Virus record (IMG/VR): IMGVR_UViG_3300043432_000484
Coordinates: 1 to 64,000 of that record
Length of the DNA: 64,000 bases
From: a virus
Taxonomy: Duplodnaviria; Caudoviricetes
Strand: one strand, 5' to 3'
Shown here: piece after piece, positions 1 through 64,000 of the stretch
Numbering within the stretch: position 1 is the first letter of the stretch
Layout of the letters: the number at the start of each line of letters is the position of its first letter
Notes under the pieces: generated by a model
What the model was told of the DNA's origin: nothing
The model's input: the letters and a program-made list of their open reading frames with translations, nothing else
The model's database searches: none
Program-made: the position numbers and the translations under genes

Positions 1-1500
1 TTGTTCCAAATGCCCATCTAGTAGAAGCTTTCGGCCCTTTTTGTAGGCCTCCTCAGCCTCGTGGTAAAGTTTAGCAGCCTCATCATCCTCATCCTCGGAG
101 GCAGCCTTGAACTCGTCCTTGTGCTCCTCGGTCTGCTGCTTCCACTTCTTGGCGTCTTCCTCGCTCATGTCCTTGGTAGGATCAGCGGGCTTGCCTTCCT
201 CGAAGCGGGATTCCTTGGAGTCAGTCGCCACATCTTCTGCAGCTGACTTTTTGCCTCCCGCCATTTTCATGTCGCGAGCCAACACTTCCATGGTGCTGGC
301 AATCACTCCCATGTAACGGTCAGCGTCATTCCACTCCCCGCGAGCACGCTTGGCAAGCTCGTAGACCTTGTCCGGCATACCTGCCAGAGGCCCAATGCCC
401 GCCACCGCTCCGACACACATGTCTTCAAGAGTTTGGCTGATGGGGCGCGTCTCACCGCGGCAGTCGTACAGGTTGTCTGCAGACTGAATGAGGGCTGCGA
501 TCACGTCCTTGGGCTCGATCCCTTCACCATGGAGGCGGTTCCGAATCTTCAAGGGCGCTGCCGTCTTCTCGGTCACGTCCATGGTGTCAGCCAGCACTCG
601 GCGAAGCGCGGCTGCCAAGGTGAGGCGGCTCGGGCGATTCTGAGGGTCAGAGTTGTCCAGCAAGCTCGCCGAAAGGGAGCGCAGCACCCCAGCGATCTCT
701 TTCTTGGCGGAAGCGGTCTTGGTGTTACCGGGACCTTCCAAGCCCGAGATCAATCCGGCTAGTTCCGTTGTATCGATTTGCCCCGTAGCGTCGATGGACG
801 CTGCAAGACGCTCCAGTTGTGCTGCTGCTTCTTGAACTTTCATTGGTGACTCCGATGCCTGTTTGAGACTTCTCTTTTGTGTCGAGAACCAGGCCTCCAT
901 GGCCTCCTCAACGTGATCAATCCATTCCCCGATGTCCACACCGTCCGGCTTGTAGAGGCTCAGCTTGCTCGCCAAACTTCCACTACCGTTGCCGGCACGC
1001 ATGCGGGCCAGCTCCATCATCAACTCCGTTACCGCTTCCTCAAGAGCGCCCAGAGTGTCGTGCCGCAGTGCGGGCAGCAACACTGACTTGAACGCGCTGT
1101 CAGAACGATCCGACATGATGGCCACACGGGAAGAAGCTTCCTTGTTCTCATAGCGCTGTACGCGTCGAACCCGGACTTCGTCCAAAGCGGCTTCCAGTTG
1201 ATCGGCCTTCTCGGGCCTAAGGTCATCCTTGATCTCTTCGTAGTCCCACTTGGCAGCCGCCATAGCAGCTGCATTCAGGGCCTTATCCATCTTCATCAAG
1301 GTGTCAGGAATCCCATAAATCAGGTGACCCGCTACCTCGAAAAAGTGATCTCGATGCTCCGAGACATCGATGAGACCCACAACCTCATCGATGTACTTCT
1401 TGAGCTGAGCGCAACGAAGCCGGGCATCTCCCAGCTCCTCTAGCAGGAAGACAGAGATCCCCGATGCTTCTTTGGTGGATGTGCGGGGGTTTTCTTTCAC
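1..1500 (-). CDS. Large head-associated hypothetical protein, partial (runs off the left edge); modular, polyprotein-like
   Basis: Missing from the ORF track because it has no stop in the window. Manual translation from GTG 1500 gives MKENPRTSTKEASGISVFLLEELGD...LKQASESPMKVQEAAAQ...KESRFEEGKPADPTKDMSEEDAKKWK..., open to position 1. A late-type motif lies 14 nt upstream. Confidence 0.8.
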   Translation of the reverse strand, partial: MKENPRTSTKEASGISVFLLEELGDARLRCAQLKKYIDEVVGLIDVSEHRDHFFEVAGHLIYGIPDTLMKMDKALNAAAMAAAKWDYEEIKDDLRPEKADQLEAALDEVRVRRVQRYENKEASSRVAIMSDRSDSAFKSVLLPALRHDTLGALEEAVTELMMELARMRAGNGSGSLASKLSLYKPDGVDIGEWIDHVEEAMEAWFSTQKRSLKQASESPMKVQEAAAQLERLAASIDATGQIDTTELAGLISGLEGPGNTKTASAKKEIAGVLRSLSASLLDNSDPQNRPSRLTLAAALRRVLADTMDVTEKTAAPLKIRNRLHGEGIEPKDVIAALIQSADNLYDCRGETRPISQTLEDMCVGAVAGIGPLAGMPDKVYELAKRARGEWNDADRYMGVIASTMEVLARDMKMAGGKKSAAEDVATDSKESRFEEGKPADPTKDMSEEDAKKWKQQTEEHKDEFKAASEDEDDEAAKLYHEAEEAYKKGRKLLLDGHLEQ

Positions 1501-1534
1501 GTGGGAGCGATCTCACAAGAGAAAACCCAACCCG

Positions 1535-2653
1535 TCACGCAGAGAATGCCTGTGGGAACTCCGCTACCAGCTGAGCCTTGAACTCGTCAGACTCAGCGGC
1601 GAACACAGCCCGGAGTACGTCCGGACGATCTTCGAAGTCCGCCTGCAGGCGCGCGAGCTTCTTCTTGGGTGAGGCTGAAAAGTCGTAAGAAGATGGAAAA
1701 TCCGGGCACCACGCCTGAGCGATCCGGAGCCGGATGTCCGGGGAGACTTCCGGGGTCTGCACCGCGGCAGCGCGGGGACGCGGCGTATGGGTCTGGTCCG
1801 GGACGTTCGTGTTCGAGAACGTGATGCCATCCTCCACGCGAGTCGTCTTGACGTCACTGGACTTGATCTTGGCAACCACCGGGCCGTCGTCACCGATCTC
1901 GGTTCCGCCGCCAACGCTCTGGGTCACCTTCATGCCCTCGGTGTTCTTGACACCTTGCTTCTTGACCTTGCCAACCACCGGCGGCGCGGCGCCGCGATCG
2001 GAACCTGGGAGCCCGTTCTTGATCGCCGCCTTCTTGGCCAAGTATCGCTCACGCTCTTCCTCTGGCATGCGATCCAGCAGGTCCTCTGCAGTGACCCCCT
2101 GACCTGGAGTGATTGGAGCCGGTTCGGCTGCTTCGCGCAACGCGGTGCCAGCCGATGAAGCGGTCAGCTCGGTGCGCGAGTGACTCGGAGTCTTCAGTGA
2201 GCGAACCGCTACGCCCTCTTGCCCGCCCGACGTGGTAACGGCAACCTTCTTGAAGCCGTTCTGCTCCTTGGTAGAAGCGGCGTGCTGTTTGCTGCTCATC
2301 ACGACACGCTCGTCCGCCTCAGCAACCGTAGAAACGGTGCGGGTCTGATGGGCTGAGCTACCATCCATTCCGGTGGTGATGGCAACTGCTGGCCGAACTT
2401 GGATCTGGGCCGAAGCACGGACCCCGTACTCCGGGTTGCCCTCTTCGTAGTCCTCAGTCAGAACGATCCACCCTGTGGACAGGGCGCCGCGGAGCTGTGG
2501 AAACGGGTAAGTGGCGCCCGCGTACAACACGGTGCTTCCATCGAACTCTAGTTCTGAATCCTTGGCAACCTTCATCCCAGAGGTACCTAGAACGAAGCTA
2601 CGGGTAGCAGTGAATGAGAGGAAGTTGCCTGTGGCGAATTTGATCTGGCTCAT
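1535..2653 (-). CDS. Hypothetical protein (372 aa), probably virion-associated
   Basis: Long ORF downstream of the capsid operon, with GGAG RBS and a late-type motif upstream. Confidence 0.75.
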   Translation of the reverse strand: MSQIKFATGNFLSFTATRSFVLGTSGMKVAKDSELEFDGSTVLYAGATYPFPQLRGALSTGWIVLTEDYEEGNPEYGVRASAQIQVRPAVAITTGMDGSSAHQTRTVSTVAEADERVVMSSKQHAASTKEQNGFKKVAVTTSGGQEGVAVRSLKTPSHSRTELTASSAGTALREAAEPAPITPGQGVTAEDLLDRMPEEERERYLAKKAAIKNGLPGSDRGAAPPVVGKVKKQGVKNTEGMKVTQSVGGGTEIGDDGPVVAKIKSSDVKTTRVEDGITFSNTNVPDQTHTPRPRAAAVQTPEVSPDIRLRIAQAWCPDFPSSYDFSASPKKKLARLQADFEDRPDVLRAVFAAESDEFKAQLVAEFPQAFSA

Positions 2654-2735
2654 TTTTGATCTCCATCGGGGAAGGTCCCCCTCTTATGCGAAAGCATAGA
2701 TAAAACCGCAATTCCACTTATGAGATCACAGATGC

Positions 2736-3269
2736 ATGGGAATTCATGATTCAGAGGCCTACCTCCTATGCCTCAAATGTAAAGAAATGCTACCTGAAGC
2801 CAGGTTCAACAAGAACAGGGCACGAAAAAATGGCCTGAGTGCATGGTGCAAGGCATGCTGGGCAAAGAAAAGGGACAACGAGGAGGCCCGTGAGTACAGG
2901 AAAAAGAAAGCCAGTGAGTGGTATGAAAAAAATTCAGAAAGGGCCAAGAATTACACTATTGTCAGGAATCGAGAGCTTCGACTTCAGGCGTTAAAAGCAT
3001 ACAGCGGGGAAATACCTAGCTGTGCATGTTGTGGGGAATTAGAGATACCATTTCTGGCTCTGGACCACATGGACGGCAAAGGTGCAGAACACCGCCGACA
3101 AATTGGTACCAGTATATACTACTGGACAAAAATTAATGGATATCCGCCAGGGTTTCAAGTCCTGTGCCACAACTGCAATTTAGCTAAAGGTTTCTACGGG
3201 ATTTGCCCACATGAAACTAAGAACGCTCAAGGGACTGGAGAACCTGCTTCAACACGTGGATCTCACTAG
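2736..3269 (+). CDS. HNH homing endonuclease
   Basis: N-terminal CxxC...CxxC zinc ribbon; CACCG...LALDH...LCHNCN HNH core; AT-rich and opposite in orientation to its neighbours. Confidence 0.8.
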   Translation: MGIHDSEAYLLCLKCKEMLPEARFNKNRARKNGLSAWCKACWAKKRDNEEAREYRKKKASEWYEKNSERAKNYTIVRNRELRLQALKAYSGEIPSCACCGELEIPFLALDHMDGKGAEHRRQIGTSIYYWTKINGYPPGFQVLCHNCNLAKGFYGICPHETKNAQGTGEPASTRGSH

Positions 3270-4080
3270 GGCTCCACCGGCGCATGAACTCGGGCTGTGT
3301 TGTCTCCTGCCTAAGCATGTCGATTACGCCCTGTAGTTTGGCTGGCTCCTTGATGGCCCGAATCCGAACCCTAAGGGAAATCAGCATCTTGGTGAATTTG
3401 GCCACAGCGTCTCCTGGGGCCTTATCGTAAGACTCATACATCCGCATGCGGGCGCGACCAATGGGATCCTTAGATGCGGGGACCGGCTTCTGGCGCTTCT
3501 CCTGCTTCTTCTTTTCAGCTTCTTGGCGCTTCTTGGCCGCCTCTTCTTCACGCTTACGCTGTCTCTCCTCGGCACGCTGACGGTCATCACGCTCTTGGCG
3601 TTCTTGCCTTCTACGCCTCTCTTCGTCATCTCTAGGGTCCCTCTTATAGGGGCCAGCACCTTGCCAAGGAGGAGGATTTTGAGGCCTTGGAGGAGGGGTT
3701 CTGAAGTCATACGTGGCAGGTTTAGCCTTGCCCGTCAGGATATCGTAGGCCTCATTGACCTCTCGCATCGCATCCGGAGAACCACCGCGATCCGGGTGAG
3801 CCGCCAAGGACTTCATCCGGTAGATTCTCTTCAACTCATCGGGGGTAGGATTGACCCCCGGGGGCAGGCCCAGAATCTGACGCGCTTTTTCCAGGGTAAT
3901 GGAGGAACGAGCAGCTGTCTTCCCTGTCAGTTTGTTGTACTGATCCGCTAGCTTGTTACGGGTTAGGATGTACCCGCGGCGGCGGCTAAGATCAGTGCAC
4001 CACTTGATCTGATTGTCAAGCTTCTTGATCCGATCCAGAAGATCTTTTGAAGTCTCAAGCTGCCTGGGTTCGGAGGCCAT
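3217..4080 (-). CDS. DnaJ (J-domain) protein
   Basis: ARQILGL...DELKRIYRMKSLAAHPDRGGSPDAMREVNEAYDIL with intact HPD motif, followed by a charged coiled coil. Confidence 0.85.
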   Translation of the reverse strand: MASEPRQLETSKDLLDRIKKLDNQIKWCTDLSRRRGYILTRNKLADQYNKLTGKTAARSSITLEKARQILGLPPGVNPTPDELKRIYRMKSLAAHPDRGGSPDAMREVNEAYDILTGKAKPATYDFRTPPPRPQNPPPWQGAGPYKRDPRDDEERRRRQERQERDDRQRAEERQRKREEEAAKKRQEAEKKKQEKRQKPVPASKDPIGRARMRMYESYDKAPGDAVAKFTKMLISLRVRIRAIKEPAKLQGVIDMLRQETTQPEFMRRWSPSEIHVLKQVLQSLERS

Positions 4081-4138
4081 GTACTAGGGGCACGATAAGA
4101 GCCCTATCACCAGGTTCCCCTTCTAGTAACACAGCAGT

Positions 4139-4321
4139 ATGCTAATCAATCTGATTGTTCTCGTCTTGGTCGTGTACCTGGTCATCATGCTGGTGAACTC
4201 AATCCCCCGGCTGAATGTCAGCGGTCCTCTCGCCCCAGTGATCTGGGTCGTACTCCTTCTACTGGTCCTAGGTGTGTTCGGAGTCTACGGGGGAGGGTTT
4301 CACATGGTGGGGTGGCGCTAA
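4139..4321 (+). CDS. Small two-TM membrane protein (60 aa)
   Basis: Two long hydrophobic stretches; fills the gap between flanking - strand genes. Confidence 0.65.
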   Translation: MLINLIVLVLVVYLVIMLVNSIPRLNVSGPLAPVIWVVLLLLVLGVFGVYGGGFHMVGWR

Positions 4322-5217
4322 TCATCGAGAGTGATTGGGTAGTAATCGTTCAAGCGAGGCCCCCCAACAGTGACTTGCATCTCGTTCACTAACCCCTGGA
4401 ACTCGTATCCCTTGGGGTCCAATCCCCCATAGACGGATGTCTGGTTCAGGAAGTTCATGGGGTGCTGCTGATCCACATACCCCCAGTGCCGGGCTGCCAA
4501 GTCATACCCCATGATTCGCTGAAGCTCTGGCTCGAATGTCCTGGCCACTTCCAGAGGAATGGCCAGGTACTGGTTCTCCTCTTGCCTCATCCAGCCTACG
4601 CAATACTGCAGGGACACCCCTGTTCTATACCCCTTCTTGCAGGCCCCGGCCCCGTGAATCAAGTTCCCCGCGTAAAGAAGGACCGAACCGGCTGGCATCT
4701 CGGCAACCTGCAACTCCTCCTTGCGAGGGCAACGGCTGTCATGCCACAGATGGCTGCCGGGCACGAACACAGTAGCTCCATTCTCTCGGGTGAAATATGT
4801 GCCTGCCCACATAGTGGCGATCACCACCGTAGGCCCAGGGTTGGGGAATGGGCTATTGTCCCTATGAAGGACCTGAGCTTTGGCACCCTCCATCACGTGC
4901 ATGACCCCGGTGAACAGCACCTGGTACGTCGGGCTCAGTGGAAGAAGGGTGGCATCCAATACAGGCAACACCGAATCACTGAGAACAATCTTTCGCACGG
5001 TAGGAATCCTGTGCAGCAACTTCCCGAACCGCACGGTGCGATCCCCCATGAAAGGGTTCCCGAAGTCGGGATTGGCCACGGACAACTCCGGCTGGATCTC
5101 CTGGAGCAGTTCACTGACAGTGTCTTGATGCAATACTGACTCGATGATCGCGTAACCATCCTGTTGGATGGCCTCAACGATCCTCTGGTTAGGGGTGTTG
5201 CGAGGGAACCGATTCAT
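4318..5217 (-). CDS. Phytanoyl-CoA dioxygenase (PhyH) family 2OG-Fe(II) dioxygenase
   Basis: DGYAIIE, QVLHRD (HxD), FTRENGATVFVPGSH, IHGAG, LRQEENQ-like WMRQEENQYL. Confidence 0.85.
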   Translation of the reverse strand: MNRFPRNTPNQRIVEAIQQDGYAIIESVLHQDTVSELLQEIQPELSVANPDFGNPFMGDRTVRFGKLLHRIPTVRKIVLSDSVLPVLDATLLPLSPTYQVLFTGVMHVMEGAKAQVLHRDNSPFPNPGPTVVIATMWAGTYFTRENGATVFVPGSHLWHDSRCPRKEELQVAEMPAGSVLLYAGNLIHGAGACKKGYRTGVSLQYCVGWMRQEENQYLAIPLEVARTFEPELQRIMGYDLAARHWGYVDQQHPMNFLNQTSVYGGLDPKGYEFQGLVNEMQVTVGGPRLNDYYPITLDD

Positions 5218-5273
5218 TGGGGGACTCTACACCGAAACCGCGGGGATGTGCACCTCCCCGGGACATCGATGCT

Positions 5274-5585
5274 TCAGTTCAAATCCGAATCCCCAACTCC
5301 ACTATGATGATTAGGGCAAGAGCATAGCAACCCTTCTTCTCCCAGCGGAGCCAAAATAGCCTCTGGCCCATCTATCACAATGGTATGCGTATCCGCATAG
5401 ACCTTGACTTCGGGATTTTCCTCTAGCACATCTGCCATATGCAGACACATAGAAGCGGCGATCTCGTAAAACTCAGCCTGATCGCGCAGCGCTTTAGCCT
5501 GGTCTCCGTGGGCCGCCCTGAGAGCGTGATTGAGGTCTGTACCCTGCTTGAACACAGGGAGATGTAGTTCGTAACTCTTTGGCAT
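5274..5585 (-). CDS. Hypothetical protein
   Basis: 103-aa ORF with AAGGA RBS. Confidence 0.7.
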   Translation of the reverse strand: MPKSYELHLPVFKQGTDLNHALRAAHGDQAKALRDQAEFYEIAASMCLHMADVLEENPEVKVYADTHTIVIDGPEAILAPLGEEGLLCSCPNHHSGVGDSDLN

Positions 5586-5626
5586 TTTGCTGATTTCCTT
5601 TACATTTTTGGTTTGAATAAGCTAAG

Positions 5627-6577
5627 CTAGTAAGTGTCCATCGGACGGCCTAGGCGGCGAGTGTGCTCGATGTCAAGTTTTTGCAAGTACCGCTCCACGG
5701 TACTGTACCCAACGCCAAGGACACGAGCGATACGGCGTATGGGCACACCCTGAGCCGCCATCTCTCTTAGTGCCGCCTCAGGGAGCTTCTGGCGGACTTG
5801 ATAGTGTGGACCTTGATAATCAAAGGCTAGTTTGTACTGCATGCATTCGGGTATGTGAGGTGCCACCAAGTCAATGAAGTACTGAGCCTGGCTCTCGCCT
5901 TCGAAGATGAGAGAGCCTGTTAGTCCTTTCTTCAACGACCAACGAGGCTCAAGACCTAGGCGTGAAAACAACTCTTGGGCGATGAACCTGCTACTCTCAT
6001 CAAGCCCAAACGAGATCTCCGGCCACCATGCGGCGCAACCGTCGTCCATGTACCAAATCGCCAGCTCAAAGGCCCCGAAGTCTAAGTCAGCCACGCCATT
6101 ACGAAGGTGCTTAGGCCCTTTGGCATCATAGAATCTCGCGTGCCATTCGTTTAGAGCGGGGTGGCACACAGTTTCGAAACGCCAGCCAGGGAAGACTTGG
6201 CCGTCCAACTCCCAATTGACAGGCTGCAGCTCATTCTTGGACCAAGCGCCCCATTGCTGACGCTTCCACTCTAGGTACTCCCGCTGCGCGTCGCAGTGGT
6301 TTTCCATGTAACGAGTACTCTTGGCATGGCGACTAAGCCGACCGTCGCCGAGCATGGACCCAATGAGCAACGATTGAAGCTTGCCTTCGATTGGCGGCAC
6401 ATCGTGACGCATTGTCAAGTGGATCGTCTCGATCCCGTAACGAGTTCTCCACCTGAAAACATGTTTCGGGGTTGTGCCATTTCCTAGGCGTTCCGCGATT
6501 TGACGATCAGTCAGCTTCTCTGTCGCGTACAGACGGTGAAGCTCATCGGATGATATTGGGCAGATGACTGCTTTCAT
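5627..6577 (-). CDS. Free-standing LAGLIDADG homing endonuclease with N- and C-terminal HTH
   Basis: LIGSMLGDG and LAIWYMDDG motifs; HTH-like LTDRQIAERLG and PIRRIARVLGVG; start moved to ATG 6577, 7 nt after TTGCCT-N16-TACGCT. Confidence 0.85.
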   Translation of the reverse strand: MKAVICPISSDELHRLYATEKLTDRQIAERLGNGTTPKHVFRWRTRYGIETIHLTMRHDVPPIEGKLQSLLIGSMLGDGRLSRHAKSTRYMENHCDAQREYLEWKRQQWGAWSKNELQPVNWELDGQVFPGWRFETVCHPALNEWHARFYDAKGPKHLRNGVADLDFGAFELAIWYMDDGCAAWWPEISFGLDESSRFIAQELFSRLGLEPRWSLKKGLTGSLIFEGESQAQYFIDLVAPHIPECMQYKLAFDYQGPHYQVRQKLPEAALREMAAQGVPIRRIARVLGVGYSTVERYLQKLDIEHTRRLGRPMDTY

Positions 6578-6675
6578 GCCGATTAGCGTAGTGCCGAGTA
6601 ACGAAAAGGCAAGCAAAAATCATAGGTTTCAGCTGTTTAGAGATAAGAGTGAATCGGCGCCTTTGGCGGTTAAAC

Positions 6676-6708
6676 TCAAAAGCCGAGCTGATCAGGCTCG
6701 GCTTTTGA
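6676..6708. terminator. Bidirectional intrinsic terminator
   Basis: TCAAAAGCCGAGC-7 nt-GCTCGGCTTTTGA perfect inverted repeat downstream of the capsid gene. Confidence 0.8.
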
Positions 6709-6736
6709 CGTTGTACTTATCATTGGGTTAAGAAAC

Positions 6737-6811
6737 GCTGGAGTAGCTCAGACTGGATAGAGTCAGGTAGTGCTAATACCTGCGTCGCGGGTTCGAGTCC
6801 CGCCTCCAGCG
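6737..6811 (+). tRNA. tRNA with GCT anticodon (nominal Ser), non-canonical short variable loop
   Basis: Acceptor GCTGGAG/CTCCAGC, D arm GCTC/GAGT, anticodon stem AGGTA/TACCT with loop GTGCTAA, variable loop GCGTC, T arm GCGGG-TTCGAGT-CCCGC, discriminator G, no encoded CCA. Confidence 0.85.
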
Positions 6812-6873
6812 CGTCTTACACCGACCGAGGGCCGATCACCATCACTGGGATCGGCCCTTAGCCGTTATGGTGC

Positions 6874-7752
6874 TCAGACGCGGGTGATAACCACGCGGGT
6901 CATGCCGCGGGGGTTAAACGCACCAATGCCGAGATTTTCAAAACAGGAAAAACCGATTGTCCTGGCTTTCGGGTCGTCAGCCGACAATACAGTAATTTCC
7001 GTTCTGACCGGGATACGACCGAACTGCTCGGGCTCGCAGCACACGTAGGCGAAGCCAGCCGGAACCAACCGCGACGTGATGATCTGAGCGCCCCACAGAA
7101 CAGCCATGAGGCCGGTCTTGAGCAAGGACGCCTGGGTCTCGATGTCGAGGATGTCACGACCGAACTTACGGATGTCAGCGTAGTCCACCGCGTTCATGTA
7201 GATGCGAGCCACGCGCAAGTCGTGACGCTCCACCTCAGCAAACGCATCGGCCAACACTGCGGGCGAGATCGGCGCAACCACCGGCACGTCCGGGTTGGTC
7301 TGGCCGGGCAGCGTGTCGAAACCAGAGACAGCGATGCTGTCCATGATCGCGAACGTGCGCTCGTCTTCAGCGGCCTGGATCTGAGCCTTCGCCAGATCCT
7401 GAGCGCGCTCGATCAGATCGAACCGACGCTCCTTGATCTGAGTCAGGGGGATCTCAGGGTTCGAGGCGATCTCGAACAAGGGGAAGATCACGCGGCGTGG
7501 CTTCTGGATCGCGAGGATGTTTTCACCCTCTTCACCAACCACGAACGCCGTGACGTCCGGATCCTTGTCGTAGATCGGCAACGCGCCGTCGGGCAACTGC
7601 TCGACCAGGAAGGTCTTACGACCAACCGCCGAGTAATCGCGACGCAGACGCAAAGGTTGAATCATCGAAGCGGCGAGCTTCGCGCGGCCAGCAGCGGTCT
7701 TGATGTACTCGCTGATTACCTGTTGTTTAACTTCGTTGGATACTTGTCCCAT
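6874..7752 (-). CDS. Major capsid protein (HK97 fold, inferred)
   Basis: 292 aa, strongly biased codons, last gene of the protease-scaffold-decoration run; RKTFLVEQLPDGALPIYD, AQIQAAED, C-terminal GIGAFNPRG. Confidence 0.8.
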   Translation of the reverse strand: MGQVSNEVKQQVISEYIKTAAGRAKLAASMIQPLRLRRDYSAVGRKTFLVEQLPDGALPIYDKDPDVTAFVVGEEGENILAIQKPRRVIFPLFEIASNPEIPLTQIKERRFDLIERAQDLAKAQIQAAEDERTFAIMDSIAVSGFDTLPGQTNPDVPVVAPISPAVLADAFAEVERHDLRVARIYMNAVDYADIRKFGRDILDIETQASLLKTGLMAVLWGAQIITSRLVPAGFAYVCCEPEQFGRIPVRTEITVLSADDPKARTIGFSCFENLGIGAFNPRGMTRVVITRV

Positions 7753-7790
7753 GGCTTTTTCCTTAGCTCCTTGTCTTTCTTGCCTGAGGC

Positions 7791-8399
7791 TCAGACCCGG
7801 AGGTCCAATACTAGGAGTGAGGAGTTGGCGTCGGGGGCGACCTTGACGATGCCCATTAGGGTGTTGTTTGCGGGAGTGGCACTTTCATAGCCATCCGCAC
7901 CAACGTTTGTCAGCAAGCCATTTGACGAAGCGTAGAGCTTGTCTCCAACTGCGTACGTCAGTGCAGCGTTGGTGGCGAGATTCTTCGTCTCGTAAACCGA
8001 GACGCCAACGCAACCGCCGTAGCACAGGTACGGAGCACGTCCCGAGGCGGGGCCTGGGGTGTTCTCGAACGCATTGCCGATAGCGTCGTTGATGAAGATA
8101 CCAAGGGGCATCACACCAGCCGTATGGGCTGCTGGAGTTGCTCCGCCAATGTAGTTGTTGCCGACATCCGGACGCGTGAAGCATACGGAACCGCCGAGCA
8201 CACCCACTTTGGTGATCCCCGCGAGGGTGGTTGATTTGTTGGACAAAGTCGCGGCGGATCCGGGAGGATTGGCCTGTGTGAAACCGTCCGGAGATAGCAG
8301 ACCGACGCTGTTGCGGGTCACTACGTGGAGGATTTGCACACGACCAGAGGTCTCACGAAAATCACCTGAGCTTTGGCCGCCGATTGCGAATGACGTCAT
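7791..8399 (-). CDS. Capsid decoration/cement protein
   Basis: Directly upstream of the MCP; Gly/Ala/Thr-rich; TYAVGDKLYASSNGLLT motif typical of decoration proteins. Confidence 0.65.
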   Translation of the reverse strand: MTSFAIGGQSSGDFRETSGRVQILHVVTRNSVGLLSPDGFTQANPPGSAATLSNKSTTLAGITKVGVLGGSVCFTRPDVGNNYIGGATPAAHTAGVMPLGIFINDAIGNAFENTPGPASGRAPYLCYGGCVGVSVYETKNLATNAALTYAVGDKLYASSNGLLTNVGADGYESATPANNTLMGIVKVAPDANSSLLVLDLRV

Positions 8400-8503
8400 G
8401 ATTGACTTTTCTCCTGAACGGGCGTGAAAGACTTGGTGCTGTACATCTGATTTGATCTGTCATCACTAGGCCCCGTATAAGGAGCCTAGTGATGAAAACG
8501 TCT

Positions 8504-9700
8504 TCACTTCAGGCCGAAGGCTCCACGAACATCGGGGGCCGACTGCCAGAGACTCGACAGATTGTCGACGCTCGAAGCACTGGCGGTCTTGGAACCACCA
8601 CCTAGCTTGGACACACCAGCGGTTGGGCGGGTGCCCACCGTGCGGGTGCTCGCCGTGCGAACGGACTTGGCTTGCTTCTGCTGTTCCTGAGCAGCTTGTT
8701 CCTGCTCTTCCTGAACCTGCTGATCCTGATCGTCTTCAGACGCGAACAGGTTCTTGAGGGCCTCGTCTTCGGGACCCATCTCGCCCATGGCGTCGTCCAT
8801 CTGGAACGGATCCATCTCGATGTCCTGCTCCGCCATCGGACCGCAAGAGTCCTGGGCTAGCATCTGATCGAGGTCGTGCTCTTGGGCGGCCATAGGAGCC
8901 TGCGGCTGCTGCATCGCCTGCATCATCTGCTGAAGCTGGGCCTGCATCTGCTGCATCTGAGCCATCATGTCCTGAGCGGCTTTCTTGTCAGAAACGGGCC
9001 AGTTCTTATTGGCCTTGGCATTCTGATCGCCGCCATCGCCATCTTCCTTGGCTTGCTTGGACTGCTCCTGCTCGGACTCCTCAGCCTGGCCCTGATCCTG
9101 GTCCTGCTGCTGGGCTTGCTTCTTCTCGCCTTGGTCCTTCTTGTCCTCGTCCTTGTCCCCGTCGTCGTCTTCCTTCTTCTTCATGTGCTCAAGGAACTGG
9201 GGAGGAACTTCGCCGCCCTGCTTGGACTGCTGCTGACCCTTGTCATCCTCGTCCCCATCGTCATCCTGGTCAGCCGCCAAACGCGCATGCGTCGCGATCA
9301 GCTCTTGATCGGGCACATACATGAGGGCAACAGCCTGGTCTTCGATGGCCGTGGCGCTGGCAATCTTCTTGCCACTGAGCATCAACGTCGCGACTGCAAC
9401 GCACAGGTCAGCCTTCTTGAGGAGGACTTCCTTGGAAGCCGTCTTCTCCGAATGCTTGAACGTGTCACTGCGGAACTCGGGCATGCCGATTTCATCGCGC
9501 TTGACCTCGTCGCCGCTGTACTCCTGTTCCCATTCGTTGGGGGAGTGGACGTCCTCAGCAAAGTCGGACGGGTCACCCGTGACGTACTTGTCGAACGCCG
9601 GCTGTGGGTGATCTTGATTCATGGTGTAGATGTCTGCCTTCTTGATCTGGGCAGCCTTCTTTTGGACTTCCGTCCGGTTCCAAGTTGAGCGCTCTCGCAT
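8504..9700 (-). CDS. Putative capsid scaffolding protein
   Basis: Acidic, Q-rich low-complexity protein between protease and decoration/MCP; many K/R-x-A sites. Confidence 0.6.
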   Translation of the reverse strand: MRERSTWNRTEVQKKAAQIKKADIYTMNQDHPQPAFDKYVTGDPSDFAEDVHSPNEWEQEYSGDEVKRDEIGMPEFRSDTFKHSEKTASKEVLLKKADLCVAVATLMLSGKKIASATAIEDQAVALMYVPDQELIATHARLAADQDDDGDEDDKGQQQSKQGGEVPPQFLEHMKKKEDDDGDKDEDKKDQGEKKQAQQQDQDQGQAEESEQEQSKQAKEDGDGGDQNAKANKNWPVSDKKAAQDMMAQMQQMQAQLQQMMQAMQQPQAPMAAQEHDLDQMLAQDSCGPMAEQDIEMDPFQMDDAMGEMGPEDEALKNLFASEDDQDQQVQEEQEQAAQEQQKQAKSVRTASTRTVGTRPTAGVSKLGGGSKTASASSVDNLSSLWQSAPDVRGAFGLK

Positions 9701-9752
9701 GGCAGGGGATCCTTTTCCTCAGGGCTGTGACTTTATAGATAGAAATTCTGGT

Positions 9753-11258
9753 TTACCGACCCGAGGAGTACAGGCGTCCTTTTTCGAGTAGCCTGCTTGC
9801 CTCATTGCCGGTTATCACCCGGCCTAGTACCTGACGACAAGCCGCCAGGTAGGTCTCATCATTCTCATATGGGGCTGTCCCGCCCACACTTAGGACAGTC
9901 CTATAAACTCTTGTTTCACCGGCCATCGAAGATTTCTTGGTCATCACGTCGAGAACTCGGGACAAGGCCAGGATCTCGATACCCGAGAATCCGGCTTTCT
10001 TCACCTGTGACCAGCCACCCTTCTTATGAAGCAGTAGGCCATAGAGAACCTTCTTCGCATGTGCCTTTCCAACAAAGGAAACCACGAATTTGGCTATGCG
10101 GCGCCACTGGGGCACCTGCATGGCTGACTTGATTAAGGACTCGTTCTGACGGTTCTCATCCACCGCCTCTTCGACCTTACCAGCCTCACCCTTGTTGATC
10201 TCGTTACGAACATGCTCGATGGCCTGCTCACGAATCGCCGTAGATAGGTCCTCCACCGCCTTAGAGATGGGGTCCTTGTCCTTGGGTTTCTCTGCGGGGG
10301 CAGCGGGGGCCTGAGCCGCCGGTTCCGCCGCATCATCAGCTGGGGCCGCCGAATCTTCTTGCTGAGCCTGGGCGTAGAGGTACCGGGCCGCTCTCGCCAT
10401 GCTGCCGGGCTCAGCCACTGGGGCAGGCATGGTAAACGCCATGTGAAGTTTATTTTCCACAGAAGCAACGTCTACGCTGGACAATACGCTGCGCAGCACC
10501 GCACCTTTGAAAGCCGGATTGGCCACCCAAGATGCTTCGATGAAGCGGACCGAGTTCGGATCCGTATGGTGTCCACACAACTCGGCAACCTTGCGCTTGA
10601 TGCCCCTCTCGTCCTTGAACTCACTGCCCTTGAAGAATCGGATACAGGCGCAGAGCTGGGTCTCATCCTTAGCCACGTTCCCGCACTTGGTGCAGGTGGT
10701 GCTTGAGGTGCTGCATCCCATAGAAAGGGTGCCAAGTTGACCGCTCTTGATCGCCTGGATCAGGGATGCGTGCTTCAGATCGTTGGCAATCAGAATGTCA
10801 ATGTAGACTGAGTCCCCGATGTCACGAGCGGCGGCATCGATGATTCTCCCCCTAGACAGCTCGGGGAGCTGGACGTGCTCCACATAGGAATGCGCACCGA
10901 TGAACGTCTTGAACGAGGCAAGGAGAAGTTTACGCTCGAAGCAGTCGTGGTTGTTGTTGATGTACTGGGAAGTCGCCGGAGTGACGTAGTAGTCTTGGTA
11001 CTGACGATCAACCTCGAACCCATCTACATACTGCTTTCCCAGGGGACCTGGGGCACGATCAACATCGACCGATGCCACAATGGTGGCGTGACTGAGCATG
11101 TACTGACGGGGATCGTACTCCTCCAGTATGACCCTCGCGGTGCGCTTCTGGAAATTGGGTTCCGGAGACAATGCCGTGCGACGCATAGCATCCCACTCGG
11201 CAAACTTGATGCCGTGCTTCTGGACCTTAGCGTTCGCGAACTTCAGGAATGCCATCAA
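9753..11258 (-). CDS. Prohead (capsid maturation) protease with Zn-finger insert
   Basis: NNNHDCF, YVEH, RGRIID, LSMGC (putative catalytic Ser), CTKCGN...CAC, FIEASWVANPAF. Confidence 0.75.
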   Translation of the reverse strand: MMAFLKFANAKVQKHGIKFAEWDAMRRTALSPEPNFQKRTARVILEEYDPRQYMLSHATIVASVDVDRAPGPLGKQYVDGFEVDRQYQDYYVTPATSQYINNNHDCFERKLLLASFKTFIGAHSYVEHVQLPELSRGRIIDAAARDIGDSVYIDILIANDLKHASLIQAIKSGQLGTLSMGCSTSSTTCTKCGNVAKDETQLCACIRFFKGSEFKDERGIKRKVAELCGHHTDPNSVRFIEASWVANPAFKGAVLRSVLSSVDVASVENKLHMAFTMPAPVAEPGSMARAARYLYAQAQQEDSAAPADDAAEPAAQAPAAPAEKPKDKDPISKAVEDLSTAIREQAIEHVRNEINKGEAGKVEEAVDENRQNESLIKSAMQVPQWRRIAKFVVSFVGKAHAKKVLYGLLLHKKGGWSQVKKAGFSGIEILALSRVLDVMTKKSSMAGETRVYRTVLSVGGTAPYENDETYLAACRQVLGRVITGNEASRLLEKGRLYSSGR

Positions 11259-11542
11259 ACAACCTCTTCCAGGAGGTTCCGGATACCATCGAGAGCTTCT
11301 TTGCCCTCGCTGTTCAAGTGACTCAGGGTGCTGAACAACTCCCTAGACAGGGCATGAGCCTCTTGGGAGATCCCCGGATTGCTGATCTTGGTCTGCTGTC
11401 CCAACCTGTCCAACAGGTCGCTCAACAGGTCCAAGCGCTTGGAGAACCTCGGGACATCGAGGTCCTTCATAGCCATCTCAATCCGGTTCAGCAGGACATC
11501 GGCCGCGTATCGAAACGCCACTTTCTGAGCGGGAGTTACCAT
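11255..11542 (-). CDS. Hypothetical head-associated protein
   Basis: Likely start ATG 11542 (MVTPAQKVAFRYAA), overlapping the upstream stop. Confidence 0.65.
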   Translation of the reverse strand: MVTPAQKVAFRYAADVLLNRIEMAMKDLDVPRFSKRLDLLSDLLDRLGQQTKISNPGISQEAHALSRELFSTLSHLNSEGKEALDGIRNLLEEVV

Positions 11543-12258
11543 CCGATCGGCTCTCCCTGTGGTCCCAGGATCGCATCCGTTTTGATCAGGAATAGGTCCT
11601 TGGGGCACGCAAACAGTCGAACGCGATTCCCCTCAGCCATCTTATACGTGGTGCGGCGCATCAGGGTGGAGCACTTCGGACACTTTGGCTTGCGGAGTTT
11701 GACCTCCGCTTGAGAGACTCGGTATTGACGATTCTGGGCAACCCAGTACGCGGCACTTTTCTTCGCATGCTGCTGGATGCGGAGGTCGGCCAGCCTGGAC
11801 CCAACGAGGTAGAACTTCTCCACCTCAGAGCGAAGGCTGTCATCGTCTACGCCCTGTGCAGCAAAGCGATGCCACACTGAGTCGTATGCTGCCATCTCGT
11901 TGAGACCCTGACCCCACGCCTTCGCCAAGTGACTGTAGAAGCCCGCGGGTAGTTTGGAACCACTCCATGGCGATGCAGTCTTAGAAGCCCAGAGTGCTCT
12001 GGCCTTCTGTATGTCGTAGCTGTCGTAAGACTGATCGAATTCAGGAGGCAGGAACGTGGAGAGCTGAGGATTGACCCGAACGATATCGTCCGGGCTCACC
12101 CGTTCATTGGCATAAGGCCATTGAACGTCCACTTGGGCCAGTCCCCTGTGTACTGCAGTGACACGCCCAACGTAAGGGGATAGGGTAAACACGGGCGACA
12201 ACCTTTGAACGGTGTCCCCTTGTTTGAATCCCTTCGCTAATTGCCAAAGGTCAATCAT
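11536..12258 (-). CDS. Hypothetical protein with C-terminal zinc ribbon
   Basis: SH3-like N-terminus (VGRVTAV...VDVQWP); CPKC...CPKD. Confidence 0.7.
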   Translation of the reverse strand: MIDLWQLAKGFKQGDTVQRLSPVFTLSPYVGRVTAVHRGLAQVDVQWPYANERVSPDDIVRVNPQLSTFLPPEFDQSYDSYDIQKARALWASKTASPWSGSKLPAGFYSHLAKAWGQGLNEMAAYDSVWHRFAAQGVDDDSLRSEVEKFYLVGSRLADLRIQQHAKKSAAYWVAQNRQYRVSQAEVKLRKPKCPKCSTLMRRTTYKMAEGNRVRLFACPKDLFLIKTDAILGPQGEPIGW

Positions 12259-12725
12259 TTTGCCTCTTTAGACTGTGCAAGCAAGTATTTTTGGGCTGCT
12301 TCCACGGTTGACCCTTCGCTCTCGATGACACCTAGTACAATATTACAACGACTGTGAACCAATCCTCTTACACATTTCCCGCACGACCCGCGCCCGGGAC
12401 AGCATTTTCGATCATGATCCACGACAACTGACTTGGCAGTCTTACCCTTGGGGAGCATGGGATTACTGCATATGGAGCACAGGCCTCCCTGCTTCTCCCA
12501 CATACCATTGAAGTCGATCTTGTAGAATCGGTTTTTCCTCCCCAAAGCATCTCTTTCAGAGTGATCTTTAGCCCATGCCGAGGCACGCAATACCACACAA
12601 GATTTGCACTCCCTTTGGAGTCCACTTTTAACTCTTGGGGCGGGAGAGAAAGACTCTACATCCTTCGTCTCTCCGCACTTAGAGCAAACCCTAAATGGGC
12701 CTATCTGGAGTACTGTGGCTGGCAC
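12255..12725 (-). CDS. Endonuclease VII-family (HNH-like) homing endonuclease
   Basis: CSKC...CKSC; QGGLCSIC, VDHDRKCC...CGKCVRGLVHSRCN. Confidence 0.8.
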   Translation of the reverse strand: MPATVLQIGPFRVCSKCGETKDVESFSPAPRVKSGLQRECKSCVVLRASAWAKDHSERDALGRKNRFYKIDFNGMWEKQGGLCSICSNPMLPKGKTAKSVVVDHDRKCCPGRGSCGKCVRGLVHSRCNIVLGVIESEGSTVEAAQKYLLAQSKEAK

Positions 12726-12736
12726 TGGTTACCTGA

Positions 12737-15700
12737 TCACGGAGCCAGGGGGCGACCTGTGGTGGATTTACCATGGTCTACTGCGCTGGACTGGTCATCG
12801 GCATAGGCCTGCATGTACGGCTCGTCAGCTTCTGTCTGCACGGGAGCCATCGGGTTCTTGAACGTGTCCATGTACTTCTCGTCAGAGTCGCGCTGGACAA
12901 CTTCGGCAGTCTTGATGCCGAGGACCGAAGCCTGACGGCGAGTCATGGAGTCAGCGCCAAAGGTGGCGGACTCCAGCTCATCGGCGAGCTTGTCGATCTG
13001 GTTCACCAAAGCCTTGGCGGCTTCGAACTTCATACCCCACGCTTCGTGATTCTCCTGAACCACGGACGCAATGCGGTCCAATCGGGCCAGGAACTTTTCA
13101 GCCTGGGCAGGGTCGAATTCAACTTTGTTTGACATCGTGTTCCTCGCAGTTTTGGATGCAGTAACGGTAAGTAAGGTCTCATCTTCAGACACGCCAGCAA
13201 GGCGTGCCAGCAGGTTGTTGTACTGAGTCGGATGCAGAGCCGCATCGTAGTTCTCAGTCCGGATGGCAAGGTCCAAGGCGGCCCGCAATTGGGTGTCCCG
13301 AACGATCCCCTCAAAAGGAGCAGACAACATGGAGGACTTCAGCCAGCCCTTGGCGGACTTGAGAATCCGAGCGAAGTCATCTTCCCCCAGATCCCTAGAC
13401 GCAGGTTGTTCCCAACTCGCGTAGGGTTCCGTTTGGTTGGGGGCAATACCCCAATATACAGCTGTTCTACCCATCGCAAAAGGATTGGGATAAGTAGAAA
13501 ACGGATGTCCCAGGTGACGAACTACCACCCTGGATGCAATCAATCTCCCGGAGGCAGTCCTACTAGAGAAGTCGTCCCATAGGCCCTCGGCCGACTTGGA
13601 CAACTCCTCTGGCTTGTTCCTCTGTAGGTCGTAACGGGGAGGCTTCACAGGCTCCTGTGGCTTTACAATACCCATGTTGGCCAGCCGCTCCGAGGCGCTG
13701 AGTGGCGGATCCAAGTCTTTGGCGCCGTTCTTGAGCTGCTCAGAGTACTTGGCGTAGTCCTCTGCAGATTCCTTCTCAGCTTGACTCTCATGCTTGAGGT
13801 ATTTGCTCAGTTCCTTCGGGTAGTGCTTGGCTGCCTTCTCGTACTGCTTGTTGTCGTCCTCATCCAGAAGCTCTTGGACTCGGGATTGCTTGCTCGGAGC
13901 CAGGGTTGAGATCTGCTTCATCACCCTCGTTTTGAATGTCAGGGCTGTGTCCTGGGACAGAAGATTGGACGGGTAGCGCTCCGCTTTACTGCGCAGAAAA
14001 TCTCCCGCCTTGATGAGTCTCTTAGCGATCACATCAGGCGGCTGGAACTCTGACACTGACTCAACAGCGTCTGGCTGTAGGAACTTCTTCCTGGCTTCCT
14101 TGTAGTCCTGTGCCTGAAAATACCCGACGGCCAACCGTTGGACCGCGGGGTCCTTGGATGCAGAGAGGATCTTCTTGATGTCCCTATCTGATACCGGAGG
14201 GGCTTCAGCCTGCTTGGTGAGGGAGTCGAGGTCCTGATCGAACCGATTCTTCTCCTTTGGCTTCTTCTCCTTTGGAAGGGCTTTGGGCTTTGGCTTCTTG
14301 GATTTTGCCTTACCATCTTTGCCCTTCTCAGCAGGCTTAGCTTCGGGGGCTTCTTCGGTCTGTGGCTGGGCTTGCTCAGGTGCCACGGGAGCTGGCGCGG
14401 ACTCCTCTTCAGAATCTGGCTGCTCAGGTTGAGGAGCTGACGCCCCGATCGTGTTGTAGAACAGGGCCTCAGCTCTGTGGGCTGCCCGAGTCTGCCTCTC
14501 CTCTGGGGACTCGTCGGTGCCAGTCAGCATGAAATCTGACATGGCGTCTGCCAGGGCCTGCGGAGCTTTGGCTTTCTTCTGCAGGTTCTGAGAAATAGCC
14601 TCTTTGGCGGCCAGGCTCATGGCCACGGTCTTGATCTGATGCTTCCTTAGCTCCTCAGCTTGCTCTATGGGAGGAAGCTGTTCGAAGGGCACCACCGACC
14701 CATCCTTTGCCTTTGCCGTTTTAGGGGGTGGCACGCTGTTTGGGTCGGTGGCGTAGAACTTGGAAGCCTTCTCTCTCAAGGAATCAAGTTTGTCGGTCGG
14801 CACGTCGATCGATTTGGCGACGTTGTAGTCGGACACCAACGCATGCACCTCATCCGGATGAAGAGGCGGATTACTCATCATCAGCTTGGCGGCAACTGCC
14901 GTTGGGAACGAATGGGTGAGCAGATTGATAGCCGCGTGCTCCTCGGCCTTAGATACTGGGCGCTTCTGTGGGACTGTCGGAGCCGGTGCCTCTTCCTTAG
15001 GCTTGGCCTCTTCCCCGGGCTTGGGGGAGGCGGGAGTTACCACATCCTTGCCCGCCGGAGCTGGCGCCACAGGCTTGCCCTGACCGGGCTCTAAAGGTTT
15101 GGGTTTAGCAAGACCCTGAGCAGGATTTTTCTCATTCTTGGGCTCAACAGCAGGAGCCTGCTGAACCTTGGGCTGTTCCTGCTTTGGTGGAGCCTCCGAC
15201 TTAGCAGGGGCTTCAGGCTTTGGCTTCTTCTCTGGTTTGGCCTTAGGCTGATCCCCCAAGGTCAAGACTCGATACAGGTCCTTGATGGTTGATACGCCCG
15301 GTGGAGCTGTCTTCCCCTTGAAGAAAGGGGCCACGGACATATCCGGATTGCCCCGTATCAGAGGGGCAAAGTTTGTGTTGTTAGGATCAGCGACACCCTT
15401 CATGAGCGTGTCAAACTGGGGATCCTCCCGAGCATAGTCCTCAAGGGCCTTCTTGGCCTCGTACTCAGCCGGGGTTCCAATCGGCCCTTGGTTCTTGGGC
15501 TTCTTGGGCTGCTTCTTCTCCTTCGGGGCCGTCTCTTTAGGGGCCGTCTCATCCTCTTCCTCGTCCACGGCTTCATATGTGCCGGGGGACTCTTTGACGG
15601 TCTCCTCACTGACAGGCCCAACCCATCCAGTCTCCTTGTTCCTAACACGGACCTTCTTGGACTTGGGCTTCTTGATCTTTTGAGCGACGCCCTCTCCAGG

Positions 15701-15934
15701 CAAGCTATCCTTGGCCCAACGGGATAGGACTCTGGACCCTATGGAGCCACCAATGTCCTTGAAATTCTTGGACAGATCCTTGTCCGAGGTATCCAGATCC
15801 GGGTCCTTGTCCGTTTCGATACGCTCACGCCTCTTATCATGGCGCGGTGGCTTGACCTTAGGAGCTGGCCGAACCAGGCGTTCGGTCTCCTCGTCTTCCA
15901 ACTCGCCATTATCCTTCGTGGCCCTACGATCCAT
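12737..15934 (-). CDS. Large modular head-associated protein (1065 aa), polyprotein-like
   Basis: Directly downstream of the portal; P/K/E-rich linkers; internal Met after K/R-T-A sites. Confidence 0.75.
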   Translation of the reverse strand: MDRRATKDNGELEDEETERLVRPAPKVKPPRHDKRRERIETDKDPDLDTSDKDLSKNFKDIGGSIGSRVLSRWAKDSLPGEGVAQKIKKPKSKKVRVRNKETGWVGPVSEETVKESPGTYEAVDEEEDETAPKETAPKEKKQPKKPKNQGPIGTPAEYEAKKALEDYAREDPQFDTLMKGVADPNNTNFAPLIRGNPDMSVAPFFKGKTAPPGVSTIKDLYRVLTLGDQPKAKPEKKPKPEAPAKSEAPPKQEQPKVQQAPAVEPKNEKNPAQGLAKPKPLEPGQGKPVAPAPAGKDVVTPASPKPGEEAKPKEEAPAPTVPQKRPVSKAEEHAAINLLTHSFPTAVAAKLMMSNPPLHPDEVHALVSDYNVAKSIDVPTDKLDSLREKASKFYATDPNSVPPPKTAKAKDGSVVPFEQLPPIEQAEELRKHQIKTVAMSLAAKEAISQNLQKKAKAPQALADAMSDFMLTGTDESPEERQTRAAHRAEALFYNTIGASAPQPEQPDSEEESAPAPVAPEQAQPQTEEAPEAKPAEKGKDGKAKSKKPKPKALPKEKKPKEKNRFDQDLDSLTKQAEAPPVSDRDIKKILSASKDPAVQRLAVGYFQAQDYKEARKKFLQPDAVESVSEFQPPDVIAKRLIKAGDFLRSKAERYPSNLLSQDTALTFKTRVMKQISTLAPSKQSRVQELLDEDDNKQYEKAAKHYPKELSKYLKHESQAEKESAEDYAKYSEQLKNGAKDLDPPLSASERLANMGIVKPQEPVKPPRYDLQRNKPEELSKSAEGLWDDFSSRTASGRLIASRVVVRHLGHPFSTYPNPFAMGRTAVYWGIAPNQTEPYASWEQPASRDLGEDDFARILKSAKGWLKSSMLSAPFEGIVRDTQLRAALDLAIRTENYDAALHPTQYNNLLARLAGVSEDETLLTVTASKTARNTMSNKVEFDPAQAEKFLARLDRIASVVQENHEAWGMKFEAAKALVNQIDKLADELESATFGADSMTRRQASVLGIKTAEVVQRDSDEKYMDTFKNPMAPVQTEADEPYMQAYADDQSSAVDHGKSTTGRPLAP
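13490..13501 (-). promoter_or_regulatory. Late-type promoter-like element TTTTCTACTTAT (representative, intragenic copy)
   Basis: 15 nt before the in-frame Met821 of 12737-15934; related motifs lie 14 nt before starts at 1500, 2736, 4080 and 44581. Confidence 0.5.
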
Positions 15935-15964
15935 CTCGTAGTATCAGAAACATCGAAAGAAAGA

Positions 15965-17737
15965 CTAGAACCGGCCGTCCTCAGGCTCCGGGGGAGGCTC
16001 CACCTTTGCCAGATTCAGGGACTTGATAACCTTGTCAGTGACATCGGTGCCGTTGATGACCTTGTCCGCCAGCCCGTTGTACACGGCTCGAAGCAACTCG
16101 TTGAACAGCGCGTCGTTGACCGTGAATAGGTCGCGCTCCAGCTTGACCCGAGTGTCGTCCGGGTCGATGTTGAACATCTCCAGGATGAGGGAGATGTCAA
16201 TTGACCCCTTGTTGTACAGGTTGAACAAAGCGTCGTAGGTATCTTGTGAGTCGCGCAGCGGCAGTCTGGTGAAGGACAGCCTTGGGTAGAGAACCACTTC
16301 CCCACCCCACTCGTTCTTCTCAACGAATCCCTTACGGCGAGCCACCGGCTTGAATAGGTAGTTCTCGACGTATTCCTGAACCATCTCCCGAAGGAACATG
16401 TACCGGGTATTGATCACTTCCAGCTTCAAGCGGTCCCCAGAGTAAAGGGTCTCGCCAGAGAGCAGGCTTTCAGTGACTCCCAACCCCGCGTACAGTTGCT
16501 TGTCCGTGATCTCATACTCACCGGACAGATCTAGTAGGCGATCACGTGCGCCCATTTCTTCCCAGTGAATCTCATAGTTGGCAATGATGGAATAGTCAGG
16601 GTCGACTAGAGACAGGTCCACCTGTTCTCGAAGGTCCTGGACGTCTGCATCCGAGATCCTGTCCCCCCAAACGATGCGCTTAGGAGTCATTGCTCTGGAA
16701 GCAATTTGAGTCTGAGCCTGACGTAGCTTCTCCCGGTACATCAGGGTGCGCAGCACGCGGTCCAAAATGCTTTGACCCAAGTCCTCACCAGCCCCGCGAC
16801 GGCCCGCGAGATAGTAGCAGAACGAACCCTCATCCGGATCCATGCCCAAAGGGATCAACTTACCCTGCTCAATGTGATCTCGGACCTCTTCTGGGATCTC
16901 CTGAACCATCTCTTCAGCGAACGGATCTCCAGCCTTGGCTTGCTCAATGAGCGCCCGATCTCTATCGGCCGGGATCAACTCGATGCGCATCTTGTCTGTG
17001 AAGCTGAAGGTGGTGACCTTGACCTGATCGATCGGAAGAACGATCAGCTTGTCCCATCCCTGGTAGTGCTTCTGGTAGTAGGCAAGCTCCTGTTCCTCTC
17101 GGTCCGACTTCTCGATCAAGGCCGAGTCTGGCTCTTCCACCGCCTCCCCGTCGTCCGTAATCACTGACTTGGTGCCCAAGTCCTGCTTCTCGTACCCCAA
17201 GTCATCAGGGACATCCACCGAGGAATCTTCAGCGAATGCGAAGACAGACCCGTCCAGCCAGTAATGGTGGACCATGGTCACAAGCCGTGGGAACAGCTTG
17301 ATCCGATCACACATCTGAGTGAAGAACCAAAGGATGTAGTTGGCGTATGAGTGAGCGTCTTTGAACCCCTCAGGACACGTGGTCGGCTTGGGGGTGGCCA
17401 AACGTACCTTCGACAGAGGCAGTTCAGTGTGCAGATCAATGCTCTGCCCAACGATAGGATCGGTGTTGTAGAAATGGCGGTAAAGCTCGCGCTTCTCGCG
17501 CAAGCTTTGGGGCAGCTCTAGGAAATCCGTGGACAGCTGGGGAGAGAAGAACTGGCCAGCTGTGGCCATGGAGGTATTCATACTCCCATCGTTCGCCTTC
17601 TTGACGCGGCGGGCTTCCTTCTCCTTGTCAGTCAATGAGGATACGGCGCCCTTCGAAATGTAAGGGCGGTTCACAACCTTGGTGGAGGGAATGACAACCG
17701 ACGCGTTGCGCGGCACATTGGTGAAATTCTTAGGCAT
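15965..17737 (-). CDS. Portal protein
   Basis: 590 aa between terminase and head genes; RHFYNTDPIVGQSIDLHTELP, GQSILDRV, QLYAGLGVTESLLSGE. Confidence 0.75.
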   Translation of the reverse strand: MPKNFTNVPRNASVVIPSTKVVNRPYISKGAVSSLTDKEKEARRVKKANDGSMNTSMATAGQFFSPQLSTDFLELPQSLREKRELYRHFYNTDPIVGQSIDLHTELPLSKVRLATPKPTTCPEGFKDAHSYANYILWFFTQMCDRIKLFPRLVTMVHHYWLDGSVFAFAEDSSVDVPDDLGYEKQDLGTKSVITDDGEAVEEPDSALIEKSDREEQELAYYQKHYQGWDKLIVLPIDQVKVTTFSFTDKMRIELIPADRDRALIEQAKAGDPFAEEMVQEIPEEVRDHIEQGKLIPLGMDPDEGSFCYYLAGRRGAGEDLGQSILDRVLRTLMYREKLRQAQTQIASRAMTPKRIVWGDRISDADVQDLREQVDLSLVDPDYSIIANYEIHWEEMGARDRLLDLSGEYEITDKQLYAGLGVTESLLSGETLYSGDRLKLEVINTRYMFLREMVQEYVENYLFKPVARRKGFVEKNEWGGEVVLYPRLSFTRLPLRDSQDTYDALFNLYNKGSIDISLILEMFNIDPDDTRVKLERDLFTVNDALFNELLRAVYNGLADKVINGTDVTDKVIKSLNLAKVEPPPEPEDGRF

Positions 17738-18159
17738 CAGTCTTCAGCCTCTCTTGACGAGGCAGTCTCTTCGGGTACGTCGAACCCGTCCAACTCTTCC
17801 CCGTACATGTTGATCAAGGACTCCACGGGGGATTCAGAGGCCTTAACCTCAGTCTTTACAGGTAGTTTAGTAGCTACCTGGTTTTCGGCAGGAGCTGGAG
17901 TCAAACGCCTCAAGACCTTTGACATGTGGGCTGTGCGAGTTGCCCCTTGGTTTGCCATGCCAGAAAATCGAATCCACGCGTTGGCGTACTGCAGATAGAT
18001 CGAGGTGTTGTCGTCAGGAGGGGCGCGGCGAACCCTGTGATACAGGGCTTGGGATAGCACATGGATCCGAGCGAATTTTCCCTGTAATTCCTGGTGAATC
18101 TCAGAAATTTCCGAGACTATGGCAGGGGGCTCCATCTTCTCTGGCGAGCTGTACATCAT
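17737..18159 (-). CDS. Hypothetical protein
   Basis: 140-aa ORF translationally coupled on both sides. Confidence 0.7.
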   Translation of the reverse strand: MMYSSPEKMEPPAIVSEISEIHQELQGKFARIHVLSQALYHRVRRAPPDDNTSIYLQYANAWIRFSGMANQGATRTAHMSKVLRRLTPAPAENQVATKLPVKTEVKASESPVESLINMYGEELDGFDVPEETASSREAED

Positions 18160-18722
18160 AGGCTGGTCTGGATCCCAAGGTAGAACTGGTTCACTGGGGC
18201 GGGGGTTTGAACCACGAAGCCAGTGAAGAATGCAGGGGCAAACGGAAGAGCTACGCCTTGACTGGCCTCATCCTCTTTGGTCCAAAGCCCCCTCCTGGAG
18301 AAGTACAGTGGATCCTTAGGGGAATACACCAATGGTACAAGAGGCCCAGCCAATCTTGAGGCATAGGTATACCTTTCGTAGCTGGACGTAGAAATCATAG
18401 CGTTGCCCGCCATCATCACGGCAGACGCCGGGTACACGATCTGGCTCCGGGTCATCCCAGTAAACTGGTCAGCCGATTCATCGCTACCCCAGATCATGAA
18501 TCCCCCGTAAAGACCCTGAGAGTAGGACACTACCGGTTCATCCAGCGTGGAGTTGACCCATTGAACTCCCTGACCTCCCGCCCATCCTCCCTGTAGCATT
18601 GCCGAATCGACAGTGACGCAATGGGCATCCCCCTTCGAGAAAACCACGCAATCACGCCCTCGAACTATGTCTAGGCCGTGAAAGTCGACTGCGAATGAGC
18701 CCACTGGAGGAGGAAATGCCAT
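18156..18722 (-). CDS. Decoration-protein paralogue 3
   Basis: Shares GW.GGQ, YGGF..WGS.ES.D.F, YE.YT..SR, FS.RGL.T..DE motifs with the next two ORFs. Confidence 0.7.
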   Translation of the reverse strand: MAFPPPVGSFAVDFHGLDIVRGRDCVVFSKGDAHCVTVDSAMLQGGWAGGQGVQWVNSTLDEPVVSYSQGLYGGFMIWGSDESADQFTGMTRSQIVYPASAVMMAGNAMISTSSYERYTYASRLAGPLVPLVYSPKDPLYFSRRGLWTKEDEASQGVALPFAPAFFTGFVVQTPAPVNQFYLGIQTSL

Positions 18723-19237
18723 CAGATTGCCGTCTGCACCATCAGGTAATTGTTGTTGGTGCTGTTGGGGGTTTGCATGATAGACCCAACTAGGAAGTTG
18801 TTGGCTCCGCGTGGATCACCCGAGATCGTCCATTCGTCTTGTGGTGTCCACAGCCCTCTGAGTGAGAAGCGCAGACGCTCCCCAACCGTGTACACGTTGG
18901 GGATAAGAGGCGGAATCAACCTTGACTGTAAAGTATATTTCTCATATGCCACGGTCGATATGATCCATGTCCCGGTTGCCGCCACTGCAAACTTGTAGGT
19001 TGGCTGATTGCCAGTGTAAGCCGAGAACTGGTCTGCTGACTCATTTGAGCCCCAGAGGAGGAATCCCCCGTATGTACCATCTGAATAGGTCGCCACGAAG
19101 TTGTCCACCCCCGTGTTAGCCCAAGTGACCGCTTGCCCTCCGGGCCATCCACTTGCAGCCATGGCGTCGTCAACCAACACGGGGACCGTGAGGTCTGTCA
19201 CCAGAACAATCAAGTCTCGTGAGCGTGGGATATCCAT
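18722..19237 (-). CDS. Decoration-protein paralogue 2
   Basis: Same shared motifs; YTVGERLRFSLRGLWT resembles YAVGDKLYASSNGLLT of 7791-8399. Confidence 0.7.
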   Translation of the reverse strand: MDIPRSRDLIVLVTDLTVPVLVDDAMAASGWPGGQAVTWANTGVDNFVATYSDGTYGGFLLWGSNESADQFSAYTGNQPTYKFAVAATGTWIISTVAYEKYTLQSRLIPPLIPNVYTVGERLRFSLRGLWTPQDEWTISGDPRGANNFLVGSIMQTPNSTNNNYLMVQTAI

Positions 19238-19758
19238 CAGATCGACACCTGGATAGTCATGAAACCGTTTCTTTCAGGGGTTGGCTGCTGAACCACGAAA
19301 GCAATGTAGTAGGAATTGGGAGCCCTCGGGTCACCGGCAAGAGTCCATTCATCCTCCTTGGTGAACAATCCCCTGAGGCTGAATACCAGTCGATCACTCG
19401 CATTGTAGGGGATCTCTACTAGAGGTCCACCTCCTGTCCTGGACGCATAGGTGTAACGCTCAAAGTTAGGGGTAGCGATGATCCATCCTCCAGCCCCCAA
19501 CACCACATATCGATACGTGGGTTGGTTTCTGGTGGTTCCTACAAACTCATCGCTGCTCTCGTCTGAGCCCCAGAGAGCGAATCCCCCATACAACCCATCT
19601 GACCGGGTAACCAGCAGCCGATCCCCTGAGGGAGGAGCCCATTGGAATCCCTGTCCGCCAACCCACCCGTCAGCGGCATCCTGATCCGTAACATCCACGG
19701 TCAAGGTGGCCCCCTTGAAGAAGACGATCACATCACGGGTGCGGGCAATCTCTGTCAT
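19237..19758 (-). CDS. Decoration-protein paralogue 1
   Basis: Same shared motifs. Confidence 0.7.
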   Translation of the reverse strand: MTEIARTRDVIVFFKGATLTVDVTDQDAADGWVGGQGFQWAPPSGDRLLVTRSDGLYGGFALWGSDESSDEFVGTTRNQPTYRYVVLGAGGWIIATPNFERYTYASRTGGGPLVEIPYNASDRLVFSLRGLFTKEDEWTLAGDPRAPNSYYIAFVVQQPTPERNGFMTIQVSI

Positions 19759-19997
19759 ACCGGCTGCTCCTTATCGGCACTTCGCGCTTGCCCCCACGCC
19801 ATAACGACGTTCTTGAGCAGCTCAAGCTGGGCGTGATCCCCCGCCCCGATTTTCCCCCACGAACCACCAAGCTTTCGGAATACTACCCGGATGGACGCGT
19901 AGTCCCGGGCACCCAGCATGATGGTGTCCGACACAACGTGTTGAACCATCTGCTGGATGACCTGGTTGGCAAACTGCTTGGGTTTGGGTTGATCCAT
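19755..19997 (-). CDS. Hypothetical protein
   Basis: 80-aa ORF coupled to the downstream gene. Confidence 0.65.
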   Translation of the reverse strand: MDQPKPKQFANQVIQQMVQHVVSDTIMLGARDYASIRVVFRKLGGSWGKIGAGDHAQLELLKNVVMAWGQARSADKEQPV

Positions 19998-20025
19998 CTA
20001 TAGAGCCGAACTTCAAGAAGATCCT

Positions 20026-22101
20026 CTACCTGGTCCCTCGAATCACCCGCGGCCGGGCGACGGCAGCTCTCCTGCCAGCGGCTCCGCCTGGACGATCCCC
20101 AAACCCACCGTGGCTCCTGGCACGCATCATTTGGTAGTTGCGGGACGACAGAGCAGGGGCGGCACGTCCCTGCATACCCTGACTACCGCCGTACACGAAC
20201 TTCTCGTTCCTGGCCCGTTCTGACGTCAACCAATTGGCGCGCACGTACGCGTCACTGAAGTCATCGTGAAACCCAGCAGCCTCTGGGGCGGCCACGATCA
20301 CAATGTTCTTGGAGGACTGTTGAGCCTGCAGGGTGAGAAGTTCCTGGATGTGGGAGGAATGCTTTTTCCCTCCCTCCACCGGGATCGGGTAGTCATACAA
20401 GCGCAAGCCCTTGTCGAACATCATCAGCTTGGTGTTTTGGTAGATCCTCGACGCCAAGTCCCTGGTGAAGTACTCGCTCTTGAACTGGGTCAAGCCCCTC
20501 TTGAGCAAGGACTGCTCCAGAGGAATGCCGTTCCAGCGGTCAAACAGGCCATCAGTGATGTAGAACCGCTTCGTGAGCTTCCAGATCCACTCGGAGATCT
20601 CATCGAACTCAAGACGAGGCACGTCCCCCAAGGTCCTGCAGTACTCTGTTGAGTAGTGGCCCTCCAGATGCGGATTGGTTTCTCGCCAGTCTACGCCAGC
20701 CTTCCAGATCTCGTGATACACAAGCTCCACTCGGCCGTTGATAAGCCCCGTGATGCAGATAGCGGTGGCGTCGTTCATCAACCCGATATCGATCCCCATC
20801 TGGTATGGGTATCTGGGAATGCCCATGAGCTGGGGACGTGAGTTGAAATCTACGCACTCCATGAGGTCAACTTCGCGCTCAATCCAGGCTCGAACTCGAT
20901 CACTGAACTCCGCCCCGTGCTCGGTCATGAACACGGTGGGGTCTTCATGGTACTTCTGTTGGTAGTACTCGGCCGGAACGGTTGGGTTGATCTCCCAAGT
21001 GGGGGCCTGAATGGCCAGCATGTTTTCCGAACCTGGGCCTTTGGTCATCGCCAAATGGTACAGCTCGTAGAACTTTCCCGTCTTGTTCAATGGTGACGAG
21101 ATGGATATGACCCGTGACTCCACCGGGTAAGCCGTGCCGTCCGCCTTGACCATCGGCATGCCGGTTTTGGGATTCTTGGGGGAATAGGTAGCGGTAGACG
21201 GGGTGACGGCGTCATAGATGTCCTTGGCCGAAGATTGCCCTTGGTCCTGGTAGTGGGCCATCTCGTCCATGATCACCACTGCGTTGGAGTGACCACGAAG
21301 GCCCTTGGCAACGCAGCTCTTGAAAGTGACGCGCAGCGTCGCCTTACCGTTGAAGCTGGTGAACTTGCCGTTCTGATGTCTCGCTGTTGGACCGAACCTT
21401 TCGATGTCATACGGGGTTCGGAACTGAATGTGGCTCAAGGTGTTGTTCGCGATGTGCGGCTTGAAGTAGTCACACTTAGCCAAGTGAGTGGTCACCTCAT
21501 TGAAGAGAATGCCCGCCTGTTCCTTGTCGGTAGCCACGGAAACAATCTGGATACGGTTGCCGTTTGGGAACCCGTAGTAGGCCTGAGGGTTGTACAAGTT
21601 CAGCAGCCGGTACACTTCGTAGCTGGCGAAGATGGAGCTGAGGGTCGTCTTGCCACCACGGCGGCCGATACTCAGGATGAGCTGCCTACGCTCCCTGTCT
21701 TGCTCCTTGATGTTGCATCGCCCCTCATTGTAGAGGAAGTGCAGGTACTCCAGCTCGGTGAAGTGGTACAGCACCTTGGTGCCGAGCATGTCCTTGATCT
21801 CGATCGTCTTCTCCTTGTCCTCCAAGGGCATGAAGTAGTAGAGCTTGACCAAGAAGCGCTGGACCGGGTAGAGCTTCATGGACAGGCCCCATGATTGCTC
21901 AATGTACTCCAGGATGTTGAAAATCTTGGGCTTGAACGGTCTCACTTCGTCGAGCACAAACTCAGCAGATGGGTTCGCAGCTACTCGTTCAGCGTCTTCC
22001 CGTTCAGCGTCTCGTATCTCGATCTGTTTCTTACCTAGTGTGCCAGCATCGCGAATCAACTTTGCGATGCCTTCCCCGGAGGGTTTCTTTTTCGGTGCCA
22101 T
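20026..22101 (-). CDS. terL: Terminase large subunit
   Basis: Walker A GRRGGKT, Walker B VIMDE, coupling motif ISSP, nuclease GIDIG...FDRW...HDDFSDA. Confidence 0.9.
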   Translation of the reverse strand: MAPKKKPSGEGIAKLIRDAGTLGKKQIEIRDAEREDAERVAANPSAEFVLDEVRPFKPKIFNILEYIEQSWGLSMKLYPVQRFLVKLYYFMPLEDKEKTIEIKDMLGTKVLYHFTELEYLHFLYNEGRCNIKEQDRERRQLILSIGRRGGKTTLSSIFASYEVYRLLNLYNPQAYYGFPNGNRIQIVSVATDKEQAGILFNEVTTHLAKCDYFKPHIANNTLSHIQFRTPYDIERFGPTARHQNGKFTSFNGKATLRVTFKSCVAKGLRGHSNAVVIMDEMAHYQDQGQSSAKDIYDAVTPSTATYSPKNPKTGMPMVKADGTAYPVESRVISISSPLNKTGKFYELYHLAMTKGPGSENMLAIQAPTWEINPTVPAEYYQQKYHEDPTVFMTEHGAEFSDRVRAWIEREVDLMECVDFNSRPQLMGIPRYPYQMGIDIGLMNDATAICITGLINGRVELVYHEIWKAGVDWRETNPHLEGHYSTEYCRTLGDVPRLEFDEISEWIWKLTKRFYITDGLFDRWNGIPLEQSLLKRGLTQFKSEYFTRDLASRIYQNTKLMMFDKGLRLYDYPIPVEGGKKHSSHIQELLTLQAQQSSKNIVIVAAPEAAGFHDDFSDAYVRANWLTSERARNEKFVYGGSQGMQGRAAPALSSRNYQMMRARSHGGFGDRPGGAAGRRAAVARPRVIRGTR

Positions 22102-22121
22102 GTGTTACCAATAGACTCGCC

Positions 22122-22754
22122 TCACCGCACTAGCTCAGCTGCCTTCTCTTCCCAACCATCCATCACGGAGGTCAACTTGTTGAAGAACAGATTGTACTGC
22201 TCGGCATTGAGCGTCTCCACACCGGCGGTCTGGACCATGTCGATCATCATCTTGATCACCCGCTGGAACTTCTCACTGTATACATCAATCTGATCAACGC
22301 CTATTTTGCGCATCTCCAGTTCAATGTCGGCTATCTTCTTGAGTGCGTCGATACGCCGACTTGAAATGGGGCTACTGTCCTTACCCAGCTTTTCGTTCAA
22401 CGAACGCTGGTAAGCCATGACAGCTTGCTCCCTAGCTATCTCCATCTTCAGAGCATTCAGAAGGACCATTGGGTCCCTACCATTGGCGCTCTGCACCACT
22501 GGGTTAGCGGAAATGAAGCGCTCTCGCTCCTCCGCCGTAGACTCATAGTATTCGATGTCCTCCTGAGAAGGACGGGATGGTGCCCCTCTGCCCGTCGCCT
22601 GTGGTCTAGGTCTGGGAGACATCGCGCGCCCTCCGGCGGCTGCCGTAGTTTTTGAATGCATGAGGACTACCTGGTTAGCGGAAACCGGTACCGCTGGCTT
22701 AGAGGCCTCTAGGTCCAGCAGCTCTTCCAGTTCTTTGTCAAATGGATCTGGCAT
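22122..22754 (-). CDS. Hypothetical protein, candidate terminase small subunit
   Basis: Helical 210-aa ORF immediately upstream of terL; function inferred from position only. Confidence 0.5.
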   Translation of the reverse strand: MPDPFDKELEELLDLEASKPAVPVSANQVVLMHSKTTAAAGGRAMSPRPRPQATGRGAPSRPSQEDIEYYESTAEERERFISANPVVQSANGRDPMVLLNALKMEIAREQAVMAYQRSLNEKLGKDSSPISSRRIDALKKIADIELEMRKIGVDQIDVYSEKFQRVIKMMIDMVQTAGVETLNAEQYNLFFNKLTSVMDGWEEKAAELVR

Positions 22755-22757
22755 GGC

Positions 22758-23153
22758 TCACCTACTGACGGGCTTAGTACCACCACCACCGCCTGTCTCG
22801 ATCAGATACTGACTGAGATTCTTGACGGTGTCGTACCCCTTGTCCTTCGGGATCTGATTGTGGATTGCTTTCTCCATGTCCCGGTACCCGTTGACCACGT
22901 AGTTCAACATCATGACGTTGTTGGCGTTGGCATTGAACACGTCTGAAGGGCGGATGTCTTTGCTGTCTGGCTTGATCTGGTCCTCACGCCCGCTTTCGGA
23001 CTTGGCGTTGTTCTTGACCACGCTCTTAGATATGCCCTTCTGAGAGTTGATCGGGAACACCAGGTCACGCGTATCCTTACGCGCCCCGGGCACCTGATCT
23101 GCCCGCCTCAAAAAGCGAGTGGCTACCTTCAGAGATAGGAGAGGATGGTTCAC
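22758..23153 (-). CDS. Hypothetical head-associated protein
   Basis: N-terminal LKVATRFLRRA motif. Confidence 0.7.
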   Translation of the reverse strand: MNHPLLSLKVATRFLRRADQVPGARKDTRDLVFPINSQKGISKSVVKNNAKSESGREDQIKPDSKDIRPSDVFNANANNVMMLNYVVNGYRDMEKAIHNQIPKDKGYDTVKNLSQYLIETGGGGGTKPVSR

Positions 23154-25000
23154 AGCTTGATCTTCCCGGTCCCAAACATCAGGGTGACGTCTCGGACCAC
23201 TTCCGCAGCCTTCACATCAACCTGCATTTCGTTCTGCATCTGGAACTCATCGATCATGGATGCCCCGTTGTTCACGAGAGACGCGTAGCTGATCTCCGTA
23301 GAATTTCCTGAAGCCAGTATCTCACGCTGTTGGGCGTACTTGTCCACGTATGGAGGCTCATGAGCCAACTTCTTGTTGAGCTTGGAGCAATAACCGTTCT
23401 TGACCTGATGGACGCAAGATCCGCACTTGCTGCCGGTTTTGACGTACTCCACCAAGCGTGTGCCGTGAAGCCTGGAGGCCTCGTTGCAACCCTTGCCGTA
23501 GTCGTCATACGCCGTTGGGTCCACGTAGTAGATCCCCTGCAGCCCTTGCTCGGCCAACACAGTCTTCAGCTCCGCCTTAGACGCTATGAGGTCACGAGTC
23601 TCAAAGCTCGCGGTCAAGGCCTCCATCAAGTCGTTACCGTACAGGCCCTCATTCATGAACTGAGATGCCTTCTTGATGATCTCACGACGTGTCAGCCCGC
23701 TCGTTTTGTGGTTTACCGTGTTGCCATGGAAACCGCTCATCATCCCCATACGGGGCGCCGCGGTCTGAATCTGAGGGGCCTTACGCACTTCATTGTAGAT
23801 TGCGCGTAGGGCTGCGGTCGGGGTATCCCCCCAGCTGCTTGCCGTTCTGTTGTCCCATTGAGGCAGGCGCCCAGCGATCCGATGCTCAGTGAGTACAGCT
23901 TCTACGGTAGCAAATGTGAGGGGCTTGCCAGCTTGACCAGGGGTCAACCCAAGCCCGGCTTGCTTAAGCAGTGGGCGCCAATACTGGTTGGTCCGCACCA
24001 ACAGGCTATTGTCGAAAGCCAACTTCATGCTGGCCACCAACTCTTCATGGGACAACCCGCCGGACATCTCACGATGCAAGAAGTTCAAGACCGAACGGGC
24101 TTCCAGAGCCACCTTGTCCTCAGCCTGCTTCTTACGAAGAAGCGAGGTAGCCTGTACCAGCTTCTCCTGAGCCACCTCAGGAGCGATCTGAATCTTGGGC
24201 TGATGATTGGTTCCCTGCCCCACATACGTCTGGCCCGAGGCCACAATCGTGGAATCGGAAGCCAGATAGGCACGGCGGATGCGCTCCTTAGGCTCCATGC
24301 CAGTTGAGGCTTGGATAGAACGACCGCGAGCTGCTTGAGCCTTCTCAACGAGTGAAGCCAAGCGCGCCGTGTAGGGCACTTCGGTTACCAGTTCCCTGTG
24401 AAACTGACTGCAATGCCCAGGATCGTTAGCTTGGGCAGTCTGGCAATGAGAGCACCCACTGCAGGCTTCCTTTGACAACGTGTACTGGGCCGTAGAAGCA
24501 TACTTGCTGATGAACGCCTCAGCCTTGGCCTTGTCCACCCCAGAGAAATCTTCAGCCACGATGTAGTAGCGCCCCACCAAACCGCGTTCATCTAGGACGC
24601 TAGCCAATACGTCCCGGTACTCCCGCAGGGTGTCCAACGGATAGCGCTTCGCCAAGGACTCTTTGAATCTGGTCAGGTCATTTGACTGCATGAGGGCAAG
24701 GCGAGCCACCTTGGCGATCTCTTCCGCCTGACCACGTAGGCGGCCGTGCTCCTGACTCATGTCCCCCATCGTCTTAGGGTTCGAGATCCCCATAGTCGGA
24801 ACGGGTACAACATTCGGGATCAGGTATGTGGTGGGGGACTCTCCCTCTCGTGCCCAAAAAGCTTCGAGGTCTGGTTGGATGTCCAGGTTCTGCTTAGGCA
24901 GATGGTCCTGTTTCCTGTACTCAGACTCGTCCACTTCCAACCAGTCAAGGTTGGCCACCGAGGCGTCTTTCAAAAACGTAGTAAGGTCTAGATCAGCCAT
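23150..25000 (-). CDS. Hypothetical virion-associated protein with two Cys-rich repeats
   Basis: E.GL.G.YY...C.[GS]C.H...C...[RK]L..E.PY occurs twice. Confidence 0.75.
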   Translation of the reverse strand: MADLDLTTFLKDASVANLDWLEVDESEYRKQDHLPKQNLDIQPDLEAFWAREGESPTTYLIPNVVPVPTMGISNPKTMGDMSQEHGRLRGQAEEIAKVARLALMQSNDLTRFKESLAKRYPLDTLREYRDVLASVLDERGLVGRYYIVAEDFSGVDKAKAEAFISKYASTAQYTLSKEACSGCSHCQTAQANDPGHCSQFHRELVTEVPYTARLASLVEKAQAARGRSIQASTGMEPKERIRRAYLASDSTIVASGQTYVGQGTNHQPKIQIAPEVAQEKLVQATSLLRKKQAEDKVALEARSVLNFLHREMSGGLSHEELVASMKLAFDNSLLVRTNQYWRPLLKQAGLGLTPGQAGKPLTFATVEAVLTEHRIAGRLPQWDNRTASSWGDTPTAALRAIYNEVRKAPQIQTAAPRMGMMSGFHGNTVNHKTSGLTRREIIKKASQFMNEGLYGNDLMEALTASFETRDLIASKAELKTVLAEQGLQGIYYVDPTAYDDYGKGCNEASRLHGTRLVEYVKTGSKCGSCVHQVKNGYCSKLNKKLAHEPPYVDKYAQQREILASGNSTEISYASLVNNGASMIDEFQMQNEMQVDVKAAEVVRDVTLMFGTGKIKL

Positions 25001-25003
25001 GGT

Positions 25004-26503
25004 TCAGCCTTCCCTAACGTAGGGTCCTTGTTCATCACGTTGGTTGGTGTCGTCAGGACGCATGTTGCGAGTATTGTAGTCCCACTTGATGTAAGGCTGA
25101 GTGCCTTGCTCAAAACGGTATCCAACCCCGGGTTGTACATCCATCTTGGATTCAAAATCGTTGCGAGGATCTCCACTAGGAATCTCGGAGTCCCCGCGCA
25201 CCGTGTTGAACTGGTTAGAACCCTTGTCTCCACGATAGTAGTCAGACCTCGCAACCCCCGGCTCCCCATCATTGGGAAGCTCGGAGTCAGACTTCCAATC
25301 CATGGCCGTGCGACGGCCTACTGATAGCTCGATCGATGGGGTGCTATCGCTCTCCTCATCCCGAGTCTTTCCTGCTGGGTCACTTGGCAATTCAGCGTAC
25401 GGCCCAAACACTCCCTTGCCGTCGGGATCCGGGTTGGCGTACCCTCCGGCTCCTTGGCCATGGGCGTCATTCCCCTCACTGTAACCGAGCCCAAAATCAT
25501 AGCCCTCAGTTCTGGTGGGGTCAGTGTTCGAATCCGGGATACCAGATGTGGCAGTCTTCTCTGGCTGCTCATTCTCCCATTCCGACTCGTAGAGGTACTC
25601 GTTCCCGACCCCATCGCTCTTGCTCCAGGGATCATTCATCGACTGAGGTTCCTCGGTATTGTACGAACCGAATGGACCCGTCTGATCCACGTCCCCTCGA
25701 TCGAGGTGCTGAACCCGTGGCCCAGGGAGAGTCTCAACCGGCACAGAGGAATTGGAGAACCTCATCAAGATTCGATCTCTCAGTGTCAGAGATGCAGTCT
25801 TGGTGCGCTTGGCAGACTCACTATCGGATCCATCAGACCCGTCTGGGATTTCTGAGCTAGAGGAATCTGGCTCATGGGCATCCTTGAGATCAGCCTTGTC
25901 CCCTTCTTCAGCTGCCTCGTCTACGTCATCCTCGGATTCCCCTTCCGGGTCCTCCAGATTCTTGTCCGCCTCTCCAACCAAGCGCTCGACCTCTTCCAAG
26001 TCCTCTTTCTCAAGCTCGGCTAGCTTTGGCTTCCAATGAGGGGCGTGCAACTCATCATGGATGGTATCAGCAACCGCCGAGATGGCTTCACACGCCCCGT
26101 AAAGGGAAGCACGAACGTCCTTCACGGACATCACGTATCCACGACCACCAATCAAACCGTCCGGAGAGATGGTCACCGACTTGAGCTTAGTGAACTCCCG
26201 GTGAGCGGTCATCGCATGCCCGAGAGCCACGCTCAGAGCAAAGGACATCTTGGCCAAAGGCTCCAAGGCCTTTGGGTCATACTCGTATCCTTTGGGGATA
26301 GCCCGCTTCAGGTGCCCTCCCACTTCATTGTCCACGCCGCTCCCGCCACTTCCGGTCTCTTGCTGAGACGAAGGTGGAACCTCTCCCGCTACGCGCACCT
26401 GTCCCTGAAGCCCTGCAAGCTTCATCTGGGCCTCTAGAGATTTCTTCTCAGAAGCCTGGACGTGGCGGCGTAGTCTGGCCAAGGTTTTCTTTCGTGCTTG
26501 CAT
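25004..26503 (-). CDS. Acidic low-complexity hypothetical protein (head-associated)
   Basis: 499 aa, D/E/G/S-rich; TKTAS, EKTAT, RRTAM sites. Confidence 0.75.
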   Translation of the reverse strand: MQARKKTLARLRRHVQASEKKSLEAQMKLAGLQGQVRVAGEVPPSSQQETGSGGSGVDNEVGGHLKRAIPKGYEYDPKALEPLAKMSFALSVALGHAMTAHREFTKLKSVTISPDGLIGGRGYVMSVKDVRASLYGACEAISAVADTIHDELHAPHWKPKLAELEKEDLEEVERLVGEADKNLEDPEGESEDDVDEAAEEGDKADLKDAHEPDSSSSEIPDGSDGSDSESAKRTKTASLTLRDRILMRFSNSSVPVETLPGPRVQHLDRGDVDQTGPFGSYNTEEPQSMNDPWSKSDGVGNEYLYESEWENEQPEKTATSGIPDSNTDPTRTEGYDFGLGYSEGNDAHGQGAGGYANPDPDGKGVFGPYAELPSDPAGKTRDEESDSTPSIELSVGRRTAMDWKSDSELPNDGEPGVARSDYYRGDKGSNQFNTVRGDSEIPSGDPRNDFESKMDVQPGVGYRFEQGTQPYIKWDYNTRNMRPDDTNQRDEQGPYVREG

Positions 26504-26508
26504 TCAGT

Positions 26509-26838
26509 TTAGCCCTTGATGGGATCTCCGTTGTCATCGAACAAGCGCTCAATGAAGTAGCTCCCGTCCGCTTCCTTCTTGAGTGCCCACAAGTCCCGAT
26601 CACTCTTGTGTACCAGGGTGTCAGAGGACAGACGAATGAATGGTTTCAGAGCAGCCACAGAAGCAACCTTGGTCCGGCCTGTGGAGGGCGGTTTCAAGAT
26701 GTGGGCCTCACGAGCGAACAATGAGTCAAGACCCGGAGATCCAGACACCTCCATCCCGCCCAGGTCAAAGTTGGCCCGGCCAGGATTTCTGGTAGCTAGA
26801 CGCAGCACTTCCTCATTGCTCAGATCGAAATCATCCAT
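26509..26838 (-). CDS. Hypothetical protein
   Basis: Likely start ATG 26838 (MDDFDLS) after GAGG; C-terminal LVHKSDRDLW...IERLFDDNG. Confidence 0.7.
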   Translation of the reverse strand: MDDFDLSNEEVLRLATRNPGRANFDLGGMEVSGSPGLDSLFAREAHILKPPSTGRTKVASVAALKPFIRLSSDTLVHKSDRDLWALKKEADGSYFIERLFDDNGDPIKG

Positions 26839-26846
26839 TGGTCGCC

Positions 26847-27743
26847 TCACGAGATGTTGAGTGTCACCGGTACGTCTACCGTCATATTGTCGCTGTACCC
26901 GGTAATCCTGAGAGTTTCGGTGTACACACCGACCCCCATACTGTTTGAAGGGGCTACGACTACCGTTATGGGCTGAGTGCCACCACCATTGATGGACCCA
27001 TACACGGGAGCAAAGCTCACCAGCCAAGGAACCCCTGTCAGCTTCCGGATCTGGTAGTCCAGAACTGAAGTGCTGGGACCGCTGTTAGCTAAAGAGATCT
27101 GCTGGGAAGGAATCGAAGGGAAGGGGCCGCTCAACGGGGCCGCCACATTGAACTGCAGACTGACCGGGCTAGGTGCAATCGTGGCCTTAGGTCTCACGAT
27201 CACATTGACCGGAATCGTCTGGGGGCTATTGGTAGCCTCGTTGCTCTGCACCGAAAGTGCCGCGGCATAGGGGCTGCCAACAGCCAACAAGTTGGTGCTG
27301 TCCACCGAGACGTTGAAAGTGCCCGAGGCATGGGCTACCAGGCCTCCGACATTTGCTGGCACCGGGAACACGTAAGGGGCAGAGCTGGTGACCGTCGCCG
27401 ACAGCAAGGACCCTAGGATTCCGTTGTTGGTGAGCAGGACCGGGATAGCCGAAGAGACTCCGCGTCCCTCGTCCACCACGAAGGTCATCGAGACCTCGCT
27501 CAGCAGGATTGATGGAGTGTACGCAGACTGCACCTCTGCAATCGAATCGGCCATTGCCTGGACCACTTCGCCGGGGATGGGGATCATGTCCACCATCCTC
27601 CCGTACGGGGTGATCACGTCACGGATCTGGGTGCTAACCACGGCCTGGGACACGTCCACGCGCGTAGTCCAGCGCCACGCCCCCGTGTTCATGGTGAGCT
27701 GGTACTGGTAATCCTGAAAGCGTAGTAGGGATTGGATCGCCAA
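26847..27743 (-). CDS. Ig-like (BACON-type) domain virion protein
   Basis: SPVSLQF...ISLANSG...PWLVSFAPVYGSI...GVYTETLRITG...VPVTLNIS; beta-rich tandem domains. Confidence 0.65.
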   Translation of the reverse strand: MAIQSLLRFQDYQYQLTMNTGAWRWTTRVDVSQAVVSTQIRDVITPYGRMVDMIPIPGEVVQAMADSIAEVQSAYTPSILLSEVSMTFVVDEGRGVSSAIPVLLTNNGILGSLLSATVTSSAPYVFPVPANVGGLVAHASGTFNVSVDSTNLLAVGSPYAAALSVQSNEATNSPQTIPVNVIVRPKATIAPSPVSLQFNVAAPLSGPFPSIPSQQISLANSGPSTSVLDYQIRKLTGVPWLVSFAPVYGSINGGGTQPITVVVAPSNSMGVGVYTETLRITGYSDNMTVDVPVTLNIS

Positions 27744-27902
27744 CGAGAAGTCCTCGTTACAGGCGAACTCATAAAAGAAAACCGGTACTGGGCAAAGACC
27801 CGGAAAAACTCCCTTGTGAAAACGCTCCGGGTAGAGGTCATCTAACCGGAGCGTTCTATGCCGTAAAACCGATAGTCCAACAGTTGCAAGGAGCCTTTTG
27901 CA

Positions 27903-28007
27903 GTGGAGCGTCGACCAAAACTGACTCCACCGCGGATAGGGACCTTGCGTCCTTTTTCAATTACGCTGGGCCATAAGGAAAAAACCAGCGAAAACGTAGG
28001 AGGCTAA
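27903..28007 (+). CDS. Putative leader peptide (34 aa)
   Basis: AAGGAG RBS then GTG; MERRPKLTPPRIGTLRPFSITLGHKEKTSENVGG; TAA lies 3 nt before the next ATG. Confidence 0.35.
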   Translation: MERRPKLTPPRIGTLRPFSITLGHKEKTSENVGG

Positions 28008-28010
28008 GCC

Positions 28011-28088
28011 ATGGAAATCCGTGTAGCTATAGTCCTATGGGTCACCTGGGTGTTGATACCCGTTGTTGTGATCCTTTCTTCGGTGTAA
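28011..28088 (+). CDS. Small hydrophobic single-TM peptide (25 aa), type I toxin-like
   Basis: Perfect AGGAGG RBS 7 nt upstream; MEIRVAIVLWVTWVLIPVVVILSSV; hairpin follows. Confidence 0.55.
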   Translation: MEIRVAIVLWVTWVLIPVVVILSSV

Positions 28089-28097
28089 TATAAACCG

Positions 28098-28117
28098 GCC
28101 CCAGCTTTGTCTGGGGC
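28098..28117 (-). terminator. Intrinsic terminator hairpin between convergent peptide and HNH genes
   Basis: GCCCCAG-6 nt-CTGGGGC; followed on the - strand by CGG then TTTATATT. Confidence 0.55.
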
Positions 28118-28121
28118 TTAA

Positions 28122-29222
28122 CTAAGCCCAGTTCTCTCCGCGCTTGAGCTTTCCAACCAGAGACAGGCAAATCCCAAACTGCTCGGACACCTTCCTATAA
28201 GGGGTGCGTAGAGCTAACAGGGCACGAATTTCTCGGACCTTCTCCGCGTCCAGCTTCCCCGAGCGCTCAGATGGTCGGCGTGAACGATTGTGCTCAGTTT
28301 GGGTCATCCAACGGCAGTTAGCACCCCAGCCCTTCTCTAAGCACTCAGGACAGTGCCCGCAGCTGTAGTGCCCATTGTGGTCCAAGCGGCCCATGGTGTG
28401 CTTCTTTGATGGCTTCACCCCAACATCTGCCAGGAACCCTTCAAAGTTTCCCAACCACCACCGGCACATCGTGATCCCCACGGCCCCATAGCGAGCGTAA
28501 CCATCGTGGTTGACGTTGAAACAACGCGTCTTGATCGCGCTCCAAGTCTTGTATTCGGGTGTTTGAGTTGAACCGTGCGTGGCGTTAGCGTGCGTTGAAC
28601 CAGAAGGGTACGGACGCTGATTGGCGCGTTGCTCCTTCTTGGTAGCCCAGCGACAGTTCTCTTTCGAGTATGGGCCGTCGTTGTCGATTCTATCCAGGGA
28701 GTGCTGTGAGCTTGGGCGCGGCCCCATATCGGCATAGAAGCGGGGGAAGCAGTCGATCCATTCGGGACTGATGGTGATGCCACGTCCGCCCCAGCGGGGA
28801 TAATTCGAGCTGCGTGGGTTGAGGCACCTATCCTTCATACCGATCCACGATTGATACTCTTTCGTGTGGATCATCCCATGTTTGAAGTTGGTCTTACGCG
28901 TATGATCAACCTCCCGCAACGCCGCCCCTGACGTCCCATCAGCCCTTCGATTCGCGGCCTGCTCTTCCCACGTCGCCCAGCGAACATTGCTAGGCACGTA
29001 TCCCGCGTCGTTGTCGATGCGATCCAGTGAATGACCCTCGGAAGGACGTGGACCGACATGCCTCAGGAATGCAAGAAAATCGTCCGCCCACTCAGGAGCG
29101 ATCGTGATCCCACGCCCACCATAATGCGGAAAAGCCCGATGATTTGGGTTCAAACACCGGGCCTTGATCTGCTGCCAGCAGCGATACTCAGGAGTCCTAC
29201 TTAGGTTGTGCTTGAGGTACAT
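28122..29222 (-). CDS. Homing endonuclease with three tandem HNH domains and C-terminal HTH
   Basis: T.EY..W..[IM]K.RC...YG..GIT...RP/KP...H[ST]..R.D....Y...N[VC]RW.T occurs three times; start ATG 29222, 9 nt after GGTGTA. Confidence 0.8.
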   Translation of the reverse strand: MYLKHNLSRTPEYRCWQQIKARCLNPNHRAFPHYGGRGITIAPEWADDFLAFLRHVGPRPSEGHSLDRIDNDAGYVPSNVRWATWEEQAANRRADGTSGAALREVDHTRKTNFKHGMIHTKEYQSWIGMKDRCLNPRSSNYPRWGGRGITISPEWIDCFPRFYADMGPRPSSQHSLDRIDNDGPYSKENCRWATKKEQRANQRPYPSGSTHANATHGSTQTPEYKTWSAIKTRCFNVNHDGYARYGAVGITMCRWWLGNFEGFLADVGVKPSKKHTMGRLDHNGHYSCGHCPECLEKGWGANCRWMTQTEHNRSRRPSERSGKLDAEKVREIRALLALRTPYRKVSEQFGICLSLVGKLKRGENWA

Positions 29223-29273
29223 GCGTACCACTACACCAACCATAGAAAGAGTTTGAACACATTTTGAAAGTGC

Positions 29274-29906
29274 CTAAAGGCAACGGTCTACGCCCCTATT
29301 AGCCCACTGAGGCAAACTGACCGCTCTAAGAATGTTGAATTTTTTGGAAGAAATGGAAGAAAAGATTTTCTCGTAAGGACGGTATTTCTCATCCGTTTCG
29401 GCGTGACCCTTCAGTCTCTCCACCGCCTTGAAGAACCGGTGCCGGACGCGTCCTTGGGTCAGGTTGAGCATGTTCGCTACTTCACTCTGGCAGGTTGTCT
29501 GCCACATCCCCACCAGGATGTTGATGTCGATGGCTTCGAAGATGTCCTCCAGGTCAGCGCGCAGCTCCTCTTCAGTCACAGTAGGGATTGCCAGCAAAAA
29601 CTTGATTCTCTGGATTCCCCGGTCCAACCGATAGCTGATGGCTGCCTGAGTTACGTCGAATATCTCGGCAATATCTGCTTGTCTCTTTTTGCATACATAG
29701 TACAGATAAATCAGATCGGCCTCCCTTTCCGGAATCCGATCCAGCAAAGGGGCTACTCGGGTTTCGTAATCCCCACTGCTGAAGAGAGCCGCCATTGAGT
29801 CCTCTGGCAGCTCTTCCGGGACCTCATCGTCAAGCAGTGTGTCGTGAGATGCGAAGCGATTAGCAAGCTCGGCGGGGTCTACTGGAATCACGTATCCACT
29901 GGACAT
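29274..29906 (-). CDS. Sigma70 region 4-like transcription factor with two tandem HTH domains
   Basis: LDRIPEREADLIYLYY...QADIAEIFDVTQAAISYRLDRG and QSEVANMLNLTQGRVRHRFFKAVERLK. Confidence 0.7.
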   Translation of the reverse strand: MSSGYVIPVDPAELANRFASHDTLLDDEVPEELPEDSMAALFSSGDYETRVAPLLDRIPEREADLIYLYYVCKKRQADIAEIFDVTQAAISYRLDRGIQRIKFLLAIPTVTEEELRADLEDIFEAIDINILVGMWQTTCQSEVANMLNLTQGRVRHRFFKAVERLKGHAETDEKYRPYEKIFSSISSKKFNILRAVSLPQWANRGVDRCL

Positions 29907-29949
29907 CGATCACCTCATCAGAAATTGGGAGCCCACAGCCAGCTCTTGA

Positions 29950-31623
29950 TCAGCCGGCCTTTGCTGGGAAGAAGGCCTGCAGGATGGACTCTGGCTTGAT
30001 CTCCAGGGACTTGATCCTGACCTCCGCCTCGGTTTGATCTGGGTTCGATCTGATCTCGGTGAACGGCACCTGCTGAAGTGCCATCAGCTGGGTGTTCAGC
30101 CGCACCTGCGCCTCCGATGCGCGCAGGTTACTGGCATGAGTCTTGCTCATACCAGCCAAATTCGATTTGAATAGAGTGTCTACATCCCCATACATCTTGA
30201 TCACCTTGCTGGCAGTCTTAAGCCCAAAATTGGGGACCCCGGGAATGTGATCAGATGTATCGCCGCTGAGAGCGCGCAACTGCACGAGGGATGCCGGAGG
30301 CACCCCGTACTCGGCTGTCACAAGGTTCGGATCGTAGAGTTTTTCCGTACCGGCACCTACAGCTGGGCACAATTGGTGGGTAGACTCGGACACGACCTGC
30401 AACAGATCTCTGTCCGAAGTCACAAGAATATTAGGAGAATATTGAAGGGGTCCCCAAGCAAGAGACGCCATCACATCGTCGGCTTCCTCGGACGGGTTCC
30501 AAGCTTGGTGGACACCGAGTTTTGGGAGCGTCTCCCTAAGCCAATCCCATCCGAATGCAGGCTCGCCCGAGCGGGACGCTCGATTACCCTTGTAGCCCTC
30601 ATACATGGCCTTTCGACGCTGAGAGCTGCCATCCCAGCACACGTAGATGGTGGCTGCCGGGAAGCGCTTCCTATAGGCCCCCAAGGCGCGCAGAAACCCG
30701 ACGACCGGGCCGGTCACACGCCCCTGGCTATCCGATAGAGAGCCAAGCCCGGGGGCCGACGCGCAGCGAATGAAGAGTTGGGTGCCGTCTACGATGAGGT
30801 TCAAATTGTCAGTTGAGGTCATCTGTTGTACATCTCTGTATATATTTAGCATTCGGCGACAAGCCGAGTTCAGAAGGGTCATCTCCTTATAGCAATGGAG
30901 CAACCCTGATATGTCAGGAATGGCAGAAGCAGACCCTGTGATCTGCCCAAGAATGGACACCGCTCGGTCCAGCATGGCCAAGGTTTTTTGCTGGCTCAGG
31001 ATGCCCTCCATCCGCTCCTTAGGCCAGAGTGCGACCTTACGGGCTCCGGAGGTCCAGGCGCTGAGCTTCTTGAAGCGCTCCCTGTGCTTAGTGTACGGGG
31101 ATTTGGATTCAAGATGAAGGAAGGCGCGGGGTAGGGTCACCAATCTATCGGTGGATCTCAACTGAATGTGGACCACCACAGAATCATGCTCTTGGATCTC
31201 ATCGGCCACTAAGGCCTTGATGTTCTTGTATGGCCCACTAGAGATCATGACGGTATCCCCGACCTCTATGCCCTGATCTACCTCAACTATGATCTGTGCA
31301 CGGAGTTTCTCGATCTGCTCCGATGTCACGGTGGCAAGCTTCCTGTCCTTCTTGGTTCCGGAGGAGACGTAGAGTGGGTTCTGAACGAACTTCGTCTCTT
31401 CCAGCCGAGAATAGTGAGAGTCAGGGTGCTTGTGCAGAATGAAGGCGTAGCCTTCTACGAGATACTGGTACTCTCGAACTGGACCTCTCTGGACCACAGA
31501 CGCCGGAATGAAAACCTCGGCGTCCCTGATATGGTGACGGATCGAGGCCCTGATGATATCAGGGTCCTCCCCATCTGCCTTAGAAGTCAGCTCCAACACT
31601 ACCCACGGAAGATCTTGAATCAT
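29950..31623 (-). CDS. NusG-like (NGN+KOW) domain fused to a 5'-3' exonuclease (PolA-N/FEN family)
   Basis: N-terminal WVVL...EVFIP...EGYAFI and KOW IEVGDTVMISSGPYKN; C-terminal LIVDG, CWDG, RKAMYEGYKGNR, EADD, TSDRDLLQ, GDTSDHIPGVPNFGLKTA. Confidence 0.85.
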   Translation of the reverse strand: MIQDLPWVVLELTSKADGEDPDIIRASIRHHIRDAEVFIPASVVQRGPVREYQYLVEGYAFILHKHPDSHYSRLEETKFVQNPLYVSSGTKKDRKLATVTSEQIEKLRAQIIVEVDQGIEVGDTVMISSGPYKNIKALVADEIQEHDSVVVHIQLRSTDRLVTLPRAFLHLESKSPYTKHRERFKKLSAWTSGARKVALWPKERMEGILSQQKTLAMLDRAVSILGQITGSASAIPDISGLLHCYKEMTLLNSACRRMLNIYRDVQQMTSTDNLNLIVDGTQLFIRCASAPGLGSLSDSQGRVTGPVVGFLRALGAYRKRFPAATIYVCWDGSSQRRKAMYEGYKGNRASRSGEPAFGWDWLRETLPKLGVHQAWNPSEEADDVMASLAWGPLQYSPNILVTSDRDLLQVVSESTHQLCPAVGAGTEKLYDPNLVTAEYGVPPASLVQLRALSGDTSDHIPGVPNFGLKTASKVIKMYGDVDTLFKSNLAGMSKTHASNLRASEAQVRLNTQLMALQQVPFTEIRSNPDQTEAEVRIKSLEIKPESILQAFFPAKAG

Positions 31624-31661
31624 TCTGGTTAGTGTGTCTACACTGACACTAGGCGCTCAAT

Positions 31662-33098
31662 TCAACCTGGGCGACGTTTTTTATACCACCGCTCGAAACT
31701 TTCCTTCCACTCGATGGGGGTCATGTTACTCTTGGTCCCCTTCTTCTGTCTGGGAGAGAAGTCTGGGGGCGGGGAACTGCGCTGCCTCTGCAGTGGCCGG
31801 TTGATTACCGCGGCCTCTATCTCGGTTGGCTCAGTGGGGTCAATGTACGAAGCCGGTATCGATGGGGTAGTTTGCTGGGCTGGCTTTGGCGGAGGGGCCT
31901 GTACTTTGGCTGGAGACTGAGCCACGGGTACGGATGGTTGGGGCTCGGGCGCAGCCTCAGGGAGTGAAGGTTCTGGCGCAGCTTGAATCTCAGCCACTGA
32001 GGGTGCCGGGGTTGCAGTCCCCATGAAGATCACGGGAGGTTGGGGTCCTTCAGAAGGCAGGTTCCCCTTGTTCTGAGAGAACTCTAGGATGTCACATTGC
32101 AAGGCGTTCTTGGTGGTATCCCTGGACCTGGCCAGAAACCATCTAGCAAACCTGGTCACATGGTTCTGGTACTTGGCGTAGACCTGCTCTGCTAGGGCCT
32201 TATCCACTTGGGAGAAGTCATGAACCATGCGGTGGGCCGTGCGGAAGCTATTCATAGCGGCCTCGGCCAATCCTGAAGCCACATCCTCAGGAGTCTCAAT
32301 CTCGCAAGCCTGGTCCAGTACTCTGAAAGCTTCAGTGGGGTTGTCCAAAGAGAGCAACAGTTGGTAGTGGATCGTAACTGAAGGCAGGTGAAGATGGTCG
32401 CGAACAGACGACGCTCTGATCGGACCGATCTGGGCTATCGCTTCCAGGGTGTTGATGACATCCCGGATGTGCCCTCCCTGATGGTCAATGACCGTCAGCA
32501 CCGCCTCATCCTCATACTGGACAGATTGGGAGTCCAGTATGATCCTCATCCGCTCTAGAATCTTCTCCCTCGGAACCTTGCGTATGGGGTACTCCTCGCA
32601 CCTGGAGCGGATGGCACCACGGAGCTTCTCGACTTCCGTGGTGCAAAACATCCCCACCATCCGCTTCTCTTCGAGTGGCTTGAGCAGAGCATCCTGAGCT
32701 GTTTTGCTCATGCTCTGAGCCTCGTCAAAGAGGTAGATGCGCTTTGGGGCGTTCTCCAGAACGCATGGAAGGATCTCGATGATGGCTCGAACCTCGTCCG
32801 CTGAGGCCTGGTTGGCAGAATCCCTCTCGCTATAAGCGCTCGGCTGCTCCTGTAGAATCGCCTTACAGTTATCACACTCGTTACAAGGTTCCGGGTCCTT
32901 GAGGTTGATGTTCAGGCAGAGCATGGCCCGAGCATGAATGCGCCCCAGCGTTGTCTTCCCGCGGCCGTGACGACCTGAGAAGACATAGCTTGTGTCGAAC
33001 GCAGTCTTGTTCCGGATGCGGGCTTTGAGCAACTCAACATTGCCCTCTTGCCCTAGGACATCAGCGTAACGAAGAGGTCTGTAAAGGGTATCCCACAC
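31662..33098 (-). CDS. dnaX: DNA polymerase III clamp loader gamma/tau subunit
   Basis: YRP..ADVLGQ, GRHGRGKTT, PCNECDNC, FDEAQ, ALLKPLEE, IRSRC; Pro-rich tail. Confidence 0.9.
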   Translation of the reverse strand: MWDTLYRPLRYADVLGQEGNVELLKARIRNKTAFDTSYVFSGRHGRGKTTLGRIHARAMLCLNINLKDPEPCNECDNCKAILQEQPSAYSERDSANQASADEVRAIIEILPCVLENAPKRIYLFDEAQSMSKTAQDALLKPLEEKRMVGMFCTTEVEKLRGAIRSRCEEYPIRKVPREKILERMRIILDSQSVQYEDEAVLTVIDHQGGHIRDVINTLEAIAQIGPIRASSVRDHLHLPSVTIHYQLLLSLDNPTEAFRVLDQACEIETPEDVASGLAEAAMNSFRTAHRMVHDFSQVDKALAEQVYAKYQNHVTRFARWFLARSRDTTKNALQCDILEFSQNKGNLPSEGPQPPVIFMGTATPAPSVAEIQAAPEPSLPEAAPEPQPSVPVAQSPAKVQAPPPKPAQQTTPSIPASYIDPTEPTEIEAAVINRPLQRQRSSPPPDFSPRQKKGTKSNMTPIEWKESFERWYKKRRPG

Positions 33099-33112
33099 GA
33101 GTGCTCACCATT

Positions 33113-33598
33113 TCAACCGTTGGACTGTTGCGTAACCGATTCCACGACCTCTTGAGCCCGAGCTTCGATGTTGAGCCGCTGCGCTACCTCAACCATGCCA
33201 GTCAGCTCCTCTGTCCACGCACCATGGCGATTCAGGATGCTCGTGAACTCATTGACATCCGGCTTGCGCATCTTCCACTTCATGGTGCCGCCATCCTCGT
33301 CATCCTCTTCACCGGTGCACTCCTCCAACAGATGGTCTATGAGGGCGTTGCGCTTACGGTCATCCATCTCATTCCAGCAATCCAGGGCGATCAAGATGAT
33401 GAAGTCCGTTTCGATCAGGTACTCATAGAGCCCCGATACCTTGCTAGCCTTGCCTGGCACGGGCTTGCCGTTGTTCTTGCTGGCCTTGTCCACGGCCATG
33501 TACCGGATCCGAGCGGATGCCAGCTCCGGGTGATACGTGGGCACCAAGCGCTTCGCGATTTCCTCTGCCTGATCTGCGGTTCCGTATAGCTTTGGCAT
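33113..33598 (-). CDS. Phage metallopeptidase-like protein (degenerate HExxH)
   Basis: ARIRY...DFIILI...W...ALIDHLLEEC...PDVNEFTSILNRHG. Confidence 0.55.
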   Translation of the reverse strand: MPKLYGTADQAEEIAKRLVPTYHPELASARIRYMAVDKASKNNGKPVPGKASKVSGLYEYLIETDFIILIALDCWNEMDDRKRNALIDHLLEECTGEEDDEDGGTMKWKMRKPDVNEFTSILNRHGAWTEELTGMVEVAQRLNIEARAQEVVESVTQQSNG

Positions 33599-33601
33599 TT
33601 T

Positions 33602-34300
33602 CTACATCTCCTGTGACTGTTGATTGATGAACGTTCGAATGTACGGAGCCAGCTGAGCGTCGCCCCAAACTTCCCAAAGGTCGCTGGGATCCTTGATCTT
33701 GGCACCGATCACCGAAGGATACGGGAGTACGTACACCTGAAAATCGTGACTGTGCTGCTCTTCGAAATCTTTGCACCCTTTAATTCCAGGCGCGTCATTG
33801 TCGTATGCCATGAACACGCTATCCACCAAGCGGCGTAGCACCCGGGCCACCGACGGGGACACCCGTGCCGTTAGGGTAGCGACCACTGGCTGAATGGCCC
33901 TCTGGATCGGAAACAGATCGAAGGCGCCCTCCACCAGGCAAACGTACCTTGAGTCCCACATCGATTTGACCGCTTGGCCCAACCCAAATAGGCAAGGCTC
34001 GTGCTGCTCAGGAAGAAAGTAGTCCTGGTAGCCAGGATTCTTCCGATCCACATGGCGCAGTTGGAGTCCTCGGATCTCCCCCAAAGCCGTGGTCAAAGGT
34101 AAAACGTACACGTCATCGATCCTGTTTTTTGCCCACCGTAGGAAGTCCTCCGGAAGCCCCTCTGGCAGCTCCAAGTTCAAGTGTCCCAGCTGATACAACT
34201 CCATCTGCTCGCTGGACACTCCGCGCCCCATCAACAGATCGCGCTCCCGCTCGGTCAGTCGGCTGGCAGAGTACGCCACCAGGTCCTGAATCCAGGTCAT
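33602..34300 (-). CDS. dnaG: DnaG-type primase catalytic core (TOPRIM), no Zn-binding domain
   Basis: RGVS...YQLG, LFGL, LVEGAFD, YDNDAPG, KDPSD. Confidence 0.8.
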   Translation of the reverse strand: MTWIQDLVAYSASRLTERERDLLMGRGVSSEQMELYQLGHLNLELPEGLPEDFLRWAKNRIDDVYVLPLTTALGEIRGLQLRHVDRKNPGYQDYFLPEQHEPCLFGLGQAVKSMWDSRYVCLVEGAFDLFPIQRAIQPVVATLTARVSPSVARVLRRLVDSVFMAYDNDAPGIKGCKDFEEQHSHDFQVYVLPYPSVIGAKIKDPSDLWEVWGDAQLAPYIRTFINQQSQEM

Positions 34301-34845
34301 GCGGGGATCACCGCCACAAAAGCCAGGTTCACCCTCTTGGCCATCACGCCAATGTAGTCCCCAACCCTCGTGTACAACCCAGCATCCTCAGGCCGCACTG
34401 AGATCAGAGCGACCCCGGGAGGGAATCCGCATGTCAAGGGGATCAACCCATCAGGTACCGGCAACGGCTCCTCCTTTGACATAACCACGAACTTTGGGGT
34501 GGTCCCTACCGTCTTCATTCGATCCAGACCTTCTTGAAAGCTAGGCACCGAGCACCCCCAGCCATTACGAGCGCTTTCAGCCACAAGTACCCTGTGGAAC
34601 TCCAGCAGCAGACCCTCTTCGCGATCAACCGGACATTCAGTGAAGCCGAACCTTGCGTACCCATTCTTGGATACCTCAGTGCGCATAAACGTGGACCGAG
34701 CGTTGGTCACCAACAAGGGGGTGATGGTTTTGATCTCTCGGGGATCAAGGTCCACCTGTGACAGCAAGGGCACCGAATGCCCAACGTTGCCAGCCCTAGG
34801 GCGATGTCGTTCGGTCACGAACAGATGGGACAGCAATGATAGCAC
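34297..34845 (-). CDS. Hypothetical protein
   Basis: 182-aa ORF coupled within the operon. Confidence 0.65.
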   Translation of the reverse strand: MLSLLSHLFVTERHRPRAGNVGHSVPLLSQVDLDPREIKTITPLLVTNARSTFMRTEVSKNGYARFGFTECPVDREEGLLLEFHRVLVAESARNGWGCSVPSFQEGLDRMKTVGTTPKFVVMSKEEPLPVPDGLIPLTCGFPPGVALISVRPEDAGLYTRVGDYIGVMAKRVNLAFVAVIPA

Positions 34846-34848
34846 GAG

Positions 34849-35370
34849 TCAATCTCCTGATGGCAAGGAAGGCAGGGGGGCGGATTTGGATAGAGAGTCA
34901 GGGCGGATCTGAACGAAGCGAAACCAGAGGGCCTTCCACCAAGGCAAAGCTGGGATTGCGTCTGAACCGAGCGCCCATAACAGACCAGCGACTTCTGGCA
35001 TATTGGCCTCAACCCATGTCAGGTCTCGAATCTGCGCGTAGAACTCAGCTTGCACCGACTCCTTGGTGTCGATAGGAGTGAAATAGGGGCAACGCTTGGC
35101 ATCAATGGGGTCCTCACAGATGTTGCCAGGCCAGAGTGTGGGGTCCTCGGATCCCAACATGCAGAGCCCAATCACGGGCAAGTGCTTGCCAGAGATCACG
35201 TTGTACTGAGCATTTTTCTCGCCAGCCACCCGCTTCCTAACGTCCAACGGGTGCCTCTCATTGTGCTGACATTTGTGAGGCAGTCTGGCCCGAGCGTCCT
35301 CCACTCGACGGTTGATCTCTTGAGTCAGCAAGTATCGGATCCGATCCTGTATCTCGACTTCAGACCGCAT
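34849..35370 (-). CDS. Hypothetical Cys-containing protein
   Basis: Likely start ATG 35370 (MRSEVE); CQHN, GLC, ICE...CPYF. Confidence 0.65.
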   Translation of the reverse strand: MRSEVEIQDRIRYLLTQEINRRVEDARARLPHKCQHNERHPLDVRKRVAGEKNAQYNVISGKHLPVIGLCMLGSEDPTLWPGNICEDPIDAKRCPYFTPIDTKESVQAEFYAQIRDLTWVEANMPEVAGLLWALGSDAIPALPWWKALWFRFVQIRPDSLSKSAPLPSLPSGD

Positions 35371-36040
35371 GGTTATTCTCTCGTTGAAGGTGGAGCAGTC
35401 TTGAACCATCCGGAGCCTCTACAGGTCTAGCGTGGTAGCGCACATCAGCATGCTCCATGAAGGATGCCTTGTGGGTGATCAGGAAGATCGAGATACCAGT
35501 CTTTTTGGCCAGCTCCTGCAGGAACAGGCTGGTCGATTCTATGTACTCGTCAGACACCGCGGCCAATGTCTCATCTAAGACAAGAAGGGGCCACTTGTTC
35601 AAGCGCCTCATTGCCAGTACCTTCAGAATCAATGATGCGATGCTAGCCGGACCTCCTCCGAACGCCTCCAAGGGGTGAGCACGGATCGACATCCTCTTGT
35701 CATCTTGACGTAGGAAGAAATCGATGGCGATCTTGTTGTAACGTTGGGAGACCTCGGCCTCGAATGTCAGCGCCTGATCCACAAAGATGGAGCGCAGGCC
35801 CTCTGTGACGACTCCCTCGATCGAGCGTACATGATCCAAAACAAGGCGATCCATCAGAGCCCTGAACAGCTCTCCCACCTTAGTCAAGGTGTCCAAGCGA
35901 TCAGACAGGACCTCTACCTCCTTGGTGCGGGAGGAGAGATCCTGCTGTAGCTTTTTCCTAAGGGCCTGAAGTTCGGTAGCCGTCTCGGAGACGGCGCTCA
36001 CTCTCAGTCGATGCTCGGAGCGTATCTGGTCACTTTGCAT
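35360..36040 (-). CDS. SbcC/Rad50-like ATPase, C-terminal half
   Basis: Coiled coil, then signature-like FGGG, Walker B LLVLDE, H-loop ITH. Confidence 0.8.
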   Translation of the reverse strand: MQSDQIRSEHRLRVSAVSETATELQALRKKLQQDLSSRTKEVEVLSDRLDTLTKVGELFRALMDRLVLDHVRSIEGVVTEGLRSIFVDQALTFEAEVSQRYNKIAIDFFLRQDDKRMSIRAHPLEAFGGGPASIASLILKVLAMRRLNKWPLLVLDETLAAVSDEYIESTSLFLQELAKKTGISIFLITHKASFMEHADVRYHARPVEAPDGSRLLHLQRENNHAV

Positions 36041-37266
36041 TGGTGGGCCTCGCCTTCAAGTTTAGCCCCGATGCCCCCTACGGTACCATCGTTGCCAAGG
36101 CAGAATGTATCGATGGTGCGGAGCATGAACCGATCCCTCGGGCGCTTGTCGTCAGCCGGAATGACCTTAATGTGGAACCCCACCTTGTCCCCTTGGATGC
36201 CTTGGAACATGTCAATCATGTGGTCCACGTTCACATTGATTGACAGCGGGGAGGTGACTCGGACTTCCACTTTCTCTGTGGACACCGGCTCACTTTTGTT
36301 CGTGTTGTTCTCATCCGCACTTGAGAAGTGGAATGACAGATCCGATGGGTCGAAGTGCATGCGAGCCTTGACCTTGTCCTTTTGAGGAGAGCGGATGAAC
36401 TTCAGCTCATTGACCATGTCCTCGGGATTCACCAAGACCACCACCTCATCAGACTTGGCGGAGTAATACATGAACTTGGAGTACTCCGAAGAATGCTTAG
36501 GCCAGCCAAACACGTCCCCCTGACTGTTCAGCACGTAGGACTTTTTGTCCGTGGTATAGATGTGGACGTTACCCGTGGAGCGTCCTAGGAAGGCTTTGAA
36601 CATCCCCAAATGCAGCTGCGGAAGGGTGAGACCACAATCGATGAAGGCGGGGCAGTGGAAGTAACAAATCTCCTTGTTGTTGGAGGAGATCATATACCCA
36701 TTGGCCTTCTGAGCCAATTCGGGGTCGTCATTCCCAAAGATCTTGACGGTCTTGTAGAACTCTTGGTCCACCGAGTCAGTCTTCTTGGGTAGGAACGGCT
36801 CCGTAGTTCCAATCGCAAACTGAAGTACCGGGATCGAGAACTCCTTGGGCTGGATCGTGTCCTGAGCCGCCTTGATGTCTCGCTCGAAGTTGTACATCTC
36901 CCTGGGGTCGAACGACACCAAGTCCTCCTTACCGGAGGTACCGAAGGAGTACCCGACCTTAAACGCGCCATTGGTTTCGGTAGCCTTGAACGAGATGCTT
37001 GAGGCCTTGATGTACCCGAAACGGGCCACATACTCAGCGGGGAACATGAACTGCCCCTCCCCTTCAACGTTGGAGATTGGGAACGAAGAGCGCGCCTCAT
37101 GCTTGGTGCTGTCCCGCGAGTACAGGGTGCACTCTTGCCCCTGTACCGAAAAGAGGTAGCCCCCTCCTCCGCCCTGAGATGTGGCTTGAGGGGTCACGAT
37201 CGAAACTACCCCAATCGCGCGTCGCAGCTCACTCGTGTCTACTGTGAAAGAGATTTCCATGTTCAT
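36004..37266 (-). CDS. Probable DNA polymerase III beta sliding clamp (divergent)
   Basis: About 420 aa alpha/beta repeats, FTVD..EL..AI..V start, clamp-like C-terminus; clamp loader genes in the same block. Confidence 0.55.
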   Translation of the reverse strand: MNMEISFTVDTSELRRAIGVVSIVTPQATSQGGGGGYLFSVQGQECTLYSRDSTKHEARSSFPISNVEGEGQFMFPAEYVARFGYIKASSISFKATETNGAFKVGYSFGTSGKEDLVSFDPREMYNFERDIKAAQDTIQPKEFSIPVLQFAIGTTEPFLPKKTDSVDQEFYKTVKIFGNDDPELAQKANGYMISSNNKEICYFHCPAFIDCGLTLPQLHLGMFKAFLGRSTGNVHIYTTDKKSYVLNSQGDVFGWPKHSSEYSKFMYYSAKSDEVVVLVNPEDMVNELKFIRSPQKDKVKARMHFDPSDLSFHFSSADENNTNKSEPVSTEKVEVRVTSPLSINVNVDHMIDMFQGIQGDKVGFHIKVIPADDKRPRDRFMLRTIDTFCLGNDGTVGGIGAKLEGEAHQCKVTRYAPSID

Positions 37267-37286
37267 CTGTCCTTGCTGTTGTGTGG

Positions 37287-37556
37287 TTACTTCGTGAACG
37301 CCGCCAAAGCTGTCTCAACTTCGGTCAGCTCCTGATCCAGGGTCTGGATCATAGACTCTAGGGAGCCTTGGACCCGGTCCCGCTCCTGGGTGATCTTCTT
37401 GGGATCAAACCCCGCTTCTCGGATTTCCTGCACGATGGCCTTCAGCTCATCCTGCTTGGCCTGCAGCTGCCCTGCTACACCGGCTTTCTTCTGCACCACA
37501 GCACTGTGCCGGCGCTGAAGCTCCTCTATTTTGCGTTGAATCTCTTGTTCGTCCAT
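37287..37556 (-). CDS. Small coiled-coil protein
   Basis: 89 aa with heptad pattern and central GFDP turn. Confidence 0.7.
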   Translation of the reverse strand: MDEQEIQRKIEELQRRHSAVVQKKAGVAGQLQAKQDELKAIVQEIREAGFDPKKITQERDRVQGSLESMIQTLDQELTEVETALAAFTK

Positions 37557-37569
37557 AGGTCCTCGTTGG

Positions 37570-38472
37570 TCAGAAACTGACTCCCCCGTCCTCTACACCG
37601 CGCTGAATGTCATCCGCGATTTCCTCTTTGCGATCTTTCGAAAGGAAGCGCTGGCCCTCGGGGCACACCTCCAGATAGCGGCAAAACTTGCAACCGCTGG
37701 TCTTGGGGGACGCAGGGAACACCTTCTCCGGTTCAGCCCCGTTCAAAATGTCTCGGTTGGCTTGCTCAATGGTACCGATCATCTGAAGCACCGACGATTT
37801 CAACACGTTCAAAGCGTCAGGAGTGGTCTGTGTCCAATCCAGGCTATTCTCCGGCTCGTATCTCCAATACAAGAAGCCTAGGCGATCAGGGATGGACCCG
37901 AGCTTGAGCCAATGCAGCATCGCGTACCAGCGCAGCTGACGATGGTTCGTGTATTGGTCGCGATGCCTAGAGCCCTTTCCGTCGATGATGACTCGATCCC
38001 CATGAGGCTTCACCCTGGTCATCACGAAATCCGCGCGTCCAGCAATCTTGTGCCCGTCTACGATGGTATCCAAGACCACTTCAGCTTGGGCATCAGTACC
38101 GAGCAGCCGATGGTGCCGAATGCTTCGAAGCCCCCGATGGACCGTCTCGATGACCTCTCCTTCAACCTCCTTGATCGAACGTGTGCCCTCCTTCAAGCCC
38201 TTCTCTTTCCAATCGAAGGTTCCTCCCTTGCGGATCTCATTCGTGATGACCTTCTGAATGGTGGGCTTGACCAGGGCCAACATGCGAGCGGTGGTGTTGG
38301 CCTTCCAAAGACCATCGTTGTAGAAGGCTTGGTACAGGATTCCGACTGCTTCCCCGTAGAGCATATGGACCCTGTTGTCGAGCTTGGTCACTTGGGTCTT
38401 GGCGATGTACTGATGGTAGTAAGCTCGCAAACAGTCGTTGGCCAGATCGTACCCTGAGTATGAGATGTACAT
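37570..38472 (-). CDS. PD-(D/E)XK nuclease, Cas4/AddB-like with a 4-Cys cluster
   Basis: ISYS...C, GRAD, IIDGK, QLRWYA, CKFCRYLEVC. Confidence 0.8.
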   Translation of the reverse strand: MYISYSGYDLANDCLRAYYHQYIAKTQVTKLDNRVHMLYGEAVGILYQAFYNDGLWKANTTARMLALVKPTIQKVITNEIRKGGTFDWKEKGLKEGTRSIKEVEGEVIETVHRGLRSIRHHRLLGTDAQAEVVLDTIVDGHKIAGRADFVMTRVKPHGDRVIIDGKGSRHRDQYTNHRQLRWYAMLHWLKLGSIPDRLGFLYWRYEPENSLDWTQTTPDALNVLKSSVLQMIGTIEQANRDILNGAEPEKVFPASPKTSGCKFCRYLEVCPEGQRFLSKDRKEEIADDIQRGVEDGGVSF

Positions 38473-38476
38473 GCTA

Positions 38477-39451
38477 TCAACCCTCCCTGGCCTGGGCCAA
38501 GTACCTCAAAGCGAAGTCCCGGACCTCGGAGGCGAAGTCCAGGGACCTGATGTTGTCGTCGATAGACAGAGCAGAGTCGAAGTTAGTGTCCGCCTGAAGA
38601 CGCTCCAAGAACGAGTCCATACTTCTGGTCTCAGCCTCGGCGCGCTCCTTGCGCTCCAAATCGAACACGTCAGAAGCTGGGGCTACGATCAGCGGGATAG
38701 TCTGAATCAAAGGGCCGGTGCTCTCAAACTCGATCAGAGAAACTTGGGGCACGCGCGAGGTGTTCTCGTGAGTCAGTGCCCCCCGGCTCACCGCCCCTTG
38801 GTTTACGAACTGCTTGCCCTTGACGCTGACAATACCTTGGTCCCTATGCCAATGACCGAAAGCCCACACGTCCGGGCCATCCTCGGTGACCAAATCAGCG
38901 TATCGAAATACGGGCTCCCCGAAAAAATCCTCCACTTTGGCGGGAGGGTTCTCCGCAGCCAGAGCGTGTACAATGGCCACCAAGAAGTCGTCTCCCGGCT
39001 TCTTCTGAATGGCCAGCAGTTCCTCTCTCGTTCTACGCGGGTGGTAAGGAACCCCAACGACCCTGACCTGTAGATCCCCGTCCTTGAACACTGTTTCTCT
39101 TAGGCGTTCAAATACCCCGCACCCATACAGTACTCCGAGTGGTTGGCGCTCTATGCTATCCAGGTTGTTGTACTGCATGTCATGGTTGCCCTCTGCACCA
39201 TACACGGGACACGGATACTGTTTGTGGATGGCCGCCGTCTTGTAGATGAGACCATGACTATTGCGGCTAGCAGCCTTCACATGGAAATAGTCCCCGCCAT
39301 CCAGGACCGCAGTTGCATCCATGTCTTTGGCGAATCGACCAATCTGCTCCAAGTTGGACCAGATCTCCTCAGGGTAGTCCCCCTTCCAAGACGCCGGGCT
39401 CCTATCAGCTACGTGTGTGTCCGTTCTGAAGATGAATCCTACCCTAGGCAT
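38477..39451 (-). CDS. sbcD: SbcD/Mre11-like metallophosphoesterase nuclease
   Basis: DTH, GGDYFH, GNHD, GHWH motifs; start ATG 39451. Confidence 0.85.
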   Translation of the reverse strand: MPRVGFIFRTDTHVADRSPASWKGDYPEEIWSNLEQIGRFAKDMDATAVLDGGDYFHVKAASRNSHGLIYKTAAIHKQYPCPVYGAEGNHDMQYNNLDSIERQPLGVLYGCGVFERLRETVFKDGDLQVRVVGVPYHPRRTREELLAIQKKPGDDFLVAIVHALAAENPPAKVEDFFGEPVFRYADLVTEDGPDVWAFGHWHRDQGIVSVKGKQFVNQGAVSRGALTHENTSRVPQVSLIEFESTGPLIQTIPLIVAPASDVFDLERKERAEAETRSMDSFLERLQADTNFDSALSIDDNIRSLDFASEVRDFALRYLAQAREG

Positions 39452-40677
39452 GCTGTTAGCTCCTGATTCTGATGTGGAGCTTGAAACCCCTGCTTGCATG
39501 TTGGGCAGACCCCCATGGCCCTAAAACCTGCCAGTACGTCCTCTTCCTCCTTGGAGACTGCAGCCAAGGATTGCCTCAAGGCAGCTTCTGAACTGGCCAA
39601 GCTAGTCACCTTAGACTGCCAGCCCACCAACCGCTTGAACTCAGTCTGAAGGTCCTTGAGAGGCCCTATTGCAGGAGGCTGCGCACTTTCAGTTGCTTTG
39701 ACTCTCTCGAAGAACCCCTTCAAGGCTCCAACTTGAGCTGCCCAACGAACTAGGTTCTTGTACCCCTTACCGAGCTGGCCAAATGATTCCAGGTCTGGAA
39801 TCCCCACGTCAGTGATCTTCGACAGGACAGACACCGAGGACATTCTATCCTTCAGTTGTTTGTCCAGGGTTGATAGCTTGCGGATCTGAGCCCCCAGCCC
39901 AACAGCCTGGGACACATCGGGAGCGACCAACTGTGTCACCCCTGAGAGAGCCTTGATCCCGCGTGCCACCGAGGTCAGGGACTCGACGAATTGACTCAGT
40001 CTAGCAGCCTGCAACTCCAACTGGTCAACCTTGGCTTCCAGGGCGCTGACGTCCTTCACTCTTAGAAGAACAGAATCCAGATCGGTATACCGATCCAATG
40101 CCAGTTGGATGTCAGAAATGTCCCTCTCCCGGACCTTACGGGTGGATGCCGCTTCCTTGCGGTCTTTCTCGACTAACCTACTGGCTACGTTGATCTGGTC
40201 GAGCTTAGCGACGTCCGATAGGACATCAGCCACAGCCGTACCTGACTTGTTCATCAAGAAGGGAGGGTCAAACTGATCGGCCACCTGAAGGAGTTCGCGT
40301 TCCCCGTTGCCGGTGCCCACCAAACCAAACCCGGGTCCAAGGAACTCTGGGGTGCCACGCCCAACAACCGTGTGTTCTACCGAGTTGTGCACGTAGCGAT
40401 TCACGGAGTCCCCCTTTTCCCAAAGGAGGTCTAATCCATCGCCCACTATGCGAACTGAGCAGAAACATTTACAGGTCTTGGACCCCTTGACTGTCCTGGG
40501 GCAGTCAGTGCTATGGCGCACGCAACTATCGGCAGGAGCGCCAGTGAGCGCGGCCTTGATGGCCCGAACAATGGCGCTCTTACCGATGTTGCTTCTCCCG
40601 GCCACGGCTGAGAAGCCATCGATCTCGATGACCTCATCAACCATGGATTGGAAGTTCTTGATCTCGACGCGGACCAT
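39439..40677 (-). CDS. SbcC/Rad50-like ATPase, N-terminal half ending in a zinc hook
   Basis: IKNFQS, Walker A GRSNIGKS, Q-loop, coiled coil, terminal CPTC. Confidence 0.85.
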   Translation of the reverse strand: MVRVEIKNFQSMVDEVIEIDGFSAVAGRSNIGKSAIVRAIKAALTGAPADSCVRHSTDCPRTVKGSKTCKCFCSVRIVGDGLDLLWEKGDSVNRYVHNSVEHTVVGRGTPEFLGPGFGLVGTGNGERELLQVADQFDPPFLMNKSGTAVADVLSDVAKLDQINVASRLVEKDRKEAASTRKVRERDISDIQLALDRYTDLDSVLLRVKDVSALEAKVDQLELQAARLSQFVESLTSVARGIKALSGVTQLVAPDVSQAVGLGAQIRKLSTLDKQLKDRMSSVSVLSKITDVGIPDLESFGQLGKGYKNLVRWAAQVGALKGFFERVKATESAQPPAIGPLKDLQTEFKRLVGWQSKVTSLASSEAALRQSLAAVSKEEEDVLAGFRAMGVCPTCKQGFQAPHQNQELTACLG

Positions 40678-40680
40678 TGG

Positions 40681-41967
40681 TTACTCCGCGTTTACTTCAT
40701 CCTCGATCGAAACCACTTCCTCTGAGACCTCTTCCACGCTTCCGGCCGCCGACGAATCGTCAAGGTCGAATCCCTCAAGCAGCTCGTCATCCTCGCCGAT
40801 GTCATCTCCTGCATCCACAGCAGCAGCGTTTACCGATTGAGCCAGCTGTGTACGAAGAGTGTCATACACCTTGGGGTTCTCGATCAGGTACTTGCGCAGC
40901 TTGTCCTTACCCTGGAACCGAGCATCCTTCAGGGTGTAGTAGGCACCGTCACGGCGAATGACCTTGTGGACCACTCCGGTCTCGATGACCGAGTAGTAAT
41001 CGTCAATACCCACGCCATAACGAATGAAGATCTGAGTAGAGTGGCCCTGCTTTGCGTCCACCTTGGACTTCACGATCTTGACGTCCGTAACGTTGCCATA
41101 CGGGAACCGGCGCTTCTTTCCCGTCATCGTGTCTTTGCGCTCGATGAACTCGGACTTGATGCGTGAGGACCGCATGCGGAGGTAGGCGTAGAACTTGAGA
41201 GCCTTTCCGCCTGACGTGTTCTCATCTCCACCGTGCCCGCCACCGCTGGTCTGAATCAAAGCGCGCGTCTGGTTGATGAACACCAGGGCCGTACCAGGAT
41301 GTGAAGGATCGGATTTCTCCTTCTCCCCAGGGACCATCGGATGCTTCTGCAGCCAGGTCACAAACTTCGGCAGCACCATGGAGAACTGGCGAGCCACTGC
41401 ACCGATCTTGGCCGCATCATCGAAGCCCTTGATCAGCTCGTCCTTGGGCACCATCGCCGCTACCGAGTCGACGCCGATGATATCGAAGCCCGTTAGGATT
41501 CCGATGTACATCTGCTTGAAGCCATCCTCCATGCTGTCAGGCTGAAGAACCAGCAGCTTGTTGACGTCGTAATCCAGACCCAGAGCCTTCGCGTAGTTGT
41601 GATCCAAACTGTGCTCGAAGTCGATGAACATGGCCGCGCCCCCGGCCTTTTGAGCCTGGACCATGGCGGAGATCAACAGGGTGGTCTTGCCACTTGACTC
41701 AGGCCCGTAGAGTTCAGTGATGCGGCGGCGCGGGAAACCCGGGCAGATTGGCCCCTTCCCATCCTTAGCCGGAGTGCCACCGATCAGCATGTCCACCGGG
41801 AAAGACCCCGTGGAGATGTGACCCATTGTGGTGGCCCCTGGCTGCAAGGGCTTGGACCCGGTGGTCTTGAGGATCATCGCTCTCGCCTTAGCGAAGATCG
41901 CGTCCCGGTTTGGAGCTGCTTTTTTCTTGTCGTCAGTCTTCTTATCGTCGGCCATAACCTGCCTCAT
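40681..41967 (-). CDS. recA: RecA recombinase
   Basis: ISTGS, ELYGPESSGKTT, FIDFEH, VDSVAAM, INQ, GGKALKFYA; start may be ATG 41955. Confidence 0.95.
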   Translation of the reverse strand: MRQVMADDKKTDDKKKAAPNRDAIFAKARAMILKTTGSKPLQPGATTMGHISTGSFPVDMLIGGTPAKDGKGPICPGFPRRRITELYGPESSGKTTLLISAMVQAQKAGGAAMFIDFEHSLDHNYAKALGLDYDVNKLLVLQPDSMEDGFKQMYIGILTGFDIIGVDSVAAMVPKDELIKGFDDAAKIGAVARQFSMVLPKFVTWLQKHPMVPGEKEKSDPSHPGTALVFINQTRALIQTSGGGHGGDENTSGGKALKFYAYLRMRSSRIKSEFIERKDTMTGKKRRFPYGNVTDVKIVKSKVDAKQGHSTQIFIRYGVGIDDYYSVIETGVVHKVIRRDGAYYTLKDARFQGKDKLRKYLIENPKVYDTLRTQLAQSVNAAAVDAGDDIGEDDELLEGFDLDDSSAAGSVEEVSEEVVSIEDEVNAE

Positions 41968-42608
41968 TTTGGTAGCTGTGAGAATCTAAAAAACCTCTGG
42001 CGTTCCTTGAACATCGCTCCCGAGTACACGATCTGTCCTTCACGTTTTCCTTTCGTGAAGGTGTGCACTTTGGCGAACGCCTGATACTCAGAAGGTGTCA
42101 GGTCCTCTACACGGAGTTCGTTTCTCAACAACATCCAGAAGCGACCTGTGAATTTTGCAACATGATAAGCGTCAGCCTCGTCAGCGTTCCACCGTGGGAC
42201 CCCGGTTTCTGCCTTAGCAACGTCGATCATGTCGCTCTTGAACATCTTTCCTTTGCGGAGCTTTGGGTCCACTTTGGTCAGCATCTTGACCGTGACGGGA
42301 TCAAAGTACACAACGTCCTTGCGCCTACTCCAGATGGCCTCGTTCAGCATTGCAAACAAAGCGTATGCACCGGGAGACCACTGCTCTCCAAAGGTTGGGG
42401 ATTCCACCCCAACCGCCTCAATGAGCAGGTACGTGTCCAGTAGGGTCTTCAACTCTTCGCGCAGTTGTACGTAGCGCTCAACCCACACCGTTTTAGGCGA
42501 AGTTGACCACCTGCCTTTGGCGAATACTCTTCGTTGACCGACGCCGGACGAATCGAAGACGCACCAACCAAAGCCAGTCAGGGACGGGTCTAAACCTAGG
42601 GTGATCAT
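41964..42608 (-). CDS. ruvC: RuvC-like Holliday junction resolvase
   Basis: LGLDPSLTGFG, VGVE, DEADA; start ATG 42608. Confidence 0.8.
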   Translation of the reverse strand: MITLGLDPSLTGFGWCVFDSSGVGQRRVFAKGRWSTSPKTVWVERYVQLREELKTLLDTYLLIEAVGVESPTFGEQWSPGAYALFAMLNEAIWSRRKDVVYFDPVTVKMLTKVDPKLRKGKMFKSDMIDVAKAETGVPRWNADEADAYHVAKFTGRFWMLLRNELRVEDLTPSEYQAFAKVHTFTKGKREGQIVYSGAMFKERQRFFRFSQLPK

Positions 42609-42653
42609 TGGATGGAACAGGGGCGCGGTGTTACCCACGCCCCTGCCTTCAGA

Positions 42654-43559
42654 TCACACGCTGTCGAGCATCTCTTGGAAGTTGTCCGATGAGATGTCGT
42701 CCGCGCCGGACGCGCCGCCGCCTGACGATCCGCCACCACCCAGGCCGAGCTTGGCGCGCAGTTGATCCGTGGTCAGCTCTCGGAAGGGAGACAGCTTGTC
42801 ATACATGGCAGCAGCTGCCGTAAGCACGACCTGCTTGATCTGCTCGTTCTTCTGCCAGACCGCGGGACCGGCAGTGGATACGGCCATGTTCTGAAACTGG
42901 GGGTTCTCGCACTCGATCTTGAAGTCCTGAGAACTCAGGGACAGTCCGTTCTCGCGCAGCCCGTCATTCAGCTTCCAGATCGACTCGTAGACCTTGTTTC
43001 CGAAGCGCCAGGGGATGAGCTTCGGCTTGTTCTGCTTGATCTGCGCCGCGAAGTTCTCGCGGTTCAGAGCACCCTCACTGTCCGTGGGGTACACGAGCAA
43101 GAGCGTGATGAAGTACGGCTTGGCGTCATTCAAACGCTTCCACACGGCATCAGCTTCGGCGCCATCCTTGCCGAGACGAGAGAGCACGAATCCGATGCCC
43201 TCCTGATAGTGAGCCTTCTGGGCCTTGAAGTGAGCCTTCGAGATGTCCAGGCGATCGGCTGCCGTCAGCTGATCCACCGTCTTCTTCAGTTCCTCGGCAC
43301 GCTTGTTAAGAGCGCCCTTGGCGATGACGGCAATCTCTTCACGAGAAAGCTTCTTGCCAGACTTCTGGGACGCCTTCATAGCATCCTGAACCGCGTTGGC
43401 GTCGACCGTGTAGAAGTTCACGAAAGCGGCCCGAAGGACCTGACCTTTCTGGGTCATCTTCAACCAGTCTTGCTTGTTTCCGCCGACGTTCTTCTGGTCC
43501 GGCTCCAGGCTTACGTCATCGCTGAAATCGTATTCTGTTGTGTATTCCTCAGTTGACAT
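42654..43559 (-). CDS. Putative single-stranded DNA-binding protein
   Basis: Highly biased codons, Gly-rich linker and acidic C-terminal tail, next to recA/ruvC. Confidence 0.55.
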   Translation of the reverse strand: MSTEEYTTEYDFSDDVSLEPDQKNVGGNKQDWLKMTQKGQVLRAAFVNFYTVDANAVQDAMKASQKSGKKLSREEIAVIAKGALNKRAEELKKTVDQLTAADRLDISKAHFKAQKAHYQEGIGFVLSRLGKDGAEADAVWKRLNDAKPYFITLLLVYPTDSEGALNRENFAAQIKQNKPKLIPWRFGNKVYESIWKLNDGLRENGLSLSSQDFKIECENPQFQNMAVSTAGPAVWQKNEQIKQVVLTAAAAMYDKLSPFRELTTDQLRAKLGLGGGGSSGGGASGADDISSDNFQEMLDSV

Positions 43560-43732
43560 GGTAACGTTTTTTCCTCTAATTGGGCTGCCTCAACAACAAG
43601 TGCCATTTTAGGCTGGATGCTGAGGTCAGCAGTTTCGGTTGACAGTCTAGGTATACAGTGCCTGGGGCGTAGAGCCTATTGGCGGGTAGAACAGGGACTG
43701 CCAAGTTCCTCTACACCATTCGTACAAAAGGA

Positions 43733-44527
43733 TTACAGTCCCTCTAGCAGCGACATAAAGTCGTCTTCTTCGGGGGCTGGTTTAGATGGAGGAGCCGTTA
43801 CGACGTCCACCAAAGTATCGGAGCCAGAAAGGAACCTAAGAGCTGCGGCTTCATCCCCCTCTTCGGGTACGGTGGGGGACTCAGAAGAAACCTCTGGCTG
43901 CACAGGAGCAGCCTCGGTTTCGACTCCGGGCGCCTCCCCTTCTGGAGTGGGATCAGCCATCATCTGGGCCAATTCCTCAGCGCTGACATCATCGGTCACC
44001 ATGGACCGGCTGCGCATTGGATCCCGCCCAGCAGTATCCGTTCTCTCGTCGCCATAGAATCCGCCACTCCGGATCTCGGCACTCATGAGCTTGCTCTGAT
44101 CCTTGATGGCGGTCATCGTGGCGTGAAGCTCGCGATTCCGGTACGACACGACCTTGTATACAGAATCAAGGGAGTGCATGCGCGCCTTGAATTCGTTGAT
44201 CGCAGTCCGCTGTTCCCTTAGGCGGTACCCAACTGCTGACTTCCGATCCTCGATGCTGTCCAGGTTCTTGATCTCGGGTTCATTGGTCAAGAGGTTGTCG
44301 TAGTCCAGGGCGTAGAGGGCCTCCAGTCTGCGCAGCTCACCGCTGACCAACAAGCGCTCCCTGTTCAGCTCGTTCAGGACCAGCCCAACGCGATTGAGGA
44401 AGTTCCGGCAAACGGCGATGTGGTCTCGGAAGTATTGCGGCCCCAAAGATGTCGGGTCAGGGACCAGCTCCAGAACGTAACCGTCCATCTCTTTGAAGAT
44501 GGCGTCGACTCTCTCTTCGGTCAGCAT
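43733..44527 (-). CDS. Hypothetical helical protein (possible recombination mediator, UvsY-like)
   Basis: Coiled-coil core with acidic tail ending DDFMSLLEGL. Confidence 0.55.
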   Translation of the reverse strand: MLTEERVDAIFKEMDGYVLELVPDPTSLGPQYFRDHIAVCRNFLNRVGLVLNELNRERLLVSGELRRLEALYALDYDNLLTNEPEIKNLDSIEDRKSAVGYRLREQRTAINEFKARMHSLDSVYKVVSYRNRELHATMTAIKDQSKLMSAEIRSGGFYGDERTDTAGRDPMRSRSMVTDDVSAEELAQMMADPTPEGEAPGVETEAAPVQPEVSSESPTVPEEGDEAAALRFLSGSDTLVDVVTAPPSKPAPEEDDFMSLLEGL

Positions 44528-44580
44528 GCCTAGCCCCTACACCAGGGGCGTCGATAGTCGTTCAATGCCAAACGCTTTAT

Positions 44581-45309
44581 ATGCCCGACTCAGCCCCCAT
44601 TCGCGTGGCAGCCCGTTACCTGAGGGCGCAAGAGGACGCCGCTGCCCTTGAAGCAATGGCTGACCACGTAGCAGACCTGTTTCTGGATGCTTTGGCGGAA
44701 GAAAAGTTCACAGGTAAAGATGTTGCGCAGGCTTTTGGTCAGGCTGGCATCACGGCTGGGGACATCAACAAGCTGCTACCAAGTGCCAAGACGGCTGGTC
44801 TGGCAGAGTTCGGGACCAAGCTCAAGATTCTTGGCGGCTTGGTTCTTGAGGGGCTATGGCACGCGCTGATCCACCCCTTCCTGGCTTTGGGCAAGTTGTT
44901 CGTATCAGCCCAGTTCCGGAAGGAGGTGAAAGCAGCTTTCCGTAGAGCCCTGAGCCATGAGGTTCGTTCCACCCGTCACATGCTGAGCGTGGCAGGTCGC
45001 TTGGCTCGTAGGGAAGAGGTGAATCCTCAGGAGACCAAGGCGGCTCTGCATCAGATGACTGACATACTCAGCAAAGCCGTACTGGTCTATTTTGCTGGCC
45101 CTTCTGTGGCTCATTTGTTCTCCGGTGGTATCTGGAAAGCGTTCGTCACCCTCCTATCTCCCATCGATGAGATCATGGTCATCCTACTCGACAGGCCGTT
45201 GAGGGCCGTTGCCAAGAAGCTGATGAACGCGGACATAGGATTGCTCCCATCCGGATTCTACACGCACTTCTCTAAATCAGCCCAACAGTCTCAAACAACG
45301 CTCGATTGA
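44581..45309 (+). CDS. Hypothetical protein with N-terminal RVAARYL motif (candidate internal head protein)
   Basis: Opposite strand; late-type motif 14 nt upstream; AKTAG site; hydrophobic segments. Confidence 0.7.
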   Translation: MPDSAPIRVAARYLRAQEDAAALEAMADHVADLFLDALAEEKFTGKDVAQAFGQAGITAGDINKLLPSAKTAGLAEFGTKLKILGGLVLEGLWHALIHPFLALGKLFVSAQFRKEVKAAFRRALSHEVRSTRHMLSVAGRLARREEVNPQETKAALHQMTDILSKAVLVYFAGPSVAHLFSGGIWKAFVTLLSPIDEIMVILLDRPLRAVAKKLMNADIGLLPSGFYTHFSKSAQQSQTTLD

Positions 45310-45640
45310 AGGCTCGGAACGAGCACTGCTCGGTGAGCATACTTTCTGGGGCTACCCACTGGACCATGGAAGATTCTCGCGCTCGGGGCACCCCCTCCCA
45401 TTCCGTGACCAAGAAGGTGTGGACATAGTACCCGCACCCATCATCACACTCAAAGACATGGATCATACTGATAACGCGGATCCCTGTCTCCTCTAGCGTT
45501 TCCCTGATGGCTGCCTCCTCACAAGACTCCCCTGGGTCCAGCTTGCCTCCGGGCAGGCCGATGTCAGCGTGATCGTCCAACCTAGATACGGACAGGACTT
45601 GCCCTCGATCAATGATCAACGTAGTTGCGGCTTTTCTCAT
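45272..45640 (-). CDS. Nudix hydrolase
   Basis: Nudix box GKLDPGESCEEAAIRETLEETG. Confidence 0.9.
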   Translation of the reverse strand: MRKAATTLIIDRGQVLSVSRLDDHADIGLPGGKLDPGESCEEAAIRETLEETGIRVISMIHVFECDDGCGYYVHTFLVTEWEGVPRARESSMVQWVAPESMLTEQCSFRAFNRALFETVGLI

Positions 45641-45643
45641 GGC

Positions 45644-47866
45644 TCAAACCACCTGGCTATCAACTTCCCCCACATGCGGAGACACGAGACTTCGAAACAC
45701 CGTGTTCCTCTGGATCACTTTATCGTTGGCTACCGCCTTGAGCACCGCGTCCACTTCCCCTAACAGCCAGACCTTCTTTCGTGCGCGGGTGACGGCGGTA
45801 TAGAACAGGTTGCGTTGAAGCATCCTTCCCTGAGCACGGACCAGAGGCAGAATCACAGTCTCGAATTCTTCACCCTGGCACCGATGAACCGTGACCGCAT
45901 AGGCCAACTTGAGCATGTGAGGGGCCTGATCCCGAGGGATCATGACCTCCGTGTCAGGGGAACTTCCGATCCCGTGGATACGCACCTGCAGACCCTCCCG
46001 TGTGATAGCCTGCAGCTTCCCGACGTCCCCATTGTAGACATTGAGTCTGTAGTTGTTCTTGATGACCATCAAGCGGTCTCCCACTCGCGCATGCAGGCTT
46101 AGCATGTCACAGCTGGGTTGCCCGACATCCGGATTCAGGGCGTCCCGAAGCAGGGTATTCAGGTTATCAACCCCAACGATCCCCTCATACTTAGGAGACA
46201 ACACCTGAAAGTTTGCGTCCCGGGCTTTCAGCTTGATCGCGATCTTGACGATCAGGTCAGCGATCACTGCTTCGTTCTTGATCTCCACGAATTTGAACTC
46301 TGTGTCCTCCGGCTTCTTGGGCAATCCAAGAGGGGTGGCACCGCGGCGGATCCTGTGGGCAGCCAAGACTATGTCACTAGTCTCAGCTTGCCTAAACACG
46401 TGTTCCAAACGAATGGTAGGGACGCTGTCACATCCGATCAGCTCCCGGAGCACATTGCCCGGACCCACTGATGGAAGCTGAGCGTCGTCCCCCACTAGAA
46501 CCAGCATCGTCTTAGGATCCAAAGCATCCAACAAGCGATAGAGCAGCTCTTGATCAACCATGGAAATCTCGTCCACGATCACCGCCTGGGTATCCAACTG
46601 ATCCGCGTGGTCGAAGCCCCATTGAAACCCATCATACTTCAGAGCCCGATGGATCGTCTGAGCATGAGTCTCGGTTACATGAGACAGGCGTTTGGCGGCA
46701 ATGCCCGTAGGGGCCATGAGCATGTGGGAGAGCCCCAACGTCCTAAACAAGTGAACAAACGTTCTGATCAAGGTGGTCTTGCCCGTTCCAGGGGCACCGG
46801 TCACTACCAAGACTCGGTTAGCAATCAGCTTGCAGACTGCCTCCCGTTGCAGATCCGACAGAGTGATACTCTGAGTCTTCTCGTAGTCGCTCAGGAACAA
46901 ATCCAAATCTATGATCAACTCGGAGGGGGTCAAAAACCGAGAGAGCATAGCAGCCCCCGAGCGCTCGTACTGATACATGTCCGGAACGTATACCCCGATT
47001 CCCGGGTCAATACGGACCGACTCCGTACGTTCCAACTCAGTCAAGGCTTCCTCTACGGAGGCACTGAGATCCGGAACATCAAAAGGGGCTACCGTGGCCC
47101 TCTTGGTCATCTCCTCCAACAAGAACGGCAGGTCGCCACGTCGGACAAACAAGTGGCCTTGCTGCCTAATCTGATCCCGGATCACAGAGATCACCCCAGC
47201 CGCTATCCGGCGAGGGTCCCCGGCGCCTATCCCTCGTAACATCGCGATCGAGTCGGCGCGCTCGAAGGACACGCCATCGATCTCCACAAGCCGGTAGGGG
47301 TTATTGGCCAGGATCTCTACAGCCTCAAAACCAAAGCGATTGAACACTGCAGCGATCAAGGAGGCACCCAGATTGTACTCCTGCAGGAAGTCAGAGAGGG
47401 CTGCCAACCCGAGCACCTGATTCCACTTCAGGACGGCATCCAGAAGGATGTCCCTCTCGGCGTCGTTATCGGCCACGTCCAATATCTGGTGGCCCCTGAG
47501 GACCTCGTAGGTGTCTAAGCCAAACCGATCCACTACTTTCTTGACAAGACTGCGCTCACTGAATACGTCAACGCACGACTCCAGGAACTGTTGGATCTCG
47601 CGAGTCCCTTTAGCCCATGGCTTCCAGCCTGTGACTTTGAACTGCCTACCGTACTTGGCGTGGTTTATCCATTCGCCCTCGATCTCTAGCGTGGCCCCAT
47701 AGGGCAGATAGTTGAGCCCAAAGAAGTGCCCAGTAGCTTTGGTGTCCCGCGGGGCGCTGAAGTACGATTGCTCCTCAATCTTGAAGGAGAGGATGTTGAA
47801 GGTGCCGCTAGTGTGCAGCACCCTCTCTACTTGGCCTCTAAGAAAACCCACTACATCACGCTCCAA
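45644..47866 (-). CDS. recD2: RecD2-like SF1B helicase
   Basis: KYGRQF, NPYRL, GAPGTGKT, VDEISM, GDDAQLPSVGPG, YAVTVHRCQG, YTAVTRA. Confidence 0.9.
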   Translation of the reverse strand: MERDVVGFLRGQVERVLHTSGTFNILSFKIEEQSYFSAPRDTKATGHFFGLNYLPYGATLEIEGEWINHAKYGRQFKVTGWKPWAKGTREIQQFLESCVDVFSERSLVKKVVDRFGLDTYEVLRGHQILDVADNDAERDILLDAVLKWNQVLGLAALSDFLQEYNLGASLIAAVFNRFGFEAVEILANNPYRLVEIDGVSFERADSIAMLRGIGAGDPRRIAAGVISVIRDQIRQQGHLFVRRGDLPFLLEEMTKRATVAPFDVPDLSASVEEALTELERTESVRIDPGIGVYVPDMYQYERSGAAMLSRFLTPSELIIDLDLFLSDYEKTQSITLSDLQREAVCKLIANRVLVVTGAPGTGKTTLIRTFVHLFRTLGLSHMLMAPTGIAAKRLSHVTETHAQTIHRALKYDGFQWGFDHADQLDTQAVIVDEISMVDQELLYRLLDALDPKTMLVLVGDDAQLPSVGPGNVLRELIGCDSVPTIRLEHVFRQAETSDIVLAAHRIRRGATPLGLPKKPEDTEFKFVEIKNEAVIADLIVKIAIKLKARDANFQVLSPKYEGIVGVDNLNTLLRDALNPDVGQPSCDMLSLHARVGDRLMVIKNNYRLNVYNGDVGKLQAITREGLQVRIHGIGSSPDTEVMIPRDQAPHMLKLAYAVTVHRCQGEEFETVILPLVRAQGRMLQRNLFYTAVTRARKKVWLLGEVDAVLKAVANDKVIQRNTVFRSLVSPHVGEVDSQVV

Positions 47867-49778
47867 TCAACTGCAGAAGCTCGGCTTCGGATATGCACTT
47901 GGTGCCATTCTTGCGAGCTGCTACGGCCTTGGAACTCGTTGATTTTGGATCAGCGATCACCAGGTACGTCAACTTCTTACCGACAGAGCTTTTGACCTCT
48001 CCGCCCGCTGCCTTCACCATCTGCTCCAAGTCGGCTCTCGGACGAGATGAGGACCCGGTGAAACAGACGCTTGAGCCAGATAGGTTGCCGTGCTGCTTGC
48101 CCTCGATCTCTACACCCGCGGCAAGCAGATCATCCACGATGCCACTGCTTTTTTGGAGCCAGACCCAGATTGTCCGAGCCTTCACCGGACCCAACCCTTC
48201 CACGGCGGATAGCTGCTCGATGTTGGCAGCCTTCAGCTTGGGCAAGGTATCGTACCCAGCATCCATGGCCAACTTGATGCTGCTCTGCCCGCAGAGCGGG
48301 ATGGATAGGGCGCCCAGCAAGGTGTCCAGAGGGATTCGGTTTCTCTCCCAAAGAGTCTTGATCACTTTGGCAGCCGACCTTTGTCCCATGCGATCCACGT
48401 CGGCCAGCTGAACCTCAGTGAGCCGGTACAGAGCAACAACATCAGTGGCGAGCCCGGACGCCACCAGTTTCTCGATCAAGACCTCCCCCCACTCCTTGAC
48501 GTTCAGAACACTGAGGTACCGCTTGATGCGCCCTACCGCTTGGGCCGGGCATTCAGCGGAGTTGACACAGATCAGGTATTCCCCATCCATCTGGACATCG
48601 CCACCGCAGCAAGGGCATTGATTAGGAGGCGGCGCTATGGTTCCCGTGCCCTTACGCACTGCGGCTACCCTGGGAATCACGTCTTGAGCCCGAGCGATTA
48701 CGATCGTCGCCCCGACGTCTAGACCAAGCCCGTTGATGTACGCAATGTTGTACAGACTAGCATTGGTGATCTCGGCCCCGATCAATCGCACTGGATCGAA
48801 GATTGCCACGGGAGTTATCCGCCCGGTGGCCCCCACCTGCCATTCGATCTTGCGCAGTACCGACTCCCGGGTCATGGCAGCGAACTTGAAAGCCACCGCC
48901 CCCTTGGGGCAGTTGTCTACCTCACCCAAGGCCATCTGGGATGCCATGTCGTTGAGGCGGACCACCAGCCCATCGATCTCGTAATCCAACTGCCCGCGCT
49001 TGGATTGCTGATACTCGACCCAGATATCATGGGGAGTTTTGATCCCGGGAGTCATGGCTGTCACGTACCAATTGGGTACCTTCAAGCCCTGAGATTCCAG
49101 CCACTCAAACTGCAGACCTTCTGTTTCGAAATCCTGCCCATCGGCGACCTGGTAGAACATGACGGTGAGGTACTCGCACCCCTGACCGTCATAACGCTTG
49201 GCGATCCCGCTCGCAGCATTCCGCGTGTTAGCGTACTGCGGAAAGTGCTTGGCGTAGTCCGCTTTGGTGAGGATGATCTCACCCCTTAGGGTGCCGGTGA
49301 ATGCCTTCGGGAGCTTGCCCGGCACTCCCTGCATGCGCGCCACGTTGACTGAAATGTCCTCACCGGTGACCCCGTCCCCGCGAGTCACCGCCCTTGAAAA
49401 AGCACCCTTGACGTAATCGACCGCAATGGAGATCCCGTCCAGTTTCTCGGTCACCAGCAGGGCTGCGAACTTGGACTCCCCAGTCCCCATCACCCAAGTG
49501 GTCAGTTCCTCCAGGGTGTTGATCTTGTTCAACGAGCCCATGGGGATGGTGTGCTGGGCCTTGATCCATTCTGAGACCGCCGGAGCCCCCACTGCCTTGA
49601 CCTCCGGGCTGTCGTTCTTCAGCTCGGAAAGCTCGTCCATCCACGCGTCGTAGATCTCATCCGAGACATCAGGCGTGCCGTTGTAGTAGTTGTGGCGGGC
49701 TTGGTGGATCAAGCTTTCGAGTTCGATGACCCGGTCAGACGTGTCCTCGCCAAGGGAGTCGAAAATGTCAGGGGGCAT
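47856..49778 (-). CDS. ligA: NAD+-dependent DNA ligase
   Basis: EKLDG, TRGDG, RNAASG, DGLV, AFKF, Zn finger, HhH, BRCT (VCFTG); start ATG 49778, 9 nt after GGTGTA. Confidence 0.95.
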   Translation of the reverse strand: MPPDIFDSLGEDTSDRVIELESLIHQARHNYYNGTPDVSDEIYDAWMDELSELKNDSPEVKAVGAPAVSEWIKAQHTIPMGSLNKINTLEELTTWVMGTGESKFAALLVTEKLDGISIAVDYVKGAFSRAVTRGDGVTGEDISVNVARMQGVPGKLPKAFTGTLRGEIILTKADYAKHFPQYANTRNAASGIAKRYDGQGCEYLTVMFYQVADGQDFETEGLQFEWLESQGLKVPNWYVTAMTPGIKTPHDIWVEYQQSKRGQLDYEIDGLVVRLNDMASQMALGEVDNCPKGAVAFKFAAMTRESVLRKIEWQVGATGRITPVAIFDPVRLIGAEITNASLYNIAYINGLGLDVGATIVIARAQDVIPRVAAVRKGTGTIAPPPNQCPCCGGDVQMDGEYLICVNSAECPAQAVGRIKRYLSVLNVKEWGEVLIEKLVASGLATDVVALYRLTEVQLADVDRMGQRSAAKVIKTLWERNRIPLDTLLGALSIPLCGQSSIKLAMDAGYDTLPKLKAANIEQLSAVEGLGPVKARTIWVWLQKSSGIVDDLLAAGVEIEGKQHGNLSGSSVCFTGSSSRPRADLEQMVKAAGGEVKSSVGKKLTYLVIADPKSTSSKAVAARKNGTKCISEAELLQLIGA

Positions 49779-49787
49779 CCCTTGTTC

Positions 49788-49793
49788 TACACC
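49788..49793 (-). promoter_or_regulatory. GGTGTA promoter-like element (representative copy)
   Basis: 9-10 nt before ATG at 5217, 29222, 44527, 49778 and 58453. Confidence 0.6.
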
Positions 49794-49938
49794 AATGGAT
49801 GCCCCCTGGACAACATCACTTTCCGCTCTTTTTCTTTTCCCTTTTGGCCTTGCTGGCTGCCCTGCGTAGCTTGAAAAGGGGAATGCCAAAGTGCACCGCG
49901 AATCTGAAAATTTCCAAAATGAATCGCATGGTTGGCCC

Positions 49939-50157
49939 CTAAACCTTGATGTCCCCCGCCTCCACCATGCGAGCTAACTCGGCGATGGCCTCCAAAGGCG
50001 TGGCGATCAGCCTTATTTCCTTACCTTTGTGCTTCTCCAGTTGTTCCTGGATGTCCAAGAATAGGTTGGAGCCGTCCTCTTGCTGGATCCGAAGGACCAT
50101 GCGGCCCGTCATCGGATCCAGCTCCACTACACCCTCTACCATCAACCCTAAGTCCAT
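49939..50157 (-). CDS. Hypothetical protein
   Basis: Likely start ATG 50157 (MDLGLMVEG). Confidence 0.6.
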   Translation of the reverse strand: MDLGLMVEGVVELDPMTGRMVLRIQQEDGSNLFLDIQEQLEKHKGKEIRLIATPLEAIAELARMVEAGDIKV

Positions 50158-50164
50158 GTTGGCC

Positions 50165-52468
50165 TCAAACGATCGAGCAGAAGCCACCCGCGCAAGCGGC
50201 TTCCCCGGTCAAATCGGTAACGTCTTCTTTCTCTACCAGGGCCGAGTAATCGACGGGCTTGTACGACCGTAGGATGTCGCCCCAGCGCTGCTCATCCGCT
50301 TCCGTGGTGATGGCCTCATTGGGAGCAAACGCGAAGTCCTTGTCCCCGCTACTGGACAATAGGGCTACGCCGGTGAACAGCTCGCGGTTGGCCCAAATGT
50401 AGGACGCAACGTCGTCCCATTCCTCAGGGCGCACTGTCACGGTGTTCGAAACGTTGTGGTTCAAGCCCGGGGAATCAGTGACTTCAGCGGTACCAGGAAG
50501 CACCCAGTTTTGCTGCGTAGACTTGACCAGCTCCAAGAACTGAATCGCTTGGATGTCGTCCTTGACAACGGCTTTAGCCGCGGCCTCTACAGGGAACTCG
50601 ATGACCCATTTCCCGTCAGGCTTACGAAGACACATATGCGGGTTGATGGCTTTGAATGCTTGGAAGATCGGCTCTAGTTCGTCAGCGGTCACACGTCTGA
50701 TATACCGTCTGGCATGGTGAGCATGGATCCCCGACCCAACACAACCAAGCTCCAAAGAGGTTGTGCCGGACGGCTTGACACAGGTTGTCCTGGAGGCGGT
50801 TCGGATACCAATGATGGCCGCGAACTCCGCGTTCCATTCCTTGATCTTGAGGGCAATCGTACGCTGGTACTCAGGGTTGCACGCAATGTCTGGGGCGTCC
50901 AGCATGCCTGTCATTCCGATCCCCAGCAGGGCTTCCTTTTTGGCCAACTCTTCGGATATCCACCCCAGGTAAGGCATCTTCGTGTAGGCCGCCTGCAACG
51001 TACCAATCAGGGTAGCGGCGCGGGCAACGGTCTCGAAATCCTCGAAAGACGTAAGCTTGGCGGCATTGATCTCGCACAGGTTACAGAATGCCCAGCCGGT
51101 ATAAGTGTCACCGACTCCAACTGAAACCCCTTGGGTAGCCAGTGTGGCCTTCAGAGTCTCGTCGATGGTCAGCTTAGGGTTCAAGCCAATCTCGGCACAA
51201 GGATTGGTCCCGTAGTCATAGTCAGCGGTAAAGTAGAACCCAGGCTCGCCCCACTGGCGAGTCATCTGGAAGATGCGCTTGAAGTTCTTCTTCTTCACCT
51301 CATCCCGCTTGAGCACCACTGAGTTGTTGGCGTTAGCGAACCACGGATCGTTCTCATACCACGTGCCGGTCTTGGCGTAGAGCATCTCACTGTCCTCGAA
51401 GGAGAACAGGCAGATCATGGCGGATCGCCGGATGCCTCCGGACAATACCGCATCCGCGGCATGGCACAGAATGCGGTGGCACTCAATGGGACGCAGCCTA
51501 CGCCCCTGTGCAGAGAACAGAACCGAACGGATCTTCTCCAAGGACTCTTTGAGCTTCAGATGTCCGGGAGCCCGACCTCCAGAGGTTTTGAGGGGCGCAC
51601 CTGCAGGGCGGATCTTGTGGTAGCTGAACTCGATGTTGTTACCGTCCTGGTAACTCTGCATCAGAGCTTTCAAGGCGTCAGCCCAGCCCTCGATCGTGTC
51701 CTGCACCACGTGGTGTTTGACCTGCTTGTGATTGATGTAACCAATCACGGGCATCTTCTCAACGTGGTCAAATTGAACGGAGTACCCAACCCCGCACCCT
51801 GACAGCAAGAGGTAGAGGGCTTCTGAGAAAGCGTCGAAGCGGTCAATGAGTGTGAAGGAGCAGTTGTAGATGCGATTGTTGTTGGCAAGGATAGCCTCAC
51901 CTCCGAACTGCATGGAACGCATAGAGGGCAGGAGTCGCTTATCCTGTACCAGTCTAAATGCGGCCTTGATCTCCTCCTCCAAGACAGGGAATTGCTTCAA
52001 GTGCATTCCCTCCACGCGAGCCACCGTTTCTGAGTAGACCTCGCGACGATTCAGCTCCGGAAGATACCGGGCATACTTGCTCGCATGGATGTAATCGGAC
52101 AACCCCGTTGGGTCTACGGCCTTACCCCGCATCTGGCGCAGATCCTGACGGCGCCTGCGATACAAGATGTAAGCCTTGGCAACCTTAAACTGGCCATGAT
52201 GCATGAGAGCAAGCTCTACAGCATCCTGAAGCACCTCGACGTCCACCACATCCCCACGGAGGGCGTGCAACACCGTATCCACTACTTCCGTGATCACTGC
52301 CTCATCCACGTCCCCAGCACTCTGTACCCAGGCAGCGTGGATCGCATTACGTAGCTTCATAGGGTCAAAAGCTTGTAGCGTTACCCCGTCCCTCTTGCGT
52401 GTGAATTTGGCAGCCGGGTGGCTGGACCCGTTGGTGTGCTGCGCGTGCGTGTGAGCTTGCTGTGACAT
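50165..52468 (-). CDS. nrdJ: Class II (adenosylcobalamin) ribonucleotide reductase with ATP cone
   Basis: KRDG ATP cone, PSMRSMQFGG, YNC, GGIRRSA, GTNPCAEI, TCVKPSGT, C-terminal CAGGFC. Confidence 0.9.
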   Translation of the reverse strand: MSQQAHTHAQHTNGSSHPAAKFTRKRDGVTLQAFDPMKLRNAIHAAWVQSAGDVDEAVITEVVDTVLHALRGDVVDVEVLQDAVELALMHHGQFKVAKAYILYRRRRQDLRQMRGKAVDPTGLSDYIHASKYARYLPELNRREVYSETVARVEGMHLKQFPVLEEEIKAAFRLVQDKRLLPSMRSMQFGGEAILANNNRIYNCSFTLIDRFDAFSEALYLLLSGCGVGYSVQFDHVEKMPVIGYINHKQVKHHVVQDTIEGWADALKALMQSYQDGNNIEFSYHKIRPAGAPLKTSGGRAPGHLKLKESLEKIRSVLFSAQGRRLRPIECHRILCHAADAVLSGGIRRSAMICLFSFEDSEMLYAKTGTWYENDPWFANANNSVVLKRDEVKKKNFKRIFQMTRQWGEPGFYFTADYDYGTNPCAEIGLNPKLTIDETLKATLATQGVSVGVGDTYTGWAFCNLCEINAAKLTSFEDFETVARAATLIGTLQAAYTKMPYLGWISEELAKKEALLGIGMTGMLDAPDIACNPEYQRTIALKIKEWNAEFAAIIGIRTASRTTCVKPSGTTSLELGCVGSGIHAHHARRYIRRVTADELEPIFQAFKAINPHMCLRKPDGKWVIEFPVEAAAKAVVKDDIQAIQFLELVKSTQQNWVLPGTAEVTDSPGLNHNVSNTVTVRPEEWDDVASYIWANRELFTGVALLSSSGDKDFAFAPNEAITTEADEQRWGDILRSYKPVDYSALVEKEDVTDLTGEAACAGGFCSIV

Positions 52469-52480
52469 TGTTAAGAACCC

Positions 52481-53446
52481 CTATTGAGCTATGGACAGAA
52501 TGGTCAGCTCGACCATTGTCCTCTTGGAGAGTGAGCCAGTTTTTACATATGCGTCTAGTTTACATAGCTGTCTCATGTGGCCCACTAGCGACTTGACGTC
52601 ATGCTTGCGTGCAACCTGTCCAGACAACGACTTCTTGTAGTGCCACGGGTTCATGTCGATCAACGATGGGATGTCATCATCGCTGGTTCCCTTGTCCTGC
52701 AGCGTTCGAATCACGAGAGTTCGCTCGACCTGCTTCATCAGAGCGTTTAACACCGGAACACAGGCCTTTTGCTCCCCAACGTTGCCATATAGGATCGAGA
52801 ACAGGTTGATCGCCTTGGTCGCGTTCTTCCTGATCGCTTCTTCAGCAATCATCGAAGGCTCAGCTTGCGGCGTGCGGGTGGTCACCAACAGCACGTGCTC
52901 TTTGGTGATCGAGTGCGCCCGTCCAACGTAGATGGCCAGCTTACGCACTTCATTGGCTAGACGATACAAGTCTGGACCAACGAACTCTGCAAGCAGGGTG
53001 GCCACCTCCTTCGAGATATTCACGTGATTGAGAGCTGCCTCCGACACCACGAAATCAATGTAAGTGTCGGTTGCCCACGGCTTAGGCTTCTTGTGCTCGA
53101 ACGTGGTCCCCTTGTTATCCGGGAGCTGCCATACCGCTGGAAGCTTGGTGCCCCGCACAATGGCAAGTAGGATCAGGGATTGATCACGATTGTCTCTTGC
53201 GGCTATGAATGCCTTCAGGTCGTCAGCCCCCTTCAACTCCTGAGCGTTGTCCAAGATGATGGTACGCGGAGCCTCTTCGTAGGCTTCACAATGCGCGACT
53301 AGAGCGACGTCTGTAAGGCCCTCCCCATCCAAGCGAACAATCTTACGCTTACCCTGGCACGCCTTCTCGATCACGCGATCGAGGTGGAAGTCCTCAGCTC
53401 CATACGCAACTTTGAACGGCTTAAATGTCGATTCCTTCGGGGCCAT
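52481..53446 (-). CDS. holA: DNA polymerase III delta subunit
   Basis: YGAEDF, VGPDLYRLANEVRKL..Y, LCKLD..VKTG. Confidence 0.75.
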   Translation of the reverse strand: MAPKESTFKPFKVAYGAEDFHLDRVIEKACQGKRKIVRLDGEGLTDVALVAHCEAYEEAPRTIILDNAQELKGADDLKAFIAARDNRDQSLILLAIVRGTKLPAVWQLPDNKGTTFEHKKPKPWATDTYIDFVVSEAALNHVNISKEVATLLAEFVGPDLYRLANEVRKLAIYVGRAHSITKEHVLLVTTRTPQAEPSMIAEEAIRKNATKAINLFSILYGNVGEQKACVPVLNALMKQVERTLVIRTLQDKGTSDDDIPSLIDMNPWHYKKSLSGQVARKHDVKSLVGHMRQLCKLDAYVKTGSLSKRTMVELTILSIAQ

Positions 53447-53458
53447 AGCTCTCTTGGT

Positions 53459-54409
53459 TCAGATGAAGGTTTCGGCAAGGATGGTTTTGGTCTGGAACCC
53501 TAGATTCAGGGTGGTGGCACGCGCTTGTACGCGTAGAGCATCTAGTCTCCTAGAGAGGGAAATCCATGTTCTGATGGGTGCGCGATTGCTCAGTAGAGCA
53601 AGGTCCTTGCTCAGATCCACGTTGATGACCCTCATGGGATCAAGCTGCACGATAAGTACATCGTGCAGCAGTTGAGTGAGGAACGTCAGCCCCAACTTCA
53701 GTTCCTTCTCCATCGCGTTGATTGAAGTGAATGCGCCTAGCAAGTCCTTCTCCAAGGCCATCTGGAGGATCCTGAACGATTGATCTCGGGTAGAGAGTTT
53801 GCCGTACTTGCAGTAGTGCAAAGCCCTCCCCGCAGATCCCTCACCCATTCGTGAATAGACAAGAGCTTTATCCTCGTCCCGCTCGTGCTTCGAGACGACC
53901 GACTTCACGAACTCCTCAGGCAAGAGGTGGTAGCGAACCACGCCGCAGCGCGATTTGATCGTGGGCAGTACTTTTCCCTGATCCTCCGCCAACAAAAAGA
54001 AGCGCGTGCTAGCCGGGGGCTCCTCCAGCGTCTTCAGGAAGGCGTTGGCAGCCGGCAATGTGAAATGATCTACACCATCAATCACCACGCATCGGATGTC
54101 TGCCGCCGAAGGAAACTGCCGAGCCTCTTCTATGACCTCTCGGACTGCATCGATCCCAATTTCCTTCTGGGATGCATCTACAAGCATCACGTCCGGGTGA
54201 CGCCCGTTTCTGATCTGGTAGCATGACGCGCAGGCACATGTGACATCCTTGGTGCCTACGCAAAACTTCTCACGCATCGCACAGAGTACTGAAAACTTTC
54301 GACCTGTGCCTTCAGGACCCAGCAAAAGGAGCGGAGATACCTGGGAGCCCTCAACTACCTTCCTGAGCAGTGCGGTCCCCTCCGCTTGGTGCTGAACCTC
54401 CTTGAGCAT
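53459..54409 (-). CDS. holB: DNA polymerase III delta' subunit
   Basis: GPEGTG, CACASC, HPD, IGIDAVR, AANAFLKTLEEP, LPTIKSRC. Confidence 0.9.
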   Translation of the reverse strand: MLKEVQHQAEGTALLRKVVEGSQVSPLLLLGPEGTGRKFSVLCAMREKFCVGTKDVTCACASCYQIRNGRHPDVMLVDASQKEIGIDAVREVIEEARQFPSAADIRCVVIDGVDHFTLPAANAFLKTLEEPPASTRFFLLAEDQGKVLPTIKSRCGVVRYHLLPEEFVKSVVSKHERDEDKALVYSRMGEGSAGRALHYCKYGKLSTRDQSFRILQMALEKDLLGAFTSINAMEKELKLGLTFLTQLLHDVLIVQLDPMRVINVDLSKDLALLSNRAPIRTWISLSRRLDALRVQARATTLNLGFQTKTILAETFI

Positions 54410-54575
54410 CCGATTCCAGTAACCCTTCCGCCCTGGTGATTGAGGGCACGGCTACCAACTGCAATACAGCCAAGAAGTTTTGGCCGCACTCTTTGCAGAT
54501 GTGCCGATGGACCTCTACACCACTGGGTAAGAGCTGCCCTCGACATTGCAAGCAACGGATGAAATCGTGGCTCAC
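54351..54575 (-). CDS. Small zinc-ribbon protein
   Basis: CLQC...CKEC; GTG start overlapping the upstream TGA. Confidence 0.5.
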   Translation of the reverse strand: MSHDFIRCLQCRGQLLPSGVEVHRHICKECGQNFLAVLQLVAVPSITRAEGLLESDAQGGSAPSGGDRTAQEGS

Positions 54576-54784
54576 AGCTCGAATGCACCGCCCAAGGACA
54601 CTCCGTGCGTGCGCTTGCATACGCAGCACTGGTAAAGGCGATGCCCAGGGCTCATCCCTTCCAACTTGAGTTCAATAGCCAAGATCGAACTGCACGTTGG
54701 GTTCTTGCACCGGATGTGGACTTTGGGAGGCTCTTCCGTCTTCGGGGTAAGGCCTGGGGCTGTTCCTGCGGGATCAATTGGCAT
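54572..54784 (-). CDS. Small zinc-ribbon protein
   Basis: CKNPTC...CCVC; start ATG 54784. Confidence 0.6.
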   Translation of the reverse strand: MPIDPAGTAPGLTPKTEEPPKVHIRCKNPTCSSILAIELKLEGMSPGHRLYQCCVCKRTHGVSLGGAFEL

Positions 54785-54785
54785 G

Positions 54786-55370
54786 TCACACCTGAGAGGT
54801 TGGATAGTCGGTCGGAAACAGCTGCTGCAGAATTCTGACCAGACGGTTATAAGGCTCGAAGCTATCATACCCATCGATGCGTTGCTCTGGAGGCGACACC
54901 GGCACCGGAGGGGTGTTGGGGAACGTGCCCATGGAGTAGGCAGTGGGCTGTTCCGAAGTCAGATTAGTGAGAGGCAGCAGTCTCTGAATTCTGCTGTACT
55001 CATCAAAGGGAAAGCGGTCAAGAAATGACCGTAGACCACGTCCCGGATTTTGAGGAGGCGGCTGCATCAACCGTTGAGGTTGTGGGGAGGGCACCAAGGC
55101 GGGAGGATTGGCGGGAGGGATCACAGGAGTGAAGTCCCCGGACCCGTAGCGAAGGAAGGGGAAGATTTTCCTCCAGTCATCCCCTCGAACCACCACCGAA
55201 TAGAATCCAGCCCTCACGAACTCAACATAGGGAGTATCGTGAGACATCCCTGACAGGACTCTCGCTCGCCCCGACAGGGAATCTACGATCGCCTGCGCAA
55301 CTCTAGGCGCATCTGAATAGAGCAGGTTGGCCAGTCTTTGACCACCCACCTGCTGTAATCTGGAGTCCAT
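54786..55370 (-). CDS. Hypothetical Pro-rich protein
   Basis: 194-aa ORF. Confidence 0.6.
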   Translation of the reverse strand: MDSRLQQVGGQRLANLLYSDAPRVAQAIVDSLSGRARVLSGMSHDTPYVEFVRAGFYSVVVRGDDWRKIFPFLRYGSGDFTPVIPPANPPALVPSPQPQRLMQPPPQNPGRGLRSFLDRFPFDEYSRIQRLLPLTNLTSEQPTAYSMGTFPNTPPVPVSPPEQRIDGYDSFEPYNRLVRILQQLFPTDYPTSQV

Positions 55371-55394
55371 TACCAGAGACGTTAAACAAAGGCC

Positions 55395-57402
<2,008 letters not shown>

Positions 57403-57403
<1 letters not shown>

Positions 57404-57603
57404 TACTTGTCTCCTTTGCTGGAGCTACCATAGCCATCCGAGTACCATCCGCCGCCCTTGAGGATGAAGTTACCACTGACGATCTGCCTCTTGGCCTTTG
57501 GGGCTCCGCACTTCACACAGACCTTCAGGGGCTCAGCACTGATGCGCTGCTCGACTTCAAATGACGCCCCACAAGCGTCACAGGCATAGCTATAAGTTGG
57601 CAT
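57403..57603 (-). CDS. FmdB-family zinc ribbon regulatory protein
   Basis: MPTYSYACDACG...FE...CVKCG...FILKGGGWY; start ATG 57603 after GAGGTG. Confidence 0.85.
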
Positions 57604-58183
57604 ATGACTCACCTCTGGAAACGGATCTTTCGTAGATCTCCCACAGCTCATCCTCAGAGAAAACGTTTGCCGAGAAAGGGCACACGGCCGGACTACCCTT
57701 GCGGCGAGCCACTCTAGCAAACTCTTTGGAAGGCTTGTCTCGTGTCAGCAGGGTGATCGTACCCTCGTCTGCCGTCACCCGATGGAAGGAGTCCCGATCC
57801 ATCTCGTAACAACCCTCATAGGTTGGTCCGGGCAGCACTGCGTGTTTTGCAATCCGCTGTAGCCGGCATGTGGACAAAAACTCTGGCTCCCCAGCCTCGC
57901 CGGGCTTGCAAGTCACTTGTGTCAGCTCGAACTCCCCGTTGGGATCAGGCACTACGGCCCACAACTCATTGATGAGCCGCCCCTGAATTACTGTCGATAG
58001 GAAGCCGTATCGATGATCGTGCACATCCTCGGGCTCTTGGGTCTGCCTCACCTGTTCTGTGTAGAGGTGCAGCCGCGGACCGAAACTCAACTTGATCTGA
58101 ATGAACCCAAGCCCAAACGCGTGGATGCTCAAGCAGTACTTGCGCAAAAAATCGACGTCTTTCCAGGTAACGTAATGATCCAC
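57590..58183 (-). CDS. Cupin-like hypothetical protein
   Basis: GFIQ, RLHLY, VHDHRYGFLS, FHRV. Confidence 0.55.
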   Translation of the reverse strand: MDHYVTWKDVDFLRKYCLSIHAFGLGFIQIKLSFGPRLHLYTEQVRQTQEPEDVHDHRYGFLSTVIQGRLINELWAVVPDPNGEFELTQVTCKPGEAGEPEFLSTCRLQRIAKHAVLPGPTYEGCYEMDRDSFHRVTADEGTITLLTRDKPSKEFARVARRKGSPAVCPFSANVFSEDELWEIYERSVSRGESYANL

Positions 58184-58186
58184 GAT

Positions 58187-58453
58187 TCACCCCGCGTCAA
58201 AGAAGCGCTTTTCATGGGGTGAAACGATAGCCCCCTGAGCCGGCTTGATCCCTAGCTCCCCCATGGCTTCCTCGTCCCATTCGAACTTGGGTCGAAAATC
58301 TCCATCCCCGTCAGCGTAGATCGCCACCTCTCGACTGGAGCCCATCCCTCCAAGCTGCTGCATCGTCTTGAGCATGCCTAGGAACTGGCGTGCCCACCGC
58401 GCATTCATGGTGCACGTGACGCGGAATGTGATCTTGGGGTCAGTACTGGCCAT
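58187..58453 (-). CDS. Hypothetical protein
   Basis: LGGMGSSR...ADGDGDFRPKF; start ATG 58453, 9 nt after GGTGTA. Confidence 0.65.
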   Translation of the reverse strand: MASTDPKITFRVTCTMNARWARQFLGMLKTMQQLGGMGSSREVAIYADGDGDFRPKFEWDEEAMGELGIKPAQGAIVSPHEKRFFDAG

Positions 58454-58608
58454 GCCAGTACATACACCGATCACCGGATCCCATGCTGAGGCACTGAAAT
58501 TCATTTTCTTTCCCGGGTCAAAATAAATCCTCCCCGAGCTTGCCATTCAGCTCCCTGAGTAGTACATACTCTCCAATCCCTCACCCCGAGGGAAGGAGAT
58601 CAGAACAC

Positions 58609-59730
58609 ATGTTATCTAATTCAGATGGGGCCGTCCTAAACGGCCGAATCGTAAAGCCCTACTTGTTCCAGACCGCCCTAAAAGTGCGACGGCTAACCCA
58701 ATTCGTACCAGACCCCAGCCTCATGGAGGACCCCAAAGCACCCAAGACGCCAGAGCAGAAACAACTCATGGAGGTGCGCAAGGAAATCCAACGTCCCTTG
58801 GAAGGACGGAAAAAGGAAAATATGCGGTCATACGCGGACCACATCCTCTCTGGAGGTGAAACCCCTTCCATCATTCTCGCATCACTGGCCTCGTTGCCAG
58901 TCGAGACACTCCCTGTGCCAGGTGACGACATCGGAATTCAGCACGTGCAAATTCCGTACGGTATGCAGCTGGTTGCGGCGGATGGTGACACTCAGACAGC
59001 CGCCCTATACGCGGCGATGGTCGAGCGCCCCGCCATCGCAGATGACACGATCCGAATCGACATCTACCATGGACGTGATCTGGATTTCTTCAGACAGCTG
59101 TTTCATGACCTCAATAACAAGGGGGTGCGCCCATCCACAGTACTCGGACTGGGAATGGATGGCAGAGACCCTGTGGTCAGGATTTGCAGGGAAATAGAGA
59201 AGTTACCCTTCTTGACCGGCCGCCTCAACAAGAAATCGCGTCAACTAAAAAAGAAAGGTGGCGAACAGATCATCACGCTGACTGCCCTCCACACTGCCGT
59301 TCGCACGCTCCTCCTCGGTAAGCCCGGGATCGGACGGAAGGACGCACTCTCCATGGACTCGACTGAAGAGCGTCGCAACAGTGAATTGGCGTGCCTCTGG
59401 TTCGGCTCTGTCTTCGATGCGATTGGGGCAGCAATGGAAGATCGCGAGTGCTTGGCATCCGGTCCCGCTGTACTGCCAGCCATTGGGGCTGTTGGTCACC
59501 AACTTCTCAGCTTGGACCCTGCCCAACTGAAGCTGGAGGCCGCGCGTCTCGCGCTGGAGCTAAAAAGTGTGGACTGGAGACGTGGACAACACTGGGCAGG
59601 TATCGCGGGTCGCTGGGACACCGATAGAGGCACTTTGTCCACCGCTGGTGCCAAAGAGGCTTGTCACGCTGTCCTCACCGCACTCACGGACTCCAGTTCG
59701 TCAGCATACCGAGCCATCCGGCACCAGTGA
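58609..59730 (+). CDS. DndB/DGQHR-family ParB-like protein
   Basis: IQR, TPSIIL, ADGDTQTAA (DGQHR variant), RQLFHDLNNKGVRP; AAGGAG RBS before ATG 58609. Confidence 0.7.
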   Translation: MLSNSDGAVLNGRIVKPYLFQTALKVRRLTQFVPDPSLMEDPKAPKTPEQKQLMEVRKEIQRPLEGRKKENMRSYADHILSGGETPSIILASLASLPVETLPVPGDDIGIQHVQIPYGMQLVAADGDTQTAALYAAMVERPAIADDTIRIDIYHGRDLDFFRQLFHDLNNKGVRPSTVLGLGMDGRDPVVRICREIEKLPFLTGRLNKKSRQLKKKGGEQIITLTALHTAVRTLLLGKPGIGRKDALSMDSTEERRNSELACLWFGSVFDAIGAAMEDRECLASGPAVLPAIGAVGHQLLSLDPAQLKLEAARLALELKSVDWRRGQHWAGIAGRWDTDRGTLSTAGAKEACHAVLTALTDSSSSAYRAIRHQ

Positions 59731-59734
59731 GATT

Positions 59735-60517
59735 CTACGTCTTGGTAAGGTGATACTTCCTCATCCTAATGGAGCGCTCACTCCGTCCCAGATGCAACAT
59801 TGCATCCTGGACGGGGTGGGTGCGGATGTAACTGTCCTGCTCCGGCGTCCACCAGTTCTTCGGGCCGCGTCGCTCCATCCCCTCCGGCCGGACCCACCGC
59901 ATGAGCCCGACATATGCCGCGTGCTTGCGCTCTAGCCGGAGCGCGCTACCCTCGTACAACTCACGAGACAGCTTCTGAGCATCCTCCTTGAAGACCGTCA
60001 AATTGTAGATGTGGTCCCGTCGGTTGCGGTTCGCCCTCTTGCGCTGACCGATCACACCCTCCAGGTACCCGACGTAAGCCAAAGCGATCGCCTCGCTCTT
60101 GGTGGTCAGAGACACAAAAGGCCAGCCTTTGGCGGTCAAACCCAGCGACCCGTCCCCATCGACCAAACCCCGGAAGTAGTCCCGCGGGCTGAAATCCCAG
60201 GTTGGCGGAGCCACGGTCTCCGATTTCGCCCCAACGGGCACCCCCAAGCGCTCCAGCTCTTCACGCGTCTCCCGGTCATAGAGGGTCCAAACACACGAAG
60301 CATAACCATCCTTGAAGTTGGTGTCCCGGGTGCGCTCAGACAGATGGGAATGCACCGGGAAGGCTGCTTGCAGGGCTTCCAGGATCTGGCGATCCCCGGC
60401 TTGCAGCTCCACTCGAACCTTCCCGCGATTACGAGAGTCTGAGCTGTGGTGGCCGTCGGACTGTAGGAAGCCAATGATGTAGGACAATTGAGGTGTTTCT
60501 AGGAAGTGGTGGAGCAT
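59735..60517 (-). CDS. Free-standing LAGLIDADG homing endonuclease with C-terminal Myb-like HTH
   Basis: YIIGFLQSDG and YFRGLVDGDG; WTPEQD...LGRSERSIRMR. Confidence 0.85.
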   Translation of the reverse strand: MLHHFLETPQLSYIIGFLQSDGHHSSDSRNRGKVRVELQAGDRQILEALQAAFPVHSHLSERTRDTNFKDGYASCVWTLYDRETREELERLGVPVGAKSETVAPPTWDFSPRDYFRGLVDGDGSLGLTAKGWPFVSLTTKSEAIALAYVGYLEGVIGQRKRANRNRRDHIYNLTVFKEDAQKLSRELYEGSALRLERKHAAYVGLMRWVRPEGMERRGPKNWWTPEQDSYIRTHPVQDAMLHLGRSERSIRMRKYHLTKT

Positions 60518-60536
60518 GCCCACCACTTCCTAGAAA
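60496..60536 (-). promoter_or_regulatory. 17-bp perfect inverted repeat sequestering the RBS of the LAGLIDADG gene
   Basis: TTTCTAGGAAGTGGTGG-AGCATGC-CCACCACTTCCTAGAAA; start codon in the loop. Confidence 0.75.
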
Positions 60537-60543
60537 AGGAATA

Positions 60544-61710
60544 TCACCCCTTGACGCAAAGCACCTGTTTGAGGGTTGCCACAATCTCCACCAGGTCAGA
60601 TTGATTCGCCATGACCTGATCGATGTCCTTGTAAGCCCCTGGAATCTCGTCCAGGACGGCTTGATCTTTTCGGCACTCTACTCCGGCTGTCTGCTCCGCG
60701 AGATCTTCCAGAGTGAACTTTCGCTTCGCTGCTCCCCGGGACATACGCCGTCCGGCTCCGTGGGAAGCCGAATGAAACGACTCTGGGTTGCCGAGCCCGC
60801 GAACGATGTAGGATCGCGTCCCCATTGAACCAGGGATGATTCCCAGTTCTCCGGATCGTGCCGATATGGCTCCCTTACGAGTCACCAACACATCTTCCCC
60901 GAAATGGTTCTCCTCAGAGACATAGTTGTGGTGACAGACAATGGGCTCTTCGTACTCGATCTGTGGGAACATCTTCGAGAGCACGTCTTGGGAGATCTTG
61001 AGCATGACCTCCCGGTTCGCACGTGCGTAATCTTGTGCCCACATCAAGTCATGCCGATACGCCACCATCTCCGGAGTGCCGGCAAGGAACACTGCCAAGT
61101 CCTTGTCAGGTAGGGCTTGGTTGTGTGTCAGCTTCATGGCCTTGCTGATGTGGATCTCAGCCAAGGTTTTGCCGATGTTCCGGGACCCGGAGTGAAGCAT
61201 GATCCAGACGTTCTGCTCTAAATCCAAGCAAACCTCATAAAAATGGTTCCCGGACCCGAGGGTACCCATCTGCTTACGGGCCTTCCCAACGATGTCCTGG
61301 ACGCTCTCATGCAAGTTTGGGAAGGCCTTCCACAGCTGGTGCTTGTCGGCATGCTTAGACACCTCTTCGTGCAACGAAAAGCCCACTGGCACAGCTGCTT
61401 CGATCGCTAGGCGCAACCCCTGAAGAGAGTCCGGTAGGTCCGAGGCTCGGAGGTTCGTTTTGACCGCGGCCATGCCGCAGCCGATATCTACGCCCACTGC
61501 CGCGGGAGAGATGGCGCCCTTCATGGCGATCACGGAGCCGACCGTAGCACCCTTGCCGAAGTGCACATCCGGCATGACCGCGACGTGATGGAACACCCAA
61601 GGCAATGCCGCAATGTTCTTGAGCTGCGTCAACGCTGCGCTCTCCACTTCGTGGATGTTCGTCCACAGATGGATCGGCGCGACCTTACCTTGTAGCTTGG
61701 AGATGGACAT
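60544..61710 (-). CDS. rtcB: RtcB RNA ligase
   Basis: MPDVHFG, GVDIGCG, GTLGSGNHF, HSGSR, HHNY, PGSMG, SHGAGR, DEIPGAYK. Confidence 0.95.
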   Translation of the reverse strand: MSISKLQGKVAPIHLWTNIHEVESAALTQLKNIAALPWVFHHVAVMPDVHFGKGATVGSVIAMKGAISPAAVGVDIGCGMAAVKTNLRASDLPDSLQGLRLAIEAAVPVGFSLHEEVSKHADKHQLWKAFPNLHESVQDIVGKARKQMGTLGSGNHFYEVCLDLEQNVWIMLHSGSRNIGKTLAEIHISKAMKLTHNQALPDKDLAVFLAGTPEMVAYRHDLMWAQDYARANREVMLKISQDVLSKMFPQIEYEEPIVCHHNYVSEENHFGEDVLVTRKGAISARSGELGIIPGSMGTRSYIVRGLGNPESFHSASHGAGRRMSRGAAKRKFTLEDLAEQTAGVECRKDQAVLDEIPGAYKDIDQVMANQSDLVEIVATLKQVLCVKG

Positions 61711-61950
61711 TTATTCTTCCTCTAGCACCAGACTCGTGATCTTGGCGTACAGCCAAGGGATCTCAGGATCTCCCAAATTCTGCAGGATCCCATCTCTGGA
61801 CAACTGCTTGACGTAGATTCGATCTGACTTGGTCCTACTGAATCGTACGAATCTGAACCGCCTCCGGATAGGATCGCCCGCTCCATGCTCTGGGTAGCAA
61901 CAGGTGAACTCGCGCCCTTCTAGGCCGACAAACTCTCCACGCCTAGCCAT
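61711..61950 (-). CDS. Hypothetical protein
   Basis: Start ATG 61950 overlapping the tsf stop. Confidence 0.55.
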   Translation of the reverse strand: MARRGEFVGLEGREFTCCYPEHGAGDPIRRRFRFVRFSRTKSDRIYVKQLSRDGILQNLGDPEIPWLYAKITSLVLEEE

Positions 61951-62549
61951 CAGCTCCCCAGCCCCTCCCCGACTTCCCAACGAATGAAGCGGCGGATGGT
62001 GACATTCTCACCCAACTTGGCCCCAAGTTCAATGCGGAGTTGGTCGATTGTCTTCCCCGGCTGGGTGACCGATTCCTGATCCAAGAGACAGGCCTCCTGG
62101 TACCACTTGTTCATCTTACCATCCAGGATTTTCTCCAACGCAACCCCAGTCTTACCAGCCGGGACTTGGTCCATGAAGATTGAACGCTGGTGCAGATTGA
62201 TGGCTTCCCCCACATCGGTACGGCTCAGGAAGCGTGGGGTGGAGGCCACAATGTGCATCGCCACTTCATCGCAGAACGCCTGGAACTCCGAGGTTCGGGC
62301 AGAGAAATCAGTCTCGCAATTGACCTCCACCACCGCGACCTTGGCGCCGCCGCCATGAACGTAGGTCACGACTTTACCCTCGGTTGCGATGCGTCCGGCG
62401 CGCTCCGTAGCCTTGACCATCCCGCGCTTCTGGAGCAGCTCCAACGCCTTCTCCACGTCGCCCGCGGACTCTTCCAAAGCCTTGCGGCAAGCGTCCATAC
62501 CCACACCCGAGCGGGTGCGCACTTCCTTGATTTGTTCCAGTGTGGCCAT
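61950..62549 (-). CDS. tsf: Translation elongation factor Ts (short form)
   Basis: GVGMDACRKAL, ATEG...YVH, EVNCETDF, GENVTIRRFIRW. Confidence 0.92.
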   Translation of the reverse strand: MATLEQIKEVRTRSGVGMDACRKALEESAGDVEKALELLQKRGMVKATERAGRIATEGKVVTYVHGGGAKVAVVEVNCETDFSARTSEFQAFCDEVAMHIVASTPRFLSRTDVGEAINLHQRSIFMDQVPAGKTGVALEKILDGKMNKWYQEACLLDQESVTQPGKTIDQLRIELGAKLGENVTIRRFIRWEVGEGLGS

Positions 62550-62552
62550 ACA

Positions 62553-62765
62553 TTACCTCTGCAGGAAAAATTGCGTTCCTAACTCTGTGACCCTTACATG
62601 ACGTCGATTGCCCCACCCAGATCCGTCTCCGCGTAACCATCCTTTACGGATCAGGCCCAGCACCATGGCCTCCTCTTCTTCGGCGTACTGAACGATCAAC
62701 CCATCCCCCTGAAGGATGTAGTGCTCGGCACAGAAGGACATGAATTCGGATTCAGATTTAGGCAT
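62553..62765 (-). CDS. Small winged-helix-like hypothetical protein
   Basis: LIRKGWL...VRVTELG. Confidence 0.5.
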   Translation of the reverse strand: MPKSESEFMSFCAEHYILQGDGLIVQYAEEEEAMVLGLIRKGWLRGDGSGWGNRRHVRVTELGTQFFLQR

Positions 62766-62770
62766 GAACG

Positions 62771-62805
62771 AAAAACGGGCGACAACCTTTCAGCTGCCGC
62801 CCGTT
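62771..62805 (-). terminator. Intrinsic terminator downstream of the vWA gene
   Basis: - strand AACGGGCGGCAGCTGAAAGGTTGTCGCCCGTTTTT. Confidence 0.7.
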
Positions 62806-62825
62806 ACACTACACCGAACCTAGGG

Positions 62826-64000
62826 TTACCAGCTCTTGGACTTCTGCTTGATCTTGCGCTTGGCCTTGGGCTTCTTTTCCGCCACAGGGGCCTCAGGAAC
62901 GGTGGTTACCGTGACCACTGGAGGAGTGGCCGGAGCAACATGCATGGCCCCACCGCCAATGAAGATCGGGTTGAGCCCCGTGTTTCCGCCAGTCCAAATG
63001 GCCTGGTTGCTCGGCCAAGAGGGCTGACCGAAAGGGTTGTTCGGATCCACGATCCAACTTGCCCCTGCTTGCCCGCCACCGATCTGCGTTGGACCTACAG
63101 TCGAAACATCTTGGATGGGTAGAGCGTCCCCAGTCCTCACGTCGTCTACCGAAAATGCGTCCGCAACGTTGGTTTGAAAAGAGTTGTTCATCGCGACGCC
63201 CAAGGATTCCAAATCCACGGCAGCGTCGGCAGAGTATGTCCCGCCAAGCCCCCGAGTTGCGCCGCGGGTAACGCTTGCACGATAGGAAGCGCTCCCCACA
63301 TAGGCATCTCTGGAACTCAAGCTGTTCCCAAGGTTGCTGGACACTGCACTCAGGCCGACCAGCCCACGTGTTTTGACACTGTCCGAGAACGTGTTCATAA
63401 CGGACGATGCCCTCATATAGTCGCCGCGCTTGGCGTGCTCATCCGCCTCCAATTGCGCTCTGACCATCTGGGCGATACCCACGATCTGATCCAGCTCCGG
63501 GTCGATCTTGGTTTGTTCTTCCCCGGACTTGACGAACTGGACCTTGGCTTTGACCTCTAGGGTCTTGCGCTCGCGCTTCAAGTTCGCGTCCATCACGTCA
63601 TATCCGATCGTGACATCGAGTACGTTCACCTCTCGGGGGAATGCGTTCTTCTGTGCTTGCAGTTTGATCGCGAGAACCAGGTGTCGAGTTTCCTCAGAAA
63701 GGATCTCTGGAAGCTTGATGGTAACATCCCCCATGTCCTCCTCATCGGCGTCCACATCTGTCACCACTTGAGTGATGCTGTGCCCTGCCAATGGGGATAC
63801 CTCGACCGTGATGTTTGTGGCGTAGGTTGAGCACAGGCCGCCCAACTCTTTGCCGAAAGCCGACAAGGCATCATCAGGGTTGCTGATGAATGCGTAGTTG
63901 CCGTTTCCGCCGTTGGCCAACCCAAGTAGCAACTCCTGGTTAGCCCCCAACCCGTAACCAAAGGCGCTCAAGCTTGCGGTTCCAATGTTGGGCTTGACCA
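62826..64000 (-). CDS. von Willebrand factor A (vWA) domain protein, partial (starts beyond the right edge)
   Basis: SAFGYG...ELL..LA..GNGNYAFI; the frame stays open to the window end. Confidence 0.75.
   Translation of the reverse strand, partial: VKPNIGTASLSAFGYGLGANQELLLGLANGGNGNYAFISNPDDALSAFGKELGGLCSTYATNITVEVSPLAGHSITQVVTDVDADEEDMGDVTIKLPEILSEETRHLVLAIKLQAQKNAFPREVNVLDVTIGYDVMDANLKRERKTLEVKAKVQFVKSGEEQTKIDPELDQIVGIAQMVRAQLEADEHAKRGDYMRASSVMNTFSDSVKTRGLVGLSAVSSNLGNSLSSRDAYVGSASYRASVTRGATRGLGGTYSADAAVDLESLGVAMNNSFQTNVADAFSVDDVRTGDALPIQDVSTVGPTQIGGGQAGASWIVDPNNPFGQPSWPSNQAIWTGGNTGLNPIFIGGGAMHVAPATPPVVTVTTVPEAPVAEKKPKAKRKIKQKSKSW

Follow-up and report, generated by a model that had tools for sequence, protein, structure and literature searches.

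A 378-nt gap between two genes of a very large phage holds a 25-codon open reading frame (ORF) for a strongly hydrophobic peptide, which is preceded by a full AGGAGG Shine-Dalgarno (SD) sequence and is probably a real gene. On the opposite strand, a promoter-like motif belonging to a strand-specific family faces this ORF and is followed by about 150 nt whose predicted fold is far stronger than that of shuffled sequence. We tentatively read the gap, by analogy, as an RNA-gated membrane-peptide cassette of a type I toxin-antitoxin-like kind with a hok/mok/sok-like logic, an interpretation that we consider a serious possibility well short of an even chance.

Genomic setting of the gap

The window (the whole stretch of DNA that was analysed, 64,000 nt) covers the initial 64 kb of an IMG/VR virus record of 132,754 bp, for which CheckV estimates a completeness of 28%. 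Two relatives with terminal repeats measure 398 and 411 kb, and the record therefore represents only part of a very large phage, whose DNA has been detected in freshwater and sediment metagenomes. The sequencing runs listed with this DNA include no RNA run, and contigs from four other DNA samples left 27833-28333 uncovered. An alternative genetic code was considered and dropped, long ORFs being open under table 11. Nearly all ORFs of at least 120 aa in the window are on the minus strand, and the gap (27744-28121) is flanked on both sides by minus-strand genes. Its upstream neighbour is a gene for an HNH homing endonuclease (28122..29243, minus strand; PHROG 3377, E 4e-99) that ends in a TAG at 28124-28122; further upstream lie genes for a protein with sigma-70 region 4 (29274-29906) and for a protein combining KOW and 5'-3' exonuclease domains (29950-31623). 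The first gene downstream (26847..27743, minus strand), with a TTG start at 27743-27741, encodes a conserved protein of 298 aa without known family. The region does not open a plus-strand unit; the gap is an intergenic spacer with a minus-strand gene on either side. Folded as a whole and compared with shuffled sequence, it reaches z = -3.9, each strand alike.

A strongly hydrophobic ORF behind a perfect ribosome-binding site

The 25-codon ORF occupies 28011..28088 on the plus strand, and its product is a single-pass hydrophobic peptide that opens with M-E-I-R, continues with about 19 apolar residues and ends in SSV. The AGGAGG in front of it (SD2; 27998..28003, plus strand) is located 7 nt before the ATG at 28011 and is stronger than the SD of every long gene checked (n=50): in about half of these minus-strand genes the SD is a 4- or 5-mer, and the complete AGGAGG is missing from all 50. 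Three times an AGGAGG stands at a workable distance from a plus-strand ATG of the window, but in an intergenic position only at 27998, so that the AGGAGG-7-ATG arrangement of the peptide ORF is the sole intergenic case.

Hydrophobicity sets the ORF apart as well. Its GRAVY of 2.12 is the highest among the 475 ORFs of 20-40 aa in the window, for which the runner-up has 1.55 and the mean is -0.33 (sd 0.64). When ORFs of 15-60 aa with a GRAVY of at least 1.6 and an SD are sought in the whole 132-kb record, only two are found, the peptide ORF and a weaker candidate of 20 aa (GRAVY 1.99) with a 4-mer GGAG as its SD and a TTG start at 41927; SD-led ORFs of this size and hydrophobicity are absent from 12 related loci. 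Dinucleotide-preserving shuffles of the gap (20,000) produced an ORF of at least 20 aa with a GRAVY of at least 2.0 in 5 instances, and one also equipped with a 5-mer SD in none, and a local shuffle of the 72 nt after the ATG, with composition fixed, gives p = 8e-4 for the observed frame. The hydrophobic signal is phased with the codons, T being found at 15 of 24 second positions, and the remaining two frames are closed and not hydrophobic. The hydrophobicity ranking and the two shuffle tests thus mark this ORF as statistically non-random. Its codon usage does not discriminate, with a rank at the 9th percentile when compared with real-gene windows and in the top 21% when compared with antisense ORFs; codon-usage log-odds are uninformative at ORF lengths this small. 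The 132-kb record holds one copy of the peptide.

Two other origins of the hydrophobic frame were considered and dropped: the first exon of a gene split by the HNH insertion, which is without a continuation on the plus strand, and a mere mirror image of former coding sequence on the opposite strand, where the frames are closed.

Leader ORF and structure around the start site

All the elements that the initial annotation listed in the gap are present, either where it had placed them or within 1-2 bases. Upstream of the peptide, a leader ORF of 34 codons and doubtful coding status (27903..28007, plus strand) starts at a GTG, covers SD2 and ends in a TAA at 28005-28007, which is 3 nt before the peptide's ATG and in the same frame. 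It has an AAGGAG of its own (SD1; 27888-27893, plus strand) 9 nt before the GTG at 27903, and its codon score, in the 3rd percentile of real-gene windows, is the least gene-like among the candidates. A GTGGAG/CTCCAC pairing spans the leader GTG; within the leader ORF there is a weak terminator-like hairpin, GGGAC/GUCC with a U-run (27938..27958, plus strand; 6 pairs, 3 of them GC), the stem portion of which is 27938-27954 with the T-run after it; and a CGCTGG/CCAGCG stem encloses a minus-strand motif, TTTTTTCCTTAT (27973-27984).

SD2 may itself be occluded. A plus-strand hairpin (27995..28039) would pair SD2 and the start region with peptide codons 7-9, and the segment 27985-28050, which contains it, folds with -23.7 kcal/mol (z -2.6). 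The leader TAA falls within this hairpin. Folding thus allows SD2 to be shut within a hairpin, into which the stop region of the leader ORF runs. A plus-strand promoter for the peptide was found neither by a sigma-70 scan nor among the phage's own motif classes.

A family of promoter-like motifs on the minus strand

Two promoter-like motifs are present on the minus strand of the gap. The one that faces the peptide, P1 (GGTTTTTTCCTTATGG; 27971..27986), is located in the loop of the CGCTGG/CCAGCG stem, includes TTTTTTCCTTAT as a part and is 12 nt from SD2 on the opposing strand. It is identical at 16 of 16 positions to an intergenic site at 122892-122907, which is 65 nt upstream of an ORF of 1113 aa. 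The other, P2 (GGTTTTCTTTTAT; 27771..27783), is the motif of the 298-aa gene and lies 27 nt before its TTG start, with a GAGGA at 27751-27755 between the two.

Both match a GGTTTTYYYTTATG-like late-type motif family whose members are on the minus strand, intergenic and shortly upstream of starts. A loose version of the motif, TTTYYNYYTRT, the regular expression for which was chosen after instances had been seen, occurs 9 times on the minus strand and 2 times on the plus strand of the 132-kb record; second-order Markov simulations give an expectation of 1.6 ± 1.4 and reached 9 in none of 200 runs. Seven of the nine minus-strand sites are in the 12% of the genome outside ORFs, and these lie 14-65 nt before gene starts. 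Since the strand and intergenic biases are independent of the choice of expression, P1 is a credible instance of a real regulatory motif, and the family most likely consists of promoters, an activity that we judge from sequence. The 'late-type' motif of the initial annotation is hence borne out as a member of a strand-specific, intergenic family (9 sites against 1.6 expected).

The initial annotation had also offered, as a fallback, that this motif is simply the promoter of the structural operon. That proposal is weakened, because the operon has P2, a conserved motif of its own, and because a terminator-like hairpin (T2, below) separates P1 from P2. P2 is kept in all relatives for which the upstream region is covered, and it is the only conserved DNA in the gap; each of the relatives with P2 that is displayed from its start codon begins with TTG.

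A putative folded minus-strand unit between P1 and a terminator-like hairpin

Read along the minus strand, the order is the HNH stop, a hairpin T1, about 110 nt, P1, the folded stretch of about 150 nt, T2, about 35 nt and then P2. T1 (28098..28117) is a GC-rich 7-bp hairpin that begins 4 nt after the HNH stop and is common to the convergent 3' ends of the HNH gene and the peptide ORF; its T-rich tail is on the minus-strand side only. T2 (27819..27857, minus strand) consists of 12 bp plus 4 bp and ends in UUUU, the plus strand having an A-tract there (-23.5 kcal/mol, z -4.2). The stem of T2 is the one noted in the initial annotation as AACGCTCCGG (27821-27830) and CCGGAGCGTT (27846-27855). Sequences of the pattern AACGCTCCGG-N10-20-CCGGAGCGTT are scattered over more than 120 loci in bacteria and 15 in viruses; their loops are unrelated, and A or T runs flank many of them. 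The stem was rejected as a sign of homology or a clue to the host, being a generic terminator-type palindrome of unrelated genomes.

From P1 to T2 extends a putative RNA unit of about 150 nt (27817..27966, minus strand) that comprises two hairpins, one long and imperfect and one small, besides the terminator. Its minus-strand fold has -60.1 kcal/mol (z -4.65), a value matched by none of 200 shuffles, whereas the plus strand over the same 27817-27966 folds with -53.0 kcal/mol (z -3.63), 7 kcal/mol worse; for 27858-27966 the values are -36.6 (minus) versus -29.9 kcal/mol (plus). The GTGGAG/CTCCAC helix extends to 9 pairs on the minus strand by way of a G·U pair, the counterpart of which on the plus strand is an A·C mismatch. 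The initial annotation had assigned a structured RNA to the plus strand. The stems that it reported exist, but two of them fit better as minus-strand terminators, and, because the plus strand folds worse over identical coordinates, the structure is somewhat better explained as a minus-strand unit.

An RNA initiated at P1 would be fully complementary to SD1, to the GTG and to about 21 codons at the beginning of the leader, and would overlap neither the peptide ORF nor SD2. As some 150 nt with a strong fold and then a terminator-like hairpin come after P1, the antisense RNA over the leader envisaged in the initial annotation, together with its coverage of SD1 and the GTG, is plausible. Complementarity of the P1-to-T2 segment to the rest of the 132-kb record was not found.

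Comparison with related loci and databases

The 298-aa protein has relatives of 55-76% identity at about 20 viral and metagenomic loci, and its neighbourhood in these reveals a site that varies around the HNH gene. In four loci (L002, L003, L005 and L006) the gene for the sigma-70 region 4 protein is followed directly by the 298-aa homologue, with 67-106 nt between them. A full HNH gene (63% identical) is inserted between the two in L008 and L033, a C-terminal HNH fragment, cut by the contig start, is present in L032, and only a remnant of ~60 aa is left in L004/L039. The gap after the HNH gene comprises 137 nt in L033, 205 nt in L032 and 545 nt in L008, and the DNA differs each time; the gap of L008 holds a 144-codon ORF on the opposite strand. 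Over all relatives the gap ranges from 67 to 545 nt, and apart from P2 it is unconserved even where HNH sequence is present (L033, L032, L008 and L039).

Searches for relatives of the segment 27784-28121 at the DNA, peptide and six-frame levels found none among about 20 syntenic loci and two ~400-kb complete relatives. Queries by blastn, tblastn and tblastx with the gap, the peptide and the leader against ~40 related loci and the phage's own genome returned only the P1/P2 motifs; no decayed gene was seen, and a DNA search of the two complete relatives (G001 and G002) gave noise only. A degenerate peptide pattern (hydrophobic-x3, W, x, T, W, x3, P, x4) had no match in viral and prokaryotic genome collections, and a 61-aa read-through of leader and peptide, used purely as a search device, had no homologue in 5.8 billion protein clusters. 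At E values up to 10, Pfam and NCBIfam gave no match, including to hok/sok, ldr/rdl and other families, and Rfam gave no real match to hok/sok, ldr/rdl or any family. Three Rfam hits were rejected as noise: isrK (minus strand, 27979-28117), with 21.4 bits where the gathering score is 50, c4-a1b1, with 14 bits, and a snoRNA. The sole match in a phage collection was to the HNH protein, in Synechococcus phage S-CBS2.

Conservation of the peptide, the leader and the RNA, by which the initial annotation could be judged, was thus not borne out in ~20 syntenic loci, two ~400-kb relatives and three sequence collections. Because no relative was found and the DNA after the HNH gene differs everywhere, we take 27784-28121 to be a lineage-specific insert, and the site is, as judged from these alignments, a variable HNH hotspot that accepts foreign inserts. 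Free-standing HNH homing endonucleases also form insertion hotspots between conserved genes in T4-type phages. The present site resembles those in that the HNH gene is present, absent or decayed at one intergenic position with unrelated variable DNA beside it; such a hotspot accounts for the lineage-specific DNA but not for an SD-led hydrophobic ORF.

Comparison with known toxin-antitoxin systems

The generic features of type I toxins compiled by Fozo et al. 2010 include a length of 16-70 aa and a stretch in which at least 10 of 15 residues are I, V, L, F, C, M or A (PMC2887945); the peptide, with 25 aa and 11 of 15 such residues in the stretch VAIVLWVTWVLIPVV, has both (PMC2887945). It likewise shares the structured intergenic setting with a local free-energy minimum (378-nt gap; z -3.9 and -4.65). 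The promoter-like P1 and the terminator-like T2 delimit about 150 nt on the opposite strand, which may or may not correspond to the antisense or divergent small RNA gene of such pairs. At the C-terminus such toxins typically cluster polar, charged or bulky aromatic side chains; the peptide instead ends in VVILSSV, with two serines and nothing charged or aromatic, and it is single where tandem or multiple copies are frequent, although not obligatory. Toxic single-transmembrane peptides of this small size are known, such as DinQ with 27 aa (PMC3567139) and the zor/orz toxin of Z3289/Z3290 with 29 aa (PMC2887945), and prophages carry modules of membrane peptide and antisense RNA, among them hokW-sokW of prophage Sp5 (PMC8621323) and Bacillus prophage pairs (PMC6562991).

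In its layout the gap resembles hok/mok/sok in that a structured leader precedes a small membrane peptide, an upstream frame extends to the peptide's ribosome-binding site, and an opposing putative small RNA would cover the start of the upstream frame and not that of the peptide. It differs in having no sequence, Rfam or Pfam similarity, in a peptide of 25 instead of about 50 aa, and in a leader, of doubtful coding status, that ends 3 nt short of the ATG and so lacks the overlap with it. With ldr/rdl, zor/orz and dinQ/agrB it has in common the length of the peptide, the one transmembrane helix, the long structured intergenic setting with its free-energy minimum, and a putative small RNA gene upstream of and opposite to the toxin 5' UTR. 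Unlike in those systems, the candidate cassette is single, without homology and without a polar or aromatic C-terminal cluster, the promoter of its small RNA would be a phage-specific motif and not a host sigma-70 promoter, and it is found in a huge phage of lytic type and not in a chromosome.

Membrane-peptide genes of Bacillus prophages are controlled by RNAs from the opposite strand in bsrG/SR4, txpA/RatA and yonT/SR6. Read-through from the HNH gene past T1 would produce a comparable 3'-overlapping antisense transcript here, but no dedicated 3'-overlapping small RNA gene is visible, and there is no homology. The peptide is not a sequence member of ldr/rdl, ibs/sib, tisB/istR, fst or other named toxin families, and on present sequence comparisons the cassette belongs to no known family.

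A tentative model

From this anatomy we infer transcription of either strand, translation of the peptide, coupling between leader and peptide, antisense control and toxicity, and we suggest how they might fit together. The ~340 bases of 27784-28121, downstream of the HNH gene and upstream of P2, would be a lineage-specific cassette of two opposing units. The plus unit would consist of a structured leader of ~200 nt followed by the SD-led gene for the 25-residue membrane peptide, convergent with the HNH gene and having T1 in common with it; on the minus strand, P1 would start the strongly folding RNA of ~150 nt that ends at T2. The P1 RNA would be able to pair with SD1 and the GTG of the leader, to which it is perfectly antisense, and the local hairpin would close the peptide's own AGGAGG. 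The SD2 hairpin would be opened when ribosomes finish translating the leader and terminate at its stop, 3 nt ahead of the ATG. Since this opening would need translation of the leader, which the P1 RNA would block, the peptide would be made only where the antisense RNA is lacking, and it would then act on the host membrane, as a toxin or in exclusion or lysis timing. Such gating is the principle of hok/mok/sok and, in a wider sense, of those type I pairs in which the RNA covers the 5' region of the toxin.

If the antitoxin-like RNA is driven by a late promoter, the peptide might be made only before late transcription or when late transcription fails, and the cassette could serve as a host-takeover, abortive-switch or lysis-timing device. 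The boldest version of the model, an orphan toxin/antisense-RNA cassette of a new family in a freshwater phage with a genome of some 400 kb, with its RNA under the phage's own late-type promoter and acquired at a homing-endonuclease hotspot, is in our estimate a long shot. As for the type I-like locus with leader, occluded ribosome-binding site and antisense RNA that was originally proposed, its layout stands, but the searches gave it no known family, no conserved relative and no plus-strand promoter, and the codon usage of its leader is not gene-like.

Alternative explanations

The gap could also be minus-strand punctuation and nothing else, a spacer left by HNH-associated rearrangements in which T1 terminates the HNH transcript, P1 is a redundant or decoy promoter, T2 is a terminator or attenuator, P2 is the operon promoter and the plus-strand ORFs, the 25-aa one included, are fortuitous. 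T1 and T2 can be read in this way because their U-tracts are both on the minus strand, where nearly all genes lie; P2 as the sole conserved element in a gap that otherwise varies even beside HNH sequence, the lack of a plus-strand promoter in the sigma-70 scan and among the phage's own motifs, and a codon usage that lends coding no support all point in the same direction. Against this, a perfect SD and an ATG with codon-phased, extreme hydrophobicity in an intergenic position are very unlikely to coincide by chance, and 378 nt are not needed for punctuation, because relatives manage with 67-137 nt. We rate a purely punctuating spacer as only slightly less likely than the RNA-gated cassette. 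The same ORF statistics (GRAVY rank and shuffles) also fit a plain accessory membrane peptide of the 'moron' type, which could act in exclusion or modulate a membrane protein of the host and would have no dedicated antisense RNA, with the P1-to-T2 stretch as unrelated minus-strand signalling. The unrelated cargo that the hotspot carries in relatives agrees with such a gene, as do the missing polar C-terminal cluster and tandem copies, both common in type I toxins (PMC2887945), and the fact that an RNA from P1 would miss the peptide ORF and SD2. An opposing promoter-like motif 12 nt from SD2 and a structured unit behind it would nevertheless be unexpected for an unregulated gene, a promoter for the peptide gene was not identified, and we think it unlikely that the peptide is a free-standing accessory of this sort.

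Finally, the functional unit might be on the minus strand alone, as a structured small RNA of ~150 nt with a distant target or as a near-leaderless micro-protein of 34 aa. No other segment of the gap gives as strong a fold signal as the P1-to-T2 stretch (z -4.65), which favours the minus strand, and a 34-codon ORF (TTG 27960 to TAG 27856, minus strand) fits exactly between P1 and T2: its TTG is 12 nt after P1, at a spacing like the 14 nt that other instances of the motif keep before start codons, and its TAG abuts T2. A TTG without an SD is a poor start for a near-leaderless message, however, and the TTG at 27960 has none; strong internal structure, as found in this ORF, is atypical of coding sequence. 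An RNA with a distant target would have to reconcile its role with the absence of complementarity elsewhere in the 132-kb record, and neither form has an Rfam family or a homologue in Pfam or NCBIfam. Both, moreover, leave the statistics of the peptide ORF unexplained, and we consider a minus-strand-only unit improbable. The RNA-gated cassette remains our tentative reading of the gap, with the grading given at the outset.

Significance

Even if the gap should turn out to be only punctuation, P2 is mapped as the conserved promoter-like motif of the 298-aa operon, and a strand-specific motif family in this genome is still demonstrated. Unless an experiment confirms it, a single unconserved cassette in a huge phage adds only modestly to what is known, and it is a cheap candidate for such work. 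Its one distinctive trait would be that a late-type motif of the phage itself drives the opposing RNA unit. If the cassette is real, RNA-gated membrane-peptide modules would occur in huge phages as well as in plasmids, chromosomes and temperate prophages, an antisense RNA would be tied to a phage-specific promoter class and so have a built-in timer, and homing-endonuclease hotspots would be shown to import such cassettes.

Conservation of the motif ahead of the 298-aa gene

Near-identical copies of GGTTTTCTTTTAT lie about 25 nt upstream of the start of the 298-aa gene, both in the window (27741-27783, minus strand) and in the related viral and metagenomic loci (L002-L008 and L032-L041). This conservation spans all relatives in which the upstream region is covered, down to 55% protein identity of the 298-aa homologues, and TTG is the start codon of every homologue displayed from its start. 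Most relatives also keep GGGATCAG between the GGTTTTCTTTTAT motif and the Shine-Dalgarno box; it is missing from the window.

Further copies of the T-rich ...TTATG motif were found on the minus strand of the phage's own record (G000), at 122892-122907, ~100142-100152, 82336-82346, 9735-9745, 1515-1525 and 130853-130863; all are intergenic, with gene starts 14-65 nt downstream. Two of them (at ~100.2 kb and 82.3 kb) come directly after tRNA-like sequences with GGTTCGAA.

Within the final codons of the ORF for the 25-aa hydrophobic peptide lies a GGTGTA (28082-28087, plus strand) directed into the antisense of the HNH endonuclease gene; as a 6-mer, GGTGTA is expected to occur by chance about 30 times in the window.

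A polymorphic HNH gene and its sigma-like neighbor

The HNH gene that separates the sigma-r4 gene from the 298-aa gene is polymorphic across relatives: it is full-length in the window (28122-29243), in L008, which belongs to a 411-kb relative (2346-3446), and in L033 (13-1110), whereas in L004/L039 a remnant of ~60 aa survives (residues 3-40 and 343-373), and L002, L003, L005 and L006 lack the gene. Just past the HNH gene of L033 (1100-1250) is a short frame whose end, ...PPDERLDRCI*, is similar to ...NRGVDRCL*, with which the sigma-r4 protein ends; the frame possibly arose by duplication of the sigma gene's 3' end and would then mark the insertion point of the HNH endonuclease.

The equivalent gap in L008 is occupied by a 144-codon open frame (3443-3877) of lower G+C on the strand opposite to its neighbors, for which no Pfam or PHROG family match was found. 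The HNH hotspot seems to accept opposite-strand cargo.

The sigma-r4 gene (29274-29906), which directly precedes the HNH gene and the gap, encodes a 210-aa protein that matches sigma-70 region 4 in two stretches (Pfam PF04545, E 1e-15), and in which sigma-70 region 2 was not detected. This protein is a candidate reader of the motif class to which P2 (27771-27783, minus strand), the promoter-like motif of the 298-aa gene, and the related P1 (27971-27986, minus strand) belong.

What the first reader, a model, noticed from the sequence alone, without database searches (positions are those of the whole stretch)
29950..31623. NusG-like transcription factor fused to a 5'-3' exonuclease
Seen: one continuous 557-aa ORF with an NGN-like N-terminus (WVVL...EVFIP...EGYAFI), a KOW motif (IEVGDTVMISSGPYKN), a helical linker, then a PolA-N/FEN-type 5'-3' nuclease with its acidic motifs intact (LIVDG, CWDG, EADD, SDRD, GDTSDHIPG). 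Known: NusG NGN domains bind the RNAP clamp, and FEN-type nucleases remove RNA primers and 5' flaps. I know of no characterised protein joining the two. Inference: an RNAP-tethered nuclease could act as a torpedo-type terminator, resolve R-loops, or couple late transcription to lagging-strand processing, analogous to clamp-dependent T4 late transcription.
Basis: partly seen in the sequence, partly recalled or inferred. Interest (0 to 1): 0.85.

Follow-up and report, generated by a model that had tools for sequence, protein, structure and literature searches.

The report
Huge-phage NusG fused to flap nuclease
An uncultured very large freshwater phage, like dozens of relatives, joins a copy of the RNA-polymerase-riding factor NusG to its only DNA flap nuclease in one protein, always next to a sigma-region-4 gene, which points to an undescribed and testable link between phage transcription and DNA replication.

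Summary
Window 29950-31623 (minus strand) is one uninterrupted 557-aa ORF with four parts:
- a NusG-type NGN+KOW module (aa 1-175);
- a poorly conserved three-helix linker (176-270);
- a complete Pol I-type 5'-3' exonuclease/FEN with every acidic motif (276-518);
- a short tail with a conserved L-x-A-F-F island.

The NusG assignment rests on co-linear sub-threshold HMM hits and on a confident model (pLDDT 91) whose 46 best PDB matches are nearly all NusG/RfaH/Spt5.

The fusion is not an assembly accident.
- Of the distinct related IMG/VR sequences placed on a tree, 40 carry the fused gene, 3 a gene split exactly at the linker/FEN border, and 21 a stand-alone NusG-like gene with no FEN.
- All 79 loci fetched share one gene block: Toprim, metallopeptidase, dnaX, NusG-like, sigma-region-4 protein.
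- In near-complete relatives the fused gene is the only FEN.
- The replicase there is a family-A polymerase without a 5' nuclease domain, and no phage RNA polymerase is detectable.

Function is inferred. Most likely a host-RNAP-riding phage NusG paralogue delivers the flap nuclease/RNase H to transcription complexes. A T4-like clamp-RNAP bridge remains open, and a torpedo terminator is the least likely reading.

I found no paper describing it. This scan has already reported the same family on at least seven other genomes.

The parts
31279..31623 (-). NGN domain of the NusG-like module (aa 1-115)
   Evidence: AF2 strands and helices 7-115. Foldseek matches to NusG/RfaH/Spt5. The G-Y-x-F strand motif (L55 G58 Y59 F61 invariant) aligns with FPGYVF of Thermotoga NusG.
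31099..31278 (-). KOW domain (aa 116-175)
   Evidence: Pfam KOW 16.1 bits and KOW5_SPT5 17.1 bits, both below cut-off. AF2 five-strand barrel at 124-173. Foldseek to the M. tuberculosis NusG CTD 2mi6, TM 0.81 by target. This is the most conserved part of the family, 65% mean pairwise identity.
30814..31098 (-). Helical linker (aa 176-270), the shortest length class in the family
   Evidence: AF2 helices 176-198, 202-232 and 239-269. Only 22% mean identity. Lengths fall in classes of 92-98, 127-137 and 153-179 aa. No informative look-alike in the protein atlas.
30304..30798 (-). 5'-3' exonuclease N-terminal (PIN/resolvase-like) catalytic domain (aa 276-440)
   Evidence: PF02739 E 1.3e-22, with the same coordinates from the genome search. 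Aligns to M. smegmatis Pol I 6vde at 3e-26 and to Taq at 5.6e-21. D279, D331, E379, E380, D382, D383 and D406 are invariant in 43 relatives.
30070..30303 (-). H3TH / SAM-fold DNA-binding domain of the nuclease (aa 441-518)
   Evidence: PF01367 E 1.4e-16. The G454-D455-x-S457-D458 motif is invariant.
29968..30003 (-). Conserved C-terminal island E-I-K-P-E-S-I-L-Q-A-F-F (aa 541-552), a candidate partner-binding (clamp-type) motif
   Evidence: Family consensus [VI]-K-P-[DE]-x-[IL]-L-x-A-F-F, with F551 in 40/43, F552 in 41/43 and L548 in 37/43, inside an otherwise variable tail. Absent from the stand-alone NusG-like proteins. Function not shown.
29274..29906 (-). Downstream partner gene: 210-aa protein with sigma-70 region-4 HTH units
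   Evidence: PF04545 9.7e-16, two stretches. Directly downstream of the NusG-like gene in nearly all of the 79 loci; L007 has about 1.6 kb between them. Read through into one 840-aa protein in P0082.
31662..33098 (-). Upstream gene: DnaX (tau/gamma)-like clamp-loader subunit
   Evidence: PF13177 1e-20 and phrog_5846 1e-45. Directly upstream in all 79 loci.
36004..37266 (-). Phage beta-type sliding clamp (420 aa), the possible partner of the C-terminal motif
   Evidence: phrog_947 1.2e-6. AF2 pLDDT 94.7, pTM 0.91. Foldseek 1e-16, TM 0.68-0.78 to bacterial DnaN clamps.

Best explanation
The gene encodes a phage-specific NusG paralogue that carries the phage's only flap endonuclease as a covalently tethered cargo.

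Shown:
- an NGN+KOW module with the NusG fold;
- a variable-length helical tether;
- a Pol I-type 5' nuclease with all catalytic carboxylates;
- conservation of this arrangement across a deep radiation of huge phages;
- constant pairing with a sigma-region-4 gene;
- no detectable phage RNA polymerase, and a family-A DNA polymerase that lacks its own 5' nuclease domain.

Inferred:
- The NGN binds the host RNAP beta' clamp helices and gate loop, as all NGN domains do. It is probably loaded at phage promoters together with, or in succession to, the sigma-4 protein.
- It works as a processivity/antitermination factor for phage operons.
- In this clade it also places the FEN/RNase-H activity beside the upstream fork of the transcription bubble. 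There the nuclease can cut 5' RNA or DNA flaps and degrade RNA:DNA hybrids: R-loops behind RNAP, and transcripts used as primers when replisome and RNAP meet.
- The same nuclease can still serve Okazaki-fragment maturation.
For: Architecture and fold.

Link to bona fide NusG through intermediates: stand-alone relatives found with the N-terminus reach the Pfam NusG gathering score (P0216 25.1, P0242 27.5, P0196 30.1, P0190 25.7 plus KOW 26.6).

Conservation:
- 246 full-length hits, the best 120 almost all carrying both halves, on contigs up to 549 kb.
- 79 IMG/VR loci share the block Toprim, metallopeptidase, dnaX, NusG-like(+FEN), sigma-4.
- On the NGN-KOW tree the FEN-bearing proteins form one clade (SH-aLRT 100) with only two secondary fissions.
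- NGN, KOW and FEN are 54-65% identical across the family, against 22% for the linker.

Transcription link: P0082 is a natural NusG-FEN-sigma4 read-through, and P0178 joins a sigma r2+r4 factor to the same NusG-like module. The NusG review PMC7819879 states that NGN and sigma use the same RNAP site and compete.

Genome context in five 87-100% complete relatives:
- The fused (or adjacent split) gene is the only PF02739 hit in the three FEN-clade genomes; the two stand-alone-clade genomes have none.
- No RNAP beta, beta' or T7-type RNAP.
- One family-A polymerase of about 1000 aa without a 5' nuclease domain.
Against: - No binding or activity has been measured, and RNAP binding is inferred from fold and family only. 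The window protein itself stays below every curated NusG cut-off.
- The sister clade keeps the NusG-like/sigma-4 pair without any FEN, so the nuclease is dispensable for the core transcription role.
- Two lineages have split the gene again at the domain border, so covalent linkage is not strictly required.
- A Met lies within 12 residues upstream of the FEN domain in 32 of 43 relatives. A free nuclease isoform may therefore exist.
- The host is unknown.
Confidence: 0.5

Rival explanations
1. Clamp-RNAP bridge. The C-terminal LxAFF island binds the phage beta clamp while the NGN binds RNAP. DNA-loaded clamps at nicks and forks then recruit or activate RNAP, with the sigma-4 protein, on late promoters. 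This would be an independently evolved analogue of T4 gp45/gp33/gp55 replication-coupled late transcription.
For: - The conserved short hydrophobic C-terminal island sits in a variable tail. By established knowledge it resembles PIP-box and beta-binding motifs, and FEN1 binds PCNA through a C-terminal PIP box.
- The phage encodes its own DnaN-fold clamp and tau/delta/delta'-like loader.
- The gene lies last-but-two in the replication gene run, just upstream of the structural block.
- A sigma-region-4 partner is always adjacent.
Against: - The stand-alone clade has the same NusG-like/sigma-4 pair but no FEN and no LxAFF tail. Such coupling cannot be the ancestral function of the pair.
- No other ORF of the 132-kb record ends in the same motif. 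The termini of the relatives' family-A polymerases do not carry it either.
- The motif lacks the Q that is typical of bacterial clamp-binding motifs.
Confidence: 0.17
2. Fusion without functional coupling. The NusG-like part acts in transcription and the FEN acts only at the replisome (primer and flap removal for a polymerase that lacks a 5' nuclease). They share a polypeptide merely because neighbouring genes lost the intervening stop.
For: - The gene has been split again twice at the exact domain border without loss of either half.
- The linker is poorly conserved and of variable length.
- A Met enriched upstream of the FEN domain could give a free nuclease.
- The sister clade does without a FEN.
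- P0082 shows that read-through fusions with the next gene do arise here.
Against: - The fusion is kept in 40 of 43 distinct FEN-bearing lineages, down to about 35-40% identity.
- The FEN is found nowhere else in three 87-100% complete genomes of the FEN clade.
- The linker always persists, in steps of about 35 aa, rather than shrinking to nothing. That looks like a maintained tether.
Confidence: 0.2
3. Torpedo-type terminator. RNAP-tethered 5'-3' degradation of the nascent transcript dislodges RNAP, as with archaeal FttA bound to Spt5 or eukaryotic Rat1/Xrn2.
For: A NusG-family factor holding a 5'-3' nuclease on a transcription complex has a precedent in the FttA-Spt4/5-TEC structure (PMC11616081; 9bct among the fold hits).
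Against: - The nuclease is a Pol I-type FEN with an H3TH duplex-DNA-binding domain. By established knowledge, members of that family act on flaps and on hybrids next to duplex DNA, not on free single-stranded RNA.
- Nothing here would create the 5' entry site.
- NusG paralogues encoded by mobile elements are usually antiterminators.
Confidence: 0.06
4. The NGN-KOW module has been re-purposed and no longer binds RNAP. It might, for example, tether the nuclease to the replisome, to SSB or to the ribosome.
For: The window protein scores below the curated NusG thresholds. The gene sits in a replication gene run next to dnaX.
Against: - The hallmark NGN strand motif and the KOW are the best conserved parts of the protein.
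- The module is always next to a sigma-4 gene, and it occurs fused to a complete sigma factor.
- Stand-alone relatives pass the Pfam NusG threshold.
Confidence: 0.05

Closest known systems
Specialised bacterial NusG paralogues (RfaH, LoaP, UpxY, ActX/TaA) and housekeeping NusG/Spt5
   Same: Two-domain NGN+KOW core. Co-linear HMM matches to nusG, LoaP, UpxY and RfaH models. Fold matches to NusG/RfaH/Spt5 in RNAP complexes. Encoded by a mobile genome next to a dedicated partner gene, as UpxY is with UpxZ.
   Different: Scores below all curated cut-offs. Carries about 380 extra residues: a helical tether and a complete 5' nuclease. No nuclease-bearing NusG paralogue is mentioned in two NusG reviews or found by the other searches. 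The recruitment signal is unknown, and the KOW is predicted as a beta-barrel with no sign of an RfaH-type helical state.
Pol I 5'-3' exonuclease domain and stand-alone bacterial/phage FENs (Taq and M. smegmatis Pol I N-domains, FenA, ExoIX/Xni, SPO1-like phage exonucleases)
   Same: PF02739+PF01367 above cut-off, all metal-binding carboxylates present, H3TH present. It serves a phage whose family-A polymerase lacks this domain.
   Different: It is attached to a transcription-factor module rather than to a polymerase or standing alone. It also has an extra conserved LxAFF tail.
Archaeal FttA (aCPSF1) bound to Spt4/5 on the elongation complex
   Same: A NusG/Spt5-family factor holds a 5'-3' nuclease on RNAP (PMC11616081).
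   Different: FttA is a beta-CASP ribonuclease bound non-covalently to the Spt5 KOW. Here the nuclease is a DNA-flap/RNase-H-type FEN joined covalently. There is no evidence for termination.
T4 late transcription (gp45 clamp, gp33 co-activator, gp55 sigma-like)
   Same: A phage with its own clamp and loader, a partial sigma-like protein, and a possible clamp-binding tail on an RNAP-associated protein at the replication/late-gene border.
   Different: No homology to gp33 or gp55. The clamp is DnaN-type rather than gp45/PCNA-type. Clamp binding is not shown. The sister clade lacks the tail and the nuclease.
Stand-alone phage NusG-like proteins (BFVD entries annotated NusG or RfaH; phrog_6386)
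   Same: Phage-encoded NGN+KOW proteins of 146-241 aa are the best viral fold matches, at 9e-9 to 2e-6. 21 distinct stand-alone sequences (27 loci) occupy the same genomic slot in the sister clade.
   Different: None of them carries a nuclease. They share only 28-36% identity with this N-terminus.

Membership tests
NusG/Spt5 family | NGN domain fold | tested here: met
   AF2 model of aa 1-275, pLDDT 91.1. Nearly all 46 Foldseek PDB hits at E<=1e-3 are NusG/RfaH/Spt5 chains, best 1.7e-8.
NusG/Spt5 family | C-terminal KOW beta-barrel following the NGN | tested here: met
   Five strands at 124-173. 2mi6 NusG CTD TM 0.81 by target. The KOW motif G-D-x-V-x-I-x-S-G-P-Y is present. Pfam KOW 16.1 bits, below the 22.3 cut-off.
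NusG/Spt5 family | Sequence score over curated thresholds (PF02357 22.2 bits; TIGR00922 135.7 bits) | tested here: not met
   No PF02357 hit at E<=1. TIGR00922 30.3 bits on aa 1-179. Stand-alone relatives found with the N-terminus at E 1e-11 to 1e-16 do pass PF02357, at 25-30 bits.
NusG/Spt5 family | Binding to the RNAP beta' clamp helices and beta gate loop | not testable with these tools
   Host unknown and no coordinates available. Only the conserved G-Y-x-F strand and the association with sigma genes speak for it.
RfaH-type specialised paralogue | Sequence-specific recruitment (ops-like) and a fold-switching, autoinhibitory C-terminal domain | not tested
   The KOW is predicted as a barrel. 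No recruitment element was searched for.
Pol I-type 5'-3' exonuclease / FEN (PF02739 + PF01367) | Both Pfam domains over the gathering score, in order | tested here: met
   80.7 bits (cut-off 34.3) and 61.1 bits (cut-off 40).
Pol I-type 5'-3' exonuclease / FEN (PF02739 + PF01367) | Metal-binding carboxylate clusters (DG, xDG, EADD, DxD, GDxSD) | tested here: met
   They align with the corresponding motifs of Taq and M. smegmatis Pol I. D279, D331, E379, E380, D382, D383, D406, D455 and D458 are invariant and D404 is at least 90% conserved in 43 relatives.
Pol I-type 5'-3' exonuclease / FEN (PF02739 + PF01367) | Flap endonuclease / 5'-3' exonuclease activity | not testable with these tools
   Needs an enzyme assay.
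T4-type clamp-coupled late transcription | Phage-encoded sliding clamp and clamp loader | tested here: met
   DnaN-fold clamp at 36004-37266. DnaX-, delta- and delta'-like genes.
T4-type clamp-coupled late transcription | Clamp-binding motif on the RNAP-bound factor, with binding to the clamp | tested here: inconclusive
   A conserved LxAFF island exists, but nothing shows that it binds the clamp.
T4-type clamp-coupled late transcription | Homology to gp33/gp55 | tested here: not met
   The partner gene matches sigma-70 region 4, not gp33 or gp55. No sigma region-2 hit passed the cut-off in five relatives.

The most novel reading that the evidence does not exclude
The protein is a three-way adaptor. 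Its NGN binds host RNAP, its C-terminal LxAFF tail binds the phage's own beta clamp, and the adjacent sigma-4 protein supplies promoter contact. Clamps left on replicated or nicked phage DNA would then switch on late transcription, while the tethered FEN processes the same nicks. This would be a replication-coupled late-gene switch built from NusG and sigma parts, convergent with T4 gp45/gp33/gp55.
Probability: 0.15. Interest if true: 0.9.

Novelty: new variant of a known kind. Interest (0 to 1): 0.68.

Why it matters
NusG/Spt5 is the only transcription factor family conserved in all life. Its KOW end normally recruits partners non-covalently: Rho, the ribosome, FttA. Here a DNA-replication/repair nuclease is welded to it, in a whole clade of 300-600 kb phages that lack their own RNA polymerase.

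If the NGN rides host RNAP, this is a natural experiment in physically coupling transcription with flap or R-loop processing, or with the sliding clamp. It is directly testable with two purified domains.

The finding also defines a conserved regulatory pair (NusG-like + sigma-region-4 protein) at the replication/late-gene border of huge phages, whose gene regulation is essentially unknown. It gives a clean evolutionary series for dissecting what the fusion adds: stand-alone, fused, re-split, and fused on to sigma.

Tried and rejected
- Complex prediction of the phage clamp dimer with the C-terminal 60 residues gave no verdict: score 0.01, controls not run. It is evidence neither for nor against binding.
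The genomic context of P0082 and P0178 therefore could not be read, and I cannot exclude that the P0082 read-through is an assembly or sequencing error.
- Literature: 'NusG + exonuclease + huge phages', 'NusG + jumbo phage' and 'phage-encoded NusG' gave no papers. 'NusG + flap endonuclease + fused + phage' gave one irrelevant paper. Two NusG reviews mention no phage-encoded or nuclease-fused form.
- The look-up of sequencing runs listed no RNA holder, so there is no expression evidence either way.
- The LxAFF-type motif was sought at the C-termini of all ORFs of at least 100 aa in the 132-kb record, and only this gene has it. It was also sought in the family-A polymerases of five relatives and not found.
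- The atlas search of the linker gave only generic helical-bundle look-alikes.
- Pfam searches of five near-complete relatives found no RNAP beta (PF00562), beta' (PF00623), T7-type RNAP (PF00940; its control rang nowhere, so that result is weak), Pol III alpha (PF07733) or PolB (PF00136). No sigma region 2 (PF04542) passed the cut-off. Very divergent phiKZ-type RNAP subunits could escape these models.
- GenBank phages hold no fused homologue. Only the C-terminal half matches phage exonucleases at about 30% identity, and one uncultured 485-kb phage has the stand-alone form.
- Reference prokaryote genomes gave only two tiny contigs in candidate-phyla-radiation MAGs, probably mis-binned phage.
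- I considered the idea that the split genes are ancestral and rejected it: on the tree they nest inside the fused clade.
Full report
OBSERVATION.
The window holds one ORF at 29950-31623 on the minus strand: 557 aa, ATG start, no internal stop.

The C-terminal half is a Pol I-type 5'-3' exonuclease.
- PF02739 covers aa 276-440 (80.7 bits against a cut-off of 34.3). PF01367 covers 441-518 (61.1 against 40).
- It matches the NCBIfam Pol I models at 4e-42 over their first ~245 positions.
- It aligns to the 5' nuclease of M. smegmatis Pol I (6vde, 3e-26) and of Taq polymerase (5.6e-21). The DG, xDG, EADD, DxD and GDxSD carboxylate clusters are all in place.

The N-terminal 179 aa stays below every curated threshold but hits only NusG-family models, co-linearly.
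- TIGR00922 nusG 3e-7 (model positions 33-155 of 172), LoaP 1.6e-5, UpxY 4e-5, RfaH 0.01.
- phrog_6386 'transcription antiterminator' 2e-5.
- PDB Thermotoga NusG 2lq8 at 3.6e-4. In that alignment the family's G-Y-A-F strand lies on FPGYVF.

An AlphaFold2 model of aa 1-275, built with 43 relatives, reaches pLDDT 91.1. It shows an alpha/beta NGN (7-115), a five-strand KOW barrel (124-173) and three long helices (176-269). Nearly all of its 46 Foldseek hits in the PDB at E<=1e-3 are NusG, RfaH or Spt5 chains, many of them in RNAP complexes.

IS THE FUSION REAL AND CONSERVED?
- The word-indexed protein search gave 246 hits. The best 120 are 370-840 aa, and almost all begin with the same W-V-V-L-E-L ... 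E-V-F-I-P ... G-Y-A-F N-terminus and carry both exonuclease Pfam domains. They lie on contigs up to 549 kb; the window's own contig is 340,944 bp. IMG already auto-names some of them '5'-3' exonuclease/transcription antitermination factor NusG'.
- Contigs from an independent freshwater-sediment run and from a wetland run lie on parts of the gene, including the linker/FEN junction, without indels.
- In IMG/VR I fetched 79 loci and mapped the neighbours with phmmer. Every locus has the same block: two small ORFs, Toprim, phage metallopeptidase, DnaX-like clamp loader, NusG-like gene, sigma-region-4 gene.
- In loci L001-L052 the NusG-like gene carries the linker and FEN (555-679 aa). In three of these (L025, L040, L047) it is split into two ORFs exactly at the linker/FEN border. 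L025 has an ATGA stop/start overlap; L047 has an A7 run at the junction.
- In loci L053-L079 the slot holds a stand-alone NusG-like gene of 177-228 aa with no FEN.
- A maximum-likelihood tree of the distinct NGN-KOW parts, window included, has 40 fused, 3 split and 21 stand-alone rows. It separates stand-alone from FEN-bearing proteins by a branch with SH-aLRT 100. The split genes sit at two places inside the fused clade, so they are secondary fissions.

FAMILY ANATOMY.
- Mean pairwise identity is 54% (NGN), 65% (KOW), 56% (nuclease core), 54% (H3TH), 22% (linker) and 37% (tail).
- Linker lengths fall into classes of 92-98, 127-137 and 153-179 aa, that is steps of about 35 aa. The window protein belongs to the shortest class. 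The atlas search of the linker gave only generic helical look-alikes.
- The variable tail contains one conserved island, [VI]-K-P-[DE]-x-[IL]-L-x-A-F-F, with the two Phe in 40 and 41 of 43 sequences. The stand-alone NusG-like proteins lack it.
- D279, D331, E379, E380, D382, D383, D406, D455 and D458 are invariant.

LINK TO TRANSCRIPTION.
- A phmmer search of 1.8 billion representatives with aa 1-179 found 243 proteins. About 54 hit at E<1e-30, most of them about 600 aa (the others shorter, perhaps fragments). A tail of 165-190-aa stand-alone proteins follows.
- Several stand-alone proteins pass the Pfam NusG gathering score (25-30 bits against 22.2), and one passes KOW as well. This ties the module to bona fide NusG through intermediates.
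- Two other architectures were found. P0178 is a sigma-70 region 2 + region 4 protein followed by a repeat linker and the same NusG-like module. P0082 is a NusG-FEN protein read straight through into the sigma-4 protein.
- The NusG review PMC7819879 states that all NGN domains contact the beta' clamp helices and the beta gate loop, that this site overlaps the sigma site, and that the two compete. A sigma-related partner next to, or fused to, a NusG-like module fits loading at the promoter followed by hand-over.

GENOME CONTEXT.
- The held record is a 132,754-bp IMG/VR fragment that CheckV rates 28% complete, so I used five 87-100% complete relatives of 417-619 kb.
- In the three genomes of the FEN clade, the NusG-linked gene is the only PF02739 hit. 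The two genomes of the stand-alone clade have none.
- None of the five has a detectable RNAP beta, beta' or T7-type polymerase, Pol III alpha or PolB. The control for the T7-type model rang nowhere, so that negative is weak.
- All five have one family-A polymerase of about 1000 aa (longer in G005) without a 5' nuclease domain.
- The window also encodes tau-, delta- and delta'-like clamp-loader subunits, NAD ligase, a RecD2-type helicase, RecA, SbcCD parts, RNR, GroEL and RtcB.
- A 420-aa ORF at 36004-37266 has no Pfam hit, but its model (pLDDT 94.7) matches bacterial beta clamps at 1e-16, TM 0.68-0.78.
- The NusG-FEN and sigma-4 genes are the last regulators before a triple-HNH gene, a terminator-like hairpin (28117-28098, minus strand) and the structural block.
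- The nearest GenBank phage is an unannotated 485-kb uncultured phage, LR745208.1 (TerL 47%), which has the stand-alone form. The nearest cultured one is Tunturiibacter phage Tunturi_5 (TerL 27%).
- Reference prokaryote genomes hold only two tiny, probably mis-binned contigs.

HOW IT MOST LIKELY WORKS.
Shown: the domain identities, the intact active site, the tether, the conserved pairing with sigma-4, the single origin and long retention of the fusion, and its status as the phage's only FEN beside a polymerase that lacks one.

Inferred: the NGN rides host RNAP as a phage-specific processivity/antitermination factor, as mobile-element NusG paralogues do. [quoted passage not shown] There a 5' RNA flap at an R-loop, or a transcript used as a primer, is a natural FEN/RNase-H substrate. 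I give this 0.5.

Rivals:
- Fusion of convenience with independent functions (0.2). It is supported by the two re-splits and by a Met within 12 residues upstream of the FEN domain in 32 of 43 relatives.
- A T4-like clamp-RNAP bridge through the LxAFF tail (0.17).
- A torpedo terminator in the manner of FttA-Spt5 (0.06; PMC11616081). The H3TH-bearing Pol I-type nuclease disfavours it.
- A re-purposed module that does not bind RNAP (0.05).

COMPARISON AND NOVELTY.
Each half belongs to a known family; the membership tests are listed separately. The NusG half meets the fold criteria but not the curated sequence thresholds. Phage-encoded stand-alone NusG-like proteins exist in BFVD. I found no paper describing a NusG-nuclease fusion or this huge-phage NusG/sigma-4 pair.

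This scan has already reported the same family on at least seven other genomes, with the same reading.
- the stand-alone sister clade in the same slot, without any FEN;
- the tree showing one origin and two fissions;
- the linker length classes;
- the conserved C-terminal island;
- the DnaN-fold clamp;
- the two sigma fusions.

I rate it a new variant of a known kind, interest 0.68.

Noticed in passing
window 29274-29906 (-): The 210-aa sigma-region-4 protein directly downstream of the NusG-like gene in nearly all of the 79 loci (L007 has about 1.6 kb between them). It has a conserved N-terminus (G-Y-V-I-P-V-D-P-x-E-L-A-N-R-F) and C-terminus (F-N-I-L-R-E-V-x-L-P-Q-W). No sigma region 2 passed the cut-off in five near-complete relatives.
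   Followed up: partly
P0178 and P0082 (proteins): Two further architectures of the same NusG-like module. P0178 is sigma-70 r2+r4 + repeat linker + NusG-like (541 aa). P0082 is NusG-FEN read through into the sigma-4 protein (840 aa).
   Followed up: partly
window 36004-37266 (-): A 420-aa ORF with no Pfam hit is a DnaN-fold beta sliding clamp (AF2 pLDDT 94.7; Foldseek 1e-16 to bacterial clamps).
   Followed up: yes
window 30814-31098 (-) and alignment A3: Linker lengths across the family fall into three classes (about 95, 131 and 168 aa), that is steps of about 35 aa. This suggests gain and loss of a helical repeat unit. The window has the shortest form.
   Followed up: partly
window 30820-30822 (-), Met268; alignment A3: A Met lies within 12 residues upstream of the FEN domain in 32 of 43 relatives. 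The naturally split genes start near there. A FEN-only isoform from an internal start is possible, but no clear Shine-Dalgarno sequence is seen in the window.
   Followed up: partly
L047:3660-3720; L025:8920-8960; L040:8950-9140: Three relatives have the gene split at the linker/FEN border. L025 has an ATGA overlap. L047 has an A7 run at the junction, which could be a slippage site or a sequencing error. L040 has a 160-nt overlap of frames.
   Followed up: partly
window 28122-29243 (-) and 28098-28117 (-): A 373-aa protein made of three tandem HNH-endonuclease-like units (phrog_3377, three stretches). It is present downstream of sigma-4 in only some relatives, so it is probably mobile. A terminator-like GC hairpin follows it, and then the 27744-28097 non-coding gap before the structural genes.
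   Followed up: no
L084-L088 (family-A polymerases of five relatives): The replicative polymerase is a roughly 1000-aa PolA (longer in G005) without a 5' nuclease domain. Several of them have acidic N-termini with D-F-L-D-D-L or T-L-A-F-L-G-L type motifs, which could be partner-binding peptides.
   Followed up: no
G000 (record holding the window): IMG/VR classes the 132,754-bp record as a 'provirus' cut from a 340,944-bp contig, with CheckV completeness 28%. Gene content and relatives (417-619 kb, one with terminal repeats) fit a lytic-type huge phage fragment rather than an integrated prophage.
   Followed up: no
window 6737-6812 (+): ARAGORN finds a single tRNA-Ser (GCT) gene, antisense to the surrounding structural genes.
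   Followed up: no
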